DNA of 64,000 bases from an uncultured Methanomicrobiaceae archaeon (GCA_963826525.1 CAWGXH010000004.1:672001-736000); one strand, 5' to 3'. Positions 1 through 64,000 are shown, counted from the stretch's first letter. Notes: generated by a model from the sequence alone, not told the origin. Made by a program: numbers and translations.

Positions 1-454
1 AGGGACAAGGGTGGTCTACCCGCTCAAGGAGCGTCCGGTGGTGGGAAATACCGTCTACCGACTTGAGGAGGACGAGCTCGGTGCCGAGGTTCGATGCAAC
101 CCACGCCGCGATCGTGTCGGAGGTGATATCCCAGGAGTGCGGCAGCGGATCGAGCCTCCGGAGAGCACAGTAGGGGAGCAGCACCGTCATCTCTGCGGGG
201 CGCTCAATCGCGTGCGTCGCCGGCACGTTGTGTGACACAATGTACCAGCCGTACTGCTCCATAGCGGCGATCGCCATCCAGTGAGCCGCCGTATCCGAGA
301 GATTGAGCCGCCGCACATGATCCGCGAACCTGCCGCCGCCCGGCACGATCAGCACGGGCCGCCCCGTCGCCCGGATCGTATCGATGACGGCGTCGGTCCG
401 ATCGAAGAGGCTCCCGCCGAGCTTGACGACGATAGGAATGGTCAGCGAGGACAT
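1..454 (-). CDS. Amino-acid-kinase/uridylate-kinase-like protein (MfnE-like, methanofuran pathway candidate); 3' end outside window
   Basis: Manual translation from ATG 454: MSSLTIPIVVKLGGSLF...IVPGGGRFADHVR...AHWMAIAAMEQYG...LPHSWDITSDTIAAW...LLKSVDG. Missing from the ORF track because no stop falls inside the window. Confidence 0.8.
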   Translation of the reverse strand, partial: MSSLTIPIVVKLGGSLFDRTDAVIDTIRATGRPVLIVPGGGRFADHVRRLNLSDTAAHWMAIAAMEQYGWYIVSHNVPATHAIERPAEMTVLLPYCALRRLDPLPHSWDITSDTIAAWVASNLGTELVLLKSVDGISHHRTLLERVDHPCP

Positions 455-495
455 ATCGCCAGATTATAAAACGGGCAGCCTCATAACCTCTCCGC

Positions 496-2166
496 ATGAA
501 GAGGGTTGCCCTCGCCCTGCTCCTCTGCTGCCTCGTCACCACCGCAAGCGGTGTCCTGATAGTCGAGTTCTGTCCCGATCCCTACCAGTCCGGCGATCCC
601 GACGAATACCTGGTGCTTGCAGGGAGCGGCACGCTCGACGGCATTGTGATCACGGACGGCGAGGGCGGATTCCGGTTCCCGCCCGGAGCACGGATCGACG
701 GCAGACTGACCGTCGCCCGGAGCGCGGCAGCATATGCGGAGAGCCACGGCACCCTCCCCGACTACGAACTCTTCGACTACTCGCCGGCCGTACCCGAGGT
801 GCGACGGAGCGACGACCTCCGGATGGCGAATAGCGCGGACGAACTCTTCGTCTACCGCGAAAGCACGCTCATCCAGACTGTTGCCTGGCCTCTGGACGTC
901 CACCCCCGCGAAGGGCAGATCCACTACCTCGAAAACGGTGTCTGGGACAGCCGGCCGCTCCTCATCGGCCAGTCACGGTTCAGTCCCGCGACCTTCGACA
1001 ATGTCGAAGTTACGGCATTCGTCTCGCCGGACTGCGCCCGGGATATCTTCATGGATGCCGTCGCCGCCGCTAATTCGGAGATCCTCGTCAACATTTACGA
1101 GTTCACCGATGCGGGGCTCGCGGAGGGGCTCGTCCGCGCCCGGGCACGCGGGGTGAACGTCACCGTCCTCCTTGAGGGAGGGCCGGTCGGCGGGATATCG
1201 GCCGAGGGGCAGAGCGTCGCCGCGATCCTCAGGGAGGGCGGCATTCCCGTGCTACAGATGACCACCACCGATGCCGCGCATGCGAAGTACCGCTACGACC
1301 ATGCGAAGTACATAGTCATCGACAGGAAAAGAGTTGTCATCGGGAGCGAGAACTACGGATTGAGCGGATTTCCGATAGCGGGAACGAAAGGAAACCGGGG
1401 ATGGGGAGTCTGCCTCGACGACACCGGGCTCGCCGAATACTTCCGGACAGTCTTCCTCTGCGACAGCAGCGGCGGCGATATCGTCCCGCTCGAAGGCTCG
1501 CCGGGAGACGGAGACGCTACCGGAACGATACCTTTTACCCCCGAGTTCACCCCGCTTCGCACGGACGGGGCGCGGGCCACGCCGGTACTCTCCCCGGACA
1601 CGAGTTTTCTGATCACCACGATGCTGGAGAGAGCAGAGCGGACGATCGCTATCGAGCAGGCGTACATCACGAATGAAACGCGCTACGAGCTCAACCCCTT
1701 CCTCGCGGCGGCGATCGACGCCTCCCGGCGGGGTGTCGAGGTGCGGGTGATCCTCGACTCGGCCTGGTTCAATACCGAGGGCGACGCCGACAACGACGAG
1801 ATGGTCGCGATCATCAACCGGGTGGCGTCCACGGAAGGGCTACCGCTCGAGGCGCGCCTGGCTGACCTCGATGGGAACAACCTCGAGAAGATCCACACCA
1901 AAGGTGTCGTCGTCGACGGCCGGTGGGTGCTCGTCAGCAGCATCAACTGGAACGAAAACTCCCCGAACTTCAACCGGGAGGCGGGGGTGATCATCGAAGA
2001 TCCGGCCGTCGCCGCATACTTCATGGGTGTCATGCGAGACGACTGGTATGGTTCTTCACCGGAGAAAAGCGGGGGAGGAGCGGATCTCGATTATGCAAAG
2101 GCCGGTTGTGCCGCCGTTATCGTCGTCGCAATCTTGGCTCTCTACTGGTACCGTCACCGGCGGTGA
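496..2166 (+). CDS. Secreted, membrane-anchored phospholipase D-family protein (two HKD motifs, N-terminal lamin-tail-like domain)
   Basis: Signal peptide; HAKYIVID and HTKGVVVD motifs; C-terminal hydrophobic helix followed by RHRR. Confidence 0.85.
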   Translation: MKRVALALLLCCLVTTASGVLIVEFCPDPYQSGDPDEYLVLAGSGTLDGIVITDGEGGFRFPPGARIDGRLTVARSAAAYAESHGTLPDYELFDYSPAVPEVRRSDDLRMANSADELFVYRESTLIQTVAWPLDVHPREGQIHYLENGVWDSRPLLIGQSRFSPATFDNVEVTAFVSPDCARDIFMDAVAAANSEILVNIYEFTDAGLAEGLVRARARGVNVTVLLEGGPVGGISAEGQSVAAILREGGIPVLQMTTTDAAHAKYRYDHAKYIVIDRKRVVIGSENYGLSGFPIAGTKGNRGWGVCLDDTGLAEYFRTVFLCDSSGGDIVPLEGSPGDGDATGTIPFTPEFTPLRTDGARATPVLSPDTSFLITTMLERAERTIAIEQAYITNETRYELNPFLAAAIDASRRGVEVRVILDSAWFNTEGDADNDEMVAIINRVASTEGLPLEARLADLDGNNLEKIHTKGVVVDGRWVLVSSINWNENSPNFNREAGVIIEDPAVAAYFMGVMRDDWYGSSPEKSGGGADLDYAKAGCAAVIVVAILALYWYRHRR

Positions 2167-2463
2167 ACGGCAGACCGGCAGACATCGCAGATGGTGATCG
2201 TCCCGGTTCCAGAAGCTACGGCGGTCACCCACCTCTCGATGATCTCATCGAGATCCCCGGAGAGGCCGGCATCGGTGTGTCCACGTTTCCGGCTCATGTA
2301 CCTGCGATATCGCCGCCCTGCTGATCCCAAGGCGCTTTGAGACTTCGCTCTGGCTGATGCCCCGCTCGTTGACGAGGCGGTAGACCATCTCGGCCCGCAT
2401 TCGCGGCAGCAGTCTCCGGGCGAGGCTGTCACAGCGCATAATATCACAGGACTGCTCGCTCAT
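2154..2463 (-). CDS. XRE-like HTH transcriptional regulator with C-terminal CxxC (frameshift near 2300)
   Basis: PC-like start, ISQSEVSKRLGISRAAISQ joins YMSRKRG...TICDVC in the adjacent frame. ATGA overlap with the upstream gene. Confidence 0.75.
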
Positions 2464-2693
2464 GCCGTCTGCACCATCCGCGACTCATTATATTCGTAGA
2501 GGATCTGACGTGCATCCCGGAAGTTGAACTTCTCGATGATCATCCCGTTATCCTTCAGTTTCTTCAGCGCATAGCGGACGGTCCGGGGGGCCAGGTTGCT
2601 CAGCCTGACGAGTTCCTTGTGGGTCAGGGCACTTCCATCCTCAAGCAGGACGAGAATCTTCTGTGATGAGGGCGGAAGGTTCACTTCATCCAT
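2460..2693 (-). CDS. Small winged-HTH transcriptional regulator
   Basis: LPPSSQKILVLL...LTHKEL...LAPRTVRYALKKLKDNGMI...NFRDARQ, a typical archaeal wHTH. Confidence 0.85.
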   Translation of the reverse strand: MDEVNLPPSSQKILVLLEDGSALTHKELVRLSNLAPRTVRYALKKLKDNGMIIEKFNFRDARQILYEYNESRMVQTA

Positions 2694-2763
2694 GAGTAGT
2701 AGTTAACGGCGTTAACATATCAAACTGCCGATACTATATCTCCGCGCTGCCATACGCTATTCT

Positions 2764-3129
2764 ATGCTTGAGCGACAGGAACGGACGGCGTTGATCCTGC
2801 TCGTCTCGGTGGTTGCGGTCGTGCTGGCGGCGCACCTGCTCCTCGACACCTTTGCAAAGCCTCTGACCGCATCACCCTACTCGGAGACTGTAGATGACGG
2901 CACACTGGTCATTCTCGAGGGATCGGTCGAGACCGTGAGCAGTACACAGACAGGCGGCCACCTGCTCCTCTCCGTCGCAGGTGTGCCGGTCTTCATTCCT
3001 GCGGGTTCGGCGGCCGGGCTCGATCTTCGGGAGGGCGATTCGGTCTCCGCGTACGGAATCGTGCAGACCTACCGCGGAAAAAGAGAGGTTGTCGTGAACT
3101 CACCGGGCGATATCCGCGTCCTGAAGTAA
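2764..3129 (+). CDS. Membrane-anchored OB-fold protein
   Basis: N-terminal TM helix; V-x-L-E-G-x-V...GDSVSAYGIVQTYRGKREVVV OB-fold pattern. Confidence 0.75.
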   Translation: MLERQERTALILLVSVVAVVLAAHLLLDTFAKPLTASPYSETVDDGTLVILEGSVETVSSTQTGGHLLLSVAGVPVFIPAGSAAGLDLREGDSVSAYGIVQTYRGKREVVVNSPGDIRVLK

Positions 3130-3130
3130 G

Positions 3131-3337
3131 TCACTTCTGCGCAGAGTAGAAAATATCAGCCCCACTGCTCACCCGGAACCTGGGCTTTACAGACGGCGCC
3201 CTCTTCGTCTCCTGCTCACCCTGCTCCAGCTGGTGCGCCTCTTCTGGTGGGGGGGCGGGCTTTTTCTGCCCGGACCTGCGCCCCTCAACGCCGCTGCCCC
3301 CGGCGAGATCGCTGTCGATTATCTTTTCACGCGGCAT
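3131..3337 (-). CDS. Small hypothetical protein
   Basis: Fills the gap with a TATA-like element upstream (about 3360-3366 on the minus strand). No recognisable domain. Confidence 0.4.
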   Translation of the reverse strand: MPREKIIDSDLAGGSGVEGRRSGQKKPAPPPEEAHQLEQGEQETKRAPSVKPRFRVSSGADIFYSAQK

Positions 3338-3469
3338 ACAGGGAGATCATCGGCCCGAGTATAAATGTGTGTGTAAATGCCCCCCCGGAATATCCACTCC
3401 ACAGGCAGGGACGGAACGAAGAAAAGAAGAGGAGGCAGAATCGAATCTGTGATATCGGGTGAGCAGTGG

Positions 3470-3660
3470 ATGAGCACGCCCTTCGAAGACGGACAGGACG
3501 ACGATAGGATATTTCTGATTCTGGCGGCCGCAGAGCGGCTGAAACAGAAGAATGCGGATATCATCCAGGAGATCACCGGACAGGGCTACATGGTTATCGT
3601 CATTACCACCAACCAGCCCTCGACCATTCTCCGCCGGACGTACGTGCAGAACGGTATCCC
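3470..3660 (+). pseudogene. N-terminal fragment of a KaiC/RecA-like inactive-ATPase-family protein
   Basis: MSTPFEDG...IFLIL...QGYMVIVITTNQPSTILRRTYVQNGIP, after which protein-like sequence is lost. Confidence 0.5.
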
Positions 3661-3799
3661 CAACCGGCACCACGGCGTGGGCAATGCTGTACCACATGGC
3701 AAGCTCCGCCGTCTCCCGGTCGGGGTGCAGCAGTTCGCAGAGGAGGGAGGAGTCCATAACCCGCTCGTGCGTAGCGCCGCAGATATCCCGGATAAGCAT
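3655..3799 (-). pseudogene. N-terminal fragment of a cupin-domain protein
   Basis: MLIRDI...RVMDSSLLCELLHP...YSIAHAVVPVGDT; truncated just before the cupin HxH motif. Confidence 0.6.
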
Positions 3800-3984
3800 A
3801 CCTACCCGTCTGCTGCGTGCGCCTAAATAATGCGCTCCCGGGAAACGGCAGGCAGAGGCAGGAGAGGATGTGACCGCGCGCAAACGCACGGCACCCCACG
3901 AGGACTACCCTCTCATACCGGTGCCGGCGGATGCACGGGGAGGATTTCCCTCCATTGCCGTCATCCTGCTCAGATTCAACCGAA

Positions 3985-4273
3985 CCTGCCGTTCTCGGGA
4001 TACATGACTGGCTGATCCCGTATATGGTTCTGCTCGGGACGTTCATTCCGCCGCTCGGCGGGTTATCATGGCTGACTTCTTCTTCAGGCACCAGAAACGG
4101 GTATCCACCACTCTCCTCGGCGCAGGCTCCGTGGAACCCGGCAGGTATCGGTGCGTATACCCTCGGATCGATTATCGCCGCACTGAGCCCAGGCATTCCT
4201 CCGGTGAACGGGATCGTCGCCGCGCTCTTCGCCTACGCCGTTCTCGATCGGATTGTCAGGCACCGGTCACATA
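3985..4273 (+). pseudogene. C-terminal remnant of a cytosine permease (CodB/NCS1)
   Basis: LIPYMVLLGTFIPPLGG / MADFFF / YPPL...WNPAGIGAY...SPGIPPVNGIVAA match the CodB C-terminus; the N-terminal portion is absent. Confidence 0.65.
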
Positions 4274-4779
4274 AACCGTTCGAACCGTTCCCGGGGCACC
4301 CGGCAGATCGGGCAGATCTCCGGCGGGGCATTCCGGGCGCAGAGGTAGCCGCAGACCCGGCACCGCCAGACCGGGTAGGCGAGAGCGGGTGCAAACGCCG
4401 AAGAAGCCTCACGCTTCTCACGCACTTTCTTCCGCTCATGCCGAGGCGGGCGGCGTTCGGGAACCGGTTCGGGCTTCCGCTCACCTGCCCTGATATCGGC
4501 CGAGACGTAGAGGGCGCAGTAGCAAGCACCGTAGTCATGGAGATCAGGGTCGCGATAGTCGCAGGGGCAGATGATATCAAGGTCGTCCTCCCGCCTGCCT
4601 GCGGCGAGCCGGCAGGGGCAGGCGATGTAGCCGTAGCGGTTCCGGTTGACGAGCAGCCCCCGCACGAGCTCGCGGGTGAACTCCTGGTCGGGATTGAGAT
4701 GGTATCCACCTGCCTCCGCTTCAGTGTCGAGATCGTTATAGAAACGATCGACCTCTCTGTCGGTCACGTCATCCGGCAT
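4267..4779 (-). CDS. Ferredoxin:thioredoxin reductase catalytic domain fused to rubredoxin-like domain (ferredoxin:disulfide reductase type)
   Basis: CPCR...ICPCDY...CYCALY FTR motifs; C-terminal WRCRVCGY...CPIC. Confidence 0.92.
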
Positions 4780-5053
4780 GCAGAGCCCCCCGGATCTCAT
4801 CCTCGCGGAACCCCACGATCACCGTCTCGTCGTTGATAACGAGGGTTGGGAACGAACCCCGGGGATTCCACCGTTCCACCTCCGTGAGCGCCTGATCAAA
4901 CTCGTCGCGGTTGACTTTATCGACGTACAGGTAGGAGAATGCAACACCGAGATCGGTGAGGAGCTGCTTGGTTTTGGCGCACCATCCGCAGGTGCTGAGC
5001 GCGTAGAGCATCACCTTCCCCCGGTCCTCTCCGGGCACGTGAACGACGTCCAT
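4769..5053 (-). CDS. Glutaredoxin-like protein (methanoredoxin type)
   Basis: YALSTCGWC redox motif, NPRGSFPT cis-Pro motif, IVGFREDEI; overlaps the FTR-like gene. Confidence 0.9.
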
Positions 5054-5125
5054 GGCAGACCTCCGTACCTGGAGCGCATTAAACTTTCTCCCCGACAGAG
5101 CGGACTGACCTCCACTCCCGGGCTG

Positions 5126-6866
5126 TCAGCAGCCCCGCGGCGTGGAGGGATGGCCATCGGCCGGTTGTAAGGTCAGGACGAACTCCGACACATCCTCACA
5201 CTCTCTGCATTTCAGGTTCGCACCACAGAGCGCAAAGCCCCGCCGGAAGAGGCGCAGCGCACCCTCCGTCTCCGGGACGGGGATCCGGCATCCGGAGTAG
5301 GCGATCCCGATGCGGACACCGGCATCGTCAAGCCCGGTCGCAACCCGGATCTTCCGAACGCCTCCCGAAGCCAGGTGTTCAAGGAGGGCAGCGACGGCAT
5401 CGAAGAGCCGTTCCGGCTCCGCCAGGGCAGGAGGGAGGGGGTCGTGCAGGACGAGGTCGAGGCGGACGTCCTCGAAGAGCGGGAGGTAGGCAAGCCTTGA
5501 GACCAGCGCCTCCCGGTATGCCGCTTCGTCGTCGGCGGCCTCGATAAAGGCCTCGTCCGGGATCGGCGGGCTACAGAGATGCGCAACCAGTGCTCCTCGA
5601 GCAGCGGATTGACAGCGACCCGGGAGAGGGGCTCGTCCATCCCGTACCCGAAGACCGTATTCATAAAATCCGAGAGGAGACGCTCTGTTCGCCGGAGGAG
5701 CGAGGTGTCGACGATATGGTCGAGCCGGTCCTGCTCGAAGAGCGCTCCTATCCGTTGCGTGATCTGCACCGCTTTGAGCACGAGCTGGATCTCTATCTTG
5801 CTGCCTTCTGCAAACTCCGCGACGAACGCAGTGAAGTCAGCCAGGAACTCATCGATACGGTCGGCCTCGATGAGGTTCTGGTACTTCTCCGCCTCCTCTG
5901 CCTCCCCGAGCTCCTCGAGGGTATAGGCGAGCATGTAGAGCCTGCCCGCGATGACGGAGAAGAGCCTGCCCGCTTCGCCGAGGAGATCGATTGCGTGCTC
6001 CCGGGAGGTACCCGGAGGCGATCGGGGGTGAAGGCTCCGATATCCGTCATCTCGGCCGCTTCCCGCTGCAGATTCTCGCAGAGCCTGACGACCGTTGCCG
6101 GCGCCACTGCCCGGCCGTGCCCGGAGCAGCAGAGAGTGAACGGCTTGTTCCGAAGGAGCCAGCAGAGGCGCTCTATCGATGCAGCGAGCGCAGCGGGATC
6201 CCACCCGGCACACCCGGCAATTCCGGGGCCTGTCGAGAAGAGGAGGTCGCTCGTGAAGAGGAACTCGCCGATACCGATACAGATGCTGTCGGGCGTGTGC
6301 CCGGGGGTGTGGTAGACCTCAAGCGCTTCACCGCTGCCGAGTGTGAGGATCTGCCGGTCGAGAAAGATCCCGCCACCGATCGGGATCGAGTCCGTCGAAA
6401 GCGAGATACCGGGATCGATCGTCCACCTGCCCTCGGCCGCCCGGTCGCGGGCGGTGAGCAGGTGGATATCGACGGTACGCGGGAGCATCTCCCAGTGGAA
6501 CATCTCCGCAAGGGTCCTGACCGTATCGCCGCGCTCGAGCGCCCGGGCGCCCTCTTCCTGGGCGGCTATCCGGAAGGGAGCAATCGTACCGAGCTCCGTA
6601 TCCCGGATAACGGCAAGGCAGTGATCGAGGTGGCAGTGCGTCAGAAGGAGGAGAACCGGCCGTGGCCGCGCCGCCACCTCCGCCCGCACCGTCGCGACGA
6701 TCTCCGCCATCTGCCCAGGATCGGCACCGGTATCTATCAGCAGGATCTCGGAAGACGTCCGTATGATATAGGCATTCGAGCAGCAGACGTCGGGTTTGCG
6801 TGTCAGGGGGTAGATCTCGGCGCCGACGCTCCCGGGGATCGGCTGCCACTGCTGGTTTTCAAGCAC
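5126..6866 (-). CDS. MBL-fold metallo-hydrolase fused to a helical region and a degenerate HATPase-like domain (frameshifts near 6010 and 5575)
   Basis: THCHLDH, TPGHTPD and SGHG MBL motifs. Continues in the 5212..6213 frame, then a third frame (EAFIEAADD...LPPALAEPERLFDAVAALL...VRIGIAYSG...FALCGANL) to TGA at 5126. Confidence 0.75.
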
Positions 6867-6968
6867 TCCTTCTCCTCTCCATGCCTGTCTGCCGGAAAAC
6901 AGGTCTCGAATAGACTGTTCGGCGTGGTCTCTTAAAAACTATGATGAAGCAGAAAAGAGAGGTACGGA

Positions 6969-7459
6969 ATGAGCGAAGAAGCAGATACCGAAACGACGAT
7001 GCTCCGGGGCGAGAAGGAGATCCAGGACCAACGGCTGGTCGAGGCCGTGCTCTCTCTAGCACTCGTCTGCAGGATCGGGCTCGCGTACGAGAATCAGCCC
7101 TACGTCGTTCCCATGTGCTTTGTCTGTGCCGGAGACAGCATCTACCTGCACGCCGCCCGTGAAGGGCGGAAGATCGAGATCCTGAAGCGGAACGACGCTG
7201 TCTGTTTCGAGGTTGAGGCGGATGTGGCGACAATCCCCGCCGATGTTGCCTGCGGATGGGGGATGCGCTACCGGAGCGTTATCGGCTTTGGACGGGCGAC
7301 CTTCGTCGATGACCCGGAGGAGAAGGTAGCCGCCCTCGATCTTTTGATGGAGAAGTACTCAGGGCAGGGGAGATGGACGTACCGGACGAGGCCGTCCGCC
7401 GGACGACGATCATCAGGATTGCAATCGAGAGGATGACCGGCAAACAGTCGGGCTTCTGA
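6969..7459 (+). CDS. Pyridoxamine 5'-phosphate oxidase-like FMN-binding protein (NimA-like; frameshift near 7383)
   Basis: CRIGL...PYVVPM...IYLHAAREGRK...VCFEV...YRSVIGFG; the C-terminus IRIAIERMTGKQSGF lies in a shifted frame. Confidence 0.85.
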
Positions 7460-7513
7460 GGAGATTATATATCTGGGCAGACTGAAGGTGGCGGCGTTGC
7501 AGGGAGTGATAGT

Positions 7514-8062
7514 ATGAAACCGAACAGCATCGCACTACTGATCCCGCTCCTCATCCTCTGTATCGGAGCATGCGGCATCGCGACCGCACAATCCCTCACC
7601 GTGGAGGATCTCGGAACCGTCACCGCAGGAGAGACGGTCGTCATCAACGGGACGACGAACCTCGCACCGGGGGACCAGTTGCTAATTACAATCTCGCCGA
7701 CGGCGTTCGGCCCGACAACAAAGAACGAGAGCGCAGGGCAGACCGGGGTATCGGGAACCGTTACGGTACAGCCCGGCGAGGGGCGGAATATATGGTCTTT
7801 CACCGTCGATACAGGCGACCTCGAACCGGGCAGTTACTTCGTAACGGTCGAGTGGATCGAAGGCGACGCCACCGCTACGACGACACTGACGGTGCAGGCG
7901 GCCACGCCTTCACCGACAAACACTGCAACGACTGCGCAGACGCCGATGGCGACCGCCACGACAGCACCGCCCTCACCGACGCCCACGGAGGCCGCCCCGG
8001 CCGTGCCGGTGCTCGCCGTCCTGATAGCCTGCCTCACGACGGCACTCCTGTTGCGGCAGTAG
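7514..8062 (+). CDS. Secreted surface protein with Thr/Pro linker and C-terminal membrane anchor
   Basis: Signal peptide, INGTTNLAPGD Ig-like segment, T/P-rich stalk, hydrophobic tail. Confidence 0.8.
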   Translation: MKPNSIALLIPLLILCIGACGIATAQSLTVEDLGTVTAGETVVINGTTNLAPGDQLLITISPTAFGPTTKNESAGQTGVSGTVTVQPGEGRNIWSFTVDTGDLEPGSYFVTVEWIEGDATATTTLTVQAATPSPTNTATTAQTPMATATTAPPSPTPTEAAPAVPVLAVLIACLTTALLLRQ

Positions 8063-8075
8063 GAGAGACTCTCCG

Positions 8076-9436
8076 TTACCGGCGATCGACAACCCGCTTC
8101 GGCCTTCCGACCGCCCGGGCGAGCTCGAGCCCCCCCTTCGGGATGAAGTGGAAGAGGAGCTTCAGCGCCCCGTCGGCGTAGGCTTCGGCGAGATCGGGCA
8201 CCCGGGAGAGGAGGGCAGCGATGAACCGCTCTTCAATCCCTCTCCGGTCGCAGGCCTCCGGGTCGGTACACTCCATACTCACCCGGAGGACGGTCTCACC
8301 GGCATCCTCTCCCCCGTAGATGAACGCCTCGTACCTCCCCGGTCAGGTCATCCATATTCTCGCGCTGAAAGACGGCGCTCTCCACGTCAACGCGGCCCAG
8401 GGCCACTCCTGCGATCAGGAACGTCTCCGCCTCACGCCGCGGGTAGAAGATCCGCATCGCCGTTCTGCCGCAGGAGCATCGCTCCCGTGACAGGACGACC
8501 GACGTATCCTCGGTGTCGTAGTTGATGAGAAGTGTCCCCGCCTTCTCCCCGACCGGAATGAGCGTTGAGAAGACGAGACGCCCCCACTCCCCGTCGGGGA
8601 CGAACCGCTCCATCCGCGGGTCATAGAGATCGAAGTGCACCAGATCTTCGGGGACGTGAAGGCCGCCCTGGGCGGCACACTCGCCACAGATCGTCCCTTC
8701 GGGTACTCCCGTAGGTATTGTAGACAGGAGAGCCCCATACTTCTGCAAGATATGCTCGTGACTCCGCCGCGAACCCCTCCCCACCGATCACCAGGCGCTC
8801 TATCCCCGACTCCCTGGGATCGAGGCCGTCCGCCTCCAGCCGCCGGGCAAGCCGGAGCAGTTTGAAGATACTCCCGACGATGGCCGTCGGTCGATAACTC
8901 CTGATCACCCTGACCGGGAAGGTGCATTTCCCCTCCGGGATGACGGTGATACCGAGGTTTCTGGCCGCAAGGGTCATCGTATTCGCCCCGACGTTCATCC
9001 CGTACGAGGTGCAGATCACCACCCGGTCGCCGGCGGCAAACCCCTGCGCTACGAAGAACCGCCCGTACTTCTCGGCATACCGTTCCCAGTCTTCCCAGGT
9101 GAGGAAGAAGGATTTGGGCATCCCGCTCGTTCCGCTCGTCTCGTTGATGGTGTACACATCGCTGCAGGCGACGCTCAGGAACCGGAACTCCAGTATCCCT
9201 GGCGGCTGATTCTGCCGGATCGTCTCGCCGGAGATGACCGGCAGATCGAGGAGGTCTTCGTGCGTCCTGACCTCGGTCGGCCGGATCCGGTGCTCACGAA
9301 ACCACCGGCGGTAGAAGGGAGAGTGCTCGGCGGCGTATCCGACGGTATATCGCACCCGCTCGTCGATGAGGGCATCGAGATCTGACCGATCCAGCGCCTC
9401 GACCGCGGGGTTGTAGTAGCGGTGCTCGCGCATCAT
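8076..9436 (-). CDS. ftsA: Coenzyme F390 synthetase (phenylacetate-CoA ligase family); frameshifts near 8700 and 8335
   Basis: SPFYRRWF, ETSGTSG-P-K AMP-binding loop, SYGMNVGANTM, YNTYGS, GLHVPEDLVH, LINYDTED, GRPKRVVDRR. This is the F390 synthetase ftsA, not cell-division FtsA. Confidence 0.85.
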
Positions 9437-9438
9437 GC

Positions 9439-10410
9439 TCACCCGCATCTCCGGCATGATCGGAGAATAAGGTGATGGGTGTGCTCAGCACCGATCGGCA
9501 CCCGCACCAGATAGACCAGCAGGCTGCAGACGAGCAGCGATGCCCCAAGGGCGAGCAGTCCTGTGTGCGAACTGCCGGTCACTCCGGTCAGCCCCCCGAC
9601 GATCGACAGGCCGATGAACCCACCGAGATGTCCGATCGAGTTAATGACGGCGATCCCGACCGCAGCCGTCGCCGGAGCGAGGAAGAGTGCGGGAAGCGTC
9701 CAGAATGGGCCGAAGAAACTGTAGATGCCGATCGTCGTGGCGGTGAGCATGAGCACGGTGAGGAAGGGGTCGGCAACGAGCCCCGAGCCGAGCAAACCCA
9801 GTCCCCCGACGAGGGGGGAGAGCGGCATGGATCCGGCGCGACCAGACAAACATCGCCGCACACCCGGCGACGTAGGGGATCATGGTGACGAGCCCGATCT
9901 CCATGGTGGTGGTCATCGTGACGGAGAACGACCTCACTGTCAGGGGTAGCCAGAATCAGAGGCCGTAGAGGCCGATGATGAGTGCGCAGTAGACCGCCGA
10001 GAGGTGCCAGACCCGCGGTCGGCAAGCATCTCCCGGAGGGTATGCTTCCCTGCTGCCGCACGCCGCCGCCTCTCCCCCCAACAAGCTCGGTGATCAGCCA
10101 GGCCTTCTCCTCGCTATCGAGCCAGGCGACAGTCTCAGATCAGTCGATCAGGTAGAACCAGGTCACGACCCCGAGGAGAATCGGTGGCGCTCCCCAAGCA
10201 CGAAGAGCCACCGCCACCCCTCGATGCCGAACCAACCAGTATTCTCAAGGATCCAGGTCGAGACGGGAAGGGCGGTCATGAAGAGTGCGACCGCCCGGGC
10301 GAGCTCACGCTCCCGGAACCAGAAGGTGATGTAGCCGAGTTGTACGGCGTTCTGCGCCAGCGCCGTGACCATGACGACAGCGCCCCAGGCGATGAGGATA
10401 CGTGCAATTC
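9439..10410 (-). pseudogene. Decayed MFS transporter (anion:cation symporter, TtuB-like)
   Basis: ARILIAWG...YITFWF-RE-ARAVALFM...GIEGWRWLF...FGPFWTLP...AVGIAVINSIGHLGGF. No N-terminus, internal deletions, an in-frame stop near 10141 and frameshifts. Confidence 0.75.
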
Positions 10411-10447
10411 ATACCCGGGGAGCGGAAAAACTCGCAGGTAAAAGAGA

Positions 10448-11965
10448 TCAGGGGGTAAGCGCCCAGGCAGGCAGTTCGACCGACGGGATCCCGAGCGCCC
10501 ACATGACCACGGTGAAGAGGAAGGACGTCAAGAGCGCGACCCCGATGATATCGAGCACCCATCCCGAGCGCAGGAGGTCGCCTGATCCGAGGTAGCCGCT
10601 CCCGTAGGCGATGGCGTTCGGGGGGGTCGCCACCGGGAGCATAAACGCAAGCGACGAACAGACCGCCGCGGTGATCATCAGCAGGTAAGGGTTCACCCCC
10701 ATACTGACGGCGGTCACCGCCATGATCGGCATCAGGACGGCAGCCATTGCGGTGTTCGATGCGATCTCCGTCGCGAGCGAGACGCCGATAGCCACAATCA
10801 GGACCACGAGGATCAGCGGGAGGCCGTTGAAGAGGGTGAGCCACTTCACGATCTCGGCGGCAAGCCCGCTCTTGATGAACGCATTCGAGAGCGCGATGCC
10901 GCCGCCGAAGAGGATAAGAATACCCCACGGGATCTTCACCGCCCACTTCCAGTCCATCGTGAAGATCCCCTTCTTCGCATTGACGGGGAGGACGAAGAGA
11001 AGGAACGCCCCTGCAATCGCGATGGTGGAGTCGTGGATACCGGGGAAGAGCATATCAAGCCCGGGGATGGTGAAGTCCCCGATATGTTTCGTCGTTTCGA
11101 AGATCCATGCAAGAGCGGTCAGGACGAAGATGATGAGCGTCCATACCTCACCCGTCGACATCGCCCCCATCTTTTCAAGCTCGATCGCGATGACGCCTTT
11201 CGCCTCGGGAAGGGTTTTGGTCATGCCCCGGTACGGGACGTAGGTGAGCCAGAGCCAGGCCAGGATGAGGAATATGGCGGCGAAGGGGACACCGAACTTC
11301 ATCCAGGAGAAGAAGTCGACCGTCGGGGCGTCGGGAAAGAGCGTCTCGACCTGTGCAAGGAAGATGCCGTTCGGCGGTGTCCCGATAAGCGTGGCGATAC
11401 CCCCGATACTCGCCGCATAGGGGATCGAGATGATGAGGCATTTGGCGAGGGAGCCCTGCTCTTCGGTGAGGTTCTCGAGTTTCTTGTTCGTCTCGGGGAT
11501 GATGGTGATAATGATGGCGACGGCGATCGGGATCATCATCATGGCGGTGGCGGTATTCGAGATCCACATCGAGAGGAACGCGGTGGCGACCATGAACCCG
11601 AGGACCAGCCGTTTCGGGCTCGTCCCGACAACCTTGATGATATGCAGGGCCATACGCCGGTGCAATCCCCAACGCTGCATGGACATGGCGATAATGAAGC
11701 CGCCGAGGAAGAGGAAGATGACCTTATCGCCGTACGACGTCGCCGCCTCCGTCGGTGTGAGAACGCCGAGCAGCGGAAAGAGTGCCAGCGGCAAGAGGGC
11801 GGTCGCCTCGAGCGGAATGACGGCGGTGACCCAGAGCAGCACCATCAGGACGGTCACCGCGGTCACGTAACGCGCCTCCACCGGCATCACGGACGGATCG
11901 ATCGGCGCAAAGAGGATTGCAAGAAAGACCAGCAGTGATGCAGCAAGGAGGGCGACTTTGTTCAT
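10448..11965 (-). CDS. SLC13/DASS family Na+:dicarboxylate/sulfate symporter
   Basis: LSMWISNTATAMMM, IGTPPN, SNTA and AFMLPVATPPNAI signatures; start placed at MNKVA. Confidence 0.95.
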   Translation of the reverse strand: MNKVALLAASLLVFLAILFAPIDPSVMPVEARYVTAVTVLMVLLWVTAVIPLEATALLPLALFPLLGVLTPTEAATSYGDKVIFLFLGGFIIAMSMQRWGLHRRMALHIIKVVGTSPKRLVLGFMVATAFLSMWISNTATAMMMIPIAVAIIITIIPETNKKLENLTEEQGSLAKCLIISIPYAASIGGIATLIGTPPNGIFLAQVETLFPDAPTVDFFSWMKFGVPFAAIFLILAWLWLTYVPYRGMTKTLPEAKGVIAIELEKMGAMSTGEVWTLIIFVLTALAWIFETTKHIGDFTIPGLDMLFPGIHDSTIAIAGAFLLFVLPVNAKKGIFTMDWKWAVKIPWGILILFGGGIALSNAFIKSGLAAEIVKWLTLFNGLPLILVVLIVAIGVSLATEIASNTAMAAVLMPIMAVTAVSMGVNPYLLMITAAVCSSLAFMLPVATPPNAIAYGSGYLGSGDLLRSGWVLDIIGVALLTSFLFTVVMWALGIPSVELPAWALTP

Positions 11966-12219
11966 CCGGAAAAACTGGGCTGGTGAATTATTTAAGCATA
12001 CGGAAACGCAGCAGAACCCAGGACCTCGAAAAGAGTGAAGGCTAATCCGTGTTTTCCATGCAAGACGCTCCTCCCGCCCATACTGCGGAGCCGGTCCGTA
12101 TCGCCGATCTCTCTTCGGATCCGAACCTGCGACGCGCTGTCGTCGGCTCTGTCGCTTCACGAGCGAAACTGACCGGGATTCGATGCATATATACAGGTGG
12201 AGAAGTGAATACGTCCATT

Positions 12220-13258
12220 ATGTCTGCAGATACCATACGCAGTATCCCGGCCTTCCTGCCGCGAGCAGGGACAGTGCTGGCCGTGCTTCTTCTCTGCACG
12301 CTCGCTCTCTCCCTCTGCGCCGCCCCGGCCGGAGCCCGCAGTCCGAACATCAACGATATCCAGCCCTACGACACGATCTTCGTCTACGAAGAGAACCTCA
12401 ATCTCTCAGCGCTTCGAAACCAGACGACCAACACCCCGATCACAGCGCTGCGGAAGTACCAGGATGACAACCCTGCCCGGTCGCTCATCAACGACATCGC
12501 CGTTTCCGACGATACGGACTTTACCCTCCAGCCTATCGAGGTCGGAGACATGTATGGCGTCTACTACGCCTTCAGCCCGACCGACGGGGTAACCCGGCAG
12601 ATCCTGATCCGGGAGCCGACGGTCTTCCTCGATGTGGTGCTGGCAAACCCATACCATGCGGATTCGGTTGACGGCCTTACCATCTCCGAGAATACGCCGC
12701 TTGCGTTCAAGATCATCTCGCCTGACGTCGGGTCGTCCTACCACGCCGGCACCACCTACCCAGCGACGGTCGAGCTCGTGATCACCTCGCCCGGCGGCGC
12801 CCAGAGTACCATCATCGGCGGCCGGGATATGAGCAGCATCAACCTCACCGCCTCGCAGGTCTACACCGACGATCCCGGAAACCCGGGGGCGTTCAGCCTC
12901 ACCGGGCTTGAGCAGGGGACCTACTCAGTGCAGGCACGCTGGAACGAGCCGCAGTCCTTCGCCGACTCAGGCAGAGGATTCCGAAACGGTGACCTTCACC
13001 GTCGGAAACCGGGTCGGCATCAATACGGGAACCCCGACGCCGACTGAAACTCCGACGGCCGTTCCGACGACCACGCCCGCTACGCCCGTCCCGACCGTGA
13101 CGACGCCGGCCACTGTCTCCCCGACGACGCCCGCAACCACGGTGACGACCGCCGCCCCGGTGACGACGGAACCGACGCCGACAGCGACCCCGGTCTCGCT
13201 CATCACGGTGATCGGTGCACTCGGCATCGCTGTCGCTTTTGCCGTCAGGCGCCGGTGA
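12220..13258 (+). CDS. DUF3821-like Methanomicrobiales surface protein with Thr-rich stalk and C-terminal anchor (frameshift near 12968)
   Basis: Signal peptide, TIFVYEENLNLS, GTYSVQARW; T/P linker and hydrophobic tail ending RRR in the shifted frame. Confidence 0.75.
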
Positions 13259-13280
13259 AAAAAAACATTTTTAAAAAGAT

Positions 13281-13601
13281 TTACCGGCAGCCGCCGCTCC
13301 CACAGGGGCCGCCCGCTGCACGGTATTCTATCGCGTCGAGCGCCGCGAGCGCCCACTTCCGAACCCCGGGATCGTCGTCGGCCGCGGCGGCGGCGAGCGC
13401 ACCGGTGGTTGCCGGATCGCCGATCAATCCGAGCGTATACACCGCCCACATCCGGAGGCGGGGGTCGCTGTCGGCGAGTACCGGAGCCAGATCTTCGACC
13501 GCCGGGCTTCCCATATCGGCCAGGGCCCACGCCGCGGCCATCCGGTCGGTGCTCGTCCCGTTTCGCAGAACCGCGATCAGGTTTTGGCCATCTTCGGTCA
13601 T
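13281..13601 (-). CDS. HEAT/PBS-lyase repeat protein
   Basis: RMAAAWALADMG-PAV, RMWAVYTLGLIGD and VRKWALAAL repeats. Confidence 0.85.
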   Translation of the reverse strand: MTEDGQNLIAVLRNGTSTDRMAAAWALADMGSPAVEDLAPVLADSDPRLRMWAVYTLGLIGDPATTGALAAAAADDDPGVRKWALAALDAIEYRAAGGPCGSGGCR

Positions 13602-13608
13602 GGAACGC

Positions 13609-13983
13609 TCAGTCGGCCTCGTCGGAACGGATCGTCCTTCCCCTGCCGGGCGAGGTCTCGACGAAGACCTCGTCCATACTCATGTAGATCGGAAAGACCT
13701 CGTGAACCCCGGCAAGCGTGAACACCTTGTAAACGTCGGCGTTCGGTGCACAGAGGGCCATCTCGCCCTCTTCGCGTTTGAGTCCCTTGAACTTGGCCAG
13801 CAATACCCGTAGACCGCTGCTGCTCATGTAGACCGCTTTTTCAAGGTTGACCAGCACCTTCTTCTTTCCCCGCCCGATGACACCCGTCAAGGCTTCGTCA
13901 AGTCCTTCGGCCGACGCGGCATCGATCCTTCCTTCGACCGTGACGATCGTTGCACCGTCCTGCTCACGAATATCCACATCCAT
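13609..13983 (-). CDS. STAS-domain protein (anti-sigma factor antagonist, RsbV/SpoIIAA-like)
   Basis: VEGRIDAASA...VNLEKAVYMSSSGLRVLL...VFTLAG. Confidence 0.92.
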   Translation of the reverse strand: MDVDIREQDGATIVTVEGRIDAASAEGLDEALTGVIGRGKKKVLVNLEKAVYMSSSGLRVLLAKFKGLKREEGEMALCAPNADVYKVFTLAGVHEVFPIYMSMDEVFVETSPGRGRTIRSDEAD

Positions 13984-14186
13984 AACTACCGGATCTCCCC
14001 ACGCGGAAGACGGAAAATCGTCCCCACGATGTATACCATCACGTGTGTGCCGCTGCAATAAAATCGTGTGCCTTCCGGAAGGTACAGCACGCTGCCGCAC
14101 CGCTTCCCCCCAATGAGTTCGGAAATCTTCGAAGTTAAAGAAATATACTTACCTTGAGAGCGATAACGTCTCTTCTGTCGATGCAT

Positions 14187-14696
14187 ATGACGAATCGGAA
14201 CACCATCTACCTGATCACAGGGCTGCTGGTCGCCGGTGCCGTGCTGGCATGCGGCTGCCTCGGTCAGGATGCGGCAAACCAGGAGCAGCAGATCGTCGCG
14301 GCGAACGGAACGATCACCTACGTCGACCTCGAAGGCGGATTCTACGGTATCGTCGCCGAAGACGGCACCAGGTACCTTCCCCTGAACCTCTCCGAAGAGT
14401 ACAGGGTCGACGGTATGAACGTCACCTTCGTGGCCAGTGTTCAGGAGGACACCGTCACCATCCAGCAGTGGGGAACCCCGGTCGAGATCCTCTCGATCGA
14501 GGAGACAGACGCCGTCGCCCCGGCGGAACCGGCCGGAGGGATGATCGGCCTTGCAGACCCGGCTGCGGTCTACTGCCAGGAACAGGGCCATGCCTACGAG
14601 ATCCGGAAGAACCCCGACGGCAGCGAGTATGGTGTCTGTATCCTTGAAAACGGCACCGAAGTGGACGCCTGGGAATTCTACTACCAGAACCACTGA
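14187..14696 (+). CDS. Lipoprotein with C-terminal DUF333 domain
   Basis: Lipobox-like LACGC; GLADPAAVYC...YGVC-L-NG-EVDAWEFY. Confidence 0.85.
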   Translation: MTNRNTIYLITGLLVAGAVLACGCLGQDAANQEQQIVAANGTITYVDLEGGFYGIVAEDGTRYLPLNLSEEYRVDGMNVTFVASVQEDTVTIQQWGTPVEILSIEETDAVAPAEPAGGMIGLADPAAVYCQEQGHAYEIRKNPDGSEYGVCILENGTEVDAWEFYYQNH

Positions 14697-14711
14697 CTTT
14701 TTTAAAAAAAG
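14697..14711. terminator. Bidirectional oligo(T) terminator between convergent genes
   Basis: cttttttaaaaaaag lies directly between the stop codons at 14696 (+) and 14716 (-). Oligo-T is the established archaeal termination signal. Confidence 0.6.
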
Positions 14712-14715
14712 AGAA

Positions 14716-16530
14716 CTAGCGGCCGCCGACGCCGCCCCCACCGAAACCGCCGCCGCCGCCAAAGCCACCGCCGCCGAAGCCGCCACCCCCGCCGCCGCTG
14801 CTTGGCGGAGAGAAGGCGACGATCGGGACGAAGATAAACGGCATCCGCGAGTAGAGCGGCACCCCTGCATCGGGGAGGGAGACGTTCAGGTCGCGCATCG
14901 CCGCTTCCACCTTATCACCGACACCAAGAGCGGTGCCGTAGACCAGCCACTCGCCCCACTGGGAGATGTCGCCCGGAGAGTACTTCCGCATCAGAGCGAG
15001 ATCGGAGAGGAAGTAGGCGAAAGCATCCCACTGCAGTTTCTCCCGGTACCGGTCGTCTTTCCAGTGTCCAAAGAGTGTCGCCGGGAAGAGCGCCGCGATG
15101 CCGACCTGCACGCCCACGATGAAGAAGAGGACGACCGCCGGGATCAGCAGGTACGCGGCTCCCGGTGCTAAGATGAGGTTCAGCAGCGCAAGGCCGCAGG
15201 GGATAGCGCCGAGGAATATAAAAGGAAGCACCAGATCCCTGCCGTCGACGATGTAGCGCCGGGAGATGGTCGCATCGACATCCCTCCGGAGGGCCGAGAG
15301 CGTCTGCTGATAGGTCATGATCCGGTGCTGCGAACCCGGACTCCGCCGGGCGACCTCCGCGAGGTTCTTGAGCTCATCGGTATCCACCACGTGATCGTCG
15401 GCGATATTTCCGAGGAAGTTGAGCACCCGCTGCTCATACCGGTCATCCGAGCTGGTTGTGAGGAGCCGGATGATGACGCCGCCGCCCTGTTTCTCCTCCA
15501 CCCGGATAAGCTCTCGACGGTGCAGATCGAGCAGGGTTGCATAGAGTCCGTTCTCGTCGAAATCGACGGCATCGCCCTTGAAGAGGAGGTTCACCTGCCA
15601 GGGCTTGAGTGCGGGGTCGGGGACGAAGCTCAGGTATTCGGGGACGACGAAGGGCTTCTCCCGCCCATAGCGGTAATAGACGCCGAGAAGGATGAAGGGC
15701 GTCGCCAGTACCAGCGCGAATGCCCCCGCATTCAGAGCGGCGGCCACGGCATACAAAATCCCTGCCCAGCGGTTCGCATCCTCGGTCTGCTGCCGCACGT
15801 TCTCCACGAAGACCGGAAACCCGTCGATCTCTTCCAGGAACACCTTATCCGCAAGGATCTCGACGTTCAGCGGCTCATCCGCCGGGACGCTCCCGGTGAT
15901 GACGATCGAGTTTCCGACACGCTCCTGCCGGAGCGTCGGCGGGTGGAGGAAGACCTCTTCGACGAACATGGCGGGGATGGTGATCCGCACATTCTCGTAG
16001 GGGACATGCTCGTCCACGAGCCGCAGGTTCAGGTGCGCCCAGTCGTCGTCGTCCTCGATCGGGGGATGGACGACGAAACGGTACTCCGAGGGGTACAGAC
16101 CTGCCGGGAAGTAGCCGGGGTCGTAGGCACCGACTTCGTTCTCAAAGGCAAGGTCTCTGATAACCGCTACCTCAGCGGGATCGGCGCTTCCGACTATCCG
16201 TACCTGGCCGGTGTAATCCCTGGCATAGCCGGTCGTCCCTTCGGGCACGGTGAGCCCGAGAAACTCGATATGCGGGCTGTTTATCGGCTCGAATGTAAGG
16301 GGCTCATCCCAGAACCGAAAGAGCATCCTGTACTCGCCCGACTGCCGTACGTCGTAGGCGTAATCCTCGACGAGCGTGCCGTTTGCGGAGAAGGTCGCCT
16401 CGTACTCCTGGATCACGAGGTCGCCCTCGAGGAGCTGAGGGAGAGCACCTGCTCCGACGAACGCCAGCACCCCGATCGCCAGGGTTATCGCAACGAGCGC
16501 TGCGATCTGCTGCTTCTCACTGATTGCCAT
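14716..16530 (-). CDS. DUF2207 family membrane protein
   Basis: ATLLDL, WGEWLVYGTALGV and a Gly-rich GGGFGGG tail; follows lemA, its usual partner. Confidence 0.9.
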   Translation of the reverse strand: MAISEKQQIAALVAITLAIGVLAFVGAGALPQLLEGDLVIQEYEATFSANGTLVEDYAYDVRQSGEYRMLFRFWDEPLTFEPINSPHIEFLGLTVPEGTTGYARDYTGQVRIVGSADPAEVAVIRDLAFENEVGAYDPGYFPAGLYPSEYRFVVHPPIEDDDDWAHLNLRLVDEHVPYENVRITIPAMFVEEVFLHPPTLRQERVGNSIVITGSVPADEPLNVEILADKVFLEEIDGFPVFVENVRQQTEDANRWAGILYAVAAALNAGAFALVLATPFILLGVYYRYGREKPFVVPEYLSFVPDPALKPWQVNLLFKGDAVDFDENGLYATLLDLHRRELIRVEEKQGGGVIIRLLTTSSDDRYEQRVLNFLGNIADDHVVDTDELKNLAEVARRSPGSQHRIMTYQQTLSALRRDVDATISRRYIVDGRDLVLPFIFLGAIPCGLALLNLILAPGAAYLLIPAVVLFFIVGVQVGIAALFPATLFGHWKDDRYREKLQWDAFAYFLSDLALMRKYSPGDISQWGEWLVYGTALGVGDKVEAAMRDLNVSLPDAGVPLYSRMPFIFVPIVAFSPPSSGGGGGGFGGGGFGGGGGFGGGGVGGR

Positions 16531-16536
16531 GGCCGT

Positions 16537-17103
16537 TTAGAACTCTATCTTCGGTGGTCTCTGGATCTCCTCCTCAAACTCAAGATACTGCAGTTTCTGG
16601 AAACCCAGGACGCTTGCGATGAGGTTTGAGGGGATGGTATCGGTCATGGTATTGTACTGCTGCGCGATGTTGTTGTAGGTATACCGCTGGCGTCCGATCT
16701 CGTCTTCGATGCTCCGGACGGAGCCCATCAGGCTCTGCACCGTCTGCGAGGTCTTGAGGTCGGGGTAGTTCTCGGCGACGGCGATGAGCCGGCCGAGGAT
16801 GGACCGGGACTCCCGCTCCACCTCATTAAGGTCGCCGGGGCCTGCAGAGGCTACGCCGCTCCTCATGGCGGTTACCTTCGTGAGTGTCTCTTTCTCGAAG
16901 GCGGCGTAGCTCTTCACCGCCCCAAGAAGCTGCTCGATCATATCGAGCCGCTTCTTCATCGCAACCTTGACCTGCCCGAGGGTCGCCTCTGCAGAATTCT
17001 TGAGGGAGAAGAACCGGTTATAGATGCCCACAAACGACGCGGCAATGACGATGACGATCAGCACCACGACGACAAGAACGATCAGGGACAGAAAGTCAAC
17101 CAC
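16537..17103 (-). CDS. lemA: LemA family protein
   Basis: N-terminal [34 protein letters not shown]. Confidence 0.95.
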
Positions 17104-17221
17104 AGATGTTCACCGTACCAATATGGGCTCTCGACCCTATTTAAGGAGTCACCCTGCCGCAGTGATAGCGGTAATGAGAAAAAGCGGGTAATTCAGGGGA
17201 TAATGGGCGCATTCCCCAACG

Positions 17222-18895
17222 CTACTCCCCGACCTCTTCGCCCGAGCTGACCATCGCCACGACCCTTCCGGCAGTGTCGCGGAGCAGGGTGTTGTGCCAC
17301 AGAATCTGCCGCTCGTCGCCACTCGTCGTCAGCACCGGACTTACCTCGGACGATGACGGTTCGGCGTCCCCCGCCATCAGCCGCATGAAGTTGCCGCCGA
17401 GCCGCTCCCGGAGCCGTTCGGGGACGATTGCTGCAAACCAGTCCTTCCCGACGAGCTCCGCTTCGGTATACCCGAGGATCCGGCAGCCCTTCCGGTTCAT
17501 CAGCTCGATCCGGCCGTCGGCACCGATCACGGCGATCATCACCCCCGCAACGTCGAGGTAGCTCTGCGCACGGTCCCGCTGGGCGACGAGGAGATCTTCG
17601 GCGATCTTCCTGTCGGTGACGTCTTCGGCGATACCGAGCATATACTTCGCTTCACCCCGGGAGTCAGAGATCGGCACTTTCTTGACCCGGAGGATCCGCC
17701 CGCTCCCGTTCCCGACCAGGAACGTCTTCTCCAGCAGGCCGTTATTGTCGTTACCGAGGAACAACGCCATATCTTCGGGGAAGATATCTTTCGCGCACTT
17801 TCCGGCCATATCCTCGCTCGTCCTCCCCAGGAGCTCTACGGCGGCGTGATTGAAGAAGACGAACGTCTGCCCTTTGAGTTCTTTGACGAAGACCATACTC
17901 GGGATATTGTTCACGACGGAGTACAGGAACGACTTCCACTTCTTCACCTTCCGGATAGCATGCTGCCGTTCGGTGATATCACGGCAGACGAATCGGTACC
18001 CGGTGAATTCACCGATGATGTCGAAGACCGCCGTTCCGTTGGCCTCGAGGAACACCGGGCGGCCGTCTTTATGGAGCATGGTGCACTCAAAGAGAGTCGA
18101 CGACGGCGTTTCGGCGTTCAGCGACCGGAGCCAGTCCCGTGCCCGTTCCGCGTCACCGGGCGCCATGAAGTCGCATGGGGTCTTCCCGACCATCTCCTCG
18201 GGCGCGTAGCCGAGAAGGTCTCTGCTCTTCGGACTGACGTAGGTGAAGGTGCCGCTCTCGCTCAGGTTCCAGATGAGATCGTTGATGTTCTCGACGAGGG
18301 CGCGAAACATATTCTCGCTCTCCCGGAGCGCCTCCTCTGCCCGTTTCTTCTCGGAGATATCCTCAAGAATGATCGTCACCCCGGGCGAGCCGTCGTTGAA
18401 GACGGTCGGGAGGATCTTGATCCTGAAGAAGAAGATTTCGGTCTGCCGGACAAACCGGAGCTCTTCGACAAAATCCGCCCCATTGAGCGCCTGCGCGATC
18501 CGTGTCCTGATCAGAGGGTGATCGAAGGCGGCAAGCGGGGATCGAGCCATTTCTTTCCCAAGGAGGTCGTCACGGTCAGCACCGGCGAACGAGCAGGCCG
18601 CATCGTTCGCCTGCATTATCCGGGTCTCCCGGTCGATTACCACGACGATATCGGACGAGAAGTTCAGCATGGCAGAGATGGGCACCCGTTGCGAGAGGAA
18701 GAAAACTTTTGCCTTCCCGTAGGTTCTCATCTCCGCCTGACCCGAGATGAGCAGGACGTCAAGGTAGCGGGATACGGTATTTCTATTGACACCAACGGCT
18801 GCGGCGATGTCGGTCACAGACATTCCTCGCGGATTCGCCTTCAGCAGACTGATAATCGGAGGGAGTTCGTCAGAATACGGATCCATGCCGTACAA
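17222..18895 (-). CDS. wHTH-PAS one-component regulator (N-terminal wHTH plus about 4 PAS domains)
   Basis: NPRGMSVTDIA...NRNTVSRYL...GKAKVFFLSQRVP; repeated PAS/PAC ends (EDISEKK, RDITER, EDVTDRK). No kinase domain. Confidence 0.88.
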   Translation of the reverse strand: MYGMDPYSDELPPIISLLKANPRGMSVTDIAAAVGVNRNTVSRYLDVLLISGQAEMRTYGKAKVFFLSQRVPISAMLNFSSDIVVVIDRETRIMQANDAACSFAGADRDDLLGKEMARSPLAAFDHPLIRTRIAQALNGADFVEELRFVRQTEIFFFRIKILPTVFNDGSPGVTIILEDISEKKRAEEALRESENMFRALVENINDLIWNLSESGTFTYVSPKSRDLLGYAPEEMVGKTPCDFMAPGDAERARDWLRSLNAETPSSTLFECTMLHKDGRPVFLEANGTAVFDIIGEFTGYRFVCRDITERQHAIRKVKKWKSFLYSVVNNIPSMVFVKELKGQTFVFFNHAAVELLGRTSEDMAGKCAKDIFPEDMALFLGNDNNGLLEKTFLVGNGSGRILRVKKVPISDSRGEAKYMLGIAEDVTDRKIAEDLLVAQRDRAQSYLDVAGVMIAVIGADGRIELMNRKGCRILGYTEAELVGKDWFAAIVPERLRERLGGNFMRLMAGDAEPSSSEVSPVLTTSGDERQILWHNTLLRDTAGRVVAMVSSGEEVGE

Positions 18896-19528
18896 TCATT
18901 CGTCGCAATGAGTATTAGTGCTTTGTCTGTTGCCATACCATAGCGAGAGCCATAACGAATGCACCAATGCCCCCGTTAATGCAATGCAATAAAGGAAATG
19001 TTTATACGTGTATCGCACCAACACTTGATCCCCAGAGTCAGAAGAGATACGGGGAATCTCTCCGGACGTGCGGCATGGCCGCACGTCTGATCTGGCATGT
19101 TCGGCCGGAGTCGGCACAACTCCGGTCAAACGGACACCATTTACCACCAAACGTCAGGGTTCCCGTATCATCCCCCCGGAACCGAAGGGGGGCAGAGCGG
19201 CCCCACACCTCTCTACCGAAACAAAGCATCCGAAGCACGGAAGGGCGGGCGGCACAACCGCCCTCTTCGTAGCGTCCCATGGTTATCACACACCTCATCA
19301 CCCCCACCCTCGGAGAAAACACATACCGGCGATACGCCGGCAATCCATCTTTTCACTATTCACCCGGGGAGTTACGGAAGGACGACAGCGCCTCGCCCTC
19401 GCATCCTCAGTACCATAGATATATAGTTACCGAAACCAAACGACGGCATCTACCGGACTTTTTAGATATCTTTATACCATGAAAGCCGTAAGTCCTATTT
19501 GTTGACCCCGCCGTCAAAGGGATTTTCT

Positions 19529-22483
19529 ATGATTTCGGGTACTGCATGTTGACGACGAGCCCGCACTCCTCGATATTACCAGCCTGTTCCTCGAGAGAAA
19601 TAAAGAAATTACCGTTGAGGTAAGCACATCTGCCGAAGAGGCGCTTCTGATGCTCACGACCCGTCGGTTCGACGTCATCGTATCCGATTACGAGATGCCC
19701 CTGATGAACGGGATAGAGTTTTTAAAGCACCTCAAAGCGCAGGGCAACGATACCCCGTTCATCATCTTCACCGGAAGAGGGCGAGAGCATGTCATCATCG
19801 AGGCACTCAACAACGGCGCGTCGTTCTACCTCCAGAAAGGCGGCGACCCGAAGTCCCAGTTTGCCGAACTGAGACACATGATCGAGCAGGCCGTCGAACG
19901 GAAGAGAATGGATGAGGCTCTCAAGGCAAGTGAGGAGCGCTACCGCGCCGTCGTCGAGAGCCAGACGGAGCTTATCTGCAGGTTCCACCCCGATGGAACC
20001 CTCGTCTTTGCGAACGATGCCTTCTGCCGCTACTACGGCAGGGAGAAATGCACCGGGTTCATCGGCAAACGTTTCTTCCCGAAGATCCCCGCCGAAGAGC
20101 GGGATCTAATCAGGAGAGCACTTCTCGTCCCTGACGCTCGATTCTCCGGTCGGGACTGTCGAGCACCGCGTTCTCATGCCGGACGGCACGACCCGGTGGC
20201 AGCAGTGGAGCGACCGGGCGCTCTTTGACGAGGAGAAGCAGGTCACCGAGTTTCAGTCGGTAGGAAGAGACATAACTGACCGGAAACTCGCTGAAGAAGC
20301 CCTGAAAGAGTCGGAGACGAAGTTCAAGGTTCTCGCCGAAAAATCGCTCGTCGGCGTGTATATCGTCAGGAACGGGGTCTTTACCTATGTCAACCCCCGG
20401 TTTGCCCGTATCTTCGGCTACCGGGTCGACGAGATGGTCGGGAGGATCGGGTTTGACGACCTCACCCTCCCGGACGATCTCCCCATCGTTCAGGAGAGGA
20501 TCCGGAAGATCTCCGGCGAGCAGGACTATCCGCACTTCGAGTTCCGCGGTGTCCGGAGAGACGGCGAGGTGATCACCCTCGAGGTCTACGGGTCGGAAAC
20601 CGCTATCCAGGGTACCCGGGGAATCATCGGGACGCTCCTTGACATCTCCGACCGGAAGAAGATGGAAGTCTCCCTAAAAGAGAAGGTCAACTACGTCCAG
20701 GCGCTGATGGACACCATTCCGGCGCCGGTCTTCTACCGCGACACCGATGGGATCTACCAGGACTGCAACCGCGCCTTCGAGGAACTCGTCGGTCTTCCGA
20801 AGGAGGAGATCATCGGAAAGACAATCCACTACTTCTTCCCGAAGGAGTACGCCGACATCTACAAAGAGAAGGACAACCTCATCATCAGCCATCCGCATAT
20901 CCAGCGCTACGAGTTCGCCATCACCGACGCCCGGGGAGCCGTTCACGACGTTCTCTTCTCAAAGACCGCTCTCTTCAGGGCGGACGGGGGCGTCGGCGGG
21001 ATCGTCGGTGCGATCCTCGACATCTCGGACCGGAAGAAGATGGAGGTCTCCCTAAAAGAGAAGGTCAACTACGTCCAGGCGCTGATGGATACCATTCCGG
21101 CCCCCGTCTTCTACCGCGACACCGATGGGATCTACCAGGACTGCAACCGCGCCTTCGAGGAACTCGTCAGGTCTTCCGAAGGCAGAGATCATCGGAAAGA
21201 CTATCTGGGACTTCTTCCCGAAGTTCTACGCCGACCACTACAAGCACAAGGATGACCTGATCATCGAGCACCCCCACGTCCAGCGCTACGAGTTCGAGCT
21301 CCAGAATACCCGGGGCGAGAAGTCCGATGTTCTCTTCTCAAAGACCGCCCTCTTCCGGGCTGACGGGAGCATCGCCGGGATCGTCGGCGTCATCATGGAC
21401 ATCTCCGACCGGAAGAAGATGGAGAAGGCGCTCCGGGAGAGCGAAGAGAAATTCCGGACGCTGGCCGACTTCACCTACGACTGGGAGTCCTGGCTCGGGC
21501 CTGAAGGGAACTACCTCTATGTCTCGCCTTCGTGCGAACGGATCACCGGGTATGCCGCAGAAGAGTTCCTCGCCGATCCCCACCTGACCGAGAAGATCAC
21601 CTATCCCGGAGATCAGGCGATGGTGGCACACCACTACAACGAGGTCTGGAAGACGAGCGACAGAGTGCACCATCTGGACTTCCGGATCGTCACGCCCGGC
21701 GGGGAGACCCGCTGGATCAGCCACTACTGCCAGCCGGTCTACCACGACGACGGGAGCTGGTTCGGCCGCCGTGAGAACAAGCGGGACATCACTCACCGGA
21801 AGGTCGTGGAAGAGGCGCTCCAGCAGGCAAACCGGAAGTTAAACCTCCTCTCCAGCGTCACCCGCCACGACGTCCTCAACCAGCTCACCGCGCTTGCAGG
21901 CTACCTCGAGCTTGCGAAGGATTACGTCGCCGATCCGTTCTTCTTCGAGATGATCGAGAAGGCAGATCTTGCCACCGACACCATCAGGCACCAGATCACC
22001 TTCACCAAGGACTACCAGGATATCGGTGTCCACACCCCGACGTGGCAGAACCTGAACGCGGTGGTGGAGAAGACGGCAGCCATCCGGAGCGCCGGGGCCG
22101 ACGTCTCGATAGCGGCGGATTTCGCCTCTTTAGAGATCTACGCCGACCCGCTCCTCCAGAAGGTCTTCTCAAATCTCCTCGATAACACAGCGAGGCACAG
22201 CGGCAGCGTCAGCAGAATTACATTCTCGTCGTCGGAGTCGGACGAAGGCTTAACGCTTGTCTGCGAAGACGACGGGGTCGGGATTCCCGAGACGGAGAAA
22301 GGCCGGATATTCGAGCGGGGCAGGGGACGAAACACCGGATACGGCCTCTTCCTTGCGCAGGAGATCCTCTCCATCACCGGGCTTTCCATCAGGGAGACCG
22401 GAGTGCCGGGAAGCGGAGCCCGGTTCGAGATCCAGGTCCCACGGGGTGCATACCGGTTCACTGCCGGAAACAGTACCGGCTGA
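19529..22483 (+). CDS. Hybrid sensor kinase REC-(PAS)n-HisKA-HATPase (frameshifts near 19538, 20118, 21170)
   Basis: MIS(V)LHVDDEP...VSDYEMP...FTGRG receiver; five PAS modules; H-box TRHDVLNQL, N-box NLLDN, DDGVG, GYGLFL. Confidence 0.88.
20641..21425 (+). repeat. Tandem 378-bp internal duplication of a PAS/PAC module
   Basis: gacatctc(c/g)gaccggaagaagatgga recurs at 20641, 21019 and 21398; the first ~150 bp of copies 1 and 2 are nearly identical. Confidence 0.9.
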
Positions 22484-22627
22484 GAGCCATCGCCGGATTT
22501 CCCGAAGAAGAGAGCGCTCCCGAATGTAATGCGGATGGCCCGACTGCAGAGCCCCGATAGCAATTCATAACGCTGGTATAGGAGGAGACTACAAACCACT
22601 GATACCAAGACCGGGACTGAACCATTC

Positions 22628-24340
22628 GTGCCGCAGAAACCACAAAACCTCGTTTACGGAGTTGAGGATGCACTCCCGCTCCCAACCGCGCTGCTGCTCG
22701 GGCTGCAGCATATCTTCGTGATGTCTACGGCGTTCATATTTCCGGTCGTCATCGTCAGGAGCTTTGGCGGAACTGCCGAAGAGGCCGCTTTCATGGTCAC
22801 CATGTCCATTCTCGCGGGCGGTGTCGGGACGATTCTCCAGGCGCTCCGAAGAGGAGGCATGGGCTCGGGGTATCTCTGCCCGGCGGTCTGCGGGCCGTCG
22901 TACCTCTCCGCATCGCTCCTCGCGGCGCAGACCGGAGGGCTCCCGCTCGTCTACGGCATGACGGCAGTCGCCGGTCTCTTCGAGGTCTTCTTCTCCCGGC
23001 TCATGCACCGTCTGCGCGTCCTGTTTCCCGCCGAGGTCACCGGGGTCGTCGTCGCCCTCGTCGGTATTGCCGTTATCCCGGTAGCAGTCCCGAACTTCCT
23101 CGGGATAACACCGGGAGATAGCGTAACCGAGGCACTCGAACTGCTCGTCGCGGGAGTCACCCTCGGAACGATGGTCGCGATAAGCGTCTGGAGCAGGGGA
23201 AAACTCCGCCTCTACTCGGTTCTTATCGGTATCGCCGTCGGATATATCATCGCTGCCGCAACCGGCATCCTCGGCGGGGCGGAGATCGCGAGGATACTGG
23301 ATGCACCCCTTGTCGCATTCCCCGACCTCAGCCACCTCGGGTGGTCGTTCGATGCAGCCCTGCTCATTCCCTTCATCATCGCCATCCTCTGCTCGTCCTT
23401 AAAGTCCATCGGCGATCTGACGACCTGCCAGAAGATCAACGACACCGACTGGAAACGGCCCGATATGCGGAACATCGGCGGCGGCATTCTTGCGGACGGC
23501 TCTTCGGCGCTCTTTTCCGGTCTCGTGGGCGGGATGGGGCAGTCGACCTCCTCAAGCAACGTCGGACTCTCTGTCGGCACCGGCGCTACCAGCAGGGTAA
23601 TCGCCTTTGCCGCAGGCGCTCTCCTCATTGTGCTGACGTTCTTTCCGAAACTGGCATCAGTCTTCGTCATTATGCCCGCACCCATCATGGGGGCAGGGCT
23701 CGTCTTTGTCGCCGCATTCATGATCGTCAACGGGCTGCAGATCATTATGTCCCGGATGATGGATACGCGAAAGACCTTTGTTATCGGGTTCGCGTTCATC
23801 TTCGGCCTCTCGGTCGACATCTTCCCGGATTACTTCATTGGTCTTCCCGCATCGGTGCAGCCCATCTTCAGCTCGTCGCTCGCCCTCGGAACCGCCACGG
23901 CACTCATACTAAACCTCATCTTCCGAATCGGGATTGCGCGGCGGAAAACACTGTTCTTCGAACCCGGCACCGACTTCTCGGGTACGATCTTCTCGTTCTT
24001 CGAGGCGATGGGGGGCACCTGGGGTGCCCGCACAGAGGTGATCCAGCGCGCCAAGTCAGCGGTAAGCGAGTGTATTGAGGCGATCCTCTTCCTTGGGATG
24101 ACCCGGGAGACGGTCCGGGCCGATATCGCATTCGAGGAGGATTCCCTCGATATCGATATCACATACCACGGAAAACCGCTCGACCTCTCGACCGGGGGGG
24201 CTCCCACCGATACCGACCTCCTCGAAGACGAGAACGCCCTCGCCCGACTTTCTGCATTCCTGATCCGAAAGTACGCGGATACGGTCACCACGGACTTCCG
24301 GGACGGCGAGTGTCGGATCAGGCTGCACTTCGATCACTGA
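22628..24340 (+). CDS. NCS2 (xanthine/uracil) family permease with C-terminal RsbW-like degenerate HATPase domain
   Basis: LLGLQH TM1 motif, GILADG, SSSNVGL-V-TG-TSR signature; about 130 extra soluble residues at the C-terminus. Confidence 0.88.
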   Translation: MPQKPQNLVYGVEDALPLPTALLLGLQHIFVMSTAFIFPVVIVRSFGGTAEEAAFMVTMSILAGGVGTILQALRRGGMGSGYLCPAVCGPSYLSASLLAAQTGGLPLVYGMTAVAGLFEVFFSRLMHRLRVLFPAEVTGVVVALVGIAVIPVAVPNFLGITPGDSVTEALELLVAGVTLGTMVAISVWSRGKLRLYSVLIGIAVGYIIAAATGILGGAEIARILDAPLVAFPDLSHLGWSFDAALLIPFIIAILCSSLKSIGDLTTCQKINDTDWKRPDMRNIGGGILADGSSALFSGLVGGMGQSTSSSNVGLSVGTGATSRVIAFAAGALLIVLTFFPKLASVFVIMPAPIMGAGLVFVAAFMIVNGLQIIMSRMMDTRKTFVIGFAFIFGLSVDIFPDYFIGLPASVQPIFSSSLALGTATALILNLIFRIGIARRKTLFFEPGTDFSGTIFSFFEAMGGTWGARTEVIQRAKSAVSECIEAILFLGMTRETVRADIAFEEDSLDIDITYHGKPLDLSTGGAPTDTDLLEDENALARLSAFLIRKYADTVTTDFRDGECRIRLHFDH

Positions 24341-24397
24341 TACCCTGCGGTGATGAAAGTAAAAGCCTATCTAGCCACGGAGCAAACCATCAGTTGA

Positions 24398-24832
24398 ATG
24401 AGCGGGAATCTGGAGATCACCGAACGGCATGAAGCAGGTGTTGCTATCGTCTCCCTGAAAGGGAGGCTGGACGCCGCATCGAGTCAGGTAGCAGAGCAGC
24501 GGATGAACGGGCTGATCGATGCAGGAAACGGGTCGATCCTGGTCAATCTATCAGGCCTCGATTATATCAGCAGTTCGGGCTTGCGGGTGCTGCTCGCCTC
24601 GTTAAAGCGGCTGAAGAAGACCGGCGGGAACCTCCGCCTCGCGGAGCCGAAACCTGCGGTCAAGGATGTCTTCACCATGGCGGGCTTCCACCGGATCTTC
24701 ACCATCCACGACGATGAGGCATCAGCACTGAACGGCTTTACCACGGAAATCCTGAACCGGCCGACGCCACCACCGGAAGATCCAGCATGGCATCGACACT
24801 CACCGACCTCTCCTTCATCCTCCTCCAGATGA
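24398..24832 (+). CDS. STAS-domain anti-sigma factor antagonist (RsbV/SpoIIAA-like)
   Basis: LKGRLDAASS...VNLSGLDYISSSGLRVLL...VFTMAGF, with the phospho-acceptor Ser motif. Confidence 0.93.
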   Translation: MSGNLEITERHEAGVAIVSLKGRLDAASSQVAEQRMNGLIDAGNGSILVNLSGLDYISSSGLRVLLASLKRLKKTGGNLRLAEPKPAVKDVFTMAGFHRIFTIHDDEASALNGFTTEILNRPTPPPEDPAWHRHSPTSPSSSSR

Positions 24833-26151
24833 TCTGCGTCATCGTGGTGATCGCCTACCTGATCACCAGGAGCGGGGCGTTCACCGAGATCCTCGATAAG
24901 ACGTTCACCTGGAAGAATCAGGCAATTCTCATCCTCGTCTTCGGCGCCATCTCGATCTACGGGACCGAGAGCGGTGTCGATATCATGGGCGCCGTCATCA
25001 ACGTCCGCGACCTTGGCCCCATGGTCGGTGGGCTCGCCGCAGGGCCTGTCGTCGGCCTCGGCGCCGGCCTTATCGGCGGCGCGTACCGGGCGACGCTCGA
25101 CGGGTTTACGGTCGTTCCCTGTGTGCTGGCCACCATCCTTGCCGGAGTTTTCGGCGGCACGATATATCTCCTGAATAAACGCAATTTTATCGGAGCGCAG
25201 GGTGCCATCCTCTTTGCCGTGGGGATGGAGTCGCTCCACATGGGGCTTGTCCTCGTCATCTGCCGGCCGTTCGAACAAGCCTTGAGTATCGTCGAGCAGG
25301 TGGCCTTCCCGATGATCCTCGCCAACGCCGCCGGGATCTTCATCTTCGCCTTCATCATCGGCAACCTGATCACCGAACGGCAGACGAAGGCGGAGCGGGA
25401 CTCGTACTTCTCCGAGCTCGAGCGGAAACGTGCCGAGCTGCAGATCGCCCGGGATATCCAGATGAGTTTTCTGCCCGAGAAACTCCCTCGCATACCCGCA
25501 TACGACCTCGCGGCAATGAGCCTTCCGGCAAAAGAGGTCGGCGGCGACTTCTACGATGCCATCCCGCTCCCGGACGAGCGGCTCGGGATCGTCATGGCGG
25601 ACGTCTCGGGGAAGGGTGTCCCCGCCGCCCTCTTCATGGCGCTCTCGCGGACGGTCGTGCGTGCCCACGCCCGGCACAGCGGGGCAAAGGACGCCATCCG
25701 GGACGCGAATATCCTCATCGCGGAGGATTCGAAATCAGGGATGTTCGTTACCCTCTTCTACGGCGTCGTCGATGCGGCACGACTGACGATGACCTACGTC
25801 AACGCCGGGCACAACCCCCCCATGCTCTTCCGGGGAGACGGCGAGCCGCGGGAGCTGAAAGCGACCGGGATCATCCTCGGGGTGATGGACGACGCCGAGT
25901 ACGAAGAGCGGACGGTCGACCTCGCAGGCGGCGATCTGCTGCTCCTCTACACCGACGGCGTGACCGAGGCGATCAACCCGGAGGAGGAGCAGTTCGGGGA
26001 AGAGAGGCTGATCGCCACCGTGCAGGAGTACCGGCACCTCCCCTCAAACGAGATCGTCGAACGGATACAGCAGGCGGTCTTCGCCTTCTGCGGACGTGAA
26101 CCACAGTTCGACGACCTGACGCTGATGGTGCTGAAGGTGAACGGCCCATGA
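24787..26151 (+). CDS. LytS/YhcK 5TM receptor fused to SpoIIE/RsbU-type PP2C phosphatase
   Basis: SIYGT, NVRDLGP, GLIGGAYR sensor motifs; ELQIARDIQ, VGGDFYD, ADVSGKG, NAGHNPP, YTDGVTE, DDLT phosphatase motifs. Confidence 0.95.
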   Translation: MASTLTDLSFILLQMICVIVVIAYLITRSGAFTEILDKTFTWKNQAILILVFGAISIYGTESGVDIMGAVINVRDLGPMVGGLAAGPVVGLGAGLIGGAYRATLDGFTVVPCVLATILAGVFGGTIYLLNKRNFIGAQGAILFAVGMESLHMGLVLVICRPFEQALSIVEQVAFPMILANAAGIFIFAFIIGNLITERQTKAERDSYFSELERKRAELQIARDIQMSFLPEKLPRIPAYDLAAMSLPAKEVGGDFYDAIPLPDERLGIVMADVSGKGVPAALFMALSRTVVRAHARHSGAKDAIRDANILIAEDSKSGMFVTLFYGVVDAARLTMTYVNAGHNPPMLFRGDGEPRELKATGIILGVMDDAEYEERTVDLAGGDLLLLYTDGVTEAINPEEEQFGEERLIATVQEYRHLPSNEIVERIQQAVFAFCGREPQFDDLTLMVLKVNGP

Positions 26152-26576
26152 CGCTCTCTGCTGTACTCACCGTCCCGGCAGTGCTCGAGAATCTCTCGGT
26201 GATCGCCGGGTTCCTCGAAGCGACCCTGGAGGATGCCGGGTGCTCCGCCGAAACGCTCTTTGCCGTGCAGCTCGCGGTCGACGAGGCCTGCAGCAACACG
26301 ATCCTCTACGGCTACCCGACAGGAGACGCAGGCGAGATTACGATCACCTGCGAGATCGAGGCTGGAGAGGTCCGGGTGGCGCTCGCCGACGACGGCCGGG
26401 CATTCAACCCGCTCAACGCCCGCGAACCGGATCTGACTGCCGGACTTGAAGAGCGGAAGATCGGCGGGCTCGGGGTCCACTTTATCAAAAGTGTCATGGA
26501 TAGCGTCGCCTACGAATTTTCAGAAGGAAAGAACGTGCTCCTGCTCGTAAAAATCGCGTCTCCGACGGAAGAGTGA
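26148..26576 (+). CDS. RsbW/SpoIIAB-type serine kinase (anti-sigma factor-like ATP-binding protein)
   Basis: LAVDEACSN, DDGRAFNP, GGLGVHFI, VMD; ATGA overlap with the phosphatase gene. Confidence 0.95.
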   Translation: MTLSAVLTVPAVLENLSVIAGFLEATLEDAGCSAETLFAVQLAVDEACSNTILYGYPTGDAGEITITCEIEAGEVRVALADDGRAFNPLNAREPDLTAGLEERKIGGLGVHFIKSVMDSVAYEFSEGKNVLLLVKIASPTEE

Positions 26577-26582
26577 CCCGTA

Positions 26583-28064
26583 TCACCGGGACGCGAGTTT
26601 CAGCCGCACCAGAATCGCAGTGCCTGCCGCCGGGTTGCCCGGAACTCTATTCTCCGCCCGTATCTCTCCGTCGTAACGTTCCACGAGCATTCTGCTGATG
26701 TAGAGGCCAAGGCCGCTGCCCGGCTCTCTGCTCTCGCCCCGCTCGAAGCGGTTGAAGACCGCATCCTTCAACGGATCGGGGATACCGGGGCCAGTGTCCC
26801 CTACGGTGACGGCGACGCCGCCGTCCCGTTCCTCCACCCCGATGGTGATAGCGACATCGGCCCCCCCGAACTTGAGGGCGTTCCCAATGAGGTTTCCGAA
26901 GACCTCCGGGAGGAGATCGTCGGCCCAGACAGTCGCCGCCGTCCCCGCATACCGGACGAGCGCACCGGGATAATGACCGATCGCAGTTCGTATCGCGGCA
27001 TCGAGGCTTACCGGCCGGAGCCTGGCGTCCGGGTCGCGGAGGGAGCGGAGTCGGCTGACACCGGCGATAATAGCCGAGCTCTGCCCGATCCCCGCATGGA
27101 TGCGCCGCACGTACTCCCGCTCCGTATCGTCGGCAAGTTCCTCGAGCATCTCCGCATATCCGAGGGCAACGGCGTTGGCGTTGTTGATATCATGGATCAT
27201 GAGATCGAGGTAGAGGTTTGCCTCGCGGGAAGCTGCCTCCAGCCGTTCCTGGAGCATGGCCCGGGAGATAACTCCTCCCACCTCCTCACCGATCGCCTCA
27301 AGGGTACTCTTTTCAAGGTCGGTGAACCGATGGAAACTGCTGCTTGCTATGTGGATCGATCCGATGACCTTCCCCCCGATGGTGACCGGAATGCTCGCAA
27401 GCGAGAAGACCCCGAGCTCGCCGCACTCGTGGGCGACGTTGAGGTATTTTTCGGTATAGCAGCATTGCCCCTCGAGGAAGACCTCGCGGTAGTGGGAGGT
27501 GCAGATCTCCAGAGTGAGTACGTCCGGGAAGTAGAGGTCGTAGAGACCGAAGAACGCCTTCAGATCTGCACGTTTGAGCCGCGGATCGACAAGGTATACG
27601 GCGCCCGCGTCAAAGTCCATCAGCTCGACGGTCTGCTGCAGCACCGTCTGCAGAATCTCCCCCGACGCCATCGACGAGGCGCTCGCACGCATGATCCGGT
27701 TGATGATGGCGATCCGCCGGTTGCAGGATCGGATCTCCTCCTCCGCGCCGGCGGCGGGGGCGGTTCCCGTAATGGTGAGGAGAAGATGCCTCCCCTGCCC
27801 GCCCGGGGCCTCGGGGAAAGCACGTGCCTCGACCGCATACGTCTGCAGATCGCCCGTACTGTCCCTGCAGGAGACGGTATGATACCCCTCCCGGAGGTCT
27901 CCGTCACGTACTGCCCGGATCATCTCGTCCTTATTCCCCGGAAAGAGCAGATCCAGAGCGCGGTTTGCAAAGACCGGCCTGCCGGTATCGTCAAGGATCA
28001 GCACCGGGACGGCGAGCCTTCCGAGAGCCTCAAGCGGGTCGAACAGCAGCGTGGGATCGGTCAT
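26583..28064 (-). CDS. PAS-GAF sensor histidine kinase
   Basis: GAF (SIPV...VIGSI), H-box MIHDINN, NLIGNALKF, DTGPGI, GSGLGL. The ORF is open up to 28151. Confidence 0.9.
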   Translation of the reverse strand: MTDPTLLFDPLEALGRLAVPVLILDDTGRPVFANRALDLLFPGNKDEMIRAVRDGDLREGYHTVSCRDSTGDLQTYAVEARAFPEAPGGQGRHLLLTITGTAPAAGAEEEIRSCNRRIAIINRIMRASASSMASGEILQTVLQQTVELMDFDAGAVYLVDPRLKRADLKAFFGLYDLYFPDVLTLEICTSHYREVFLEGQCCYTEKYLNVAHECGELGVFSLASIPVTIGGKVIGSIHIASSSFHRFTDLEKSTLEAIGEEVGGVISRAMLQERLEAASREANLYLDLMIHDINNANAVALGYAEMLEELADDTEREYVRRIHAGIGQSSAIIAGVSRLRSLRDPDARLRPVSLDAAIRTAIGHYPGALVRYAGTAATVWADDLLPEVFGNLIGNALKFGGADVAITIGVEERDGGVAVTVGDTGPGIPDPLKDAVFNRFERGESREPGSGLGLYISRMLVERYDGEIRAENRVPGNPAAGTAILVRLKLASR

Positions 28065-28223
28065 GCCGGAGAGATGTTCGGCCTGATCCGCGAAATGCTT
28101 ATCTATAGACGTATCTCCACAGGAGACCGGATAGAATCGGAATAACGGCAATATCAGAGGTTCCCGGAAATCGCAACGATAATTAGATACCTTTTTTCAC
28201 ACGGAATACGATAGTTGCCTCAT

Positions 28224-28855
28224 ATGCAGATCAGAGGCATCTTACTTATCGCCGGTATCCTGATCGCCGCCATGGCGATCGCAGGATGCACGGGAACCGT
28301 AGAGCAGCCGCAGGAAACCCCGACGGCGACGCCCACACCCGAACCGACCGCCGCGGCGCCCACGCCGACACCGGAGCCGGAACCGTATCCGGACGCCCTT
28401 GCCGTGGGCGAGTTCTACCGCTACGGCACGAACGAGACCGCACGCGAGGTCACCGTCGACCACTACGTGCTGCAGGACTCATACCAGTTTTACCATCCCG
28501 ACTGGGGAATGACGGAAGACAACCAAATTGCCCGCCGAAGGGAACCAGTTCCTCTTCGTCTTCCTGAAGGTGAGGCATGCGGGTACCGCAAAGGAGCTCA
28601 TACACACCGTATCCGGGCAGCATCTACGCCGTCGCCGACGGTGTCTCCTACTCCCCCCGTGCGGACCGCGCCGAATCCGTCACCACGGTGGCGGACGTTC
28701 GCGGCGTTGAGGACTACACGTTCCAGAAGATCTACAAGACGCAGACCATCGACGGATTCCTGATCTACGAGATTCCGGCGTCGGTGACCGCCGAGGATGT
28801 ATACGTCGCGATGAACCTCGGCAACGACGAGGTGGCGGCCTTCAACCTCGCCTAG
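28224..28855 (+). CDS. Lipoprotein, hypothetical (frameshifts near 28530 and 28605)
   Basis: Lipobox IAGCTG, P/T linker; PAEGNQFLFVFLKV and GFLIYEIP segments in successive frames (DUF4352-like beta fold by eye). Confidence 0.7.
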
Positions 28856-29679
28856 GCGAGGGGCGAGTCCAGCGCCGCCGGAAGATCCTCTTTTTTCATC
28901 ACCACGACCGCCGACTCTTCCAGCATCAGGTTCACGCATTCGTGGTGCCCTGCCATCCGGAAGTCCGTGCGGAGGGCTACTACCGGTTTCCCGAGCGCGT
29001 AGGCATATCCCATCTCCCAAGAAGTCCCGGAATCCGCATCCGCGCCGTCGCAGACCGCGACGACGATATCAGCCTCCCGGAGCGCCAGGACGTGCCGGTC
29101 GAAGATGGCACGGTGCTCGTCCCTGCCCCGGCAGGAACTGTTGTCGCCGACCTCCTGCGGGAGGTAGACGTCGAAGAGGTGCCGGGTGAGGAGATTGGAG
29201 AGCACCCGGTTGTAGGCGAGCTCCGCTTCGGTGAAGAGCGGGCCTGCGAGATAGATCCGGTAGCGGGCGAAGGTCTTCACGTCGAACGCCCGGATATCGG
29301 GAAACCGTGCCAGGAACGTACCGCGTCCCGGCTGCTTCTCGGCCGAGTAGTAGGTGGCGGTCACCCCGCAGGTCGGCGACGAGTCCACACCGACGATGCA
29401 GAGCGGTTCTCCCCGCTCGCGGATGGTTTCCCTGACCTGCTCTGCAAGGTCGTCCTGGAGCGCCTCGAACGCCGGCGTCGCGAGGCGATTGAGGTACGAC
29501 CCCGGGGAGCGGTCGGCACCGAGGTAGATCGACTCCGGGCAGGGAAGAGCAACGACCTCGATGCCGAACTTCCTGCACCGTTCAAGAGCGCGGTCGAACC
29601 ACCGGAGGTCCTCTTCGGTCGTAATACCCCGGGCGCGGCAGGCCGGGCTCTGAATACAGGGGCTAGCGAGCACGTACAT
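28852..29679 (-). CDS. Fusion of DUF523 (TudS/2-thiouracil desulfurase-like Fe-S domain) and nucleoside 2-deoxyribosyltransferase-like domain
   Basis: SPC...LPCPE...SSPTCG; then IYLAGPLF...YLPQE...DSGTSWEMGYAYALGKP. Confidence 0.85.
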   Translation of the reverse strand: MYVLASPCIQSPACRARGITTEEDLRWFDRALERCRKFGIEVVALPCPESIYLGADRSPGSYLNRLATPAFEALQDDLAEQVRETIRERGEPLCIVGVDSSPTCGVTATYYSAEKQPGRGTFLARFPDIRAFDVKTFARYRIYLAGPLFTEAELAYNRVLSNLLTRHLFDVYLPQEVGDNSSCRGRDEHRAIFDRHVLALREADIVVAVCDGADADSGTSWEMGYAYALGKPVVALRTDFRMAGHHECVNLMLEESAVVVMKKEDLPAALDSPLA

Positions 29680-29715
29680 TGATAGGAGATGGGCTTTCAG
29701 ATCATAACAAGACCG

Positions 29716-30213
29716 ATGATACCGCTCTACGCCTACCGCGACAACACGTGCGACCCCCGGAAATGCACTATGAAGAAACTCGCACAGCGCGGCCTTGTCA
29801 AGATCGTCACCCGCCTGCCGGAGATTCCCCGGTCGACGCTGCTCCTCGACCCGACGGCGGAGCAGGCGGTCTCGCCGGCGGACCGCTCGCTTCCCTCCGT
29901 CACGGCGCTCGACTGCTCGTGGGAAGTCCTCGATACCGGAGCCGTGAGCACCTGGCGGAACCGGCGGGCTCTCCCGTTCCTCGTCGCCGCAAACCCCGTC
30001 AACTTCGGCAGGCCCTTCCGGCTCACCTCGGTGGAGGCGATGGCGGCAGCGCTCGTTATTCTCGGCGAGCAGGAGCAGGCAGTACGGATCCTCGAGCCGT
30101 TCCGGTGGGGTCTGCGCTTCCTCGAGGTGAACCACGACCCGCTCGAGGAGTACGCAGCAGCGCGCGACAGCAGCGAGGTCGTGGCAATCCAGGCACTCTA
30201 TATGGGCGAGTGA
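29716..30213 (+). CDS. tsr3: SSU rRNA aminocarboxypropyltransferase Tsr3 (DUF367)
   Basis: CDPRKCT, LDCSW, RALPFLVAANPVNFGRP, LTSVEA, FRWG-RFLEVN. Confidence 0.95.
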   Translation: MIPLYAYRDNTCDPRKCTMKKLAQRGLVKIVTRLPEIPRSTLLLDPTAEQAVSPADRSLPSVTALDCSWEVLDTGAVSTWRNRRALPFLVAANPVNFGRPFRLTSVEAMAAALVILGEQEQAVRILEPFRWGLRFLEVNHDPLEEYAAARDSSEVVAIQALYMGE

Positions 30214-30218
30214 ACACC

Positions 30219-31728
30219 TCAGTGCAGGGTCTCAAAGCCGGGGATGCCGAGGACATGTTTTGCGAGGTACATCGCATCCGCAAGCGACAGATCTCCGTCG
30301 CCGGTGACGTCGGCGGGGGGCGTGCCGGCGGCATACCCGGGCACCCCGAGCAGGGAGCGGCCGAGGCAGGCGGCATCGTAGAGCGTCACCCGGCCGTCGC
30401 CGGAGACGTCGCCATTTAGGACGACCGTCAGAGGGACAGCGACCGAAGTGTTCACAACCCCGCTCTCCTCCGTGACGGTCACGTCGAGATCGCCCGGGCA
30501 GTAGGTGCCGTTTTGGTGCGGCGACGCGGTCGTTGCGGTGACCTGCACCGTCCAGCGGCCGTCATCCGCCCGCAGCATCGGCACTGAGGCAGAGCCGCCG
30601 ATCGCAGAGAGATCGATCGTGACCGCCTCGCCGCCGCTCCCGCCGGTGACGGTCACCCCGAGCGTCGAAGACTCGCCCCAGCCCGGAGTCCCGTCGGTAT
30701 CGGTGGCGATGAGCGCCGGCGAGGCGGCGGGCGCAGAGACGGTGAGCGGGAGCGGAGCGGTCACGGTGACGAGATTGGGCCGGGTGACCGTATCGGTTCC
30801 GCCGGCGCCCTCCGCCGTCAGGGTTACTGAGTAGATGCCGGGCACGGTGTAAGTGTGCGCCGGGTACTGCTCCGCCGAGACCGCACCGTCCCCGAACTCC
30901 CACGTCCACGCTGTCGGGCTCCCGGTCGAGGTATCGGTGAAGGCGACGGCAAGCGGCGCCGTCCCGCTCACGGGAGATGCAGTGAACGCAGCCACCGGGA
31001 GCGGGGGCTCGGCGGAGGAGCCGGCGCCGATCGTGATCTCCTGCCGGGCAACCTTGGCCTCGTCGACAAAGACCTCGATAAGAACGCTTCCGTTCGTCAC
31101 TCCCTCAAGCCCGAAGGTGAGCGAGGCGTCGTCGACCCTGCCCGTGACCCCGCCAATCTCAAGGAGGAGGTCAGCGGCGGCGGTGCTCTCCTCTGCAGTC
31201 CCGAATACCTTCACCGAACTTATCGTGGTGCCGGAAGCGATGTCACCGACGCCCTGGGTCAGTTCGGCAACGCCACCGTCCGCAAGCACGGTCATGCTTA
31301 CCGGGAACCACCCGAAGGTAGCTTTCGATACCTGCCTGCGTGACCGGTTCTGCCCGGATAGAGATGCGGGAGGAGTCAAGCGAGAACGGGATACGGAGAT
31401 TGGTGGCTTTTAAGAAGAAGTCCTGCCGGCCTTCGAGATCTATCGCCGAGGCAATCCGGATAGCAAACCGGCTCCCATCCGCAAGGTTGCGGACAGAGAC
31501 CGTCACGCTGTCACCCTCCTCGATCTGGCCCGGGCCGATCGTGACGACCGGAGCGTCAGAAGCGGGTGTCATGGTGGTGGAGTCCACCGCCAGAACACCC
31601 TGCGTGATAAACCCCATGAGGAGCGTGAGAATGACAAGGCCCCTTGGGCGGATGAATCTCACACACGCGTTCTCATTCCCTCGTACACGGGGGGAGCGTT
31701 TCCCCCTATCAGATAAGTGGCTCATCAA
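30219..31728 (-). CDS. Secreted PKD-domain protein with C-terminal dockerin-like domain (frameshift near 31325; start uncertain)
   Basis: Signal peptide; PKD motifs AAFTASPVSGTAPLAVAFTDTS...WEFGDG...HTY; duplicated GDVSGDGRVTLYDA / ADVTGDGDLSLADA Ca-loop motifs. Confidence 0.82.
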
Positions 31729-32018
31729 GTATTTATGCCAATCCGTTTTTAATAACCGTTATTTGTGGCGATTTTTGCTCAACGGATAAATATTATGCAG
31801 TATTTTCAGACATGCCCTACCACGGCGGGAAACGATCGCACACTGCGGGAAACGAATGATCTGTCCGTCCGGGGAATTACATGCAGGACGTTTCCCGGGG
31901 CTGCTGCCGTAAAGAACCTCCGGAACCTTCCTATCTCCCTTCAGAAGTGCGCCGGAGTCGCATCTTTTTATACGAGGGGGACAAGGATGCAAATATCTAC
32001 ACAGAGGAGGTGCCCTGA

Positions 32019-33863
32019 ATGACCGAAGAGAGAGAGAAGATGCTGCTCGCTACGGTGAGCGCCACGACGTATAAGCCCGACTATATGACGAACGACAAAC
32101 TGGAGGCGGCGACACGGGGACACGGTGCGCTCGTGATACCCGCCTTCTGCGCGGCGAACTCTCTTGCCGAGGATATCTTCTGCAGTGTCGGTGTGCCGGA
32201 GATGCACCTCCTCAATCGGATGGCGGTGCTTGATGCGGCCGCACCGCACCTGCCCCTCGATACGATCATCGAAAAGGCAGTGCAGGAGGCGAAACGGGCA
32301 GGTGCTGCACCCGAGAACGCAGCCCTCATCGTCGCAGCGCTCGCTTACTTCAGCGGCAGTTGCGCCCGCGCCGGCGTGCCGCTCGGAAACCGCAAGCTCG
32401 GTGCCATCGCCCGGATGCACGCCGGAGCGGCGCGGACGAGCGCGATTGCCCTGACCACGAATAAGTTCACCCACCGGGTTCCTGCCTTCCCGGCGTACCT
32501 CGCCATCTACCAGCAGCTGATGGATAAGAAACTGACCCGCGTGGACGGTTCGGTGCTCCCGCCGTTTGTGGCCGGGGGCGGCGTCTACGGTCACGCCGCC
32601 CTCGGCGAGGACTACAACATCCCGGAGCTCGCCCGGAACGCGGCGAAAGTCGGCACCGAGGCGATGATGAAGAGTATGATCGGTGCCGGCATCACGCCCT
32701 ATCCCCTCTGGCCGGCCCTCATCGGCGCTACCGTGACGATGGAGCTCGTCCACCCCGATGCCATGCTCGGCGAAGAGTTCGGCGCCTTCGGGGAGGTCGA
32801 CTCCGCATACCTCGCCGGGAAGGGTGCCGTCGAGGCGGCAGGACTCCCTGAGAAACTCCACATGCGAGGGACAGGCGAGGAGTACGACACTGCCCGGATC
32901 GTCGGCGATTTCGGGTTGATCCTGAAGGATATCGGCGGGCCGTCGGTGATCGGATCGATGGTCACGAACGAGATCTTCGCCGGCTTTGCGGAGTCGGCAA
33001 TGATCGGGGCAGGATTCTCGGGCGGCCCGGTGAACGTGCCGCTCGGCCACCTCGCCGGCGACACCCTGCCGGCGCTGCGGCTCCTCCTCAAACACAACGG
33101 CGATGTCGTAGCCGTGGCCGATGCGATCCGGGACTACAAGATGCAGTCGTTCATCGATCCTGAGTTCGCCCTGACCTCCCTCAACACCATCGCGAGGAAG
33201 GCCGAACAGGTCACCCGGGGATCGATCACCGCCGCCTGCGTGATGGCAAGCGAAGACGTCCGCGACCGGGCGATCTACCGCCGGGCGGCGAAGACCTACG
33301 AGATGATGAAAGAAGGCAGATCAATCGAGGATGTCGCCCACGCCCTCGACGCCGAACGGCTCGCCTATGTCGAGAAACGGGGCTCTGCGGTCCTCTCCGG
33401 CTTCACCGGAAAGTCGATCGAGTTCAAATTTACCGAGATCGCCCCTCAGGCCAGAAGGACGGATCCTTTTACGGCGAAGTACTGGGGGTTCGATGCGAAG
33501 GCATCCTATGATGTCACCATCGACGGGAAGAAGTACCACATCGAGAACCTGACGGCAAAGGTCGTCCCCGAGTACGTCCTCGAAGGCAAGGGGCGCGACG
33601 ACCCGAACATGGGGACGGCGATCTTCGCCGGGGCGGTCCTCCTGCAGGAACTCCAGTATATCGGCCACACTATCATCAATCTCACCGTTCCGGCCGCCAT
33701 GGCAGCCCTGCTCGGCATGGATGCTGCAGAAGCTGGGAAGCGGGCTGCACGGGGAGCCTACCTGACGAATGCCATCCCCGGCGGAAGGGAGACGGCCACA
33801 CACGTCGCCGGTCTTGCACAAAGGATCTACATGCGCCTGAACGAACCGATGCCCGAGGCGTAA
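32019..33863 (+). CDS. Hypothetical 614-aa Ala/Gly-rich soluble protein of unknown function
   Basis: Intact long ORF with typical codon usage and a GAGGAGGTG RBS upstream; no domain recognised; ends 17 bp before larC. Confidence 0.85.
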   Translation: MTEEREKMLLATVSATTYKPDYMTNDKLEAATRGHGALVIPAFCAANSLAEDIFCSVGVPEMHLLNRMAVLDAAAPHLPLDTIIEKAVQEAKRAGAAPENAALIVAALAYFSGSCARAGVPLGNRKLGAIARMHAGAARTSAIALTTNKFTHRVPAFPAYLAIYQQLMDKKLTRVDGSVLPPFVAGGGVYGHAALGEDYNIPELARNAAKVGTEAMMKSMIGAGITPYPLWPALIGATVTMELVHPDAMLGEEFGAFGEVDSAYLAGKGAVEAAGLPEKLHMRGTGEEYDTARIVGDFGLILKDIGGPSVIGSMVTNEIFAGFAESAMIGAGFSGGPVNVPLGHLAGDTLPALRLLLKHNGDVVAVADAIRDYKMQSFIDPEFALTSLNTIARKAEQVTRGSITAACVMASEDVRDRAIYRRAAKTYEMMKEGRSIEDVAHALDAERLAYVEKRGSAVLSGFTGKSIEFKFTEIAPQARRTDPFTAKYWGFDAKASYDVTIDGKKYHIENLTAKVVPEYVLEGKGRDDPNMGTAIFAGAVLLQELQYIGHTIINLTVPAAMAALLGMDAAEAGKRAARGAYLTNAIPGGRETATHVAGLAQRIYMRLNEPMPEA

Positions 33864-33880
33864 ATCACGTCACCGATACC

Positions 33881-35086
33881 ATGAAGGCGCTCGTTATCGA
33901 CCCGAAGATAGCAGGGATAGCGGGAGATATGCTCCTCGCCTCCCTGATCGATCTTTCCGGCTCTTCCGATCTCCTCGACCCGCTGGTCGGGGCAATTGCC
34001 GGGCTCGACCACTGCCGGCACTTCTCGTTCAACCCGCGGGAGGTCGATGCCGGCGGGATTACGGCGGTGCGCCTCGATATCCGGATCGATGAGCACCGAT
34101 CGGGAGATGACGGCGATCTCCGGCAGTCACTCCTCGAAGTGGCCGACACGATCGGGCTTCCGGAGCGTGCACGGAAACGGGCGCTCTCGGTGCTCGACGA
34201 TCTCGTCGCCGCAGAGGCAAAACTCCACCGCACCGGGTTTCACCTTCACGAGATCGCCTCCGTCGACACAATCTTTGATATTCTCGGCTCGCTGCTCATC
34301 CTCGAAGACCTCGGGTTCCTCGACGGCGTCATCTACGCGACCCCGCCCGCTCTCGGCAGCGGATTTATCAGCATGGCTCACGGTGAGATCGCGTGCCCCG
34401 CTCCGGCGACGCTGGAGGTACTCTCCCGGCACCGTATCCGGTTCTCATCCCTCCCGGTGGAGATGGAACTGACGACGCCGACCGGGGCGGCGATCCTCGC
34501 GGCGGTCGCGGAGAAGATCGTCGATCCCTACCCTGCCATGACCCCGATAGGGGTCGGCTACGGCGCCGGTACCCGGCTGATCGACGGCAGGCCGAATATT
34601 CTGCGGGTCGTCGAGGGTGAGGTCGCATCGGCGGCACGGCGGCGGGTGGTGATGCTCGAGACGAACCTCGACGATATTTCCGGCGAGACGATCGGCTACG
34701 TCGTCGAGCGGCTGATGGATGAGGGGGCCATCGATGTCTTTGTCACGCAGGCTATCGGGAAGAAGAACCGACCGGTCTCCATTTTTTCGGTCATGGTGAA
34801 TGAGCGGGACACCGACCGGATGCTCACCCTGCTCATGGCCGAGACGGGCACGCTCGGCGTTCGTATCCAGGAGGTTCCGAAGGTTGTGGCGCACCGATCG
34901 AAGGAGTTGATCTCGGTCACCGTCGATGGCAGGGCGTTTCCGGTCAGGGTGAAGACATCGACGCTGGATGGTCAGGTGATTGCGAGGAAACCGGAGCACG
35001 ACGACCTCGCCGCCATCGCCCGGGACCTAAATGTTCCTCTCCGCTACGTTGCCGAGACGGTCAGGCGACAGACACCGGACGCGTGA
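33881..35086 (+). CDS. larC: Nickel-pincer cofactor biosynthesis protein LarC (Ni insertase)
   Basis: GIAGDM, HLHEIASVDTIFDI, HG...PAPATL, ELTTPTGAAI, GYGAG, ETNLDD, KKNRP, ETGTLGVR, KPEHDD. Confidence 0.93.
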   Translation: MKALVIDPKIAGIAGDMLLASLIDLSGSSDLLDPLVGAIAGLDHCRHFSFNPREVDAGGITAVRLDIRIDEHRSGDDGDLRQSLLEVADTIGLPERARKRALSVLDDLVAAEAKLHRTGFHLHEIASVDTIFDILGSLLILEDLGFLDGVIYATPPALGSGFISMAHGEIACPAPATLEVLSRHRIRFSSLPVEMELTTPTGAAILAAVAEKIVDPYPAMTPIGVGYGAGTRLIDGRPNILRVVEGEVASAARRRVVMLETNLDDISGETIGYVVERLMDEGAIDVFVTQAIGKKNRPVSIFSVMVNERDTDRMLTLLMAETGTLGVRIQEVPKVVAHRSKELISVTVDGRAFPVRVKTSTLDGQVIARKPEHDDLAAIARDLNVPLRYVAETVRRQTPDA

Positions 35087-35757
35087 ACAGTTCGCGCATC
35101 GACCGTGCGTTCCCGAGCATGGCGTGGTCGTTGTTGAAGAAGATATACGCGCGACCGGGGTCGACCCGGCAGATCGCATCCCGGATAGCACGGAGTTCCG
35201 CTGCGGAGTAGTCGTGCCGGTACCAGTCGGTTCTCCCGTGTACCCTGAGGTAGACACGCTCCGCCGGGAAGATCCTTTTCTGAAAGTCCGGAGAGTCGAC
35301 CGAAACGAGGGTGACCTCCTCCGAAAGCCGGCGGCAGGCATCGTCATCCCCGAGGAGAGCGGGGTTTCGGATCTCAAGAGCGCACCGTTCCCCAAGGTTG
35401 GTTCTTCGGGCAAACGCGAGCATCCTCTCGGTGTCACGCATCCGGGGCGGCGCCTGAAAGAGGTAGAAGTCCACGAGGTCGTCGATGGGCTCGCAACGGT
35501 CGCGGAACCGCTCCCAGACCTCGAAGGCTTTGTCATTGAAGAGATGCCGGTGTGTCACCGACCGGTTGACCTTCACGCTCCAGCGAAGGCGTGATCCGGT
35601 ATCTCGCCATGCTGCTACGGCAGATTCGGACGGGAATCGGTAGAAACTCATGTTCAATTCGACGGCGTTCAGCCCCGACACTTCGACGTACCACGCAAGG
35701 CTCCCGCCCTCGTTCCACGCATACGCCCACCCGCTTGTGCCGACGTACACGCTCCAT
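35061..35757 (-). CDS. DUF72 family protein
   Basis: YVGTSGW, VELNMSFYRFP, SVK, TH, LFQAPP, YLRVHG, FFNN; the ATG at 35757 is off-frame by one base. Confidence 0.9.
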
Positions 35758-35810
35758 GCCCGCCGGTGCGGAGGTGGGGGAGATAATGGTTGCGGATAGC
35801 AGTCTGGGAT

Positions 35811-36548
35811 CTACCAGATACCGGGCACGAAGACGTACATCGCCCAACCCATGTACTCACGCCCGTAGCCGAAGTATTCGTCCTGGAGGCGGCGGAAGTA
35901 GCCTGCAATCTCCTCACGCTCCGGGTGGTCGGGATGAGCGGAGAGCCAGCCGAGAAGGGACTGCCAGATCCCTGACTCGTAGCGGTCCCAGTCGTCCCCG
36001 CTCGCCCGCACGACGGCGGCGAGGTCGAGCCCGACATCCCTGGCCGTCCGGAGAATCTCGTACTCGGTCAGGACTTCGGTCCACTCCCGTGCAAAATCCG
36101 TCGGTACCCGGTCGCGCAGCCAGTAGCGGTCGCCCATGACGATCGCCCCGTCGTCGTGCACGAGGTCGAGCATCGCATGGAGCGCAGGTTCAAAACCGTT
36201 CCAGATGTGCGATGCCCCGATGCAGGCAGCCCCGTCAAAGGGCACTTCCGGAGTGTAGGCAGCGGCGTCGGTACAGAGGACCTCTATCCGACCGGATAGT
36301 CCACTCGCCGCAAGCAGGTCGCGTGCATGCTCGCAGGCGTTCTCCCGGAGTTCGAGCCCAACCCCGGAGATCCCGTACGCCTCGCTCCAGAGCGCGAGGG
36401 CAGTGCCGTTCCCACAGCCTACGTCGATGACCCGGCTCGCGTCATTCCACCCGGCGGCTTTACCTGCGGCAAGCACCTTCTCCGGAGTGGCGGGGTTCAT
36501 GATCGGCAGCGCTCCCTGTGATATAGTGACAATATCGTGCATATCCAT
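35811..36548 (-). CDS. Class I SAM-dependent methyltransferase
   Basis: IMNP, VIDVGCGNG, CIGAS, WDRYE, YGREYMGW. Confidence 0.92.
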   Translation of the reverse strand: MDMHDIVTISQGALPIMNPATPEKVLAAGKAAGWNDASRVIDVGCGNGTALALWSEAYGISGVGLELRENACEHARDLLAASGLSGRIEVLCTDAAAYTPEVPFDGAACIGASHIWNGFEPALHAMLDLVHDDGAIVMGDRYWLRDRVPTDFAREWTEVLTEYEILRTARDVGLDLAAVVRASGDDWDRYESGIWQSLLGWLSAHPDHPEREEIAGYFRRLQDEYFGYGREYMGWAMYVFVPGIW

Positions 36549-36676
36549 ACTGGTGATCTCCGGAGGATGAGGTGGAACCGAATCGGTGATGAAGAGTTCC
36601 CTTCATGACCGGGGGAGCGCCGCTCCCGACCCTTCCCAACCTATAAGTACCGTCACGGTTACCGGTGTCCATCGTT

Positions 36677-37811
36677 ATGCAGGAAGAGCACGATACCCAG
36701 ACCCGTATCCTTCGTGCTCTCCGGTTCCGGCCGAAGGGCATGACCATCACGGACGTGGCAAAACAGATCGGGGCGACCAGAAACTCGGTCTCGAAGCACC
36801 TCGAGATCCTGCAGATCGCCGGCAAGGTCGACGTCCGGAGCATCGGCAATGCGAAGCTCTACTCGCTTGCCCAGCGCGTCCCGATGTCAGCATTCCTCTG
36901 CTTCACGAGGAACCTGATCGTAGTCCTGGATAGCCGATACAACATCGTCCAGGTGAATGACCAGTATCTCAAAATCGCTCGGCGCGGGAAAGAGGAACTG
37001 CTTGGACAGTCTCTGCCGGACTCCGCGCTTCCCATCATCTCCACCCCCGAGGCACTCTTGATTATCAAAGGAGTGGAGCGGGAACAGGTTATCACAGACA
37101 TCCTGTACCAATCTGACGAGCAGGAATTCTTCTTCCAGATGCAGGTGATCCCGACGATTTTTGATGATGGAAAGCAGGGATCCACCGTTGTCCTCGAGGA
37201 TGTCACGGAGAAGAAGCAACATATCCGAAATCTCGAATTTCTCGCGAGAACTTCAGACTCATCTCGCGGATATCGGAGAGGAAGAGAACATTTACCAGTT
37301 CGTTGGGGAGAAGATCGCGGAGCTCGTGCCCGAGAGCATTGTGGCTGTCATGTCCATTCATCCTGATACCCGGATTACCACCATCGAAGCGATGGCAGGA
37401 GATAGGGAGATGATTGGAGGGGTTTATGAGAAACTTTTCGCTCCTTTCGGTATGAACCTGATAGGAGCCTCCTTCTCTATGAACAACGTCCCAGAATCGG
37501 TGCCGTTTCTCGCAAAAAGGGTCCTCGAGGAGGGTGCGGAAAGACTATACATCCAACTCTACCAGATGTTTCCAGAAGACGTGTGCGACGAGATCCAGGA
37601 GCGTCTTTCGTTTGGAAAGAACTATGGAATGGGATGCGTCTGCCGTGGCGGCCTCTTTGGGAATATTACTATCAGACTGAAACGGGGGGCTGAACTCCGA
37701 AATCGGGAGACGATCGAGGCGTTCGTCCGCCAGGCAGCCGTTGCTCTCCAGAGGAGGTATATCCAGGAGAAGTTAAAGGGGGCTGAGGAGCGACTGATGG
37801 AAGGGCGTTAA
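36677..37811 (+). CDS. wHTH-PAS-GAF-like regulator (frameshift near 37255)
   Basis: RFRPKGMTITDVA...RNSVSKHL...NAKLYSLAQRVP; PAS; GAF-like domain ending IEAFVRQAAVAL. Confidence 0.8.
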
Positions 37812-38346
37812 TTAATCGATTGAGATGTTCAAAGTTCCAAATCATACTGGCTTTGGCTGAAAAGGAATACTCATCGTCTGGCGATCTCGTACCGAGGCTT
37901 GAAGAAAGGTACAATTATATTTTCCATGTCGAAACGGGTATTATAGTTCTCTTCCTGACCTGAGGCCTCCGCTCCCGGGATCGCATCCGGCATGGATCCT
38001 GCTCTCAGGTGGTTCCAGAATTGCCGAATGCGGCGATCCCCTCACGGCTCTCCGACCGGAACCAACGTATAAATACCGTCGCTGCACTGGTGCTCGTGCT
38101 ATGCAGCAGGAAGAGCACGATACCCAGACCTGGATTCTTCGTGCTCTCCGGTTCCGGCCGAAGGGCATGACCATCACGGACGTGGCAAAGCAGATCGGGG
38201 CGACGAGAAACTCGGCCTCGAAGCACCTCGAGATCCTGCAGATCGCGGGAAAGGTCGAGGTGCGGAGCATCGGCAATGCGAAGCTTTACTCGCTCGCCCA
38301 GCGCGTCCCGATGTCCGCGTTCCTCTGCTTCACGAGGAACCTGATC
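36680..38346 (+). repeat. Near-identical ~240-bp direct repeat encoding the wHTH domain (36680-36919 and 38107-38346)
   Basis: By-eye alignment: caggaagagcacgatacccagacc...ttcctctgcttcacgaggaacctgatc, with mostly third-position differences. Confidence 0.9.
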
Positions 38347-39637
38347 CTCATCCTGGACAGTTCCCTTCGAATCGTCCAGGCCAACGATCAGTGCCTGAAG
38401 ACCCTCCAGCGCACGAAAGACGAACTCGTCGGCCTGACCCTCGAGGAAGCGGCCCTTCCGATCGTCTCCACACCGGAGGCGATAGCCGTCATCGAAGGAC
38501 TCGAGCGCGAGCAGGTCGTCACCGATCTCCGCTACCGGAGTGACGGGAAGGATCTCTTCTTCCAGATGCAGGCGATCCCGACCACCTTCGACGACGGAGA
38601 GAAGGGCGCGACGCTCGTGCTCGAGGATATCACCGAACAGAAGCGGTACGTCCGGGACATGGAGTTCCTTGCCCGGACCGCGATGGAACTTGTTGACCTG
38701 CCGGCGGAGGCGGATATCTACCAGTACATCGGCGAACAGATTATGGAACTCGTTCCTGGTGCCCAGGTCTTCGTGGACTCCTACGACGAAGTCAACCGGC
38801 AGTTCCTCATGCAGGCGATCCTGGATCAAACCTTCCGGGAGGGACTGAAACAGTTAGTAGGCCAGGATGTCGTCGGGATGACCTTCCGCATCGATGATAT
38901 AATCGGTGCCCCGCACTATGACACCGTCAGTTCAGTTTTTATGATGCACGAGCACGTTTTCGGCCCTCAAGCCAGAGCAGGGGACTGGTCGTTTCACGAT
39001 CTCTGCTTCAGGCAGATCCCTGAGAAGGTTTGCGATGAGATCCTCGCACAGTTCAATATCGGAAAAACGATAGGTATCGAGCTTGATCTGGCAGGGACGA
39101 GCTCTTCGGCGTCGTCGGCATCTTCCTCCCGCCCGACAGGGGCTCGAGGACCGGCAGGCGGTCGATTCGTTCGTCCGCCAGGCCTCCATCGCCCTCGCCC
39201 GGCGGCAGACCGAAGAGCGGCTCCGCCGCAGCGAACGCCGGTTCCGGGACGTCATCGACTCATCCCCCGTTGCTGCGACCATCATCGAGAGCAACGGCCG
39301 CTACTCCTTCCTCAACCGGGCGTTCACCGATCTCTTCGGGTATACGCTCACAGATATCCCCACCGGACGCGAGTGGTTCCAGAAGGCCTTCCCCGACGAT
39401 GCATCCCGCCGTGAGGCGATCGCCGCCTGGAAGTCGGACCAGGAACAGGCCGGCAGGGGCCAGCCCCGTCCCCGAACGTTCCGGGTCAGGTGCAAAGGCG
39501 GCGAAGAGAAGACGGTCCTCTTCCGGCCGGTGGAGCTCTGCGACGGGACAGAGCATGTCACCTACGAGGATATCACCGAAGAAAGGCAGGCATACCGGGT
39601 ACTGGTCGGGGAGATCGCCGGGCTGCGGCGGAGATAG
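38101..39637 (+). CDS. wHTH-PAS-GAF-PAS regulator (frameshifts near 39080-39140)
   Basis: Same wHTH as the upstream paralog; SFVRQASIAL; terminal PAS ending YEDITE. Confidence 0.82.
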
Positions 39638-39751
39638 CCTTCCGGATCGGCATAATAAAACTATGCAAGGCAATGCCGCTTCGCGGCTCTGTTTCGTAAA
39701 TATTGTTGGTTCTTCGGGATATCCCCCCTCCCGTCCAAGGAGGGAATAGAA

Positions 39752-40236
39752 ATGTCTGACGCAAAAGACCTTCGCGGGCAGCAGCAGGTAACCCACCTGC
39801 TGAATCTGCTCGTAAACGGTGATACCTACTCGAGCATCCAGGCTGCCGCGGCGCTCGCCACCGTCGGCAGCGGTGTTGAGGAATCGCTCCTGGCGCTCCT
39901 GACCGACGGCGAGACGACCGACCGCTGGAACGTTGCCATGGCGCTCGCCCGGATCGGGGCGCCTGCCGTCGACGGCCTTATCGCCGTCGCAAAGACCGGG
40001 GATAATGCCGTCCGGAACCCTGCCGTCTGGGCGCTCGCCGAGATCGGGGATACCCGGGCGGTGGAGCCGCTTGCGGCCATCCTCAGGAGAGTACTTCCGA
40101 GTGCTGCAGGGCGCTGACCGCCGCCGCCCTGCTGAAGATCGGTGACCCCGCCGGCGTCGCAGCCGTCGAAGAAGAACTGGCCGTGCATGGAGAAGCATTC
40201 GAGGGGCTCGTTATGGAGGCCTACGAGGGGACGTGA
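39752..40236 (+). CDS. HEAT/PBS-lyase repeat protein (frameshift near 40090)
   Basis: AAAALATVG, AMALARIGAPAV, AVWALAEIGD-RAVEPL, AAALLKIGD. Confidence 0.82.
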
Positions 40237-40329
40237 TCGTCTCCTCCATTCTTTTTCCCGGTATCCTCCTGCCGCACCGGCCTCCGGTGCAAACCTTTAT
40301 CGACTCTGGCGGAATGACACTGCGCAGGT

Positions 40330-42447
40330 ATGAGCCCGGACCAGGAGAAGGCCTCCCGGATCAGGAACGCTCTCCGGTTCAGGCCGAAAGGGATGACGAT
40401 ATCGGAGATCTCCCGGAATACCGGGATGAATAGGAACTCCGTTGCAAAATACCTCGACGTCCTGCTCATCTCCGGGCAGGTGGCGATGGAGGAGATCGGC
40501 AACGCAAAGGTCTACACCCTCTCCCACCGGGTTCCGATCTCGGCGTTCATGGATATTACCCGTGACTGCATTCTTATCCTCGATACCGACCGTCGGATCG
40601 TGCAGGTGAACGAACAGTTCCTGCGCCTGGCCGGTGTCGGGAGGGATGAGATCGTCGACCGATCTCCGGCAGAGGTAAGGGCGCAGGTGCCGGTGATCTC
40701 GGCCATCTGCAGCTTTCTCGCGGAAGGGGCGGAACGCGAGGCGACGGTGGACGGCATCCCCGTCCCTGACGGTGACGAGCAGCGCTACTACCGGGCGAAG
40801 ATCATCCCGACGGTCTTTGAAGACGGGCAGCACGGCACAACCGTGATCCTCGAGGAGACGACCAGACAGACGAAGATACGTGTGGTGGAGGCGCTCCTCG
40901 CCTGCATCGTCGACTCCTCCGACGACGCCATCATCGGTGAGAACCTGGATGGGATCATCGCGAGCTGGAACGCCGCGGCACGCCGGCTCTACGGCTACGC
41001 GGCGGAGGAGGCGATCGGCAGGCCAATCTCGCTCCTCTTCCCCCAGGAGCGGTGCAAAGAACTCTCCTATCTTCGAAACCGCGTCCGCCGGGGAGAGCGG
41101 GTCGAGCACTTCGAGACGGTCAGGATCGCAAAGGACGGCACGTCGACCGATGTCTCGGTCACGCTCTCGCCTATCCTCAATCCAGGCAGCGAGATCATCG
41201 GGGTGTCGACGATCACCCGGGACATCTCCGTGCAGAAAGCGGCCGAGGCAGAGATCGACGGAGCGAACCGGCTCCTCTTCGGGATCATCGACTTCCTTCC
41301 CGACGCCACGCTCGTCGTCGATACGGGTGACCGCGTCATCGCCTGGAACCGGGAGATGGAGGCGTTGACCGGCCTTTCGAAGGCCGAAGTGCTCGAAAAA
41401 GACATCCGTGCCTACGCCGTCCCGTTCTACGGGGAGTCCCGGGGCATAATGAACGGGCGTGCCGAGACGCCGAATGCCCCAACTACCTCCATGAGGTTCA
41501 GGCGGAACGGCGATACCGTCTTCGGCACGGGGTATTTCCCCCACGCCTACAGGGGGAGAGGAGCGCACCTCTGGGGGAAGGCGTCGCCCATTCTCGATCG
41601 GAACGGAAACCGGATCGGCACCATCGAGTCGCTCCGCGACATCACCGACCAGCGCGCTGCAGAAGACGCCCTCCGGCAGAGCGAAAGAAGGTTCCGGCTG
41701 GCAGTCACCCGTGCCCCGTTCCCCCTCTCCGTCATCGACCGGGAGGGGCGGATCATCTATGCCAACCGGGCGTTCGTAAAGGTCTTCGGGTACGGCCAGG
41801 GAAACCTGCTCGGAGGCAGGGAGCAGCTCGAGCAGGCGCTCCCTGACCCCTCGGACCGCAACGGGGCACGCGCCGTCTGGAGCGAGTTTGTTCACGGGGC
41901 AAAGCAGGGTCTGGCCGGGTCGGAGACGCTCAGAGTCCGGTGCAGGAACGGCGAGGTGAAGACCGTCCTCTTCCGGGCAGGCCCGCTCTCCGACGGAACC
42001 TATCTGCTCACCTGCGAGGATATCTCCGAAGCACGCCGTGTCTTTTCCATCCTCCTCGCCGAAATGATGGAGATGAGGCAGACCGGAGAGGGACCGGGCG
42101 GCACGGCGATCGCCCTCACCGATCCTGCCGGGTACATCTCGTTCGCCAACCGGACACTCCTGGCGCTCTGGGGGTATCACACCGAGGAAGAGCTCCTGAA
42201 CCGGCATGCAGCAGAGTTATGGAAGGACCCGGGCGAGGCATCCGGCGTCTTTGCCCGGCTCCGGCAGGGGGCGAGCTGGTGCGGCATGCTGAACGGTCGA
42301 GGCCGGGACGGCACGGTATTCTCCGCGTTGGTCACCGCCGACCCGGTTTCTAGAGAATCCGGCAGGATAACGGGGCTGGTGCTGGCAGCGGTGCCCCTCC
42401 ACCGTCGCCGGCCGGGAAGTGCTCCAACACGGGGGAAAAAGGCGTGA
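40330..42447 (+). CDS. wHTH-(PAS)5 regulator
   Basis: RFRPKGMTISEIS...NRNSVAKYL...NAKVYTLSHRVP; SSDDAII, WN-AA--LYGY, RDIT PAS motifs; no kinase domain. Confidence 0.88.
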   Translation: MSPDQEKASRIRNALRFRPKGMTISEISRNTGMNRNSVAKYLDVLLISGQVAMEEIGNAKVYTLSHRVPISAFMDITRDCILILDTDRRIVQVNEQFLRLAGVGRDEIVDRSPAEVRAQVPVISAICSFLAEGAEREATVDGIPVPDGDEQRYYRAKIIPTVFEDGQHGTTVILEETTRQTKIRVVEALLACIVDSSDDAIIGENLDGIIASWNAAARRLYGYAAEEAIGRPISLLFPQERCKELSYLRNRVRRGERVEHFETVRIAKDGTSTDVSVTLSPILNPGSEIIGVSTITRDISVQKAAEAEIDGANRLLFGIIDFLPDATLVVDTGDRVIAWNREMEALTGLSKAEVLEKDIRAYAVPFYGESRGIMNGRAETPNAPTTSMRFRRNGDTVFGTGYFPHAYRGRGAHLWGKASPILDRNGNRIGTIESLRDITDQRAAEDALRQSERRFRLAVTRAPFPLSVIDREGRIIYANRAFVKVFGYGQGNLLGGREQLEQALPDPSDRNGARAVWSEFVHGAKQGLAGSETLRVRCRNGEVKTVLFRAGPLSDGTYLLTCEDISEARRVFSILLAEMMEMRQTGEGPGGTAIALTDPAGYISFANRTLLALWGYHTEEELLNRHAAELWKDPGEASGVFARLRQGASWCGMLNGRGRDGTVFSALVTADPVSRESGRITGLVLAAVPLHRRRPGSAPTRGKKA

Positions 42448-42553
42448 CGGGGCGGGACAGACACGGGGTATTCCTGCCAGCTCAATATAGTAGCAGGAAC
42501 AAACTACAGTATGCTATATACCCCACACCTGCCGCTGGCAGGGGAGAGAAACG

Positions 42554-44716
42554 ATGCCGCCCGACACCGATACCACCGCTAGTCCTGCCCCGAAAACACC
42601 GCCTGCTATGCCGCTGGATGCCCCCGCACTCTACATCAACCGCGAGCTCTCCTGGATAGCGTTTAACCGCCGTGTTCTCGAAGAGGCGGAAGATACCCGG
42701 CATCCCCTCCTTGAGCGGGTGAAGTTTCTCTCGATATTCTCAAGCAACCTCGACGAGTTCATGATGATCCGCGTCTCCGGGCTCCGGCGGCAGCGTGTCC
42801 GGGGTGTCCTCGAGGCGCCGCCGGACGTGATGACGCCGTCCGAACAGCTCGCGGCTATCGGGCAGGAGCTGACGCCGCTTGTCGAAGAGGCCGGCAGGTG
42901 CTGGCAGGAAGATCTTCTCCCGAAGTTGAACGAGGCCGGCATTCACATCCACCCCTACCGGAGCCTCCCGGGCGAGCAGCAGCAGGCGCTCAGAGTGTTC
43001 TTCGAACGGCAGGTCTTTCCCGTCCTCACCCCGATGGCCTTCGACGTCAGCCACCCGTTCCCTTTCGTCTCAAATCTCAGCCTGAACCTCGCGGTGATCA
43101 TCAACGATCTCCGGCAGGGCGTGGTCTTCTCGCGGGTCAAGGTGCCGCTCGACATCCTTCCCCGACTCGTCCGGATCCCGGAACCGGCAGGGGCGGAAGA
43201 GAAGACGCCGGAAGCGGCGCTGCACCATCACTTCGTCTTCCTCGAAGACCTCGTCGCCTCAAACCTCGATCTCCTCTTCCCCGGGATGGAGGTGGTCGCC
43301 TCCTACCCCTTCCGGGTGACCCGCGATGCCGACATCGAGATCGAGGAGGACGAGGCGGGCGATCTCCTCACCGCTATCGAGGAGGGAGTGGAGCACCGGC
43401 GTATCGGCGTTCCTATCCGGCTCGAGCTCGATCGATCCGTCCCCGCATGGGTGCGTGAGATCCTCACCACCCGGTTCACGCTCCCGCAAGGCCAGATCTA
43501 CGCGCCGGGCGGGCTCATCGGTATGGCCGACCTGATGGAACTGACCGCAATCGACCGGCCTGACCTGAAAGACCAGCCTTTCCTTCCGGCCTACCCGCCG
43601 AGCCTCGGCGAGACGGAGAGCATCTTCGCTGCTATACGGCGACACGATATCCTCCTCTACCACCCCTACGACAGCTTCACCCCGGTGATCACCTTCCTTC
43701 AGCAGGCCGCGGCAGACCCGGATGTCCTTGCGATCAAGATGACGCTCTACCGGGCGGGGTTAAACTCCCCCGTCGTCGAAGCGCTGACAGACGCCCGGAT
43801 CGCAGGAAAACAGGTGACGGTGCTCGTCGAACTGAAGGCGCGGTTCGACGAGGAGAACAACATCCTCTGGGCACGGGCACTCGAACAGGCGGGCGTGCAC
43901 GTCATCTACGGCCTCATCGGCCTGAAGGTGCATGCCAAGTTGGCCATGGTCGTGCGGCGGGAGGGGGACGACCTTGTCACCTACACCCACATGGGCACCG
44001 GCAACTACAACGCCGGCACCGCACGGGTCTACACCGACCTCGGACTCTTCACCTGCGATCCCGCTATCGGCGCCGACGCCGCCGATCTCTTCAACGCCCT
44101 GACCGGATACTCCCGGAAGACCGATTACCGCAGGCTCCTCGTCTCCCACGGCACGATGGGGACGATGCGGCGCGAGTTCATCGGGCTCATCGACCGGGAG
44201 ATCCGGCGGCAGGAGACCGACGGCGACGGATATATCGCCCTGAAGATGAATGCCCTCGTCGATAAAGACTGCATCCGGGCACTCTACCGGGCGTCCTCCG
44301 CCGGGGTGACGGTCGACCTGCAGGTGCGGGGGATCTGCTGCCTGCGGCCAGGTATCTCCGGCGATCTCCGAGAATATCTCCGTCACCTCCATCGTCGGGC
44401 GGTTCCTCGAGCACTCGCGGATCTACTACTTCCGCAACGGCGGCGACGAGACCGTTCTCTCCGGGAGCGCCGACTTGATGCCGCGGAATCTCGACCGCCG
44501 GGTGGAGATCCTCTTCCCCATCAGAGACCCCCGGATGAGAGAGGCCGTCGTCCGGGATATCCTAAGCCGTGCACCTCCGTGATACCGCCCGGGCGCGGCG
44601 GCTCGCACCCGACGGGAAGTACGAGCGTGTCCGACCAGAACCCGGTGAGGAGCCGCTCGACACCCAGCAGTGGATGCTCGCACACCGGGGCAATCTGGCA
44701 TACCGACGGAGAGTGA
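42554..44716 (+). CDS. ppk1: Polyphosphate kinase 1 (compensating frameshifts near 44365, 44567, 44690)
   Basis: [48 protein letters not shown]; VGRFLEHSR and RNLDRRVE are in a shifted frame. Confidence 0.95.
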
Positions 44717-44893
44717 GGGGAACGACAGAGCAGAGAGGAAAGCAGGCGGAAGGGGCATCATAAATACTCGTTCCTCCTTAGTATGCACGACGACCGAGAC
44801 TCCCTTCGCTGCCCGCAACGTGCATCTGCCGGAACCGGGGCGGGGTGCAACAGGTACGGAAAAAGCCTCTTCCGGAAGTCTTCTTGCAGGAGA

Positions 44894-46478
44894 ATGGTGA
44901 TCGAATGGCAGACCTGCAGAGAGAGAGTAGTGGCATTCATGGATCTCGGCACGAACTCGATTCGAGCCCTCATCGTCCGGCTCAATCAGAACGGTTCGTA
45001 TACGATCCTCACCAAGCAGAAGGAACTTGTGCGGCTCGGTGACGGAGAGTTCGAGCACGGAGAACTCCTTCCCGAGGCGATAGAGAGGACGGTGATCGTC
45101 TGTGGGAAGTTTGCCGAGCTCGCCCGCAGTTTCGGTGCCGGGGAGATCGTCGCGTTCGCCACCTCGGCGACTCGCGAGGCGAAGAACCGGGGTGAACTTC
45201 TCCGACGCCTCGAAGACGAGGCAGGTCTCGAATTCAGCGTAATCTCGGGGCGTGAAGAGGCACGGCTGATCTATCTCGGCGTCTCGAGCGCCATCGACCT
45301 CGGTGATCGGTCGATGCTCTTCATCGACATCGGAGGTGGGAGCACCGAGGTGGGCGTCGGCGACCGGCACCGCTACCGGCTCCTCGAGAGCCTGCAGGTA
45401 GGGGCGCTCCGCCTCACCAACCTCTTCCTCGCTCCGGGTGAGTCGGGGATCGTGACGCCCGAGAACTACTCCGAGATCCAGAGGCACATCAAAAGCGAAG
45501 GCGTCCATGCCCTCAGCCGCCTGAAAACAGAGAGCGTCGACGTCGCATACGGATGTTCCGGGACGATCCAGACACTTGCCGATACCGCCCGGGCACTCTG
45601 CCATCCCGGAGTTTCGGAGGCGGAGTATGCCCTCGCGCATGCCGACCTCCGGCGGGTCGCGGCATACCTCTGCTCCCTGCCGCTCGAGGAGCGGCGGCGC
45701 ATCCCCGGTATGGTGGCGGAACGGGCCGATATCATCATCGGGGGCGCGGCAATCCTCGACGTCCTGATGGAAGAGACTCGACATTCCGGAGATCCGCATC
45801 AGCGATCGCACCCTCCGCGACGGGATGCTCGTCGACTACCTCTCCCGCACGGAGGGGTTCCCCCACGCCGAACCTCTATCGGTCAGGAGACGGAGCGTCA
45901 TCCAGCTCGGGCGGTCGTGCGGAGTCGACGAAAAACACGCGCTCACGGTCGCCCGCCTCGCTCTTGAGCTCTACGACAGCGCCGCCCGCGAAGGGCTCCA
46001 CGCCTGCGGGCCCTGGGAGCGCGAGATGCTCGAGCACGCCGCATACCTCCACGACATCGGCTCGTTCATATCCTTTCGAGGCCACCAGGTCCACTCTCAC
46101 TATATCATCACCAATGCCGACCTGCTCGGGTTCGACCAGGGCGAGACGGCCGTTCTTGCCCTGATCGCCCGCTACCACCGCAAAAAGGTGCCGGGGAAGA
46201 AAGAGGGGCAGCTCGAATCGCTTTCCGCCCAAACCCGCCGTACGGTCCGCATCCTCTCGACACTGCTCCGCTATGCCGAACACCTCGACAGAACGCATGC
46301 CGGGCATGTGCAGCATGCACGCTTCGTCCCCCATGGGGATGACGAGATCTGCCTGGCGATCGAGTGCCCGGACGACTGCTCGCTCGAGGTCTGGGCGGCC
46401 CGGTCGGATGCGGACGCCTTCGCAAAGGTCTTCGGGAAGCGGCTGACCATCGAGAGCGTACCCCCCGGTCAGAAATAA
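44894..46478 (+). CDS. ppx: Exopolyphosphatase Ppx/GppA with HD-like C-terminal domain (frameshift near 45780)
   Basis: DLGTNS, ATSATREA, ISGREEARL, DIGGGSTE, RADII, LHDIG, RYHRK. Confidence 0.93.
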
Positions 46479-46485
46479 CCTTTTT

Positions 46486-49065
46486 TTAACTCTCCTGCCG
46501 CTCTTCGTGCTGCACGCCGGGTGGCACCTCGCTTCGCCGTTTCCGGTGGGGGCTGCTCTGGAGCACCGTCTCGACCCCCCGGTCCCGCAGAATATAGAGG
46601 AAGACGGCAAGTCCGACGGTGTTTGTCGCGATCGCTGAAAAAAGGGCCGCTCCGGATGGAGCAGAGGGGGCAAGGATGAGGATCTGGCTGCACCCGACAA
46701 GGGCTCCAAGAGAGAACAGCCGGAGGTAGCCGAACTGCCCCATCCAGCGTCGCCCGAAGTAGCCGGCCAGAAGACCGGCGGCTACCGGGGCGACCGCACC
46801 GGGAAGCGCCGGCCAGCCACCGGGCGAAGAGAAGGCCCCCCCGATGAGCCCGGCGAGCAGCCCGGCAACCGGGCCGCCGACGAGGCCGGCAATCATGGGC
46901 CCAAGATCGCGGAAGGTGACGACGAGACCGCCGACCTCGATCCCCCGCATGCTCCCGTAGACCGAGAGACCCCCGGCGAAGATCACGAGCCAGAGGATAT
47001 CCGCCGTCGACTGTCTGCCGAGCGCAAGGCGGCGGAAGAATCCGGTCTGGGCAATCAGGAACGCGACGAACCCGATGACGGCGATCTGCTCGACGAGCGG
47101 GATCGCGAAGGCCAGGAGCGACGCATCAAGGGCGAGCGATACGGGGAGCACCGCGGCAAGAAGAACGAGGACGAAGAGCCCTCCCCTCTCGTCGGGGGCA
47201 AAACTGCCCTGCCGAAGGCGCCGATACGCCCGCGCAGCAAACCCGGCGGGATCGAGCGCCCGGACAGGGCCTGCGGCGTCCTGATTCCTGATCATGAAGA
47301 GGAAGAAGAAGAGCCCGAGGGTGTTCGTGACGACCATCGGGAGGAAGACGGCCCTGATCAGATCGAGGATATCGGCGAGGGGGGCCGGGTAGGCGAGGAG
47401 GGGGAAGATGACGAGGAGGTGCACTGCTTCGACGAGGATGCCGAGGAAGATGAACCGGAGATAGGTAAAAGCGCCCCAGCGGCGGGAGAAGTAGCCGGCA
47501 ATGAGGCCTGCCGCGACGGTGGCGATGAAGCAGGGAAACGCCGTCCAGCCACCGAGGGAGTAGCGGTAGGCGCCACCGATGAGGCCGGTGAGCAGCCCGG
47601 CGACGGGGCCGCCGAGAAGCCCTGCTATCATGGGCCCAAGGTCGCGGAAGTTAATGATGGCGTCGTCGAACGGAATGCCGCATGCCGTTCCGTAGATGGA
47701 GAAGAGAGAGAAGATCGTCACGACCGCCGCGGTGTCGAGCGGCGTTAAGTATCCGGCGATCGCCCGCTGGATCAGGTTCGTCCGTAAGAGGAAGTAGACC
47801 ACGAGCCCGAGGACGGCAAACCGTTCGATCAGCGGAAGACCAAAGGTCAGGAACATCTCTTCCTGCAGGAGCGCCACCGCGAGGAAGAGAGTGCTCCCGA
47901 GCACCATGACGCCGAGCCAGAGGCGCGACCCGCGGGCATAGGCCGGGAGCCGGGAGTCGAGGTAGATGACCATGAACCCAAGAACGGCGAACATGATCGA
48001 GGCGGCGGCGGCAACGTGGTGGATTACGTCCGCAGGGTGCCCGAAGAGTACGGCCGAGAGCATGATCGCAGCGAAGAGGAGCAGGATAATCCGGTAAAGG
48101 GTCTTCTCCGACCGATCGGTGCCGGTGGTCGACCGGAGGATGGACGCGATCGCCCGGGCGCGGCCGTCCATACCGCTCATGGTGGCGCCGAAGAGGGTGA
48201 AGAAACCAATAATCAGGAAGACCGCCGCGCCGCCGGGGAGGGCGTCGACGACATGGGCGACGTCGCCGAGCACCGTCTCGAGGCTCAGGTGATCCGTGCC
48301 GTACCCGTGCAGGGCGGCATACCCAAGCATGATGAAACCGAACGCGAAGATGCCCACAATGACGAAGACCATGACCAGGTTCTCCTTGACGCTCTGCATA
48401 TGCGCCCTGAAGTAGGCCTCCCCGTGCCGGTCGCCGATCTTCTCGTGCAGCCAGACCGAGTAAAGCAGGAGATTGAGGCCCGACCCGACCGCACCCATCA
48501 GCGCCATGAAGGTGATGAGCGATTCCGCCTCGACGACGGTGGAGAAACCGTGCAGCAGATCCCCGGTCCCCGGGAGCGGCACCGCAAAGAGGCTGTAGAG
48601 GACACCGACGATGAGCATGAGCCCCATCACGGTGAGGATATGTTCAAACCGCTCGTACGACTCTCGCCAGAGCAGAAAGACGAGCAGCCCGATACCGGCG
48701 ATCGCGATCAGCTCCTGCGAGGGGAGCGCCGGAACCAGGTGCGTCAGCATCGTCGCCGCAACGAGGGCGACCCCGCCGAACGCGATCGTCTCCATGAGGT
48801 AGATGAACATGATGAAGATGACTTCCCAGTTCTTCGGCCCGGGGATTGCCCGGAGACCGTCGAAGATGTTCCTGCCCTCCGAGATCGTATACCGGGCGAT
48901 CCCGCTCGTAAAGGCGTACTTGAAGATGAGTGTCAGGATAATGAACCCGAGGAGCCCGTAACCGTAGACGGCTCCTGCCGCAAGGAGCTCGGTGAGCCCG
49001 GTCTCGCCGCTCACTTCGACGGCCAGCACAAGGCCGGGTCCGAGGAAGAAGAGCCGTTCGTTCAC
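46486..49065 (-). CDS. Nramp-like (APC-fold) transporter fused to two LytS/YhcK 5TM receptor domains
   Basis: LGPGL...GAVYGYGLL...IARYT..EG Nramp-like start; two copies of S(I/V)YG...FRDLGPMIAGL-GGPVAGLL-GLIGGA; intact 859-aa ORF. Confidence 0.85.
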   Translation of the reverse strand: MNERLFFLGPGLVLAVEVSGETGLTELLAAGAVYGYGLLGFIILTLIFKYAFTSGIARYTISEGRNIFDGLRAIPGPKNWEVIFIMFIYLMETIAFGGVALVAATMLTHLVPALPSQELIAIAGIGLLVFLLWRESYERFEHILTVMGLMLIVGVLYSLFAVPLPGTGDLLHGFSTVVEAESLITFMALMGAVGSGLNLLLYSVWLHEKIGDRHGEAYFRAHMQSVKENLVMVFVIVGIFAFGFIMLGYAALHGYGTDHLSLETVLGDVAHVVDALPGGAAVFLIIGFFTLFGATMSGMDGRARAIASILRSTTGTDRSEKTLYRIILLLFAAIMLSAVLFGHPADVIHHVAAAASIMFAVLGFMVIYLDSRLPAYARGSRLWLGVMVLGSTLFLAVALLQEEMFLTFGLPLIERFAVLGLVVYFLLRTNLIQRAIAGYLTPLDTAAVVTIFSLFSIYGTACGIPFDDAIINFRDLGPMIAGLLGGPVAGLLTGLIGGAYRYSLGGWTAFPCFIATVAAGLIAGYFSRRWGAFTYLRFIFLGILVEAVHLLVIFPLLAYPAPLADILDLIRAVFLPMVVTNTLGLFFFLFMIRNQDAAGPVRALDPAGFAARAYRRLRQGSFAPDERGGLFVLVLLAAVLPVSLALDASLLAFAIPLVEQIAVIGFVAFLIAQTGFFRRLALGRQSTADILWLVIFAGGLSVYGSMRGIEVGGLVVTFRDLGPMIAGLVGGPVAGLLAGLIGGAFSSPGGWPALPGAVAPVAAGLLAGYFGRRWMGQFGYLRLFSLGALVGCSQILILAPSAPSGAALFSAIATNTVGLAVFLYILRDRGVETVLQSSPHRKRRSEVPPGVQHEERQES

Positions 49066-49174
49066 GAAGGGCGGCAGGAGATCGCGGATCGAGCGGAGAG
49101 ACAGCGGAAATCACCTATTCCTGATAGTATTAGCGAGTACCCGGAAAAAAGAGTGATCATTCTCATCCGGACGG

Positions 49175-50086
49175 CTACGGCAGAGCGAACCCGAGGTACT
49201 CCGCAATGAACCTGACCGAGGCATAGGCAAAGTAGAGGCCGAAGATCAGTTTCAGGACGCCGGGTGGGATGTACCTGATGGTGGCCGCACCGACCTGCGC
49301 TCCGATAACAGAGCCCAAGGCGAGAACGATGCCTGCCCCGAGCGCTACATACCCCTGCGCCAGTTTGATGCCGCCGCCGATGATCGCCATCGGGAGTATC
49401 GCCGCAAGGCTCGTTCCCATCGTCACATAGACCGGGGCGCCGAAGAGGTAGATGAGCCCCGGCACCAGGGCAAACCCGCCCCCGAGGCCGGTCACGCCGG
49501 TGAGTATCCCGACGCCGACCCCGAATAGGGCGAGCGACCACGTCGACCCGCCGATCTCCACCCCGGCAGGGGTATCGCTACCCCGGGAGAAGAGGCCCTC
49601 GCGGATCATATTGACCGCGGGGACAAGGAAGACGATCCCAAGAATCAACCCGAGGAGAGCCGTCTTGTCTGCGAGGAGGGTGAAGAGCCACGAGCCGAGC
49701 AGCACCCCGATGACGCCGCCGAAGGCGAGCCGGACTGCCGCCCGGCTATCCGCATTCTTCCTGACGATGTGGCCGTACCCCCCGGAGACCGAGGTGAAGA
49801 TGACGACGAAGAGCCCCGTCCCGATGGCGATCGTCTCCGGAAAGCCGAGGGAGAAGTACATGATCGGGAGCATGATCGTCGATCCGCCGATCCCGACGAG
49901 CCCCCCGAGCACCCCGGCGAGAATGCCGACACCGAAGAGGATGGCTATCCGGGTCGTGTCGAGCGGCGGGGTTCCCGGATTCTCCCCGGTCCCGGTCAGG
50001 AAGACGGCGAGCCCCAACAGGACAAGGAGCGCGAGGAGTCCCGCCACGGGAGCATACCGCCGCCATACGGATTCGATCGCCCTCAC
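49175..50086 (-). CDS. Sulfite exporter TauE/SafE family protein
   Basis: GLVGIGG...P, AIGTGL, TGLGGGFALVP, MGTSL, GAQVGA. Confidence 0.92.
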   Translation of the reverse strand: MRAIESVWRRYAPVAGLLALLVLLGLAVFLTGTGENPGTPPLDTTRIAILFGVGILAGVLGGLVGIGGSTIMLPIMYFSLGFPETIAIGTGLFVVIFTSVSGGYGHIVRKNADSRAAVRLAFGGVIGVLLGSWLFTLLADKTALLGLILGIVFLVPAVNMIREGLFSRGSDTPAGVEIGGSTWSLALFGVGVGILTGVTGLGGGFALVPGLIYLFGAPVYVTMGTSLAAILPMAIIGGGIKLAQGYVALGAGIVLALGSVIGAQVGAATIRYIPPGVLKLIFGLYFAYASVRFIAEYLGFALP

Positions 50087-50137
50087 CTCCGGGATTTCTG
50101 CGCGACGCAGGCGATGCTCCTGTGGCGGCGGCGGCCG

Positions 50138-52318
50138 TTACAGCCTGCAGGACTCAAGCACACCGGTGACCGGTTCTCCCGCATACATGCAGACCGACGG
50201 GTAGTAGCGTGTGATATACTCCTTCACCATCCGGCGGGCGGAGTACTGCCACGCACAGCTCTTGATCGACTCCTTCATCATCTTCACCCAGCCGTGCGGG
50301 ATCTCATCCATCGGGCGCATGTAGTAGAGCGGGACTATCTCGTTCTCGATGATATCGTAGACGGTCTCCGCATCGGCACGGTTGCTCTCCCCGTAGGGCC
50401 GGCTGCCCTCGAGCGCCCAGCCATTCCTGCCGTTGTAGCCCTCCACCCACCAGCCGTCGAGGACGGAGAGGTTCGGCACCCCGTTCAATGCAGCCTTCAT
50501 CCCGCTCGTCCCACTCGCCTCCATCAGCGGCACCGGCGTGTTGAGCCAGACGTCGACGCCCTGCACCATGTAGTGCGCAAGCTGCTCCCCGTAGTTCTCG
50601 ACGAACGCGATCCGCCCGGCAAAGTCCGGCGACTCCGCGAACTGGTAGATCCGCTTGAGGACATCTTTGCCCCAGTCGTCTGCCGGATGGGCTTTTCCGG
50701 CAAAGACGAACTGCACCGGCCGCCACCGGTTCGTCACGATCTTCTCGAGCCGGTCGAGATCCTCGAAGATCAGATCGGCCCGTTTGTACCCGGTGAATCT
50801 GCGTGCAAACCCGATCGTCAGGGCGGTGGTGTCGAGCATCAGCCCCTCGGCCGCGAGGTTCAGCGGTTCGTTCCGGTACTCCGACCACTTCCGCCGCTTT
50901 CGTTCGCGGATCCGGGCGAAGAGTTTCATCTTCAGCCACTGGTGCACGTGCCAGAGTTCCTCGTCCGGGATCTCTTCGGCGAGCCGCCAGACAAGGGGGT
51001 TGTCGTGCTCCTCCCGCCAGGTCGGGCAGACGGGGTCCATGTACTTATCAAAGAGCTTCTCCATCCGCTGGTTCAGCCAGGTGGGCACGTGGACACCGTT
51101 TGTCACCGATTCTATCGGCACGCGGCTCTCCGGCACCCCAGGCCAGAGAGCCTGCCACATCTGCCGTGCAACCTCGCCGTGCTTCTGCGAAACGCCATTG
51201 TGGAACCGGGTCATTCTGAGGGCAAACGCGGTCATATTAAATCCCGCTTCGGGTTCGTGGGGCGCCCTTCCAAGGTCGATGAACGTCTCCCAGTCGATTC
51301 CGAGGGACGGGCAATAGTCGCCGAAGTAGCGTTGCATCAGGTCGAACGGGAAGACGTCGTGCGCCGCCGGCACCGGGGTATGGGTGGTGAAGATCGAGGT
51401 GTTTCGCACCTGCTCTGCCGCCTCTTCAAACGACATTCCCGTATCAACCCGTTCCCGGAGCCGCTCGATGAGGGCAAAGGATGAGTGCCCTTCGTTGAGG
51501 TGCATGGCCGAGTAACTGATCCCGAGGGCGTTGAGCACCGTCCGGCCGCCGATACCGAGTACCAGTTCCTGCCGGAGCCGCCCTTCGAGGTCTTTTTCGT
51601 AGAGCCGGTGAGAGATGCTCCGGTTCTCGGGGAGGTTCTCGTCGATGTGGGTGTCGAGGAGGTAGAGCGGAACCTTCCCGGCCTGCACCTTCCAGACCGC
51701 GACGTAGAGCGGCGGCTCGATGAGCGGCACCTGCACCACAAGCTGCCTGCCGTCCTCACCCATGACCCGGGTTATCGGGGCGGTTTCACGGTCGAGCAGT
51801 TCCACGATGTTCTTCTGCCAGCCGTCCGCCTCGAGATGCTGATGCACGTAGCCCTCCGCATACAGGAACCCGACGGCGACCATGGGAACACCGAGATCGC
51901 TGCACTCTTTGACGTGGTCTCCCGCAAGGATGCCGAGCCCTCCGGCGTAGAGCGGCAGGGAGTGATGCAGCCCGAACTCCGAGGAGAAGTAGGCGATGGT
52001 GAGCGGCATCCGCTCGGGGTAGTTCTCGGAGAACCAACTGTTCTTGCTCTCCATATAATTCCGGAACCGGCACATGAGCAGATCATAGCGGCGGAGGTAG
52101 TCGGGATCCTCCGCGGCACGCTCGAGGAACCGCGGCGGGGTCTCAAGGAGCATCTTCACCGGGTTGTGCCCGCTCTCCTTCCATTCCGCCCGGTTGATCT
52201 GCTTGAAGAGCAGCATCGCCGACGAGTGCCAGCTCCACCAGAGGTTGTATGCCAGTTCCACCAGCCCGGATATTCTGTCCGGGACATGGGAGAAATGGTC
52301 TACGGGTATATCCATCAT
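50138..52318 (-). CDS. glgP: Alpha-glucan (glycogen) phosphorylase
   Basis: LAYNLWWSW, YAGGLGILAGD, HLNEGH, FTTHTPVPA, FARRF-YKR, EASGTSGMK (PLP lysine). Confidence 0.97.
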   Translation of the reverse strand: MMDIPVDHFSHVPDRISGLVELAYNLWWSWHSSAMLLFKQINRAEWKESGHNPVKMLLETPPRFLERAAEDPDYLRRYDLLMCRFRNYMESKNSWFSENYPERMPLTIAYFSSEFGLHHSLPLYAGGLGILAGDHVKECSDLGVPMVAVGFLYAEGYVHQHLEADGWQKNIVELLDRETAPITRVMGEDGRQLVVQVPLIEPPLYVAVWKVQAGKVPLYLLDTHIDENLPENRSISHRLYEKDLEGRLRQELVLGIGGRTVLNALGISYSAMHLNEGHSSFALIERLRERVDTGMSFEEAAEQVRNTSIFTTHTPVPAAHDVFPFDLMQRYFGDYCPSLGIDWETFIDLGRAPHEPEAGFNMTAFALRMTRFHNGVSQKHGEVARQMWQALWPGVPESRVPIESVTNGVHVPTWLNQRMEKLFDKYMDPVCPTWREEHDNPLVWRLAEEIPDEELWHVHQWLKMKLFARIRERKRRKWSEYRNEPLNLAAEGLMLDTTALTIGFARRFTGYKRADLIFEDLDRLEKIVTNRWRPVQFVFAGKAHPADDWGKDVLKRIYQFAESPDFAGRIAFVENYGEQLAHYMVQGVDVWLNTPVPLMEASGTSGMKAALNGVPNLSVLDGWWVEGYNGRNGWALEGSRPYGESNRADAETVYDIIENEIVPLYYMRPMDEIPHGWVKMMKESIKSCAWQYSARRMVKEYITRYYPSVCMYAGEPVTGVLESCRL

Positions 52319-52654
52319 CTCGATCCCACCGGAAGTTCTTCCCCGGGGGGAGATAGGCACGGCAGTACATAAGATCTTCCCTGAGGGGAGGGGTAGTAGG
52401 GCAGGGACGGCGGGCGGCCACCTGCGACGACGGCATCACATCCAGAACGGCCCGGTGTCTGACATGCTCATAGAGGGCTTCCTCGCTCATTCCTGTTCCA
52501 GATAGATCAGGATCCAAGCCCTGCGTCACGGAGAACGTACCCGGAATGACCTCGCCAGGCGGGTCGTGGCACGTGAGCTGGCACAAGCAGGTGTCCTGCC
52601 CGGCAATGACGCAGCAGACAGAGAGTGCCCCGGGGAACACCAGACACACTCGTG

Positions 52655-52830
52655 CGTGACCGGCCCGCTGAACGCAATCTGCAAGGGGCTGCCAGGTACC
52701 GGGAAGACGACGAGCGTGAAGAAGCTTCATCGATATCGGGGAGGCGACCCGGACGCGGACGAGGGTGTTTGCAAAGGTCTACGAAAAAATTGGTCGGCCA
52801 TGCTCTGCAGGCGACCGGAGTGCCGGAGCG
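52655..52830 (+). pseudogene. Remnant of an Orc1/Cdc6 replication initiator
   Basis: PLNAICKGLPGTGKTTSVKKL (Walker A in the methanogen Cdc6 context), then VFAKVYEK(L)VGHALQATGVP; the rest is missing. Confidence 0.65.
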
Positions 52831-52855
52831 CATGGGGGGATGATGCCCAGACCCT

Positions 52856-53137
52856 TCACCGCTTCCGCTCGTCCTTCTCCATCAGCTCGCGGATCTTACG
52901 CTCCTCCCACTCCCGGCCGAAGATCCGGTTTCCGACAAAGACGTCGAGCGCGTGGAAGGCGATCCCGACTCCCCAGAAGAGCGTGACCCAGTAGAACCAG
53001 AGAACTCCGGGGCTTGAGAGAAGGTTGATCGCCAGGAGCAGGAGATTGACGACGATATAGATGCCGAGGTGCGTATAGAAGCCGCGGACATCTTCGACAT
53101 GCTTCTTCGCCCGGGCATACCGCTCGTTCTCATCCAT
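52856..53137 (-). CDS. 2TM domain protein
   Basis: RAKKHV...GFYTHL-IY-VVN...WF-W---FWG-G---H...WEERKIRELM. Confidence 0.92.
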   Translation of the reverse strand: MDENERYARAKKHVEDVRGFYTHLGIYIVVNLLLLAINLLSSPGVLWFYWVTLFWGVGIAFHALDVFVGNRIFGREWEERKIRELMEKDERKR

Positions 53138-53247
53138 ACAAGAAGCATATCACCGGGAGAATATATAGGCTCCCGCCCGCAGGCGCCCTGCACTTTCGCC
53201 CCCCGCACTGAGCGGGCTTATACCCTGCCCTGCCGATCCCAGAAGTA

Positions 53248-53659
53248 ATGGACGGCATGGTTCGGAGAGCAGGGTACATCCAGCGCTATCGCTCCTATGC
53301 GTACGACGCCCGGGGCTATTCCTGCCAGATTGTTGAGGTCACCATCCACGGCATCCGCTACGGTATCCGGGACGGCGAGCTCCGTCGGGCGCTCGCGGGC
53401 CGGGGAACCGCCCACGTCGAGACACTCCGGCAAGACTGGCGGCAGTACCCTGGACGGCACCGTCGGAAACGCGGACCGCTCGAAGAGCGGTCGGGCACTC
53501 GTCATCGACCTTACGCCGGGACGGCGGTACTCCGTCGCCGCCGAGAGCCTGCGAGCGGTCCTCTCCCGGAAGCGTGCCTACGCGGCCGTCATCGAGATTG
53601 CGCCCCGTCCCCCGAAACCCAGCTCCGCCGTGCAGCAGACCCTCGCCGGGATCGCCTGA
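53248..53659 (+). CDS. Hypothetical protein (frameshift near 53448)
   Basis: Two overlapping ORFs join into a coherent ~137-aa product (...SKSGRALVIDL...); TTATA about 30 nt upstream. Confidence 0.6.
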
Positions 53660-53667
53660 CCGCGGCA

Positions 53668-54258
53668 TCAGGAGGGCGAGCAGACGACGATGGCGACCCC
53701 CTGATCCCCGACGAGAACGGACGGGGGATACCGGAGGAGCCAGATGACCGCGATGATATCACCGACCGACCCTGCCGCGTTCAGAACAAGGATGAGCAGG
53801 AGCGGGGGTAGGGCGATGAGGGGCACAACGAGGAACAGGAGGAGGCCGACGGCGGTTATGACGAAGAGCGGCGCAAGCGCGATCCCGAGATAGCGGTTCC
53901 GGGTGACGGCGACGCCGGGCGGCGCACCGACGTACGCGTAGAACCCGGTAACCCCAAGCCGGGGGCGCTCTCCCGTAACGAGCCGAAAGAAGACTGCGTG
54001 CACCCCTTCGTGCACCACCACCAGAACCAGCACCGCCCCGGCGAGGACGGCAAGCCCGATGGCAATGGCGATCAGCCCTTCAGATCCGGAGACGGTGAAC
54101 GAGGCCTCGGCGGGAAGATCGGGCCGGAGCAGGATCGCCGCCTGCAGAAAGAGAAATGCCGAGGCCACGAGGCCGAAGAAACCCGCTATCTGGACAAGGA
54201 TGAGGTTTCTCTTCGTCGAAAGGTCGAGCCTGCCGATCTCCTGCACTGGCGGTTCCAT
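53668..54258 (-). CDS. DUF3267-type membrane zinc metalloprotease-like protein
   Basis: VVHEGVH HExxH inside a TM segment, ALAPL, NAAGSVGD. Confidence 0.85.
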   Translation of the reverse strand: MEPPVQEIGRLDLSTKRNLILVQIAGFFGLVASAFLFLQAAILLRPDLPAEASFTVSGSEGLIAIAIGLAVLAGAVLVLVVVHEGVHAVFFRLVTGERPRLGVTGFYAYVGAPPGVAVTRNRYLGIALAPLFVITAVGLLLFLVVPLIALPPLLLILVLNAAGSVGDIIAVIWLLRYPPSVLVGDQGVAIVVCSPS

Positions 54259-54283
54259 CACCACAGGTGCGGCGAAGGGGAGG

Positions 54284-54646
54284 TTAACCCTTGCGTCCCG
54301 CTGCCTCTGCCGCCAATTCGCCCGCATCCCGGAACGCCCGGGCGACCCCGCCGGGACCGAGCCTGACGCCCCCGAAGATTCGTGAGACGACCAGGGCGTG
54401 CCGGTCGAGAGCGTGCCTTCGGAGCACCGTAAGAAGCACCCGGCCGGGCTGGCCGACCTCGCGATCGCTTCGGAACTCTTCCGTCCCGGCGATACGCACG
54501 GCTGCGCAGTGGTGAGCGGCCTTCCGGTAGCGGCTCCGGTGCCGCTCGAGGATAGCCTTGAGATCATTGGAGCTCTCAATCTCGTAGAGGTGCGCGTAGA
54601 ACCGGGAGCGCCGCTCCTCGACGGCTGCCGCCGCACACTCCCGCAT
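54284..54646 (-). CDS. YigZ/IMPACT (UPF0029) family protein, N-terminal domain only
   Basis: ERRSRF, AAHHC-A, SDRE...PG, VVSRIFGGVRLGPGGVARAF. Confidence 0.9.
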   Translation of the reverse strand: MRECAAAAVEERRSRFYAHLYEIESSNDLKAILERHRSRYRKAAHHCAAVRIAGTEEFRSDREVGQPGRVLLTVLRRHALDRHALVVSRIFGGVRLGPGGVARAFRDAGELAAEAAGRKG

Positions 54647-55578
54647 CAGAGAGACTCCCGTGCATACGCCGCCGCCCCGAGGAGCGGTGCCCGGCCTTCG
54701 AGGTTGCTGACGACCAGGCGGGGCAGCGCCAGGTAGCGGTCGACGAACGGCAGCAGGTGCTCAATGACGAGATCGCCGTTATACCGGGCAATAGGGCCGT
54801 CGAAGACGATCACCTCGGGGTTATAGGCGACGATGACGTTCGAGACCCCGCGGGCGTTCACCCGGCCGAGCGCCTCCATGAATGCAAGGGCGATGGATTC
54901 CCCCGCCCGGGCAGCGGCGAAGATCGCCGCGGCGGTATCGGTCGCAAACCCGACATCTCCGATTCCTTCGCTCTCCCGCCAGGCAGCGAAGAACCGGGGC
55001 ATGAACCGGCCTGACCCGTAGGCCTCCCAGTGACCGAAGTGGCCGCACCCGCAGCGCTGGTTGTAGCGGTTGTCGACGAAGAGGTGCCCGACCTCACCGG
55101 CGTTGCCGTTCCGCCCGAGCAGCAGGCGGCCGCCGACGACCGCGCCCCCGCCGATCCCGGTGGACATGGTGACATAGACAACATTCTCACACCCCCGTGC
55201 GGCACCGACCCACCGCTCGCCAAGGAGGCCTGCCCGGGCGTCATTGACGAGAAAAGCCGGCAGGTCGAACCGATCCCGGACGGGCTCGACAAGGGCAACC
55301 TCGGGAAAGGCGATATTCGGCGAGTGCACCATCATGCCACGCGTAAGATCGAGCGGGCCGGCGGAGCTGATCCCGATGGCGGCGACGGTGTCCCCTTTCC
55401 CGGCGGAAGACCGGAGCAGGCGATCGATCAACCCGAGAAGTGCATTGGTGACGACCGCCCCGGACTGCCCGACGACAGGCGTCTCCGTTGCGGCATGCTC
55501 AAGGATTGTTCCCTCGTCCGTGACGATACCGGCGCGGATCTGTGTTCCTCCAAGGTCGACGGCTATCAGGTTCGGCAT
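54646..55578 (-). CDS. ROK family sugar kinase (glucokinase-like)
   Basis: VDLGGT, NDA, STGIGGG, GEVGH, CGCGHFGHWE, LLGAA. Confidence 0.93.
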   Translation of the reverse strand: MPNLIAVDLGGTQIRAGIVTDEGTILEHAATETPVVGQSGAVVTNALLGLIDRLLRSSAGKGDTVAAIGISSAGPLDLTRGMMVHSPNIAFPEVALVEPVRDRFDLPAFLVNDARAGLLGERWVGAARGCENVVYVTMSTGIGGGAVVGGRLLLGRNGNAGEVGHLFVDNRYNQRCGCGHFGHWEAYGSGRFMPRFFAAWRESEGIGDVGFATDTAAAIFAAARAGESIALAFMEALGRVNARGVSNVIVAYNPEVIVFDGPIARYNGDLVIEHLLPFVDRYLALPRLVVSNLEGRAPLLGAAAYARESL

Positions 55579-55664
55579 GTATCCTCCCGAGTGGTTCTTG
55601 TCGTCGGTGATGATAACCCTGATTCCTCCGGCACCCCTCCGCCCCGGCGTTACCAATATTTATG

Positions 55665-56010
55665 CGGTCGATCCGGTCCTGTTTATCCTGCTCATCAACA
55701 CCATCTTCACCGTTATCATCGACCATACCCGGCCGCTCCCCGATGGAGCTCGCCGCCTTCCAAGGCCTTATCGCCATGCCGATCGGGAGCAGCCGGGCGC
55801 TCGTGACCGAAGGCAACCGGGTAGAGACCTTCACCGGCGGCCATGAGATGTCCGAGTCGTTCTTTGCGGCGATTGCGGGTGCCCGCCACCACATCCACAT
55901 CGCGTTCTACATCACCCACTCAACCGAGATCACGCCCGAACGCTACGTCGCACGGTCGGCGCGGGTGAAGGTGAAAGAGTCCGTCTCCCGCCTCTTCTCG
56001 CCCATCCTCC
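55665..56010 (+). pseudogene. Collapsed cardiolipin synthase remnant
   Basis: N-terminal TM piece; TEGNRVETFTGG...IAGARHHIHIAFYI joined directly to the Cls C-terminus STEIT...KVKESVSRLFSPIL; both HKD domains are deleted. Confidence 0.75.
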
Positions 56011-56244
56011 TATCACGGCTGGCGGAAACAGCCGATGCACATACAGGTCTCCTTGGTGCAGAGAGCGTAGCCGAAGAGGTGGGCGGCGGATGGCGAAGAA
56101 AGGGCTCTCCTGTAGATCACCGACAGACGGGGCAGGTCGACCGGCGGCTCCGGTCCCTTGATGAAGGCGATCGGGCGTTATCTGCGCTCAGCACCGATGA
56201 CAAACCCGGAGGGGGAAAATTCCGGGGCAGCGGAATCCCAAACA

Positions 56245-56306
56245 TTTAGGTATACCGAAAACATTAATCCCACCACAGTCGACCACTCTTTTAGGTAAAC
56301 CTAAAA
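56245..56306. promoter_or_regulatory. Two DtxR/MntR-type operator palindromes upstream of feoA
   Basis: TTTAGGTATACCGAAA (56245-56260) and TTTTAGGTAAACCTAAAA (56289-56306) share the TTAGG...CCTAA arms of DtxR-family boxes; the operon encodes a DtxR-family regulator. Confidence 0.75.
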
Positions 56307-56315
56307 AAGGTACAT

Positions 56316-56549
56316 ATGACAACCGAACTGATAACCCTGCACACGGGCACACAAGCGACGGTCACCGGATTCGAAGGGCCCCAGGGCTTTGCCCGGAGAC
56401 TACGGACTATCGGTATCAGGGAGGGGAAGACGCTGACGGTGGTCGCCCGCCACCCCTTCGGCGGCCCGATCGTCGTGAGCGTGGACGGCCGTGAAGTTAC
56501 TCTGGGCAGGGGAATGGCCCGCCGGGTCCTGGTGGACGTGCAGGCATGA
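56316..56549 (+). CDS. feoA: Ferrous iron transport protein A
   Basis: RRLRTIGIREG...HPFGGPI...LGRGMA; ATGA overlap with feoB. Confidence 0.95.
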   Translation: MTTELITLHTGTQATVTGFEGPQGFARRLRTIGIREGKTLTVVARHPFGGPIVVSVDGREVTLGRGMARRVLVDVQA

Positions 56550-58278
56550 GGCGCATCGTCCTGATGGGCAACCCAAACGTCGGCAAGAGCGGGATGTTCT
56601 CGCGGCTGACCGGGACGCAGGTCATCACCTCGAACTATCCGGGCACGACCGTGGATTTCTCCCGGGGCACCATACATGTTGACGGGGCAGCCGTCGAGCT
56701 CGTCGACGCTCCCGGAACCTACTCCCTTGAGCCGTCCAATGCCGCCGAGGAGATAGCGGCCGCTCTGATGGAGACGGCGGACCTGATCGTCAGCGTCGTC
56801 GACGCGACCAACCTGGAACGAAACCTCTTCCTTACGCTTGAGGTGCTGGAAACCAGAAAACCGATCATCGTGGCGCTCAATCTCTGGGACGAGGCGGTCA
56901 ACCAGGGCATCGCCATCGATGTCCCGAACCTCGAACACCTGCTGGGCGTGCCGGTCGTGCCGACGGTCGGGCTCTCCGGGCAGGGGATCAGCGAGCTCAT
57001 CAGCAGATTCAGCGAGGCACGGCCGTCCGATACTCTGGCGCCCATGGACGCCGAGGAGCGGTGGAAGACCGTCGGCCGGATCACGGACGCGGTGCAGACG
57101 ATCACCCACCGGCACCCTACCTTTCGCGACCGGCTCTCGGAGGCAAGCGTCAGGCCGGTGAACGGCTTTTTCATCGCGCTCGGGGTGATCGCCGCCGCTT
57201 TCTGGGTGGTCAGACTGATCGGCGAGAGCCTTATTCAGTACATCTTCGAGCCGCTCTTTGACCTCTACACACCCTTCGTCACTGCAGCTCTCCGATCTCC
57301 TTGGCCCGGGGATTCTGCACGACATCCTTATCGGGAGGCTGAGTGACGGCGGGATCGACTACGTCGAATCGATGGGGCTGCTGACGACCGGCCTCTACGT
57401 TCCCTTCGCCATGGTGCTGCCCTATATCGTCGCATTTTATCTCATGCTCTCGATCATGGAGGACTCCGGCTACCTCCCGAGGCTCGCGACACTGACCGAC
57501 ACCTTCTTTCACCGGCTGGGCATGCACGGCTACGGGATCATCCCGCTCTTTCTCGGGCTCGGGTGCAACGTCCCCGGCGTCCTCGCGACGAGGGTGCTTG
57601 AGACACGAAAGCAGCGGTTCATCGCCGCGACCCTGCTCGGGATCTCCATCCCATGCATGGCGCAGATCGCGATGATCTTCGGGGTGCTCGGTCCGTTCGG
57701 CATGCGGTACGTGGCGGCGGTCTTCCTGACGCTCGCGGCCGTCTACCTGGCGGCAGGGCTCGTGCTGAACCGGTTCGTCGGCGGGGAGTGCCCGGAAATC
57801 TTCCTCGAGCTCCCGCCCTACCGGATGCCGGGCGCCCGCATGACCCTGAAGAAGACCTGGATGCGGGTACGCGGGTTTATCATGGAAGCAATCCCGTACC
57901 TCTTCCTCGGCATCCTGATCGTCAACCTCCTCTATACCGCCGGCATCCTCGATATGCTGGGCACCCTGCTTGCCCCGGTGATGGAGGGATGGCTCGGGCT
58001 GCCGGCCGGGGCGTCGACCGCGCTCCTGGTCGGCATCCTGCGCAAGGATCTGGCGGTCGGGATGCTCATCCCCCTGGGAATGACGCCGGCGCAGGCTGGT
58101 GATCGCGGTGACGATGCTGACGATGTACTTCCCCTGCATTGCCACATTCGCGGTGCTCCTCCGGGAGCTGGGTGCGAGAGACATGCTCCTTTCGGCTGCC
58201 GTCATGACCGGGACGGCGCTGATCGTCGGCGGGCTGATGCAAATGGTGCTGGTAGGAATTTTTGGAGGCGGACTGTGA
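56546..58278 (+). CDS. feoB: Ferrous iron transporter B (frameshifts near 57290 and 58095)
   Basis: GNPNVGKS, NYPGTTV, DAPGTYSL, EDSGYLPR, GLGCNVP, ELPPYR, YFPCIATF. Confidence 0.93.
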
Positions 58279-58703
58279 GGAAAAAAACCATCGAAGAGTA
58301 TATCGAGACGATCTACGCACTCGAGAAACGAGAGGAACGGGCGCAGACCGGGATGATCGCACAGGAGATCGACGTCAAACCACCTTCAGTAACCGAGATG
58401 CTGCGGAAACTGGAAAAGTGCGGCCTTATCGAGTACGAATCATACTCCGGCGCCACCCTGACCCCGACCGGGAGGAAGATGGCCTGCGACCTGCAGAAGA
58501 AGCACAAGACCGTGGCATCGTTCCTGGAGATGCTCGGCGTCGATCACGAGATCGCAGATGCCGACGCCTGCCAGATAGAGCACCATGTGAGCCCCGAGAC
58601 AGCCGAACGCCTCAGGCTTTTTGTGGATTTCCTCCGGGGATCACCGTTCGGCCGGGAGTGCATGGAGCGGTTCGGCAGGTACTGCAGGGAACAGGAGAGG
58701 TGA
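58275..58703 (+). CDS. DtxR/MntR family metal-dependent regulator
   Basis: EEYIETIY, VKPPSVTEML, LTPTG, KH...FL, DACQIEHHVS; GTGA overlap with the feoB stop. Confidence 0.93.
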   Translation: MRKKTIEEYIETIYALEKREERAQTGMIAQEIDVKPPSVTEMLRKLEKCGLIEYESYSGATLTPTGRKMACDLQKKHKTVASFLEMLGVDHEIADADACQIEHHVSPETAERLRLFVDFLRGSPFGRECMERFGRYCREQER

Positions 58704-58714
58704 GAAGGCGGCCG

Positions 58715-59604
58715 TCAACCGTCACCCCGTCGCCGCGAGCGGTCGATGAACCGCCGGAGGCGGGGAATGTTCTGCTCGTAGTGGATGCGGAGCGACGGAA
58801 TCGTATACGGCAGGTACCTCGGGAGAACGGCGGCACCCATCACTCCCTTCCAGAGAAGGCTTTTCTCCCACCCGACAACGCAGGCCCTTTTCTGGAGAAC
58901 GGCGTCCAGGAACTCGGCCGCATCCCCGGCCTCTGCCGCCGTGACCACCCCCGCAAGATCGGGAAGGATGTGCCCGTCCGTCCCCCCGGTGGCGGGCAGA
59001 TTCCGCTGCAGGGCGAGGTCGGCAGCTTTTTGGTTCAGGGAATGCGCCATGTTCCCGCAGATCGCCTCGATGCCGTCGAACCGGTCGAGGACGGATGGGT
59101 CGAGGTAGCCCCGGTCGATGCACTTACAGGTACCCTTGTTGAAGAAGGCGTAGCCGAACGGATGGGCGGCGATGACGACGGCGGCAGTACCCTCGGCGGC
59201 GTCCAGGATCTCTTCCGTGGTGCGGCGGACGGCAAGGCAGGGACTCGCCTGCCTGTACTCCCGGACGTGACGATCGTAGAACTCCCGGAGTTCTGCAGTA
59301 TCTCGAAAGTAGAGGAGGATGTGCGGGCCGTCGGCGGCGCTCACCTCCATCCCGGGGATGACGACGACGTCCGGATACTCCCGGTAGAGCCGGGACCGCC
59401 TCCTCGACACCGCTCACCTGGTTGTGGTCGGTGATCGCAACGCCGGCGCCCAGACGCTCGCAGGCCTTGAGCAGGGCGGCCACCCGGGGCCGGCCGTCGG
59501 AGTGGTTGGTGTGGAAGTGCATATCAATGGACGTGTACCCCGCCGCCCGGAGTGCAGGGAGGTCGGGACGGGCGAAACGGATGCGGTGATGCGAGAGGAG
59601 GCAT
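58715..59604 (-). CDS. PHP-domain metallophosphoesterase (frameshifts near 59410 and near the start)
   Basis: DMHFHT-HSDG, AITDHN, PGMEV, HILLY, AAHPF, GGTDGH. Confidence 0.88.
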
Positions 59605-59773
59605 GGTGCGGAGACGGGTATGTGCCGGCCGGGGTCTAACAGGTTTCGGTTCGGACGGGACGAAAACCCGCTGCTGCTCTCTCCGAATATCGCATCGATT
59701 TCCGAGGCAGAGCGTCCCAGTTATGCGGGAAGGTCTCCTCGTTCAGGCTCCGGCCGGAGCCTGCCCTCCAGGA

Positions 59774-59989
59774 TCAACGGGTGGTTCGGGTGAAGGAGTA
59801 ACGGCCCTCGATTGTGGCCTCGAAGTACGCCATCGGCGACATCGACTCCATCAGACCTCTGTAGACATCCGGCGGAACGCCATAGTAGCGGAAGGTCTCC
59901 CCGTTGCCGAAGAGAATTTCGAGCGAACCATTGCGCTGGTCGTACTCAGCCGAGGTGATCGCTCCTGAGGCAACGACTGTGCTCTGCAT
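59774..59989 (-). CDS. KTSC domain protein (copy 3)
   Basis: MQSTVVASGAI-SAEYD...LEILF-NG--FRYYGVP--VY-GLM. Confidence 0.9.
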   Translation of the reverse strand: MQSTVVASGAITSAEYDQRNGSLEILFGNGETFRYYGVPPDVYRGLMESMSPMAYFEATIEGRYSFTRTTR

Positions 59990-60048
59990 GCCCGCCGAAG
60001 TAGGCCGGGAACTCATATACTTTACGACTCCAGGGTGCCGGCACCCAC

Positions 60049-60273
60049 TCACCGGTAGGCTTCCTTCACCGGCGCGGACGGATACCTGTCTTCTATCATC
60101 CCGTAGAAGTAGGGGTCGGGCGGCGGCGTCTCCATCAGGTCCTGGTAGACCGTCGAGGGCACCTGATAGGACCGGACGACCCTCCCGTCGACGAACGCGA
60201 TCTCGAGCGCCCGACTGCCCCGGTCGTAGCCGATCGATTCGATGGTTGCGGAGGTAACGGCTGTTCGCTGCAT
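60049..60273 (-). CDS. KTSC domain protein (copy 2)
   Basis: MQRTAVTSATIESIGYD...LEIAF--G...VP--VY--LM. Confidence 0.9.
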   Translation of the reverse strand: MQRTAVTSATIESIGYDRGSRALEIAFVDGRVVRSYQVPSTVYQDLMETPPPDPYFYGMIEDRYPSAPVKEAYR

Positions 60274-60333
60274 GAACTTCCGGATGATAGTCGGGAGCGA
60301 TAAGGCTTCTGCAGGATCGGGGTCGGCGCCCGG

Positions 60334-60546
60334 TTACTGCACCTTCTCATAGGGGTACCGCTCGCTGATGAACTCACGGAAGAACCATTCCGGGGACTCG
60401 GCGGCAAGCAGCCCATCGTAGATCGCCGGCGGGACCCCGACATACTCATAGACACCCCCGCTCTCGAACTCCATACGGAGAATTTCCATCTCCCGGTCGT
60501 AACCGATGGATTTCAGACCGGCGGACTCGATCGCTTCCCGCTGCAT
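60334..60546 (-). CDS. KTSC domain protein (copy 1)
   Basis: MQREAIES--LKSIGYD...L-MEF-SGGVYEY-GVP--IY-GLLAAES. Confidence 0.92.
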   Translation of the reverse strand: MQREAIESAGLKSIGYDREMEILRMEFESGGVYEYVGVPPAIYDGLLAAESPEWFFREFISERYPYEKVQ

Positions 60547-60689
60547 GGGCGAGGGTTGCGGCCCAGGGGGATAAGGGTTGCGGAGACGCCCGGCGTCCCG
60601 CCTCACCATGACCTTGCAGGGCAGCGGCGGACTCGAGCTTGCCGGGCATCCCGGAGCGTCCCTTTTCCGGATATCGGGGAGATTCCCGG

Positions 60690-61097
60690 TTACACCATCC
60701 CCTGCAGTCCCATCGTCACGAGCATCATCGCCGCGGCCGCCGAGAGCGAGAAGATCACCACCGCCCAGACGACCATAAATGCGACGATCATCAGCATGCT
60801 CGTCTCCCGGTAGGGGACGAGGCCGTCGTTCATCCCTTTCGCCGTCCGGTAGGCGTCGTAGCCGCCCCAGAGCCAGACCACGACGCCGGGGACGATCATG
60901 ACGAAGAGCCCGAAGAGACTTCCGAGCAGCACCAGGACGCCTTTCCCGAACTGCCCGTTGTAGGCCTGTCCGAGGCCGTTGAAGAGGAGCGAGAGGCCTG
61001 CCGCCATTGCCGGGTTCTTCTTCTTCTCCCGGCGGGAGACCTCCGCTGCCGCAAGAGCTTCCCTTAGAGAGACCGGTTCTGCCGTTTCAGTACGCAC
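60690..61097 (-). CDS. Small TM2-like membrane protein
   Basis: KKNPAMAAGLSLLFNGLGQAYNGQFGKG...YDAY. Confidence 0.8.
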   Translation of the reverse strand: MRTETAEPVSLREALAAAEVSRREKKKNPAMAAGLSLLFNGLGQAYNGQFGKGVLVLLGSLFGLFVMIVPGVVVWLWGGYDAYRTAKGMNDGLVPYRETSMLMIVAFMVVWAVVIFSLSAAAAMMLVTMGLQGMV

Positions 61098-61197
61098 AAT
61101 GCAGAGGTACGCCCGACGAGAACATCAGCGTTTCCCGTGTCCACTCCGGTATCCTCATATCCTTCCGGCGCCATGCACTCTCTCGGAGAAAGCACGT

Positions 61198-61468
61198 ATG
61201 GCAGAAAGAGAGATCACCACAGAGGAAGCAAAGACGATCGGGGGGCAACTCGGCCTGACCTGGGATCCGGTTCGACGTCGAGCAGTTCCGGCAGGGAATG
61301 GAAGTCGAACTCGAGCACGGCCTGCACGACCCGGCGACAAACGTGACGAACGACGACCTCCTGATCACCGGCAAGATCGCCCTTGCCCACCTGAACGAGT
61401 TCCCGGACTACTACGACCGTCTCGAGGTCATGGAAGAAGAAGCGAAGCGCTACTGGAGCAGCAGGTAA
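61198..61468 (+). CDS. DUF5661 family protein (frameshift near 61270)
   Basis: FDVEQFRQGMEVELEHG...TNVTNDD---TGKIALAHLNEFPDYYDRL. Confidence 0.8.
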
Positions 61469-61646
61469 CCCCCCGAACAGCCGATCCAGGGCGGCCGCGC
61501 ACCTGGCCGCCCTGCACACTCCTTTGGAAGAGCACTCAAAAGAGCCCGGGCTGTCGGGGGGGCGAGGGCGCGGCCTTTCCGCGCGCAGAGTCCCGAAAAG
61601 GGCTCCGTGAGGAGCCGGCGCCAGCCTGTATACAGGAGATGTCCTC

Positions 61647-61690
61647 AAAATCGTGAAAATTTCAAAAAATTCCATAATTTTCACGATTTT
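61647..61690. repeat. Perfect 15-bp AT-rich inverted repeat with a 14-nt spacer
   Basis: aaaatcgtgaaaatt (61647-61661) / aattttcacgatttt (61676-61690). Confidence 0.85.
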
Positions 61691-61785
61691 TTCCATTTAG
61701 TCAGTTATACATCGTCGATATATTCCGGATGGCTTATATATCATCCTCAATCACATTTCGCATATAGACATCTTTTGTGATTGTT

Positions 61786-64000
61786 ATGGATAGTGTACGA
61801 GTGCAGGGAAAAAACCCTCAGAACATCCTCTTCCGGGCGATTATCGTCCTGATTCTCGTCGGACTGCTGGCAATGCCGGCGTCGGCGGAAGAGACGCTCC
61901 CGGACGCAGTCCGGGTAGATGCAACGTATAACGAAATGACTCCCGACTACGGCTATCCTGAACTTCTCGAGTATTCAGGAAGCGCTCGACGCCGTCGCCG
62001 AAAGCGGCACCGTCACGGTCGCCGCAGGCACCTACGAAGGGCACCTGAATATACGGTCAGGCCGTTTCTCTCGTAACCGATGAAGACGCCGTCATCGACG
62101 CCATGGGCTGGGGTATCGGTATCTTCATCGATGCGGACGGCGTCTCCGTCGAAGGCTTCACCGTGACCAACGCCACGACCTACGGTATTGCCGGCGACAT
62201 GGTCGACAATCTCGAGATCCGCGGCAACACCGTCACCGTCGTCTCCGACGAGACCACGTCAGAAGCTCCTGTCGGGATCTACCTTAACGGAGGCGCCGGC
62301 CATGATCGTCACCGGCAACACCGTCACGGTGGAGAGCGATCTTCCCGAAGAGGCAGGCATCGTCGTCTGCAATGTAGCGGACACCGAAGTCTCCGGCAAC
62401 GCGGTCAACGTCGACGCCAAGTACGTTCCGGCAGCGGTCCAGGATCTCGAGGCTTTGAGTGCTTCCCCGGTCGCCCCGTGGGGCTCGAACACCCGGCAGG
62501 ACGGAGTGAGCGCCCTTGATGAGGAAGAGCCCGTCAAGTACGTCGCCCCCGCCGGTATCGTGGCTTACGGCAGCGATATCGTGGTCGACGGGAACACAAT
62601 CGCGGTCGTTGCGGAGTGCCTCGGCGAGGTCGAAGGCGTCTCCTATGAGGCATACCCCGTCGGTATCGATGCTAACAGCGAATCCGCCGAATCCATCGAG
62701 ATCGTGGAGAACATCATCGAGGTGGAGGGCAATGCCGCCGACTACACCTACGCCGACGGTATCTGGATATCCGGCAGACCTGGCACTCGCCCGGGGCAAT
62801 ACCATCATCTCGACCGCCACCGCAGAGGATGCGGAGCCGTGGGGTATCAGTATGTACGATGCCCTGAAAGGCCAAATTCTAGAAAATAATGTTACCATCA
62901 CCATCTCCGCCGAACTTCACCGAAGACACCTACGGTATCCTCGTGGAAGACTCCGAGAAGGCGCAGGTGCTCGACAACAACGTCACGTATACTGCATATA
63001 TCGGCGATGAAGGTGTCAGCGAAGCGGGTGCCGGTATCGAAGGCATTTCCGTCGAGAACTGCTACCAGTCGCAGGTCGCCGGAAACGACGTCTGCGTCGT
63101 CACGGAAGTACTGACAGTGGCGGGCGTGTTCGATCTCGGGTCGGATGACTCTGAAATCTCTTCAACCGCCGCAACAGTCTATGCCGACCTCACCGGCGAG
63201 ATCGTCGAAGGGTGGGCCGGAGCGACCGGTATCGACGTCGACGATAGTGACGAAGCCTGGGTCATCGAAAACGAGATCGCCGTCGAGGTGCTCCTCGCAT
63301 CGGTAGATATCGCCGAGAACGTGAGCGTCGTCGAAGGCGGCATCTGGTCGGCGGGTCTGCTGATAGAGGATACCTACGGTGCCGTAGCCTCCGGGAATAC
63401 CATCGACGCCAGCTTCCTGACGGCGGCCGAAGCGATCGGTACCGGCTACAACACCAGCGTCGCCTACGCCAGCCTCTTCAGCGAAGTCACCGGCGTGGTG
63501 CTCTACGACGCAGAGGACACGGAGGTCTCCGACAACTGCATTACGGTCGAGAGCGCTCAGGCTACCATCGCAGCCGCCCTGGCAACCGATTCGGAGGACG
63601 GCGGTCTGGTGTATTTCCTCGACACCCAGCTGGCCGAGGACGAGACTGAAATGAACGCATTTGCGGCATCCCTCGACGAGGAGGGCACGTACGCAGAGTC
63701 CGTCTGGGACGGCCTGAACGAGACCGCGCTCGCCCGCACACGCACGACTGCGGCCGCGGCCGGTATCTACGCCGACACCTATGGCGATACCAGGATCTAT
63801 GACAACGCCATCGACGTGGAGATCGCCTCTATGGTCATGGATATCGCAATGTACGAAGTCAGCAGCGCTGATGCGATGGCGCAAGCAGTCGGTCTTGCGC
63901 AGGGCTTCGGTATCATCGGCCCCGACGGTTACGATGCATCCATATGCGGGAATACCGTCACGGTGGAATCAACCGGTGCCATTGAGACAGTCTCAGCCGA
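61786..64000 (+). CDS. Large acidic secreted parallel beta-helix (NosD/CASH-like) surface protein; several frameshifts; runs out of the window
   Basis: Signal peptide (…LLAMPASA), IQ-A-DAVA--GTVTVAAGTY, repeated GI-x(8-12)-(G/E)N-(T/V/I) beta-helix units. Confidence 0.8.

Follow-up and report, generated by a model that had tools for sequence, protein, structure and literature searches.

Four co-oriented genes at positions 22628–26576 (+) of the window, the 64,000-nt stretch of a Methanoculleus (methanogen) genome analysed here, encode, in this order, an NCS2-fold permease, a STAS protein, a 5TM-LytS/PP2C phosphatase and an intact RsbW-type kinase, and on balance we favour the view that they form a four-part partner switch that targets a transporter and not a sigma factor. 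The permease gene as a whole (22628–24340, +; 570 aa) consists of a transmembrane part (residues 1–430; 22628–23917, +), assigned by PF00860 and PDB sequence matches, and a C-terminal tail (residues 431–570 plus the stop codon; 23918–24340, +), which hhalign, AlphaFold (AF2) and Foldseek point to as an RsbW/SpoIIAB-like pseudokinase domain and which is, from the complex prediction, a candidate STAS docking site. A spacer of 57 nt (24341–24397, +), read directly from the sequence, contains the A-rich stretch GAAAGTAAAAGCC; an internal promoter within it is possible. The spacer is followed by the gene for a single-domain STAS protein of the anti-sigma-antagonist type (24398–24832, +; PF01740, TIGR00377), which overlaps by 46 nt that of a membrane sensor phosphatase (24787–26151, +) with an N-terminal 5TM-LytS receptor domain (PF07694) and a C-terminal SpoIIE/PP2C domain (PF07228). 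The phosphatase gene in turn shares 4 nt (ATGA) with that of an RsbW/SpoIIAB-type serine kinase whose ATP-binding boxes are intact (26148–26576, +; PF13581). The Pfam and TIGRFAM matches bear out the four co-oriented genes, with their ORFs and domains, described in the first-pass annotation, and the overlap of the last three genes and the 57-bp gap before STAS are as it had read them.

The tail, that is, the last 140 residues of the permease, scores 16.7 bits against Pfam HATPase_c_2 (E 0.0078), under the cut-off of 27.4. Comparison of 77 tails with 21 RsbW proteins by hhalign gives a probability of 95.8% (E 7e-9) over 125 columns, the two being homologous along their full length. The AF2 model of the tail (pLDDT 91.9) and Foldseek identify a Bergerat/GHKL fold like that of anti-sigma kinases: UsfX, SpoIIAB and RsbW account for all of the top 10 Foldseek matches (E 4.5e-6 to 2.3e-5), the best being 8ih8, 1til and 6m37 (TM 0.6–0.75). 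The N-box Asn is found in 0/77 tails (Ala in 32, Ser in 32, other residues in 13), as is the G1 Asp (Tyr in 73, His in 4), and the G2 box (GGxG) is degenerate. Since neither ATP-binding residue is kept in any of the 77 tails, the tail is, as judged by sequence and model, a catalytically dead RsbW homologue, so that both the RsbW-like character and the pseudokinase status first proposed for it hold. Glu51 and Glu54 of the tail are each retained in 74/77.

The other three proteins carry the conserved residues of the partner-switch families. The STAS protein matches PF01740 (E 2.5e-21) and TIGR00377 (86.7 bits; cut-off 53.45). Its phospho-serine loop reads DYISSSGLRV, in agreement with the SSSG phospho-site noticed initially, with Ser58 and Ser59 invariant in 46/46 neighbour STAS proteins, and it ends in a Pro/Ser-rich extension of 30 residues. 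The kinase (PF13581, E 8.5e-29, 100.6 bits) has N-box Glu46/Asn50, G1 Asp81/Gly83 and the G2 motif GGLG (Gly106–Gly109), all invariant in 21/21 sequences, and is the sole strong HATPase_c_2 match in its genome (100 bits; the runner-up reaches 36 bits). The SpoIIE domain of the phosphatase covers model positions 1–191 of 192 (PF07228, E 2.2e-52, 178 bits), and its metal-binding Asp254, 272, 390, 442 and 443 are retained in 39–40 of 40 homologues. The genome, which is 87.6% complete, yielded no match to Sigma70_r2, whereas the control search returned matches in all 10 bacterial controls. Thus, the idea of a partner-switching trio in a genome without a sigma factor stands, with catalytic residues intact in both kinase and phosphatase. 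The locus resembles RsbU/RsbV/RsbW–sigma B and SpoIIE/SpoIIAA/SpoIIAB–sigma F of B. subtilis in having a PP2C/SpoIIE phosphatase, a phospho-Ser STAS antagonist and a GHKL kinase, and the fold of the tail is closest to the kinases of those switches. It differs from them in that no sigma factor is found in the genome, the phosphatase is a LytS-type membrane receptor and a dead kinase copy on a membrane carrier is predicted to offer STAS its second binding surface.

The receptor domain of the phosphatase spans model positions 4–167 of 169 of PF07694 5TM-LytS (E 8.7e-44, 149.5 bits). It aligns with the transmembrane domain of E. coli BtsS, whose first helix pairs with the phosphatase N-terminus; by this alignment, the true phosphatase start is the ATG at 24787. 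E. coli BtsS/BtsR, a LytS/LytTR pair, senses pyruvate and induces the carrier BtsT. Arg72, Arg99 and Cys110 of BtsS are retained in the phosphatase (within NVRD, AYR and VPC), as noted previously; however, Ala replaces Ser113, the last of the four pyruvate-site residues, leaving 3/4. The S113A variant of BtsS is reported to have lower pyruvate affinity and to have lost induction (PMC10653868). Both pyruvate-site arginines are invariant in all 9/9 aligned 5TM domains and therefore do not identify the ligand. Among 38 linked phosphatases (see below), 35 have a sensor domain of their own, including 5TM-LytS in 15, dCache_2 in 9 and dCache_1/PDC in 3; the membrane or extracytoplasmic sensors of most of them fit an external ligand, which they would sense. 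Our locus is like BtsS/BtsR in that a LytS-type receptor would be coupled to a carrier. Unlike in BtsS/BtsR, the output is a PP2C phosphatase and not a histidine kinase paired with a LytTR regulator, and control would be post-translational instead of transcriptional.

If the tail receives the signal of such a switch, tail-bearing permeases may be expected beside module genes, and a neighbourhood survey found many of them there. STAS, PP2C or RsbW genes lie within 6 kb of the permease at 45/78 loci, compared with about 1–3% expected by chance from the 2–8 SpoIIE genes per 2.6–6.4 Mb counted in five host genomes; no module gene is present at the remaining 33/78. When only loci with at least 5 kb of flank on both sides are considered, a module gene is present at 20/41 and none at 21/41. 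All three module genes occur at 23 of the 45 linked loci, and PP2C and STAS at 14. The nearest module gene is at most 300 nt away in 35/45, and permease and module genes point the same way in 36/45. No other neighbour family occurs at more than 8 of the 78 loci. Furthermore, in a phylum-wide set of 251 genomes, SpoIIE is found in 8/8 of those with a tail match versus 43/243 of those without, and in 6/8 of the tail-bearing genomes SpoIIE and tail share a contig and are at most about 6 kb apart. Gene order varies among clades and linkage is scattered across the permease tree, being retained over more than 10 phyla despite the reshuffling. The system had been presented as one of an archaeon; it is indeed found here, but it is not specific to archaea and occurs in many bacterial phyla as well. 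The presence of a dead kinase copy on the transporter, together with a pairing found repeatedly across numerous phyla of bacteria and archaea, suggests that the switch probably acts directly on transport and not on gene expression.

Structure prediction places the STAS protein on the tail. The STAS–tail pair reached an ipSAE of 0.65 (runs 0.74, 0.64 and 0.65; best control 0.17), above a mark attained by 116/157 solved complexes and 2/215 mismatched pairs, a calibration that is only rough for this score, which was obtained with our own alignments as input. Contacts agree by at least 79% between runs, the partners have pLDDT of at least 88, and the controls were passed, in line with the binding envisaged earlier, which is here a predicted contact only. 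The score may partly recall the solved SpoIIAA–SpoIIAB and RsbV–RsbW structures. In the model, STAS contacts tail residues 50–55 and 108–118, with the phospho-serine loop set on the degenerate N-box helix and STAS residues 58–60 meeting tail residues 50–55 and 111–115. We hypothesize that the membrane phosphatase, on sensing a ligand located in the membrane or at its surface, would dephosphorylate STAS, whereas the RsbW kinase would rephosphorylate the conserved STAS serine with ATP. Unphosphorylated STAS could then choose between two look-alike surfaces, the true kinase and the dead RsbW-like domain of the permease. Docking on the tail would alter transport, perhaps by activation, a guess that follows the example of SLC26 carriers, which depend on the STAS domain fused to them. 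STAS would be freed again when the serine, expected to lie opposite Glu51/Glu54 of the tail, is phosphorylated. That binding depends on phosphorylation and affects transport is what we infer from the architecture as a whole. Those checks suggested in the first-pass annotation that are computational all turned out in favour of its reading.

The predicted contact is equally compatible with signalling in the opposite direction. In that case the permease would be the input, a transceptor whose tail captures or frees STAS as the transport cycle proceeds or as the substrate load changes, thereby altering the free STAS available to RsbW, and the real output would be RsbW or STAS acting on another target. 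Indeed, four related methanogen genomes, one of them syntenic with the window, have the STAS/5TM-PP2C/RsbW module and no tail-bearing permease, so that the module must target something else there and the permease is one client, not the sole possible output. Moreover, an MBL-fold hydrolase whose C-terminus resembles a histidine kinase adjoins the module at 5/78 loci and at locus L098 and may represent a second client family. However, a second input would be superfluous where the phosphatase already has a sensor, no conserved candidate for a downstream target is found beside the permease loci, and no sigma factor is found in the genome; we regard this direction of signalling as rather unlikely. 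It is quite improbable, in our estimate, that the tail instead pairs with the RsbW kinase in a GHKL-type heterodimer, comparable to the SpoIIAB homodimer, and tethers or inhibits the kinase with no docking of STAS. Tail–RsbW homology over the whole length would allow such pairing, and anti-sigma kinases have been solved as dimers or tetramers, judging by the titles of 1til and 6m37; an RsbW tetramer is reported in PMC7340262. Against it, 14/78 loci have PP2C and STAS linked to the permease and lack a kinase in the vicinity, kinase and phosphatase form a single fusion protein in 6 cases, and the model puts STAS on the tail with closely agreeing runs. Finally, mere co-expression, for example in a shared nutrient response, with the tail as a kinase-derived dimerisation or stability domain, would suit the lack of a linked module at about half of the tail-bearing permeases and a protein contact that is a structure prediction only, but it appears just as improbable given that a carrier-fused dead RsbW next to recurrent RsbW-binding neighbours is an improbable coincidence, that linkage survives gene-order reshuffling over more than 10 phyla and that Glu51/Glu54, which the prediction puts at the STAS interface, have been maintained despite lost catalysis.

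As to what the carrier transports, residues 21–396 of the permease correspond to PF00860 Xan_ur_permease (E 1.9e-54, 185 bits), its N-terminus, MPQKP, agrees with homologues, and its PDB sequence matches are UapA, UraA and SLC23A1 (E 6e-17 to 4e-12). It scores above the cut-off of NF037981 (68.9 bits; cut-off 40) and under those of TIGR03173 (256 bits; 414) and TIGR00801 (203.9 bits; 291.8). The permease thus belongs to the family of the NCS2/NAT nucleobase carriers UraA, UapA and XanQ by sequence and shares their TM1 Gln-His pair, which is retained in 77/78 tail-bearing permeases. It differs from them in the 140-residue cytoplasmic tail and in two positions of UraA, Glu241 (TM8) and Glu290 (the TM10 signature Glu/Gln), which we take to be nucleobase-binding residues and whose numbering was checked. 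Glu241 corresponds to Lys259, which is Lys in 78/78 tail-bearing permeases, and Glu290 to position 310, occupied by Ser (56), Ala (10), Thr (10) or Gly (2) in the same 78. Because the nucleobase-binding Glu is replaced by an invariant Lys, the annotation ‘xanthine permease’ is doubtful. In addition, no purine or pyrimidine pathway genes were found among the neighbours of the tail-permease loci. Judging from these residues, the carrier probably transports something other than a nucleobase, which would presumably be an anionic compound.

Partial precedents exist for a STAS protein acting on a transporter and for a partner switch with another output. We know of no kinase or phosphatase acting on MlaB, which belongs to the lipid transporter MlaFEDB of E. 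coli. MlaB is a STAS protein that attaches to MlaF, an ABC transporter ATPase, and regulates it; a phosphomimetic substitution at its equivalent Thr weakens MlaF binding (PMC7367683). The likeness lies in a stand-alone STAS on a transporter subunit (predicted here) with a conserved Ser/Thr at the interface, whereas MlaF is an ABC ATPase instead of a GHKL-like domain and the transporter is of another class. SLC23/NCS2, SLC26 and SLC4 have the 7+7 inverted repeat in common (PMC6497670). SLC26/SulP anion transporters accordingly share this architecture with our permease, as well as a STAS domain on the cytoplasmic side of the carrier (predicted here). Unlike in SLC26/SulP, where STAS is fused in cis, here it is encoded by a separate gene, the domain fused to the carrier is RsbW-like, and STAS would dock reversibly through this adaptor under kinase and phosphatase control. 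Pseudomonas SiaA/SiaB/SiaC, which controls the cyclase SiaD, is a partner switch with a non-sigma output, and the SiaB–SiaC structure (6kko) ranks 24 in the Foldseek search with the tail model. As proposed for our locus, a phosphatase/kinase/STAS-like trio steers its target by protein contact; here, though, the target is a secondary transporter with its own RsbW-like receiver domain, and to our knowledge SiaD has none. We found no description of this transporter-linked switch in the literature.

Overall, with a partner switch acting on the permease, an outside signal and the ATP state of the cell would control the carrier on a time scale of seconds, with no need for transcription. Moreover, since the genome encodes three tail-bearing permeases alongside a single kinase, one switch may serve several carriers.

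The locus at 22628-26576, part of a Methanoculleus genome, consists of four co-oriented ORFs on the forward strand, which encode, in order, a permease, a STAS protein, a 5TM-LytS/PP2C phosphatase and an RsbW-type kinase. The permease (570 aa) matches PF00860 over residues 21-396 (E 1.9e-54) and has its nearest named relative in M. taiwanensis (92% identity). The STAS protein (144 aa) matches PF01740 (E 2.5e-21), the phosphatase (454 aa) combines PF07694 (5TM-LytS, E 8.7e-44) with PF07228 (SpoIIE/PP2C, E 2.2e-52), and the kinase (142 aa) matches PF13581 (E 8.5e-29). A gap of 57 nt precedes the STAS gene, the STAS and phosphatase genes overlap by 46 nt, and the phosphatase and kinase genes by 4 nt. 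Judged by residue conservation, the catalytic residues of kinase and phosphatase and the STAS phospho-site are intact: Glu46/Asn50, Asp81/Gly83 and the GGLG motif of the kinase do not vary among 21 homologues, Asp254, 272, 390, 442 and 443 of the phosphatase are retained in 39-40 of 40, and Ser58 and Ser59 of the STAS loop DYISSSG are invariant in all 46. The first-pass annotation had described these four co-oriented genes, with an SSSG site and an intact RsbW-type kinase, as a partner switch free of sigma factors and apparently wired to a transporter; ORFs, Pfam matches and residue counts bear out the gene content, and the 57-bp gap and the overlaps of the last three genes are confirmed. Consistent with the sigma-free claim, no match to Sigma70_r2 was found in the window's own genome, which is 87.6% complete. 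The same genome has a single strong HATPase_c_2 match, the module kinase, along with four STAS and two SpoIIE matches; the second SpoIIE gene (G000:C3:151177-151750) lies in two pieces with one in-frame TGA and is possibly a pseudogene. At 24737-24832 (forward strand) the STAS ORF runs for about 30 Pro/Ser-rich residues beyond the end of the domain and reaches into the phosphatase gene. The syntenic STAS gene of L097, a locus of another methanogen, ends earlier and lacks the overlap, whereas M. frigidifontis (L016) has the extension too.

Residues 431-570 of the permease form a C-terminal tail which Pfam HATPase_c_2 matches weakly and below its cut-off (E 0.0078, 16.7 bits). Nevertheless, three tests stronger than Pfam concur in making the tail a homologue of RsbW. 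With the neighbouring RsbW proteins as its seed, an HMM recruited the tails in its second round; hhalign of 77 tails against 21 RsbW sequences gave a probability of 95.8% (E 7e-9, 125 columns); and the ten best PDB matches in a Foldseek search with the AlphaFold model of the tail (pLDDT 91.9, pTM 0.85) were all UsfX, SpoIIAB or RsbW, with E values of 4.5e-6 to 2.3e-5 and TM-scores of 0.58-0.71 by query length and 0.64-0.84 by target length. The position of the N-box Asn is occupied by Ala or Ser in 64 of the 77 tails and by Asn in none, that of the G1 Asp by Tyr in 73 and His in 4, and the G2 glycines are lost. Glu51 and Glu54 (numbering of the tail), by contrast, are each retained in 74/77. 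Since no tail keeps a catalytic residue at the ATP-binding positions while the two glutamates are kept, the tail appears to be a conserved pseudokinase, as had been claimed for it. The idea that the tail might be kinase-competent where RsbW is absent nearby was ruled out, because none of the 13 tails from loci with only PP2C and STAS has the Asn or the Asp. A look-up of the tail in a protein-cluster atlas returned unnamed clusters only, with HATPase_c_2 on 15% of the members of one and Xan_ur_permease on 19% of those of another.

To the pseudokinase tail can be added a predicted partner. Complex prediction from a tail alignment and a STAS alignment cut to residues 1-115 gave an ipSAE of 0.65 (runs 0.74, 0.64 and 0.65), whereas the best control reached 0.17; the runs agreed in at least 79% of contacts, with partner pLDDT of at least 88. 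Of 157 solved complexes 116 attain this ipSAE mark, as do 2 of 215 mismatched pairs, a calibration that is only rough here because our own alignments were used. In the model, STAS residues 58-60, the phospho-serine loop, contact tail residues 50-55 and 111-115, the former being the degenerate N-box helix that carries Glu51 and Glu54. The model favours binding of STAS to the tail without showing it, and the previously suggested contact fares accordingly: it is backed by a score well apart from the controls, but since SpoIIAA-SpoIIAB and RsbV-RsbW have solved structures with this very geometry, the predictor may in part be reproducing them. Were the serine phosphorylated, its phosphate would lie opposite the two conserved glutamates, which would give a simple reason for phosphorylation-dependent release.

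The account originally proposed for the locus remains the most likely one, and we hold it to be rather probable, its functional steps being inferred. A ligand-controlled phosphatase and an ATP-dependent kinase would set the phospho-state of STAS, and unphosphorylated STAS would dock onto the pseudokinase tail of the permease and thereby change transport. The same docking could be read in the opposite direction, with the permease acting as a transceptor input that titrates STAS; this we regard as improbable, yet the strongest of the alternatives. Heterodimerisation of the tail with RsbW, to which the tail is homologous, is unlikely.

Tail-bearing permeases are widespread. An exhaustive search recovered 438 representative clusters (50% identity) at E <= 0.001, 177 of them at E <= 1e-10, and the tail match always lay at the extreme C-terminus, full-length proteins having about 565-596 aa. 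The shorter proteins, which are many, look like fragments. Stand-alone tail proteins (about 10 representatives, 112 aa) were likewise rejected as gene-calling fragments, as all five inspected begin at a conserved internal Met in the motif F-M-E-x-Q-G. Scanning one genome per species yielded 260 relatives, from which 78 loci were taken, nearly all spanning residues 1-570. They come from Thermodesulfobacteriota, Binatota, Acidobacteriota, Cloacimonadota, Bacteroidota, Bacillota, Armatimonadota, Chloroflexota and further bacterial phyla, and from archaea including Methanothrix, Methanospirillum and Methanoculleus. The system had been noted in an archaeon; it is present in archaea and also in many bacterial phyla.

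When profiles of the window's STAS, PP2C and RsbW proteins were run against every six-frame ORF within about 6 kb on each side of these 78 permeases, at least one module gene was found at 45 loci (all three in 23, PP2C and STAS in 14, other combinations in 8) and none at 33, 12 of which are short-flanked; where both flanks extend to 5 kb or more, 20/41 loci were linked. The distance from the permease to the closest module gene does not exceed 300 nt in 35 of the 45 linked loci, and in 36 the module genes are all co-oriented with the permease. Five host genomes carry 2-8 SpoIIE matches per 2.6-6.4 Mb, so that the chance of meeting one in a random 13.7-kb stretch is about 1-3%; the co-occurrence of permease and module that was to be checked lies above that figure. 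Clustering of the 785 neighbour ORFs from the 78 loci revealed no other recurrent family in more than 8 loci, the most frequent being a generic ABC ATPase (8 loci). In a FastTree phylogeny of the 78 permeases, linked loci are dispersed over all major clades and differ in gene order (permease-STAS-PP2C-RsbW; STAS-PP2C-RsbW-permease; PP2C-permease with RsbW-STAS on the opposite strand; fused PP2C-RsbW), and the 13 archaeal sequences, 11 of them linked, form one clade (SH-like support 99). That linkage survives so much rearrangement argues for a functional tie, and co-expression of permease and switch as the whole explanation has little probability. In a sample of 251 genomes of Halobacteriota, a tail match was found in 8 and SpoIIE in 51; SpoIIE is present in 8/8 tail genomes, in 6 of which the two matches share a contig and are no more than about 6 kb apart, versus 43/243 others, counts that carry no statistical claim as related genomes are non-independent.

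Among 38 phosphatases beside tail-bearing permeases, the N-terminal domain is 5TM-LytS in 15, dCache_2 in 9, dCache_1/PDC in 3, HAMP only in 5, GAF in 2 and a receiver (REC) in 1, with none recognised in 3; in six of these 38 proteins phosphatase and kinase form a single chain. In BtsS, Arg72, Arg99, Cys110 and Ser113 of the pyruvate site are all required (PMC10653868). When the 5TM domain encoded in the window is aligned with E. coli BtsS (NC_000913), the suggested retention of Arg72, Arg99 and Cys110 is upheld; the fourth position, Ser113, is Ala. Moreover, the two arginines are invariant in 9/9 aligned 5TM domains and hence look like family features which do not name the ligand.

The transmembrane part of the permease matches UapA, UraA and SLC23A1 (E 6e-17 to 4e-12). 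At the positions of UraA Glu241 and Glu290 (UapA Gln408), which we take to be substrate-binding residues of nucleobase carriers, all 78 permeases have Lys and one of Ser, Ala, Thr or Gly, respectively. Judging from these substitutions, the protein is probably not a nucleobase carrier. The conserved binding-pocket Lys would suit an anionic substrate, as would the LytS/Cache sensors together with the hosts (acetoclastic Methanothrix, syntrophs and sulfate reducers) and the handful of unlinked loci that adjoin acetyl-CoA synthetase or transferase genes. Tail-bearing permeases of three unlinked Bacteroidota loci (L040, L078 and L080) adjoin an acetyl-CoA synthetase, an MFS carrier and a Pat-like protein acetyltransferase, and that of a fourth unlinked locus (L086) an acetyl-CoA hydrolase/transferase; such neighbours weakly hint at a carboxylate and are too few to use. 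Within the window, an orphan second STAS gene (13609-14100, reverse strand; PF01740, E 2.2e-21) lies 1.4 kb from an SLC13/CitMHS-type carrier (10448-12160, reverse strand; PF00939, E 1.8e-75).

Two paralogous tail-bearing permeases without an adjacent module are encoded on other contigs of the window's own genome, at G000:C5:341473-341898 (L095:6474-8198, reverse strand; tail 58% identical to that in the window) and G000:C3:657827-658246 (L096:4460-6247, forward strand; tail 55% identical, with an apparent frame break near residue 80 of the permease). One switch may serve three carriers. A convergent GAF- or PAS-type histidine kinase gene lies directly downstream of each (26583-28151, reverse strand, in the window; L095:5216-6385; L096:6334-7470), more than expected at 3/3 such loci even in a kinase-rich genome, and again downstream of an unlinked M. 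frigidifontis paralogue (L027:7728-9905). At 19650-22483 of the window (forward strand), three overlapping ORFs (REC-PAS, PAS-PAS-PAS and PAS-PAS-HATPase) have in common a repeat some 50 residues long; they resemble a single large gene for a hybrid kinase that has acquired an internal tandem duplication and is interrupted by frame breaks.

The module also occurs alone. Four related methanogen genomes without a tail match carry STAS/5TM-LytS-PP2C/RsbW genes (L097, G188; L098, G224; L099, G125; L100, G047), and such permease-free modules are common in Methanomicrobiales. The neighbours between which the L097 module sits, HTH-PAS and ribosome-biogenesis genes, are those seen in the window. The module is therefore older at this site than the permease and must have another target elsewhere. 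In L098, a 421-aa protein starting with a STAS domain follows immediately after the kinase. An MBL-fold hydrolase of about 580 aa, which may represent a second client family, flanks the module in 5/78 loci (L029, L032, L037, L038 and L041) and in the module-only L098 (3320-5077). Its last 205 residues, in an AF2 model built from 5 sequences only (pLDDT 71.3), resemble in fold a histidine-kinase DHp plus catalytic-domain unit (Foldseek AdeS and HK853, E ~2e-8). Against the RsbW and tail profiles, single-sequence hhalign found no match and a 16-row profile gave a non-significant one (E 0.018, probability 2.5%). The window's own copy (5212-6866, reverse strand) is spread over three frames (query residues 12-296, 296-416 and 432-554) and thus represents either a disrupted gene or a misassembly.

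That two unrelated putative client families with degenerate GHKL ends flank the same module suggests a general docking principle, and on this observation we base a more speculative proposal, which we put forward tentatively. Dead GHKL domains, RsbW- or histidine-kinase-like, might be portable STAS receivers that make any protein bearing one a client of the switch; partner switching might, as a general principle, regulate transport and metabolism post-translationally in archaea devoid of sigma factors and in many anaerobic bacteria; a carrier with docked STAS might be the trans counterpart of SLC26 with its fused STAS; and the substrate might be an organic anion sensed outside by LytS or Cache domains rather than a nucleobase.

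Partner switching is the textbook form of sigma-factor control in Gram-positive bacteria, switches with non-sigma outputs are known, and so are STAS domains on SLC26 carriers. The parts of the present locus belong to known families and follow the logic of the Rsb/SpoIIA partner switches. The STAS protein MlaB acts on an ABC transporter (PMC7367683), and the accessible text of a review of STAS-only proteins mentions transporters only as SLC26/SulP (PMC8256260). In the literature covered, to which most subscription journals do not belong, we found no NCS2/xanthine permease with an RsbW-like tail, no partner switch acting on a secondary carrier, and no secondary carrier that is fused to a dead domain of the anti-sigma kinase type and systematically linked to STAS, PP2C and RsbW. 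For partner switching in organisms without sigma factors, and for the many orphan Rsb-like modules, the locus offers a concrete candidate output, namely, a secondary transporter fitted with its own inactive version of the anti-sigma kinase; transporters of this type are widespread, occurring across numerous bacterial phyla as well as in methanogens. Should the mechanism prove right, secondary carriers would be subject to a new kind of rapid control that depends on signal and energy state, and many mis-annotated 'xanthine permeases' of syntrophs, sulfate reducers and acetoclastic methanogens would gain a function. Furthermore, two small soluble domains would provide a simple experimental system for the dialogue between STAS and 7+7-fold carriers, with a bearing on SLC26 biology, and the trans assembly, if real, would connect mechanistically two groups long associated through STAS, the anion transporters and the anti-sigma antagonists.
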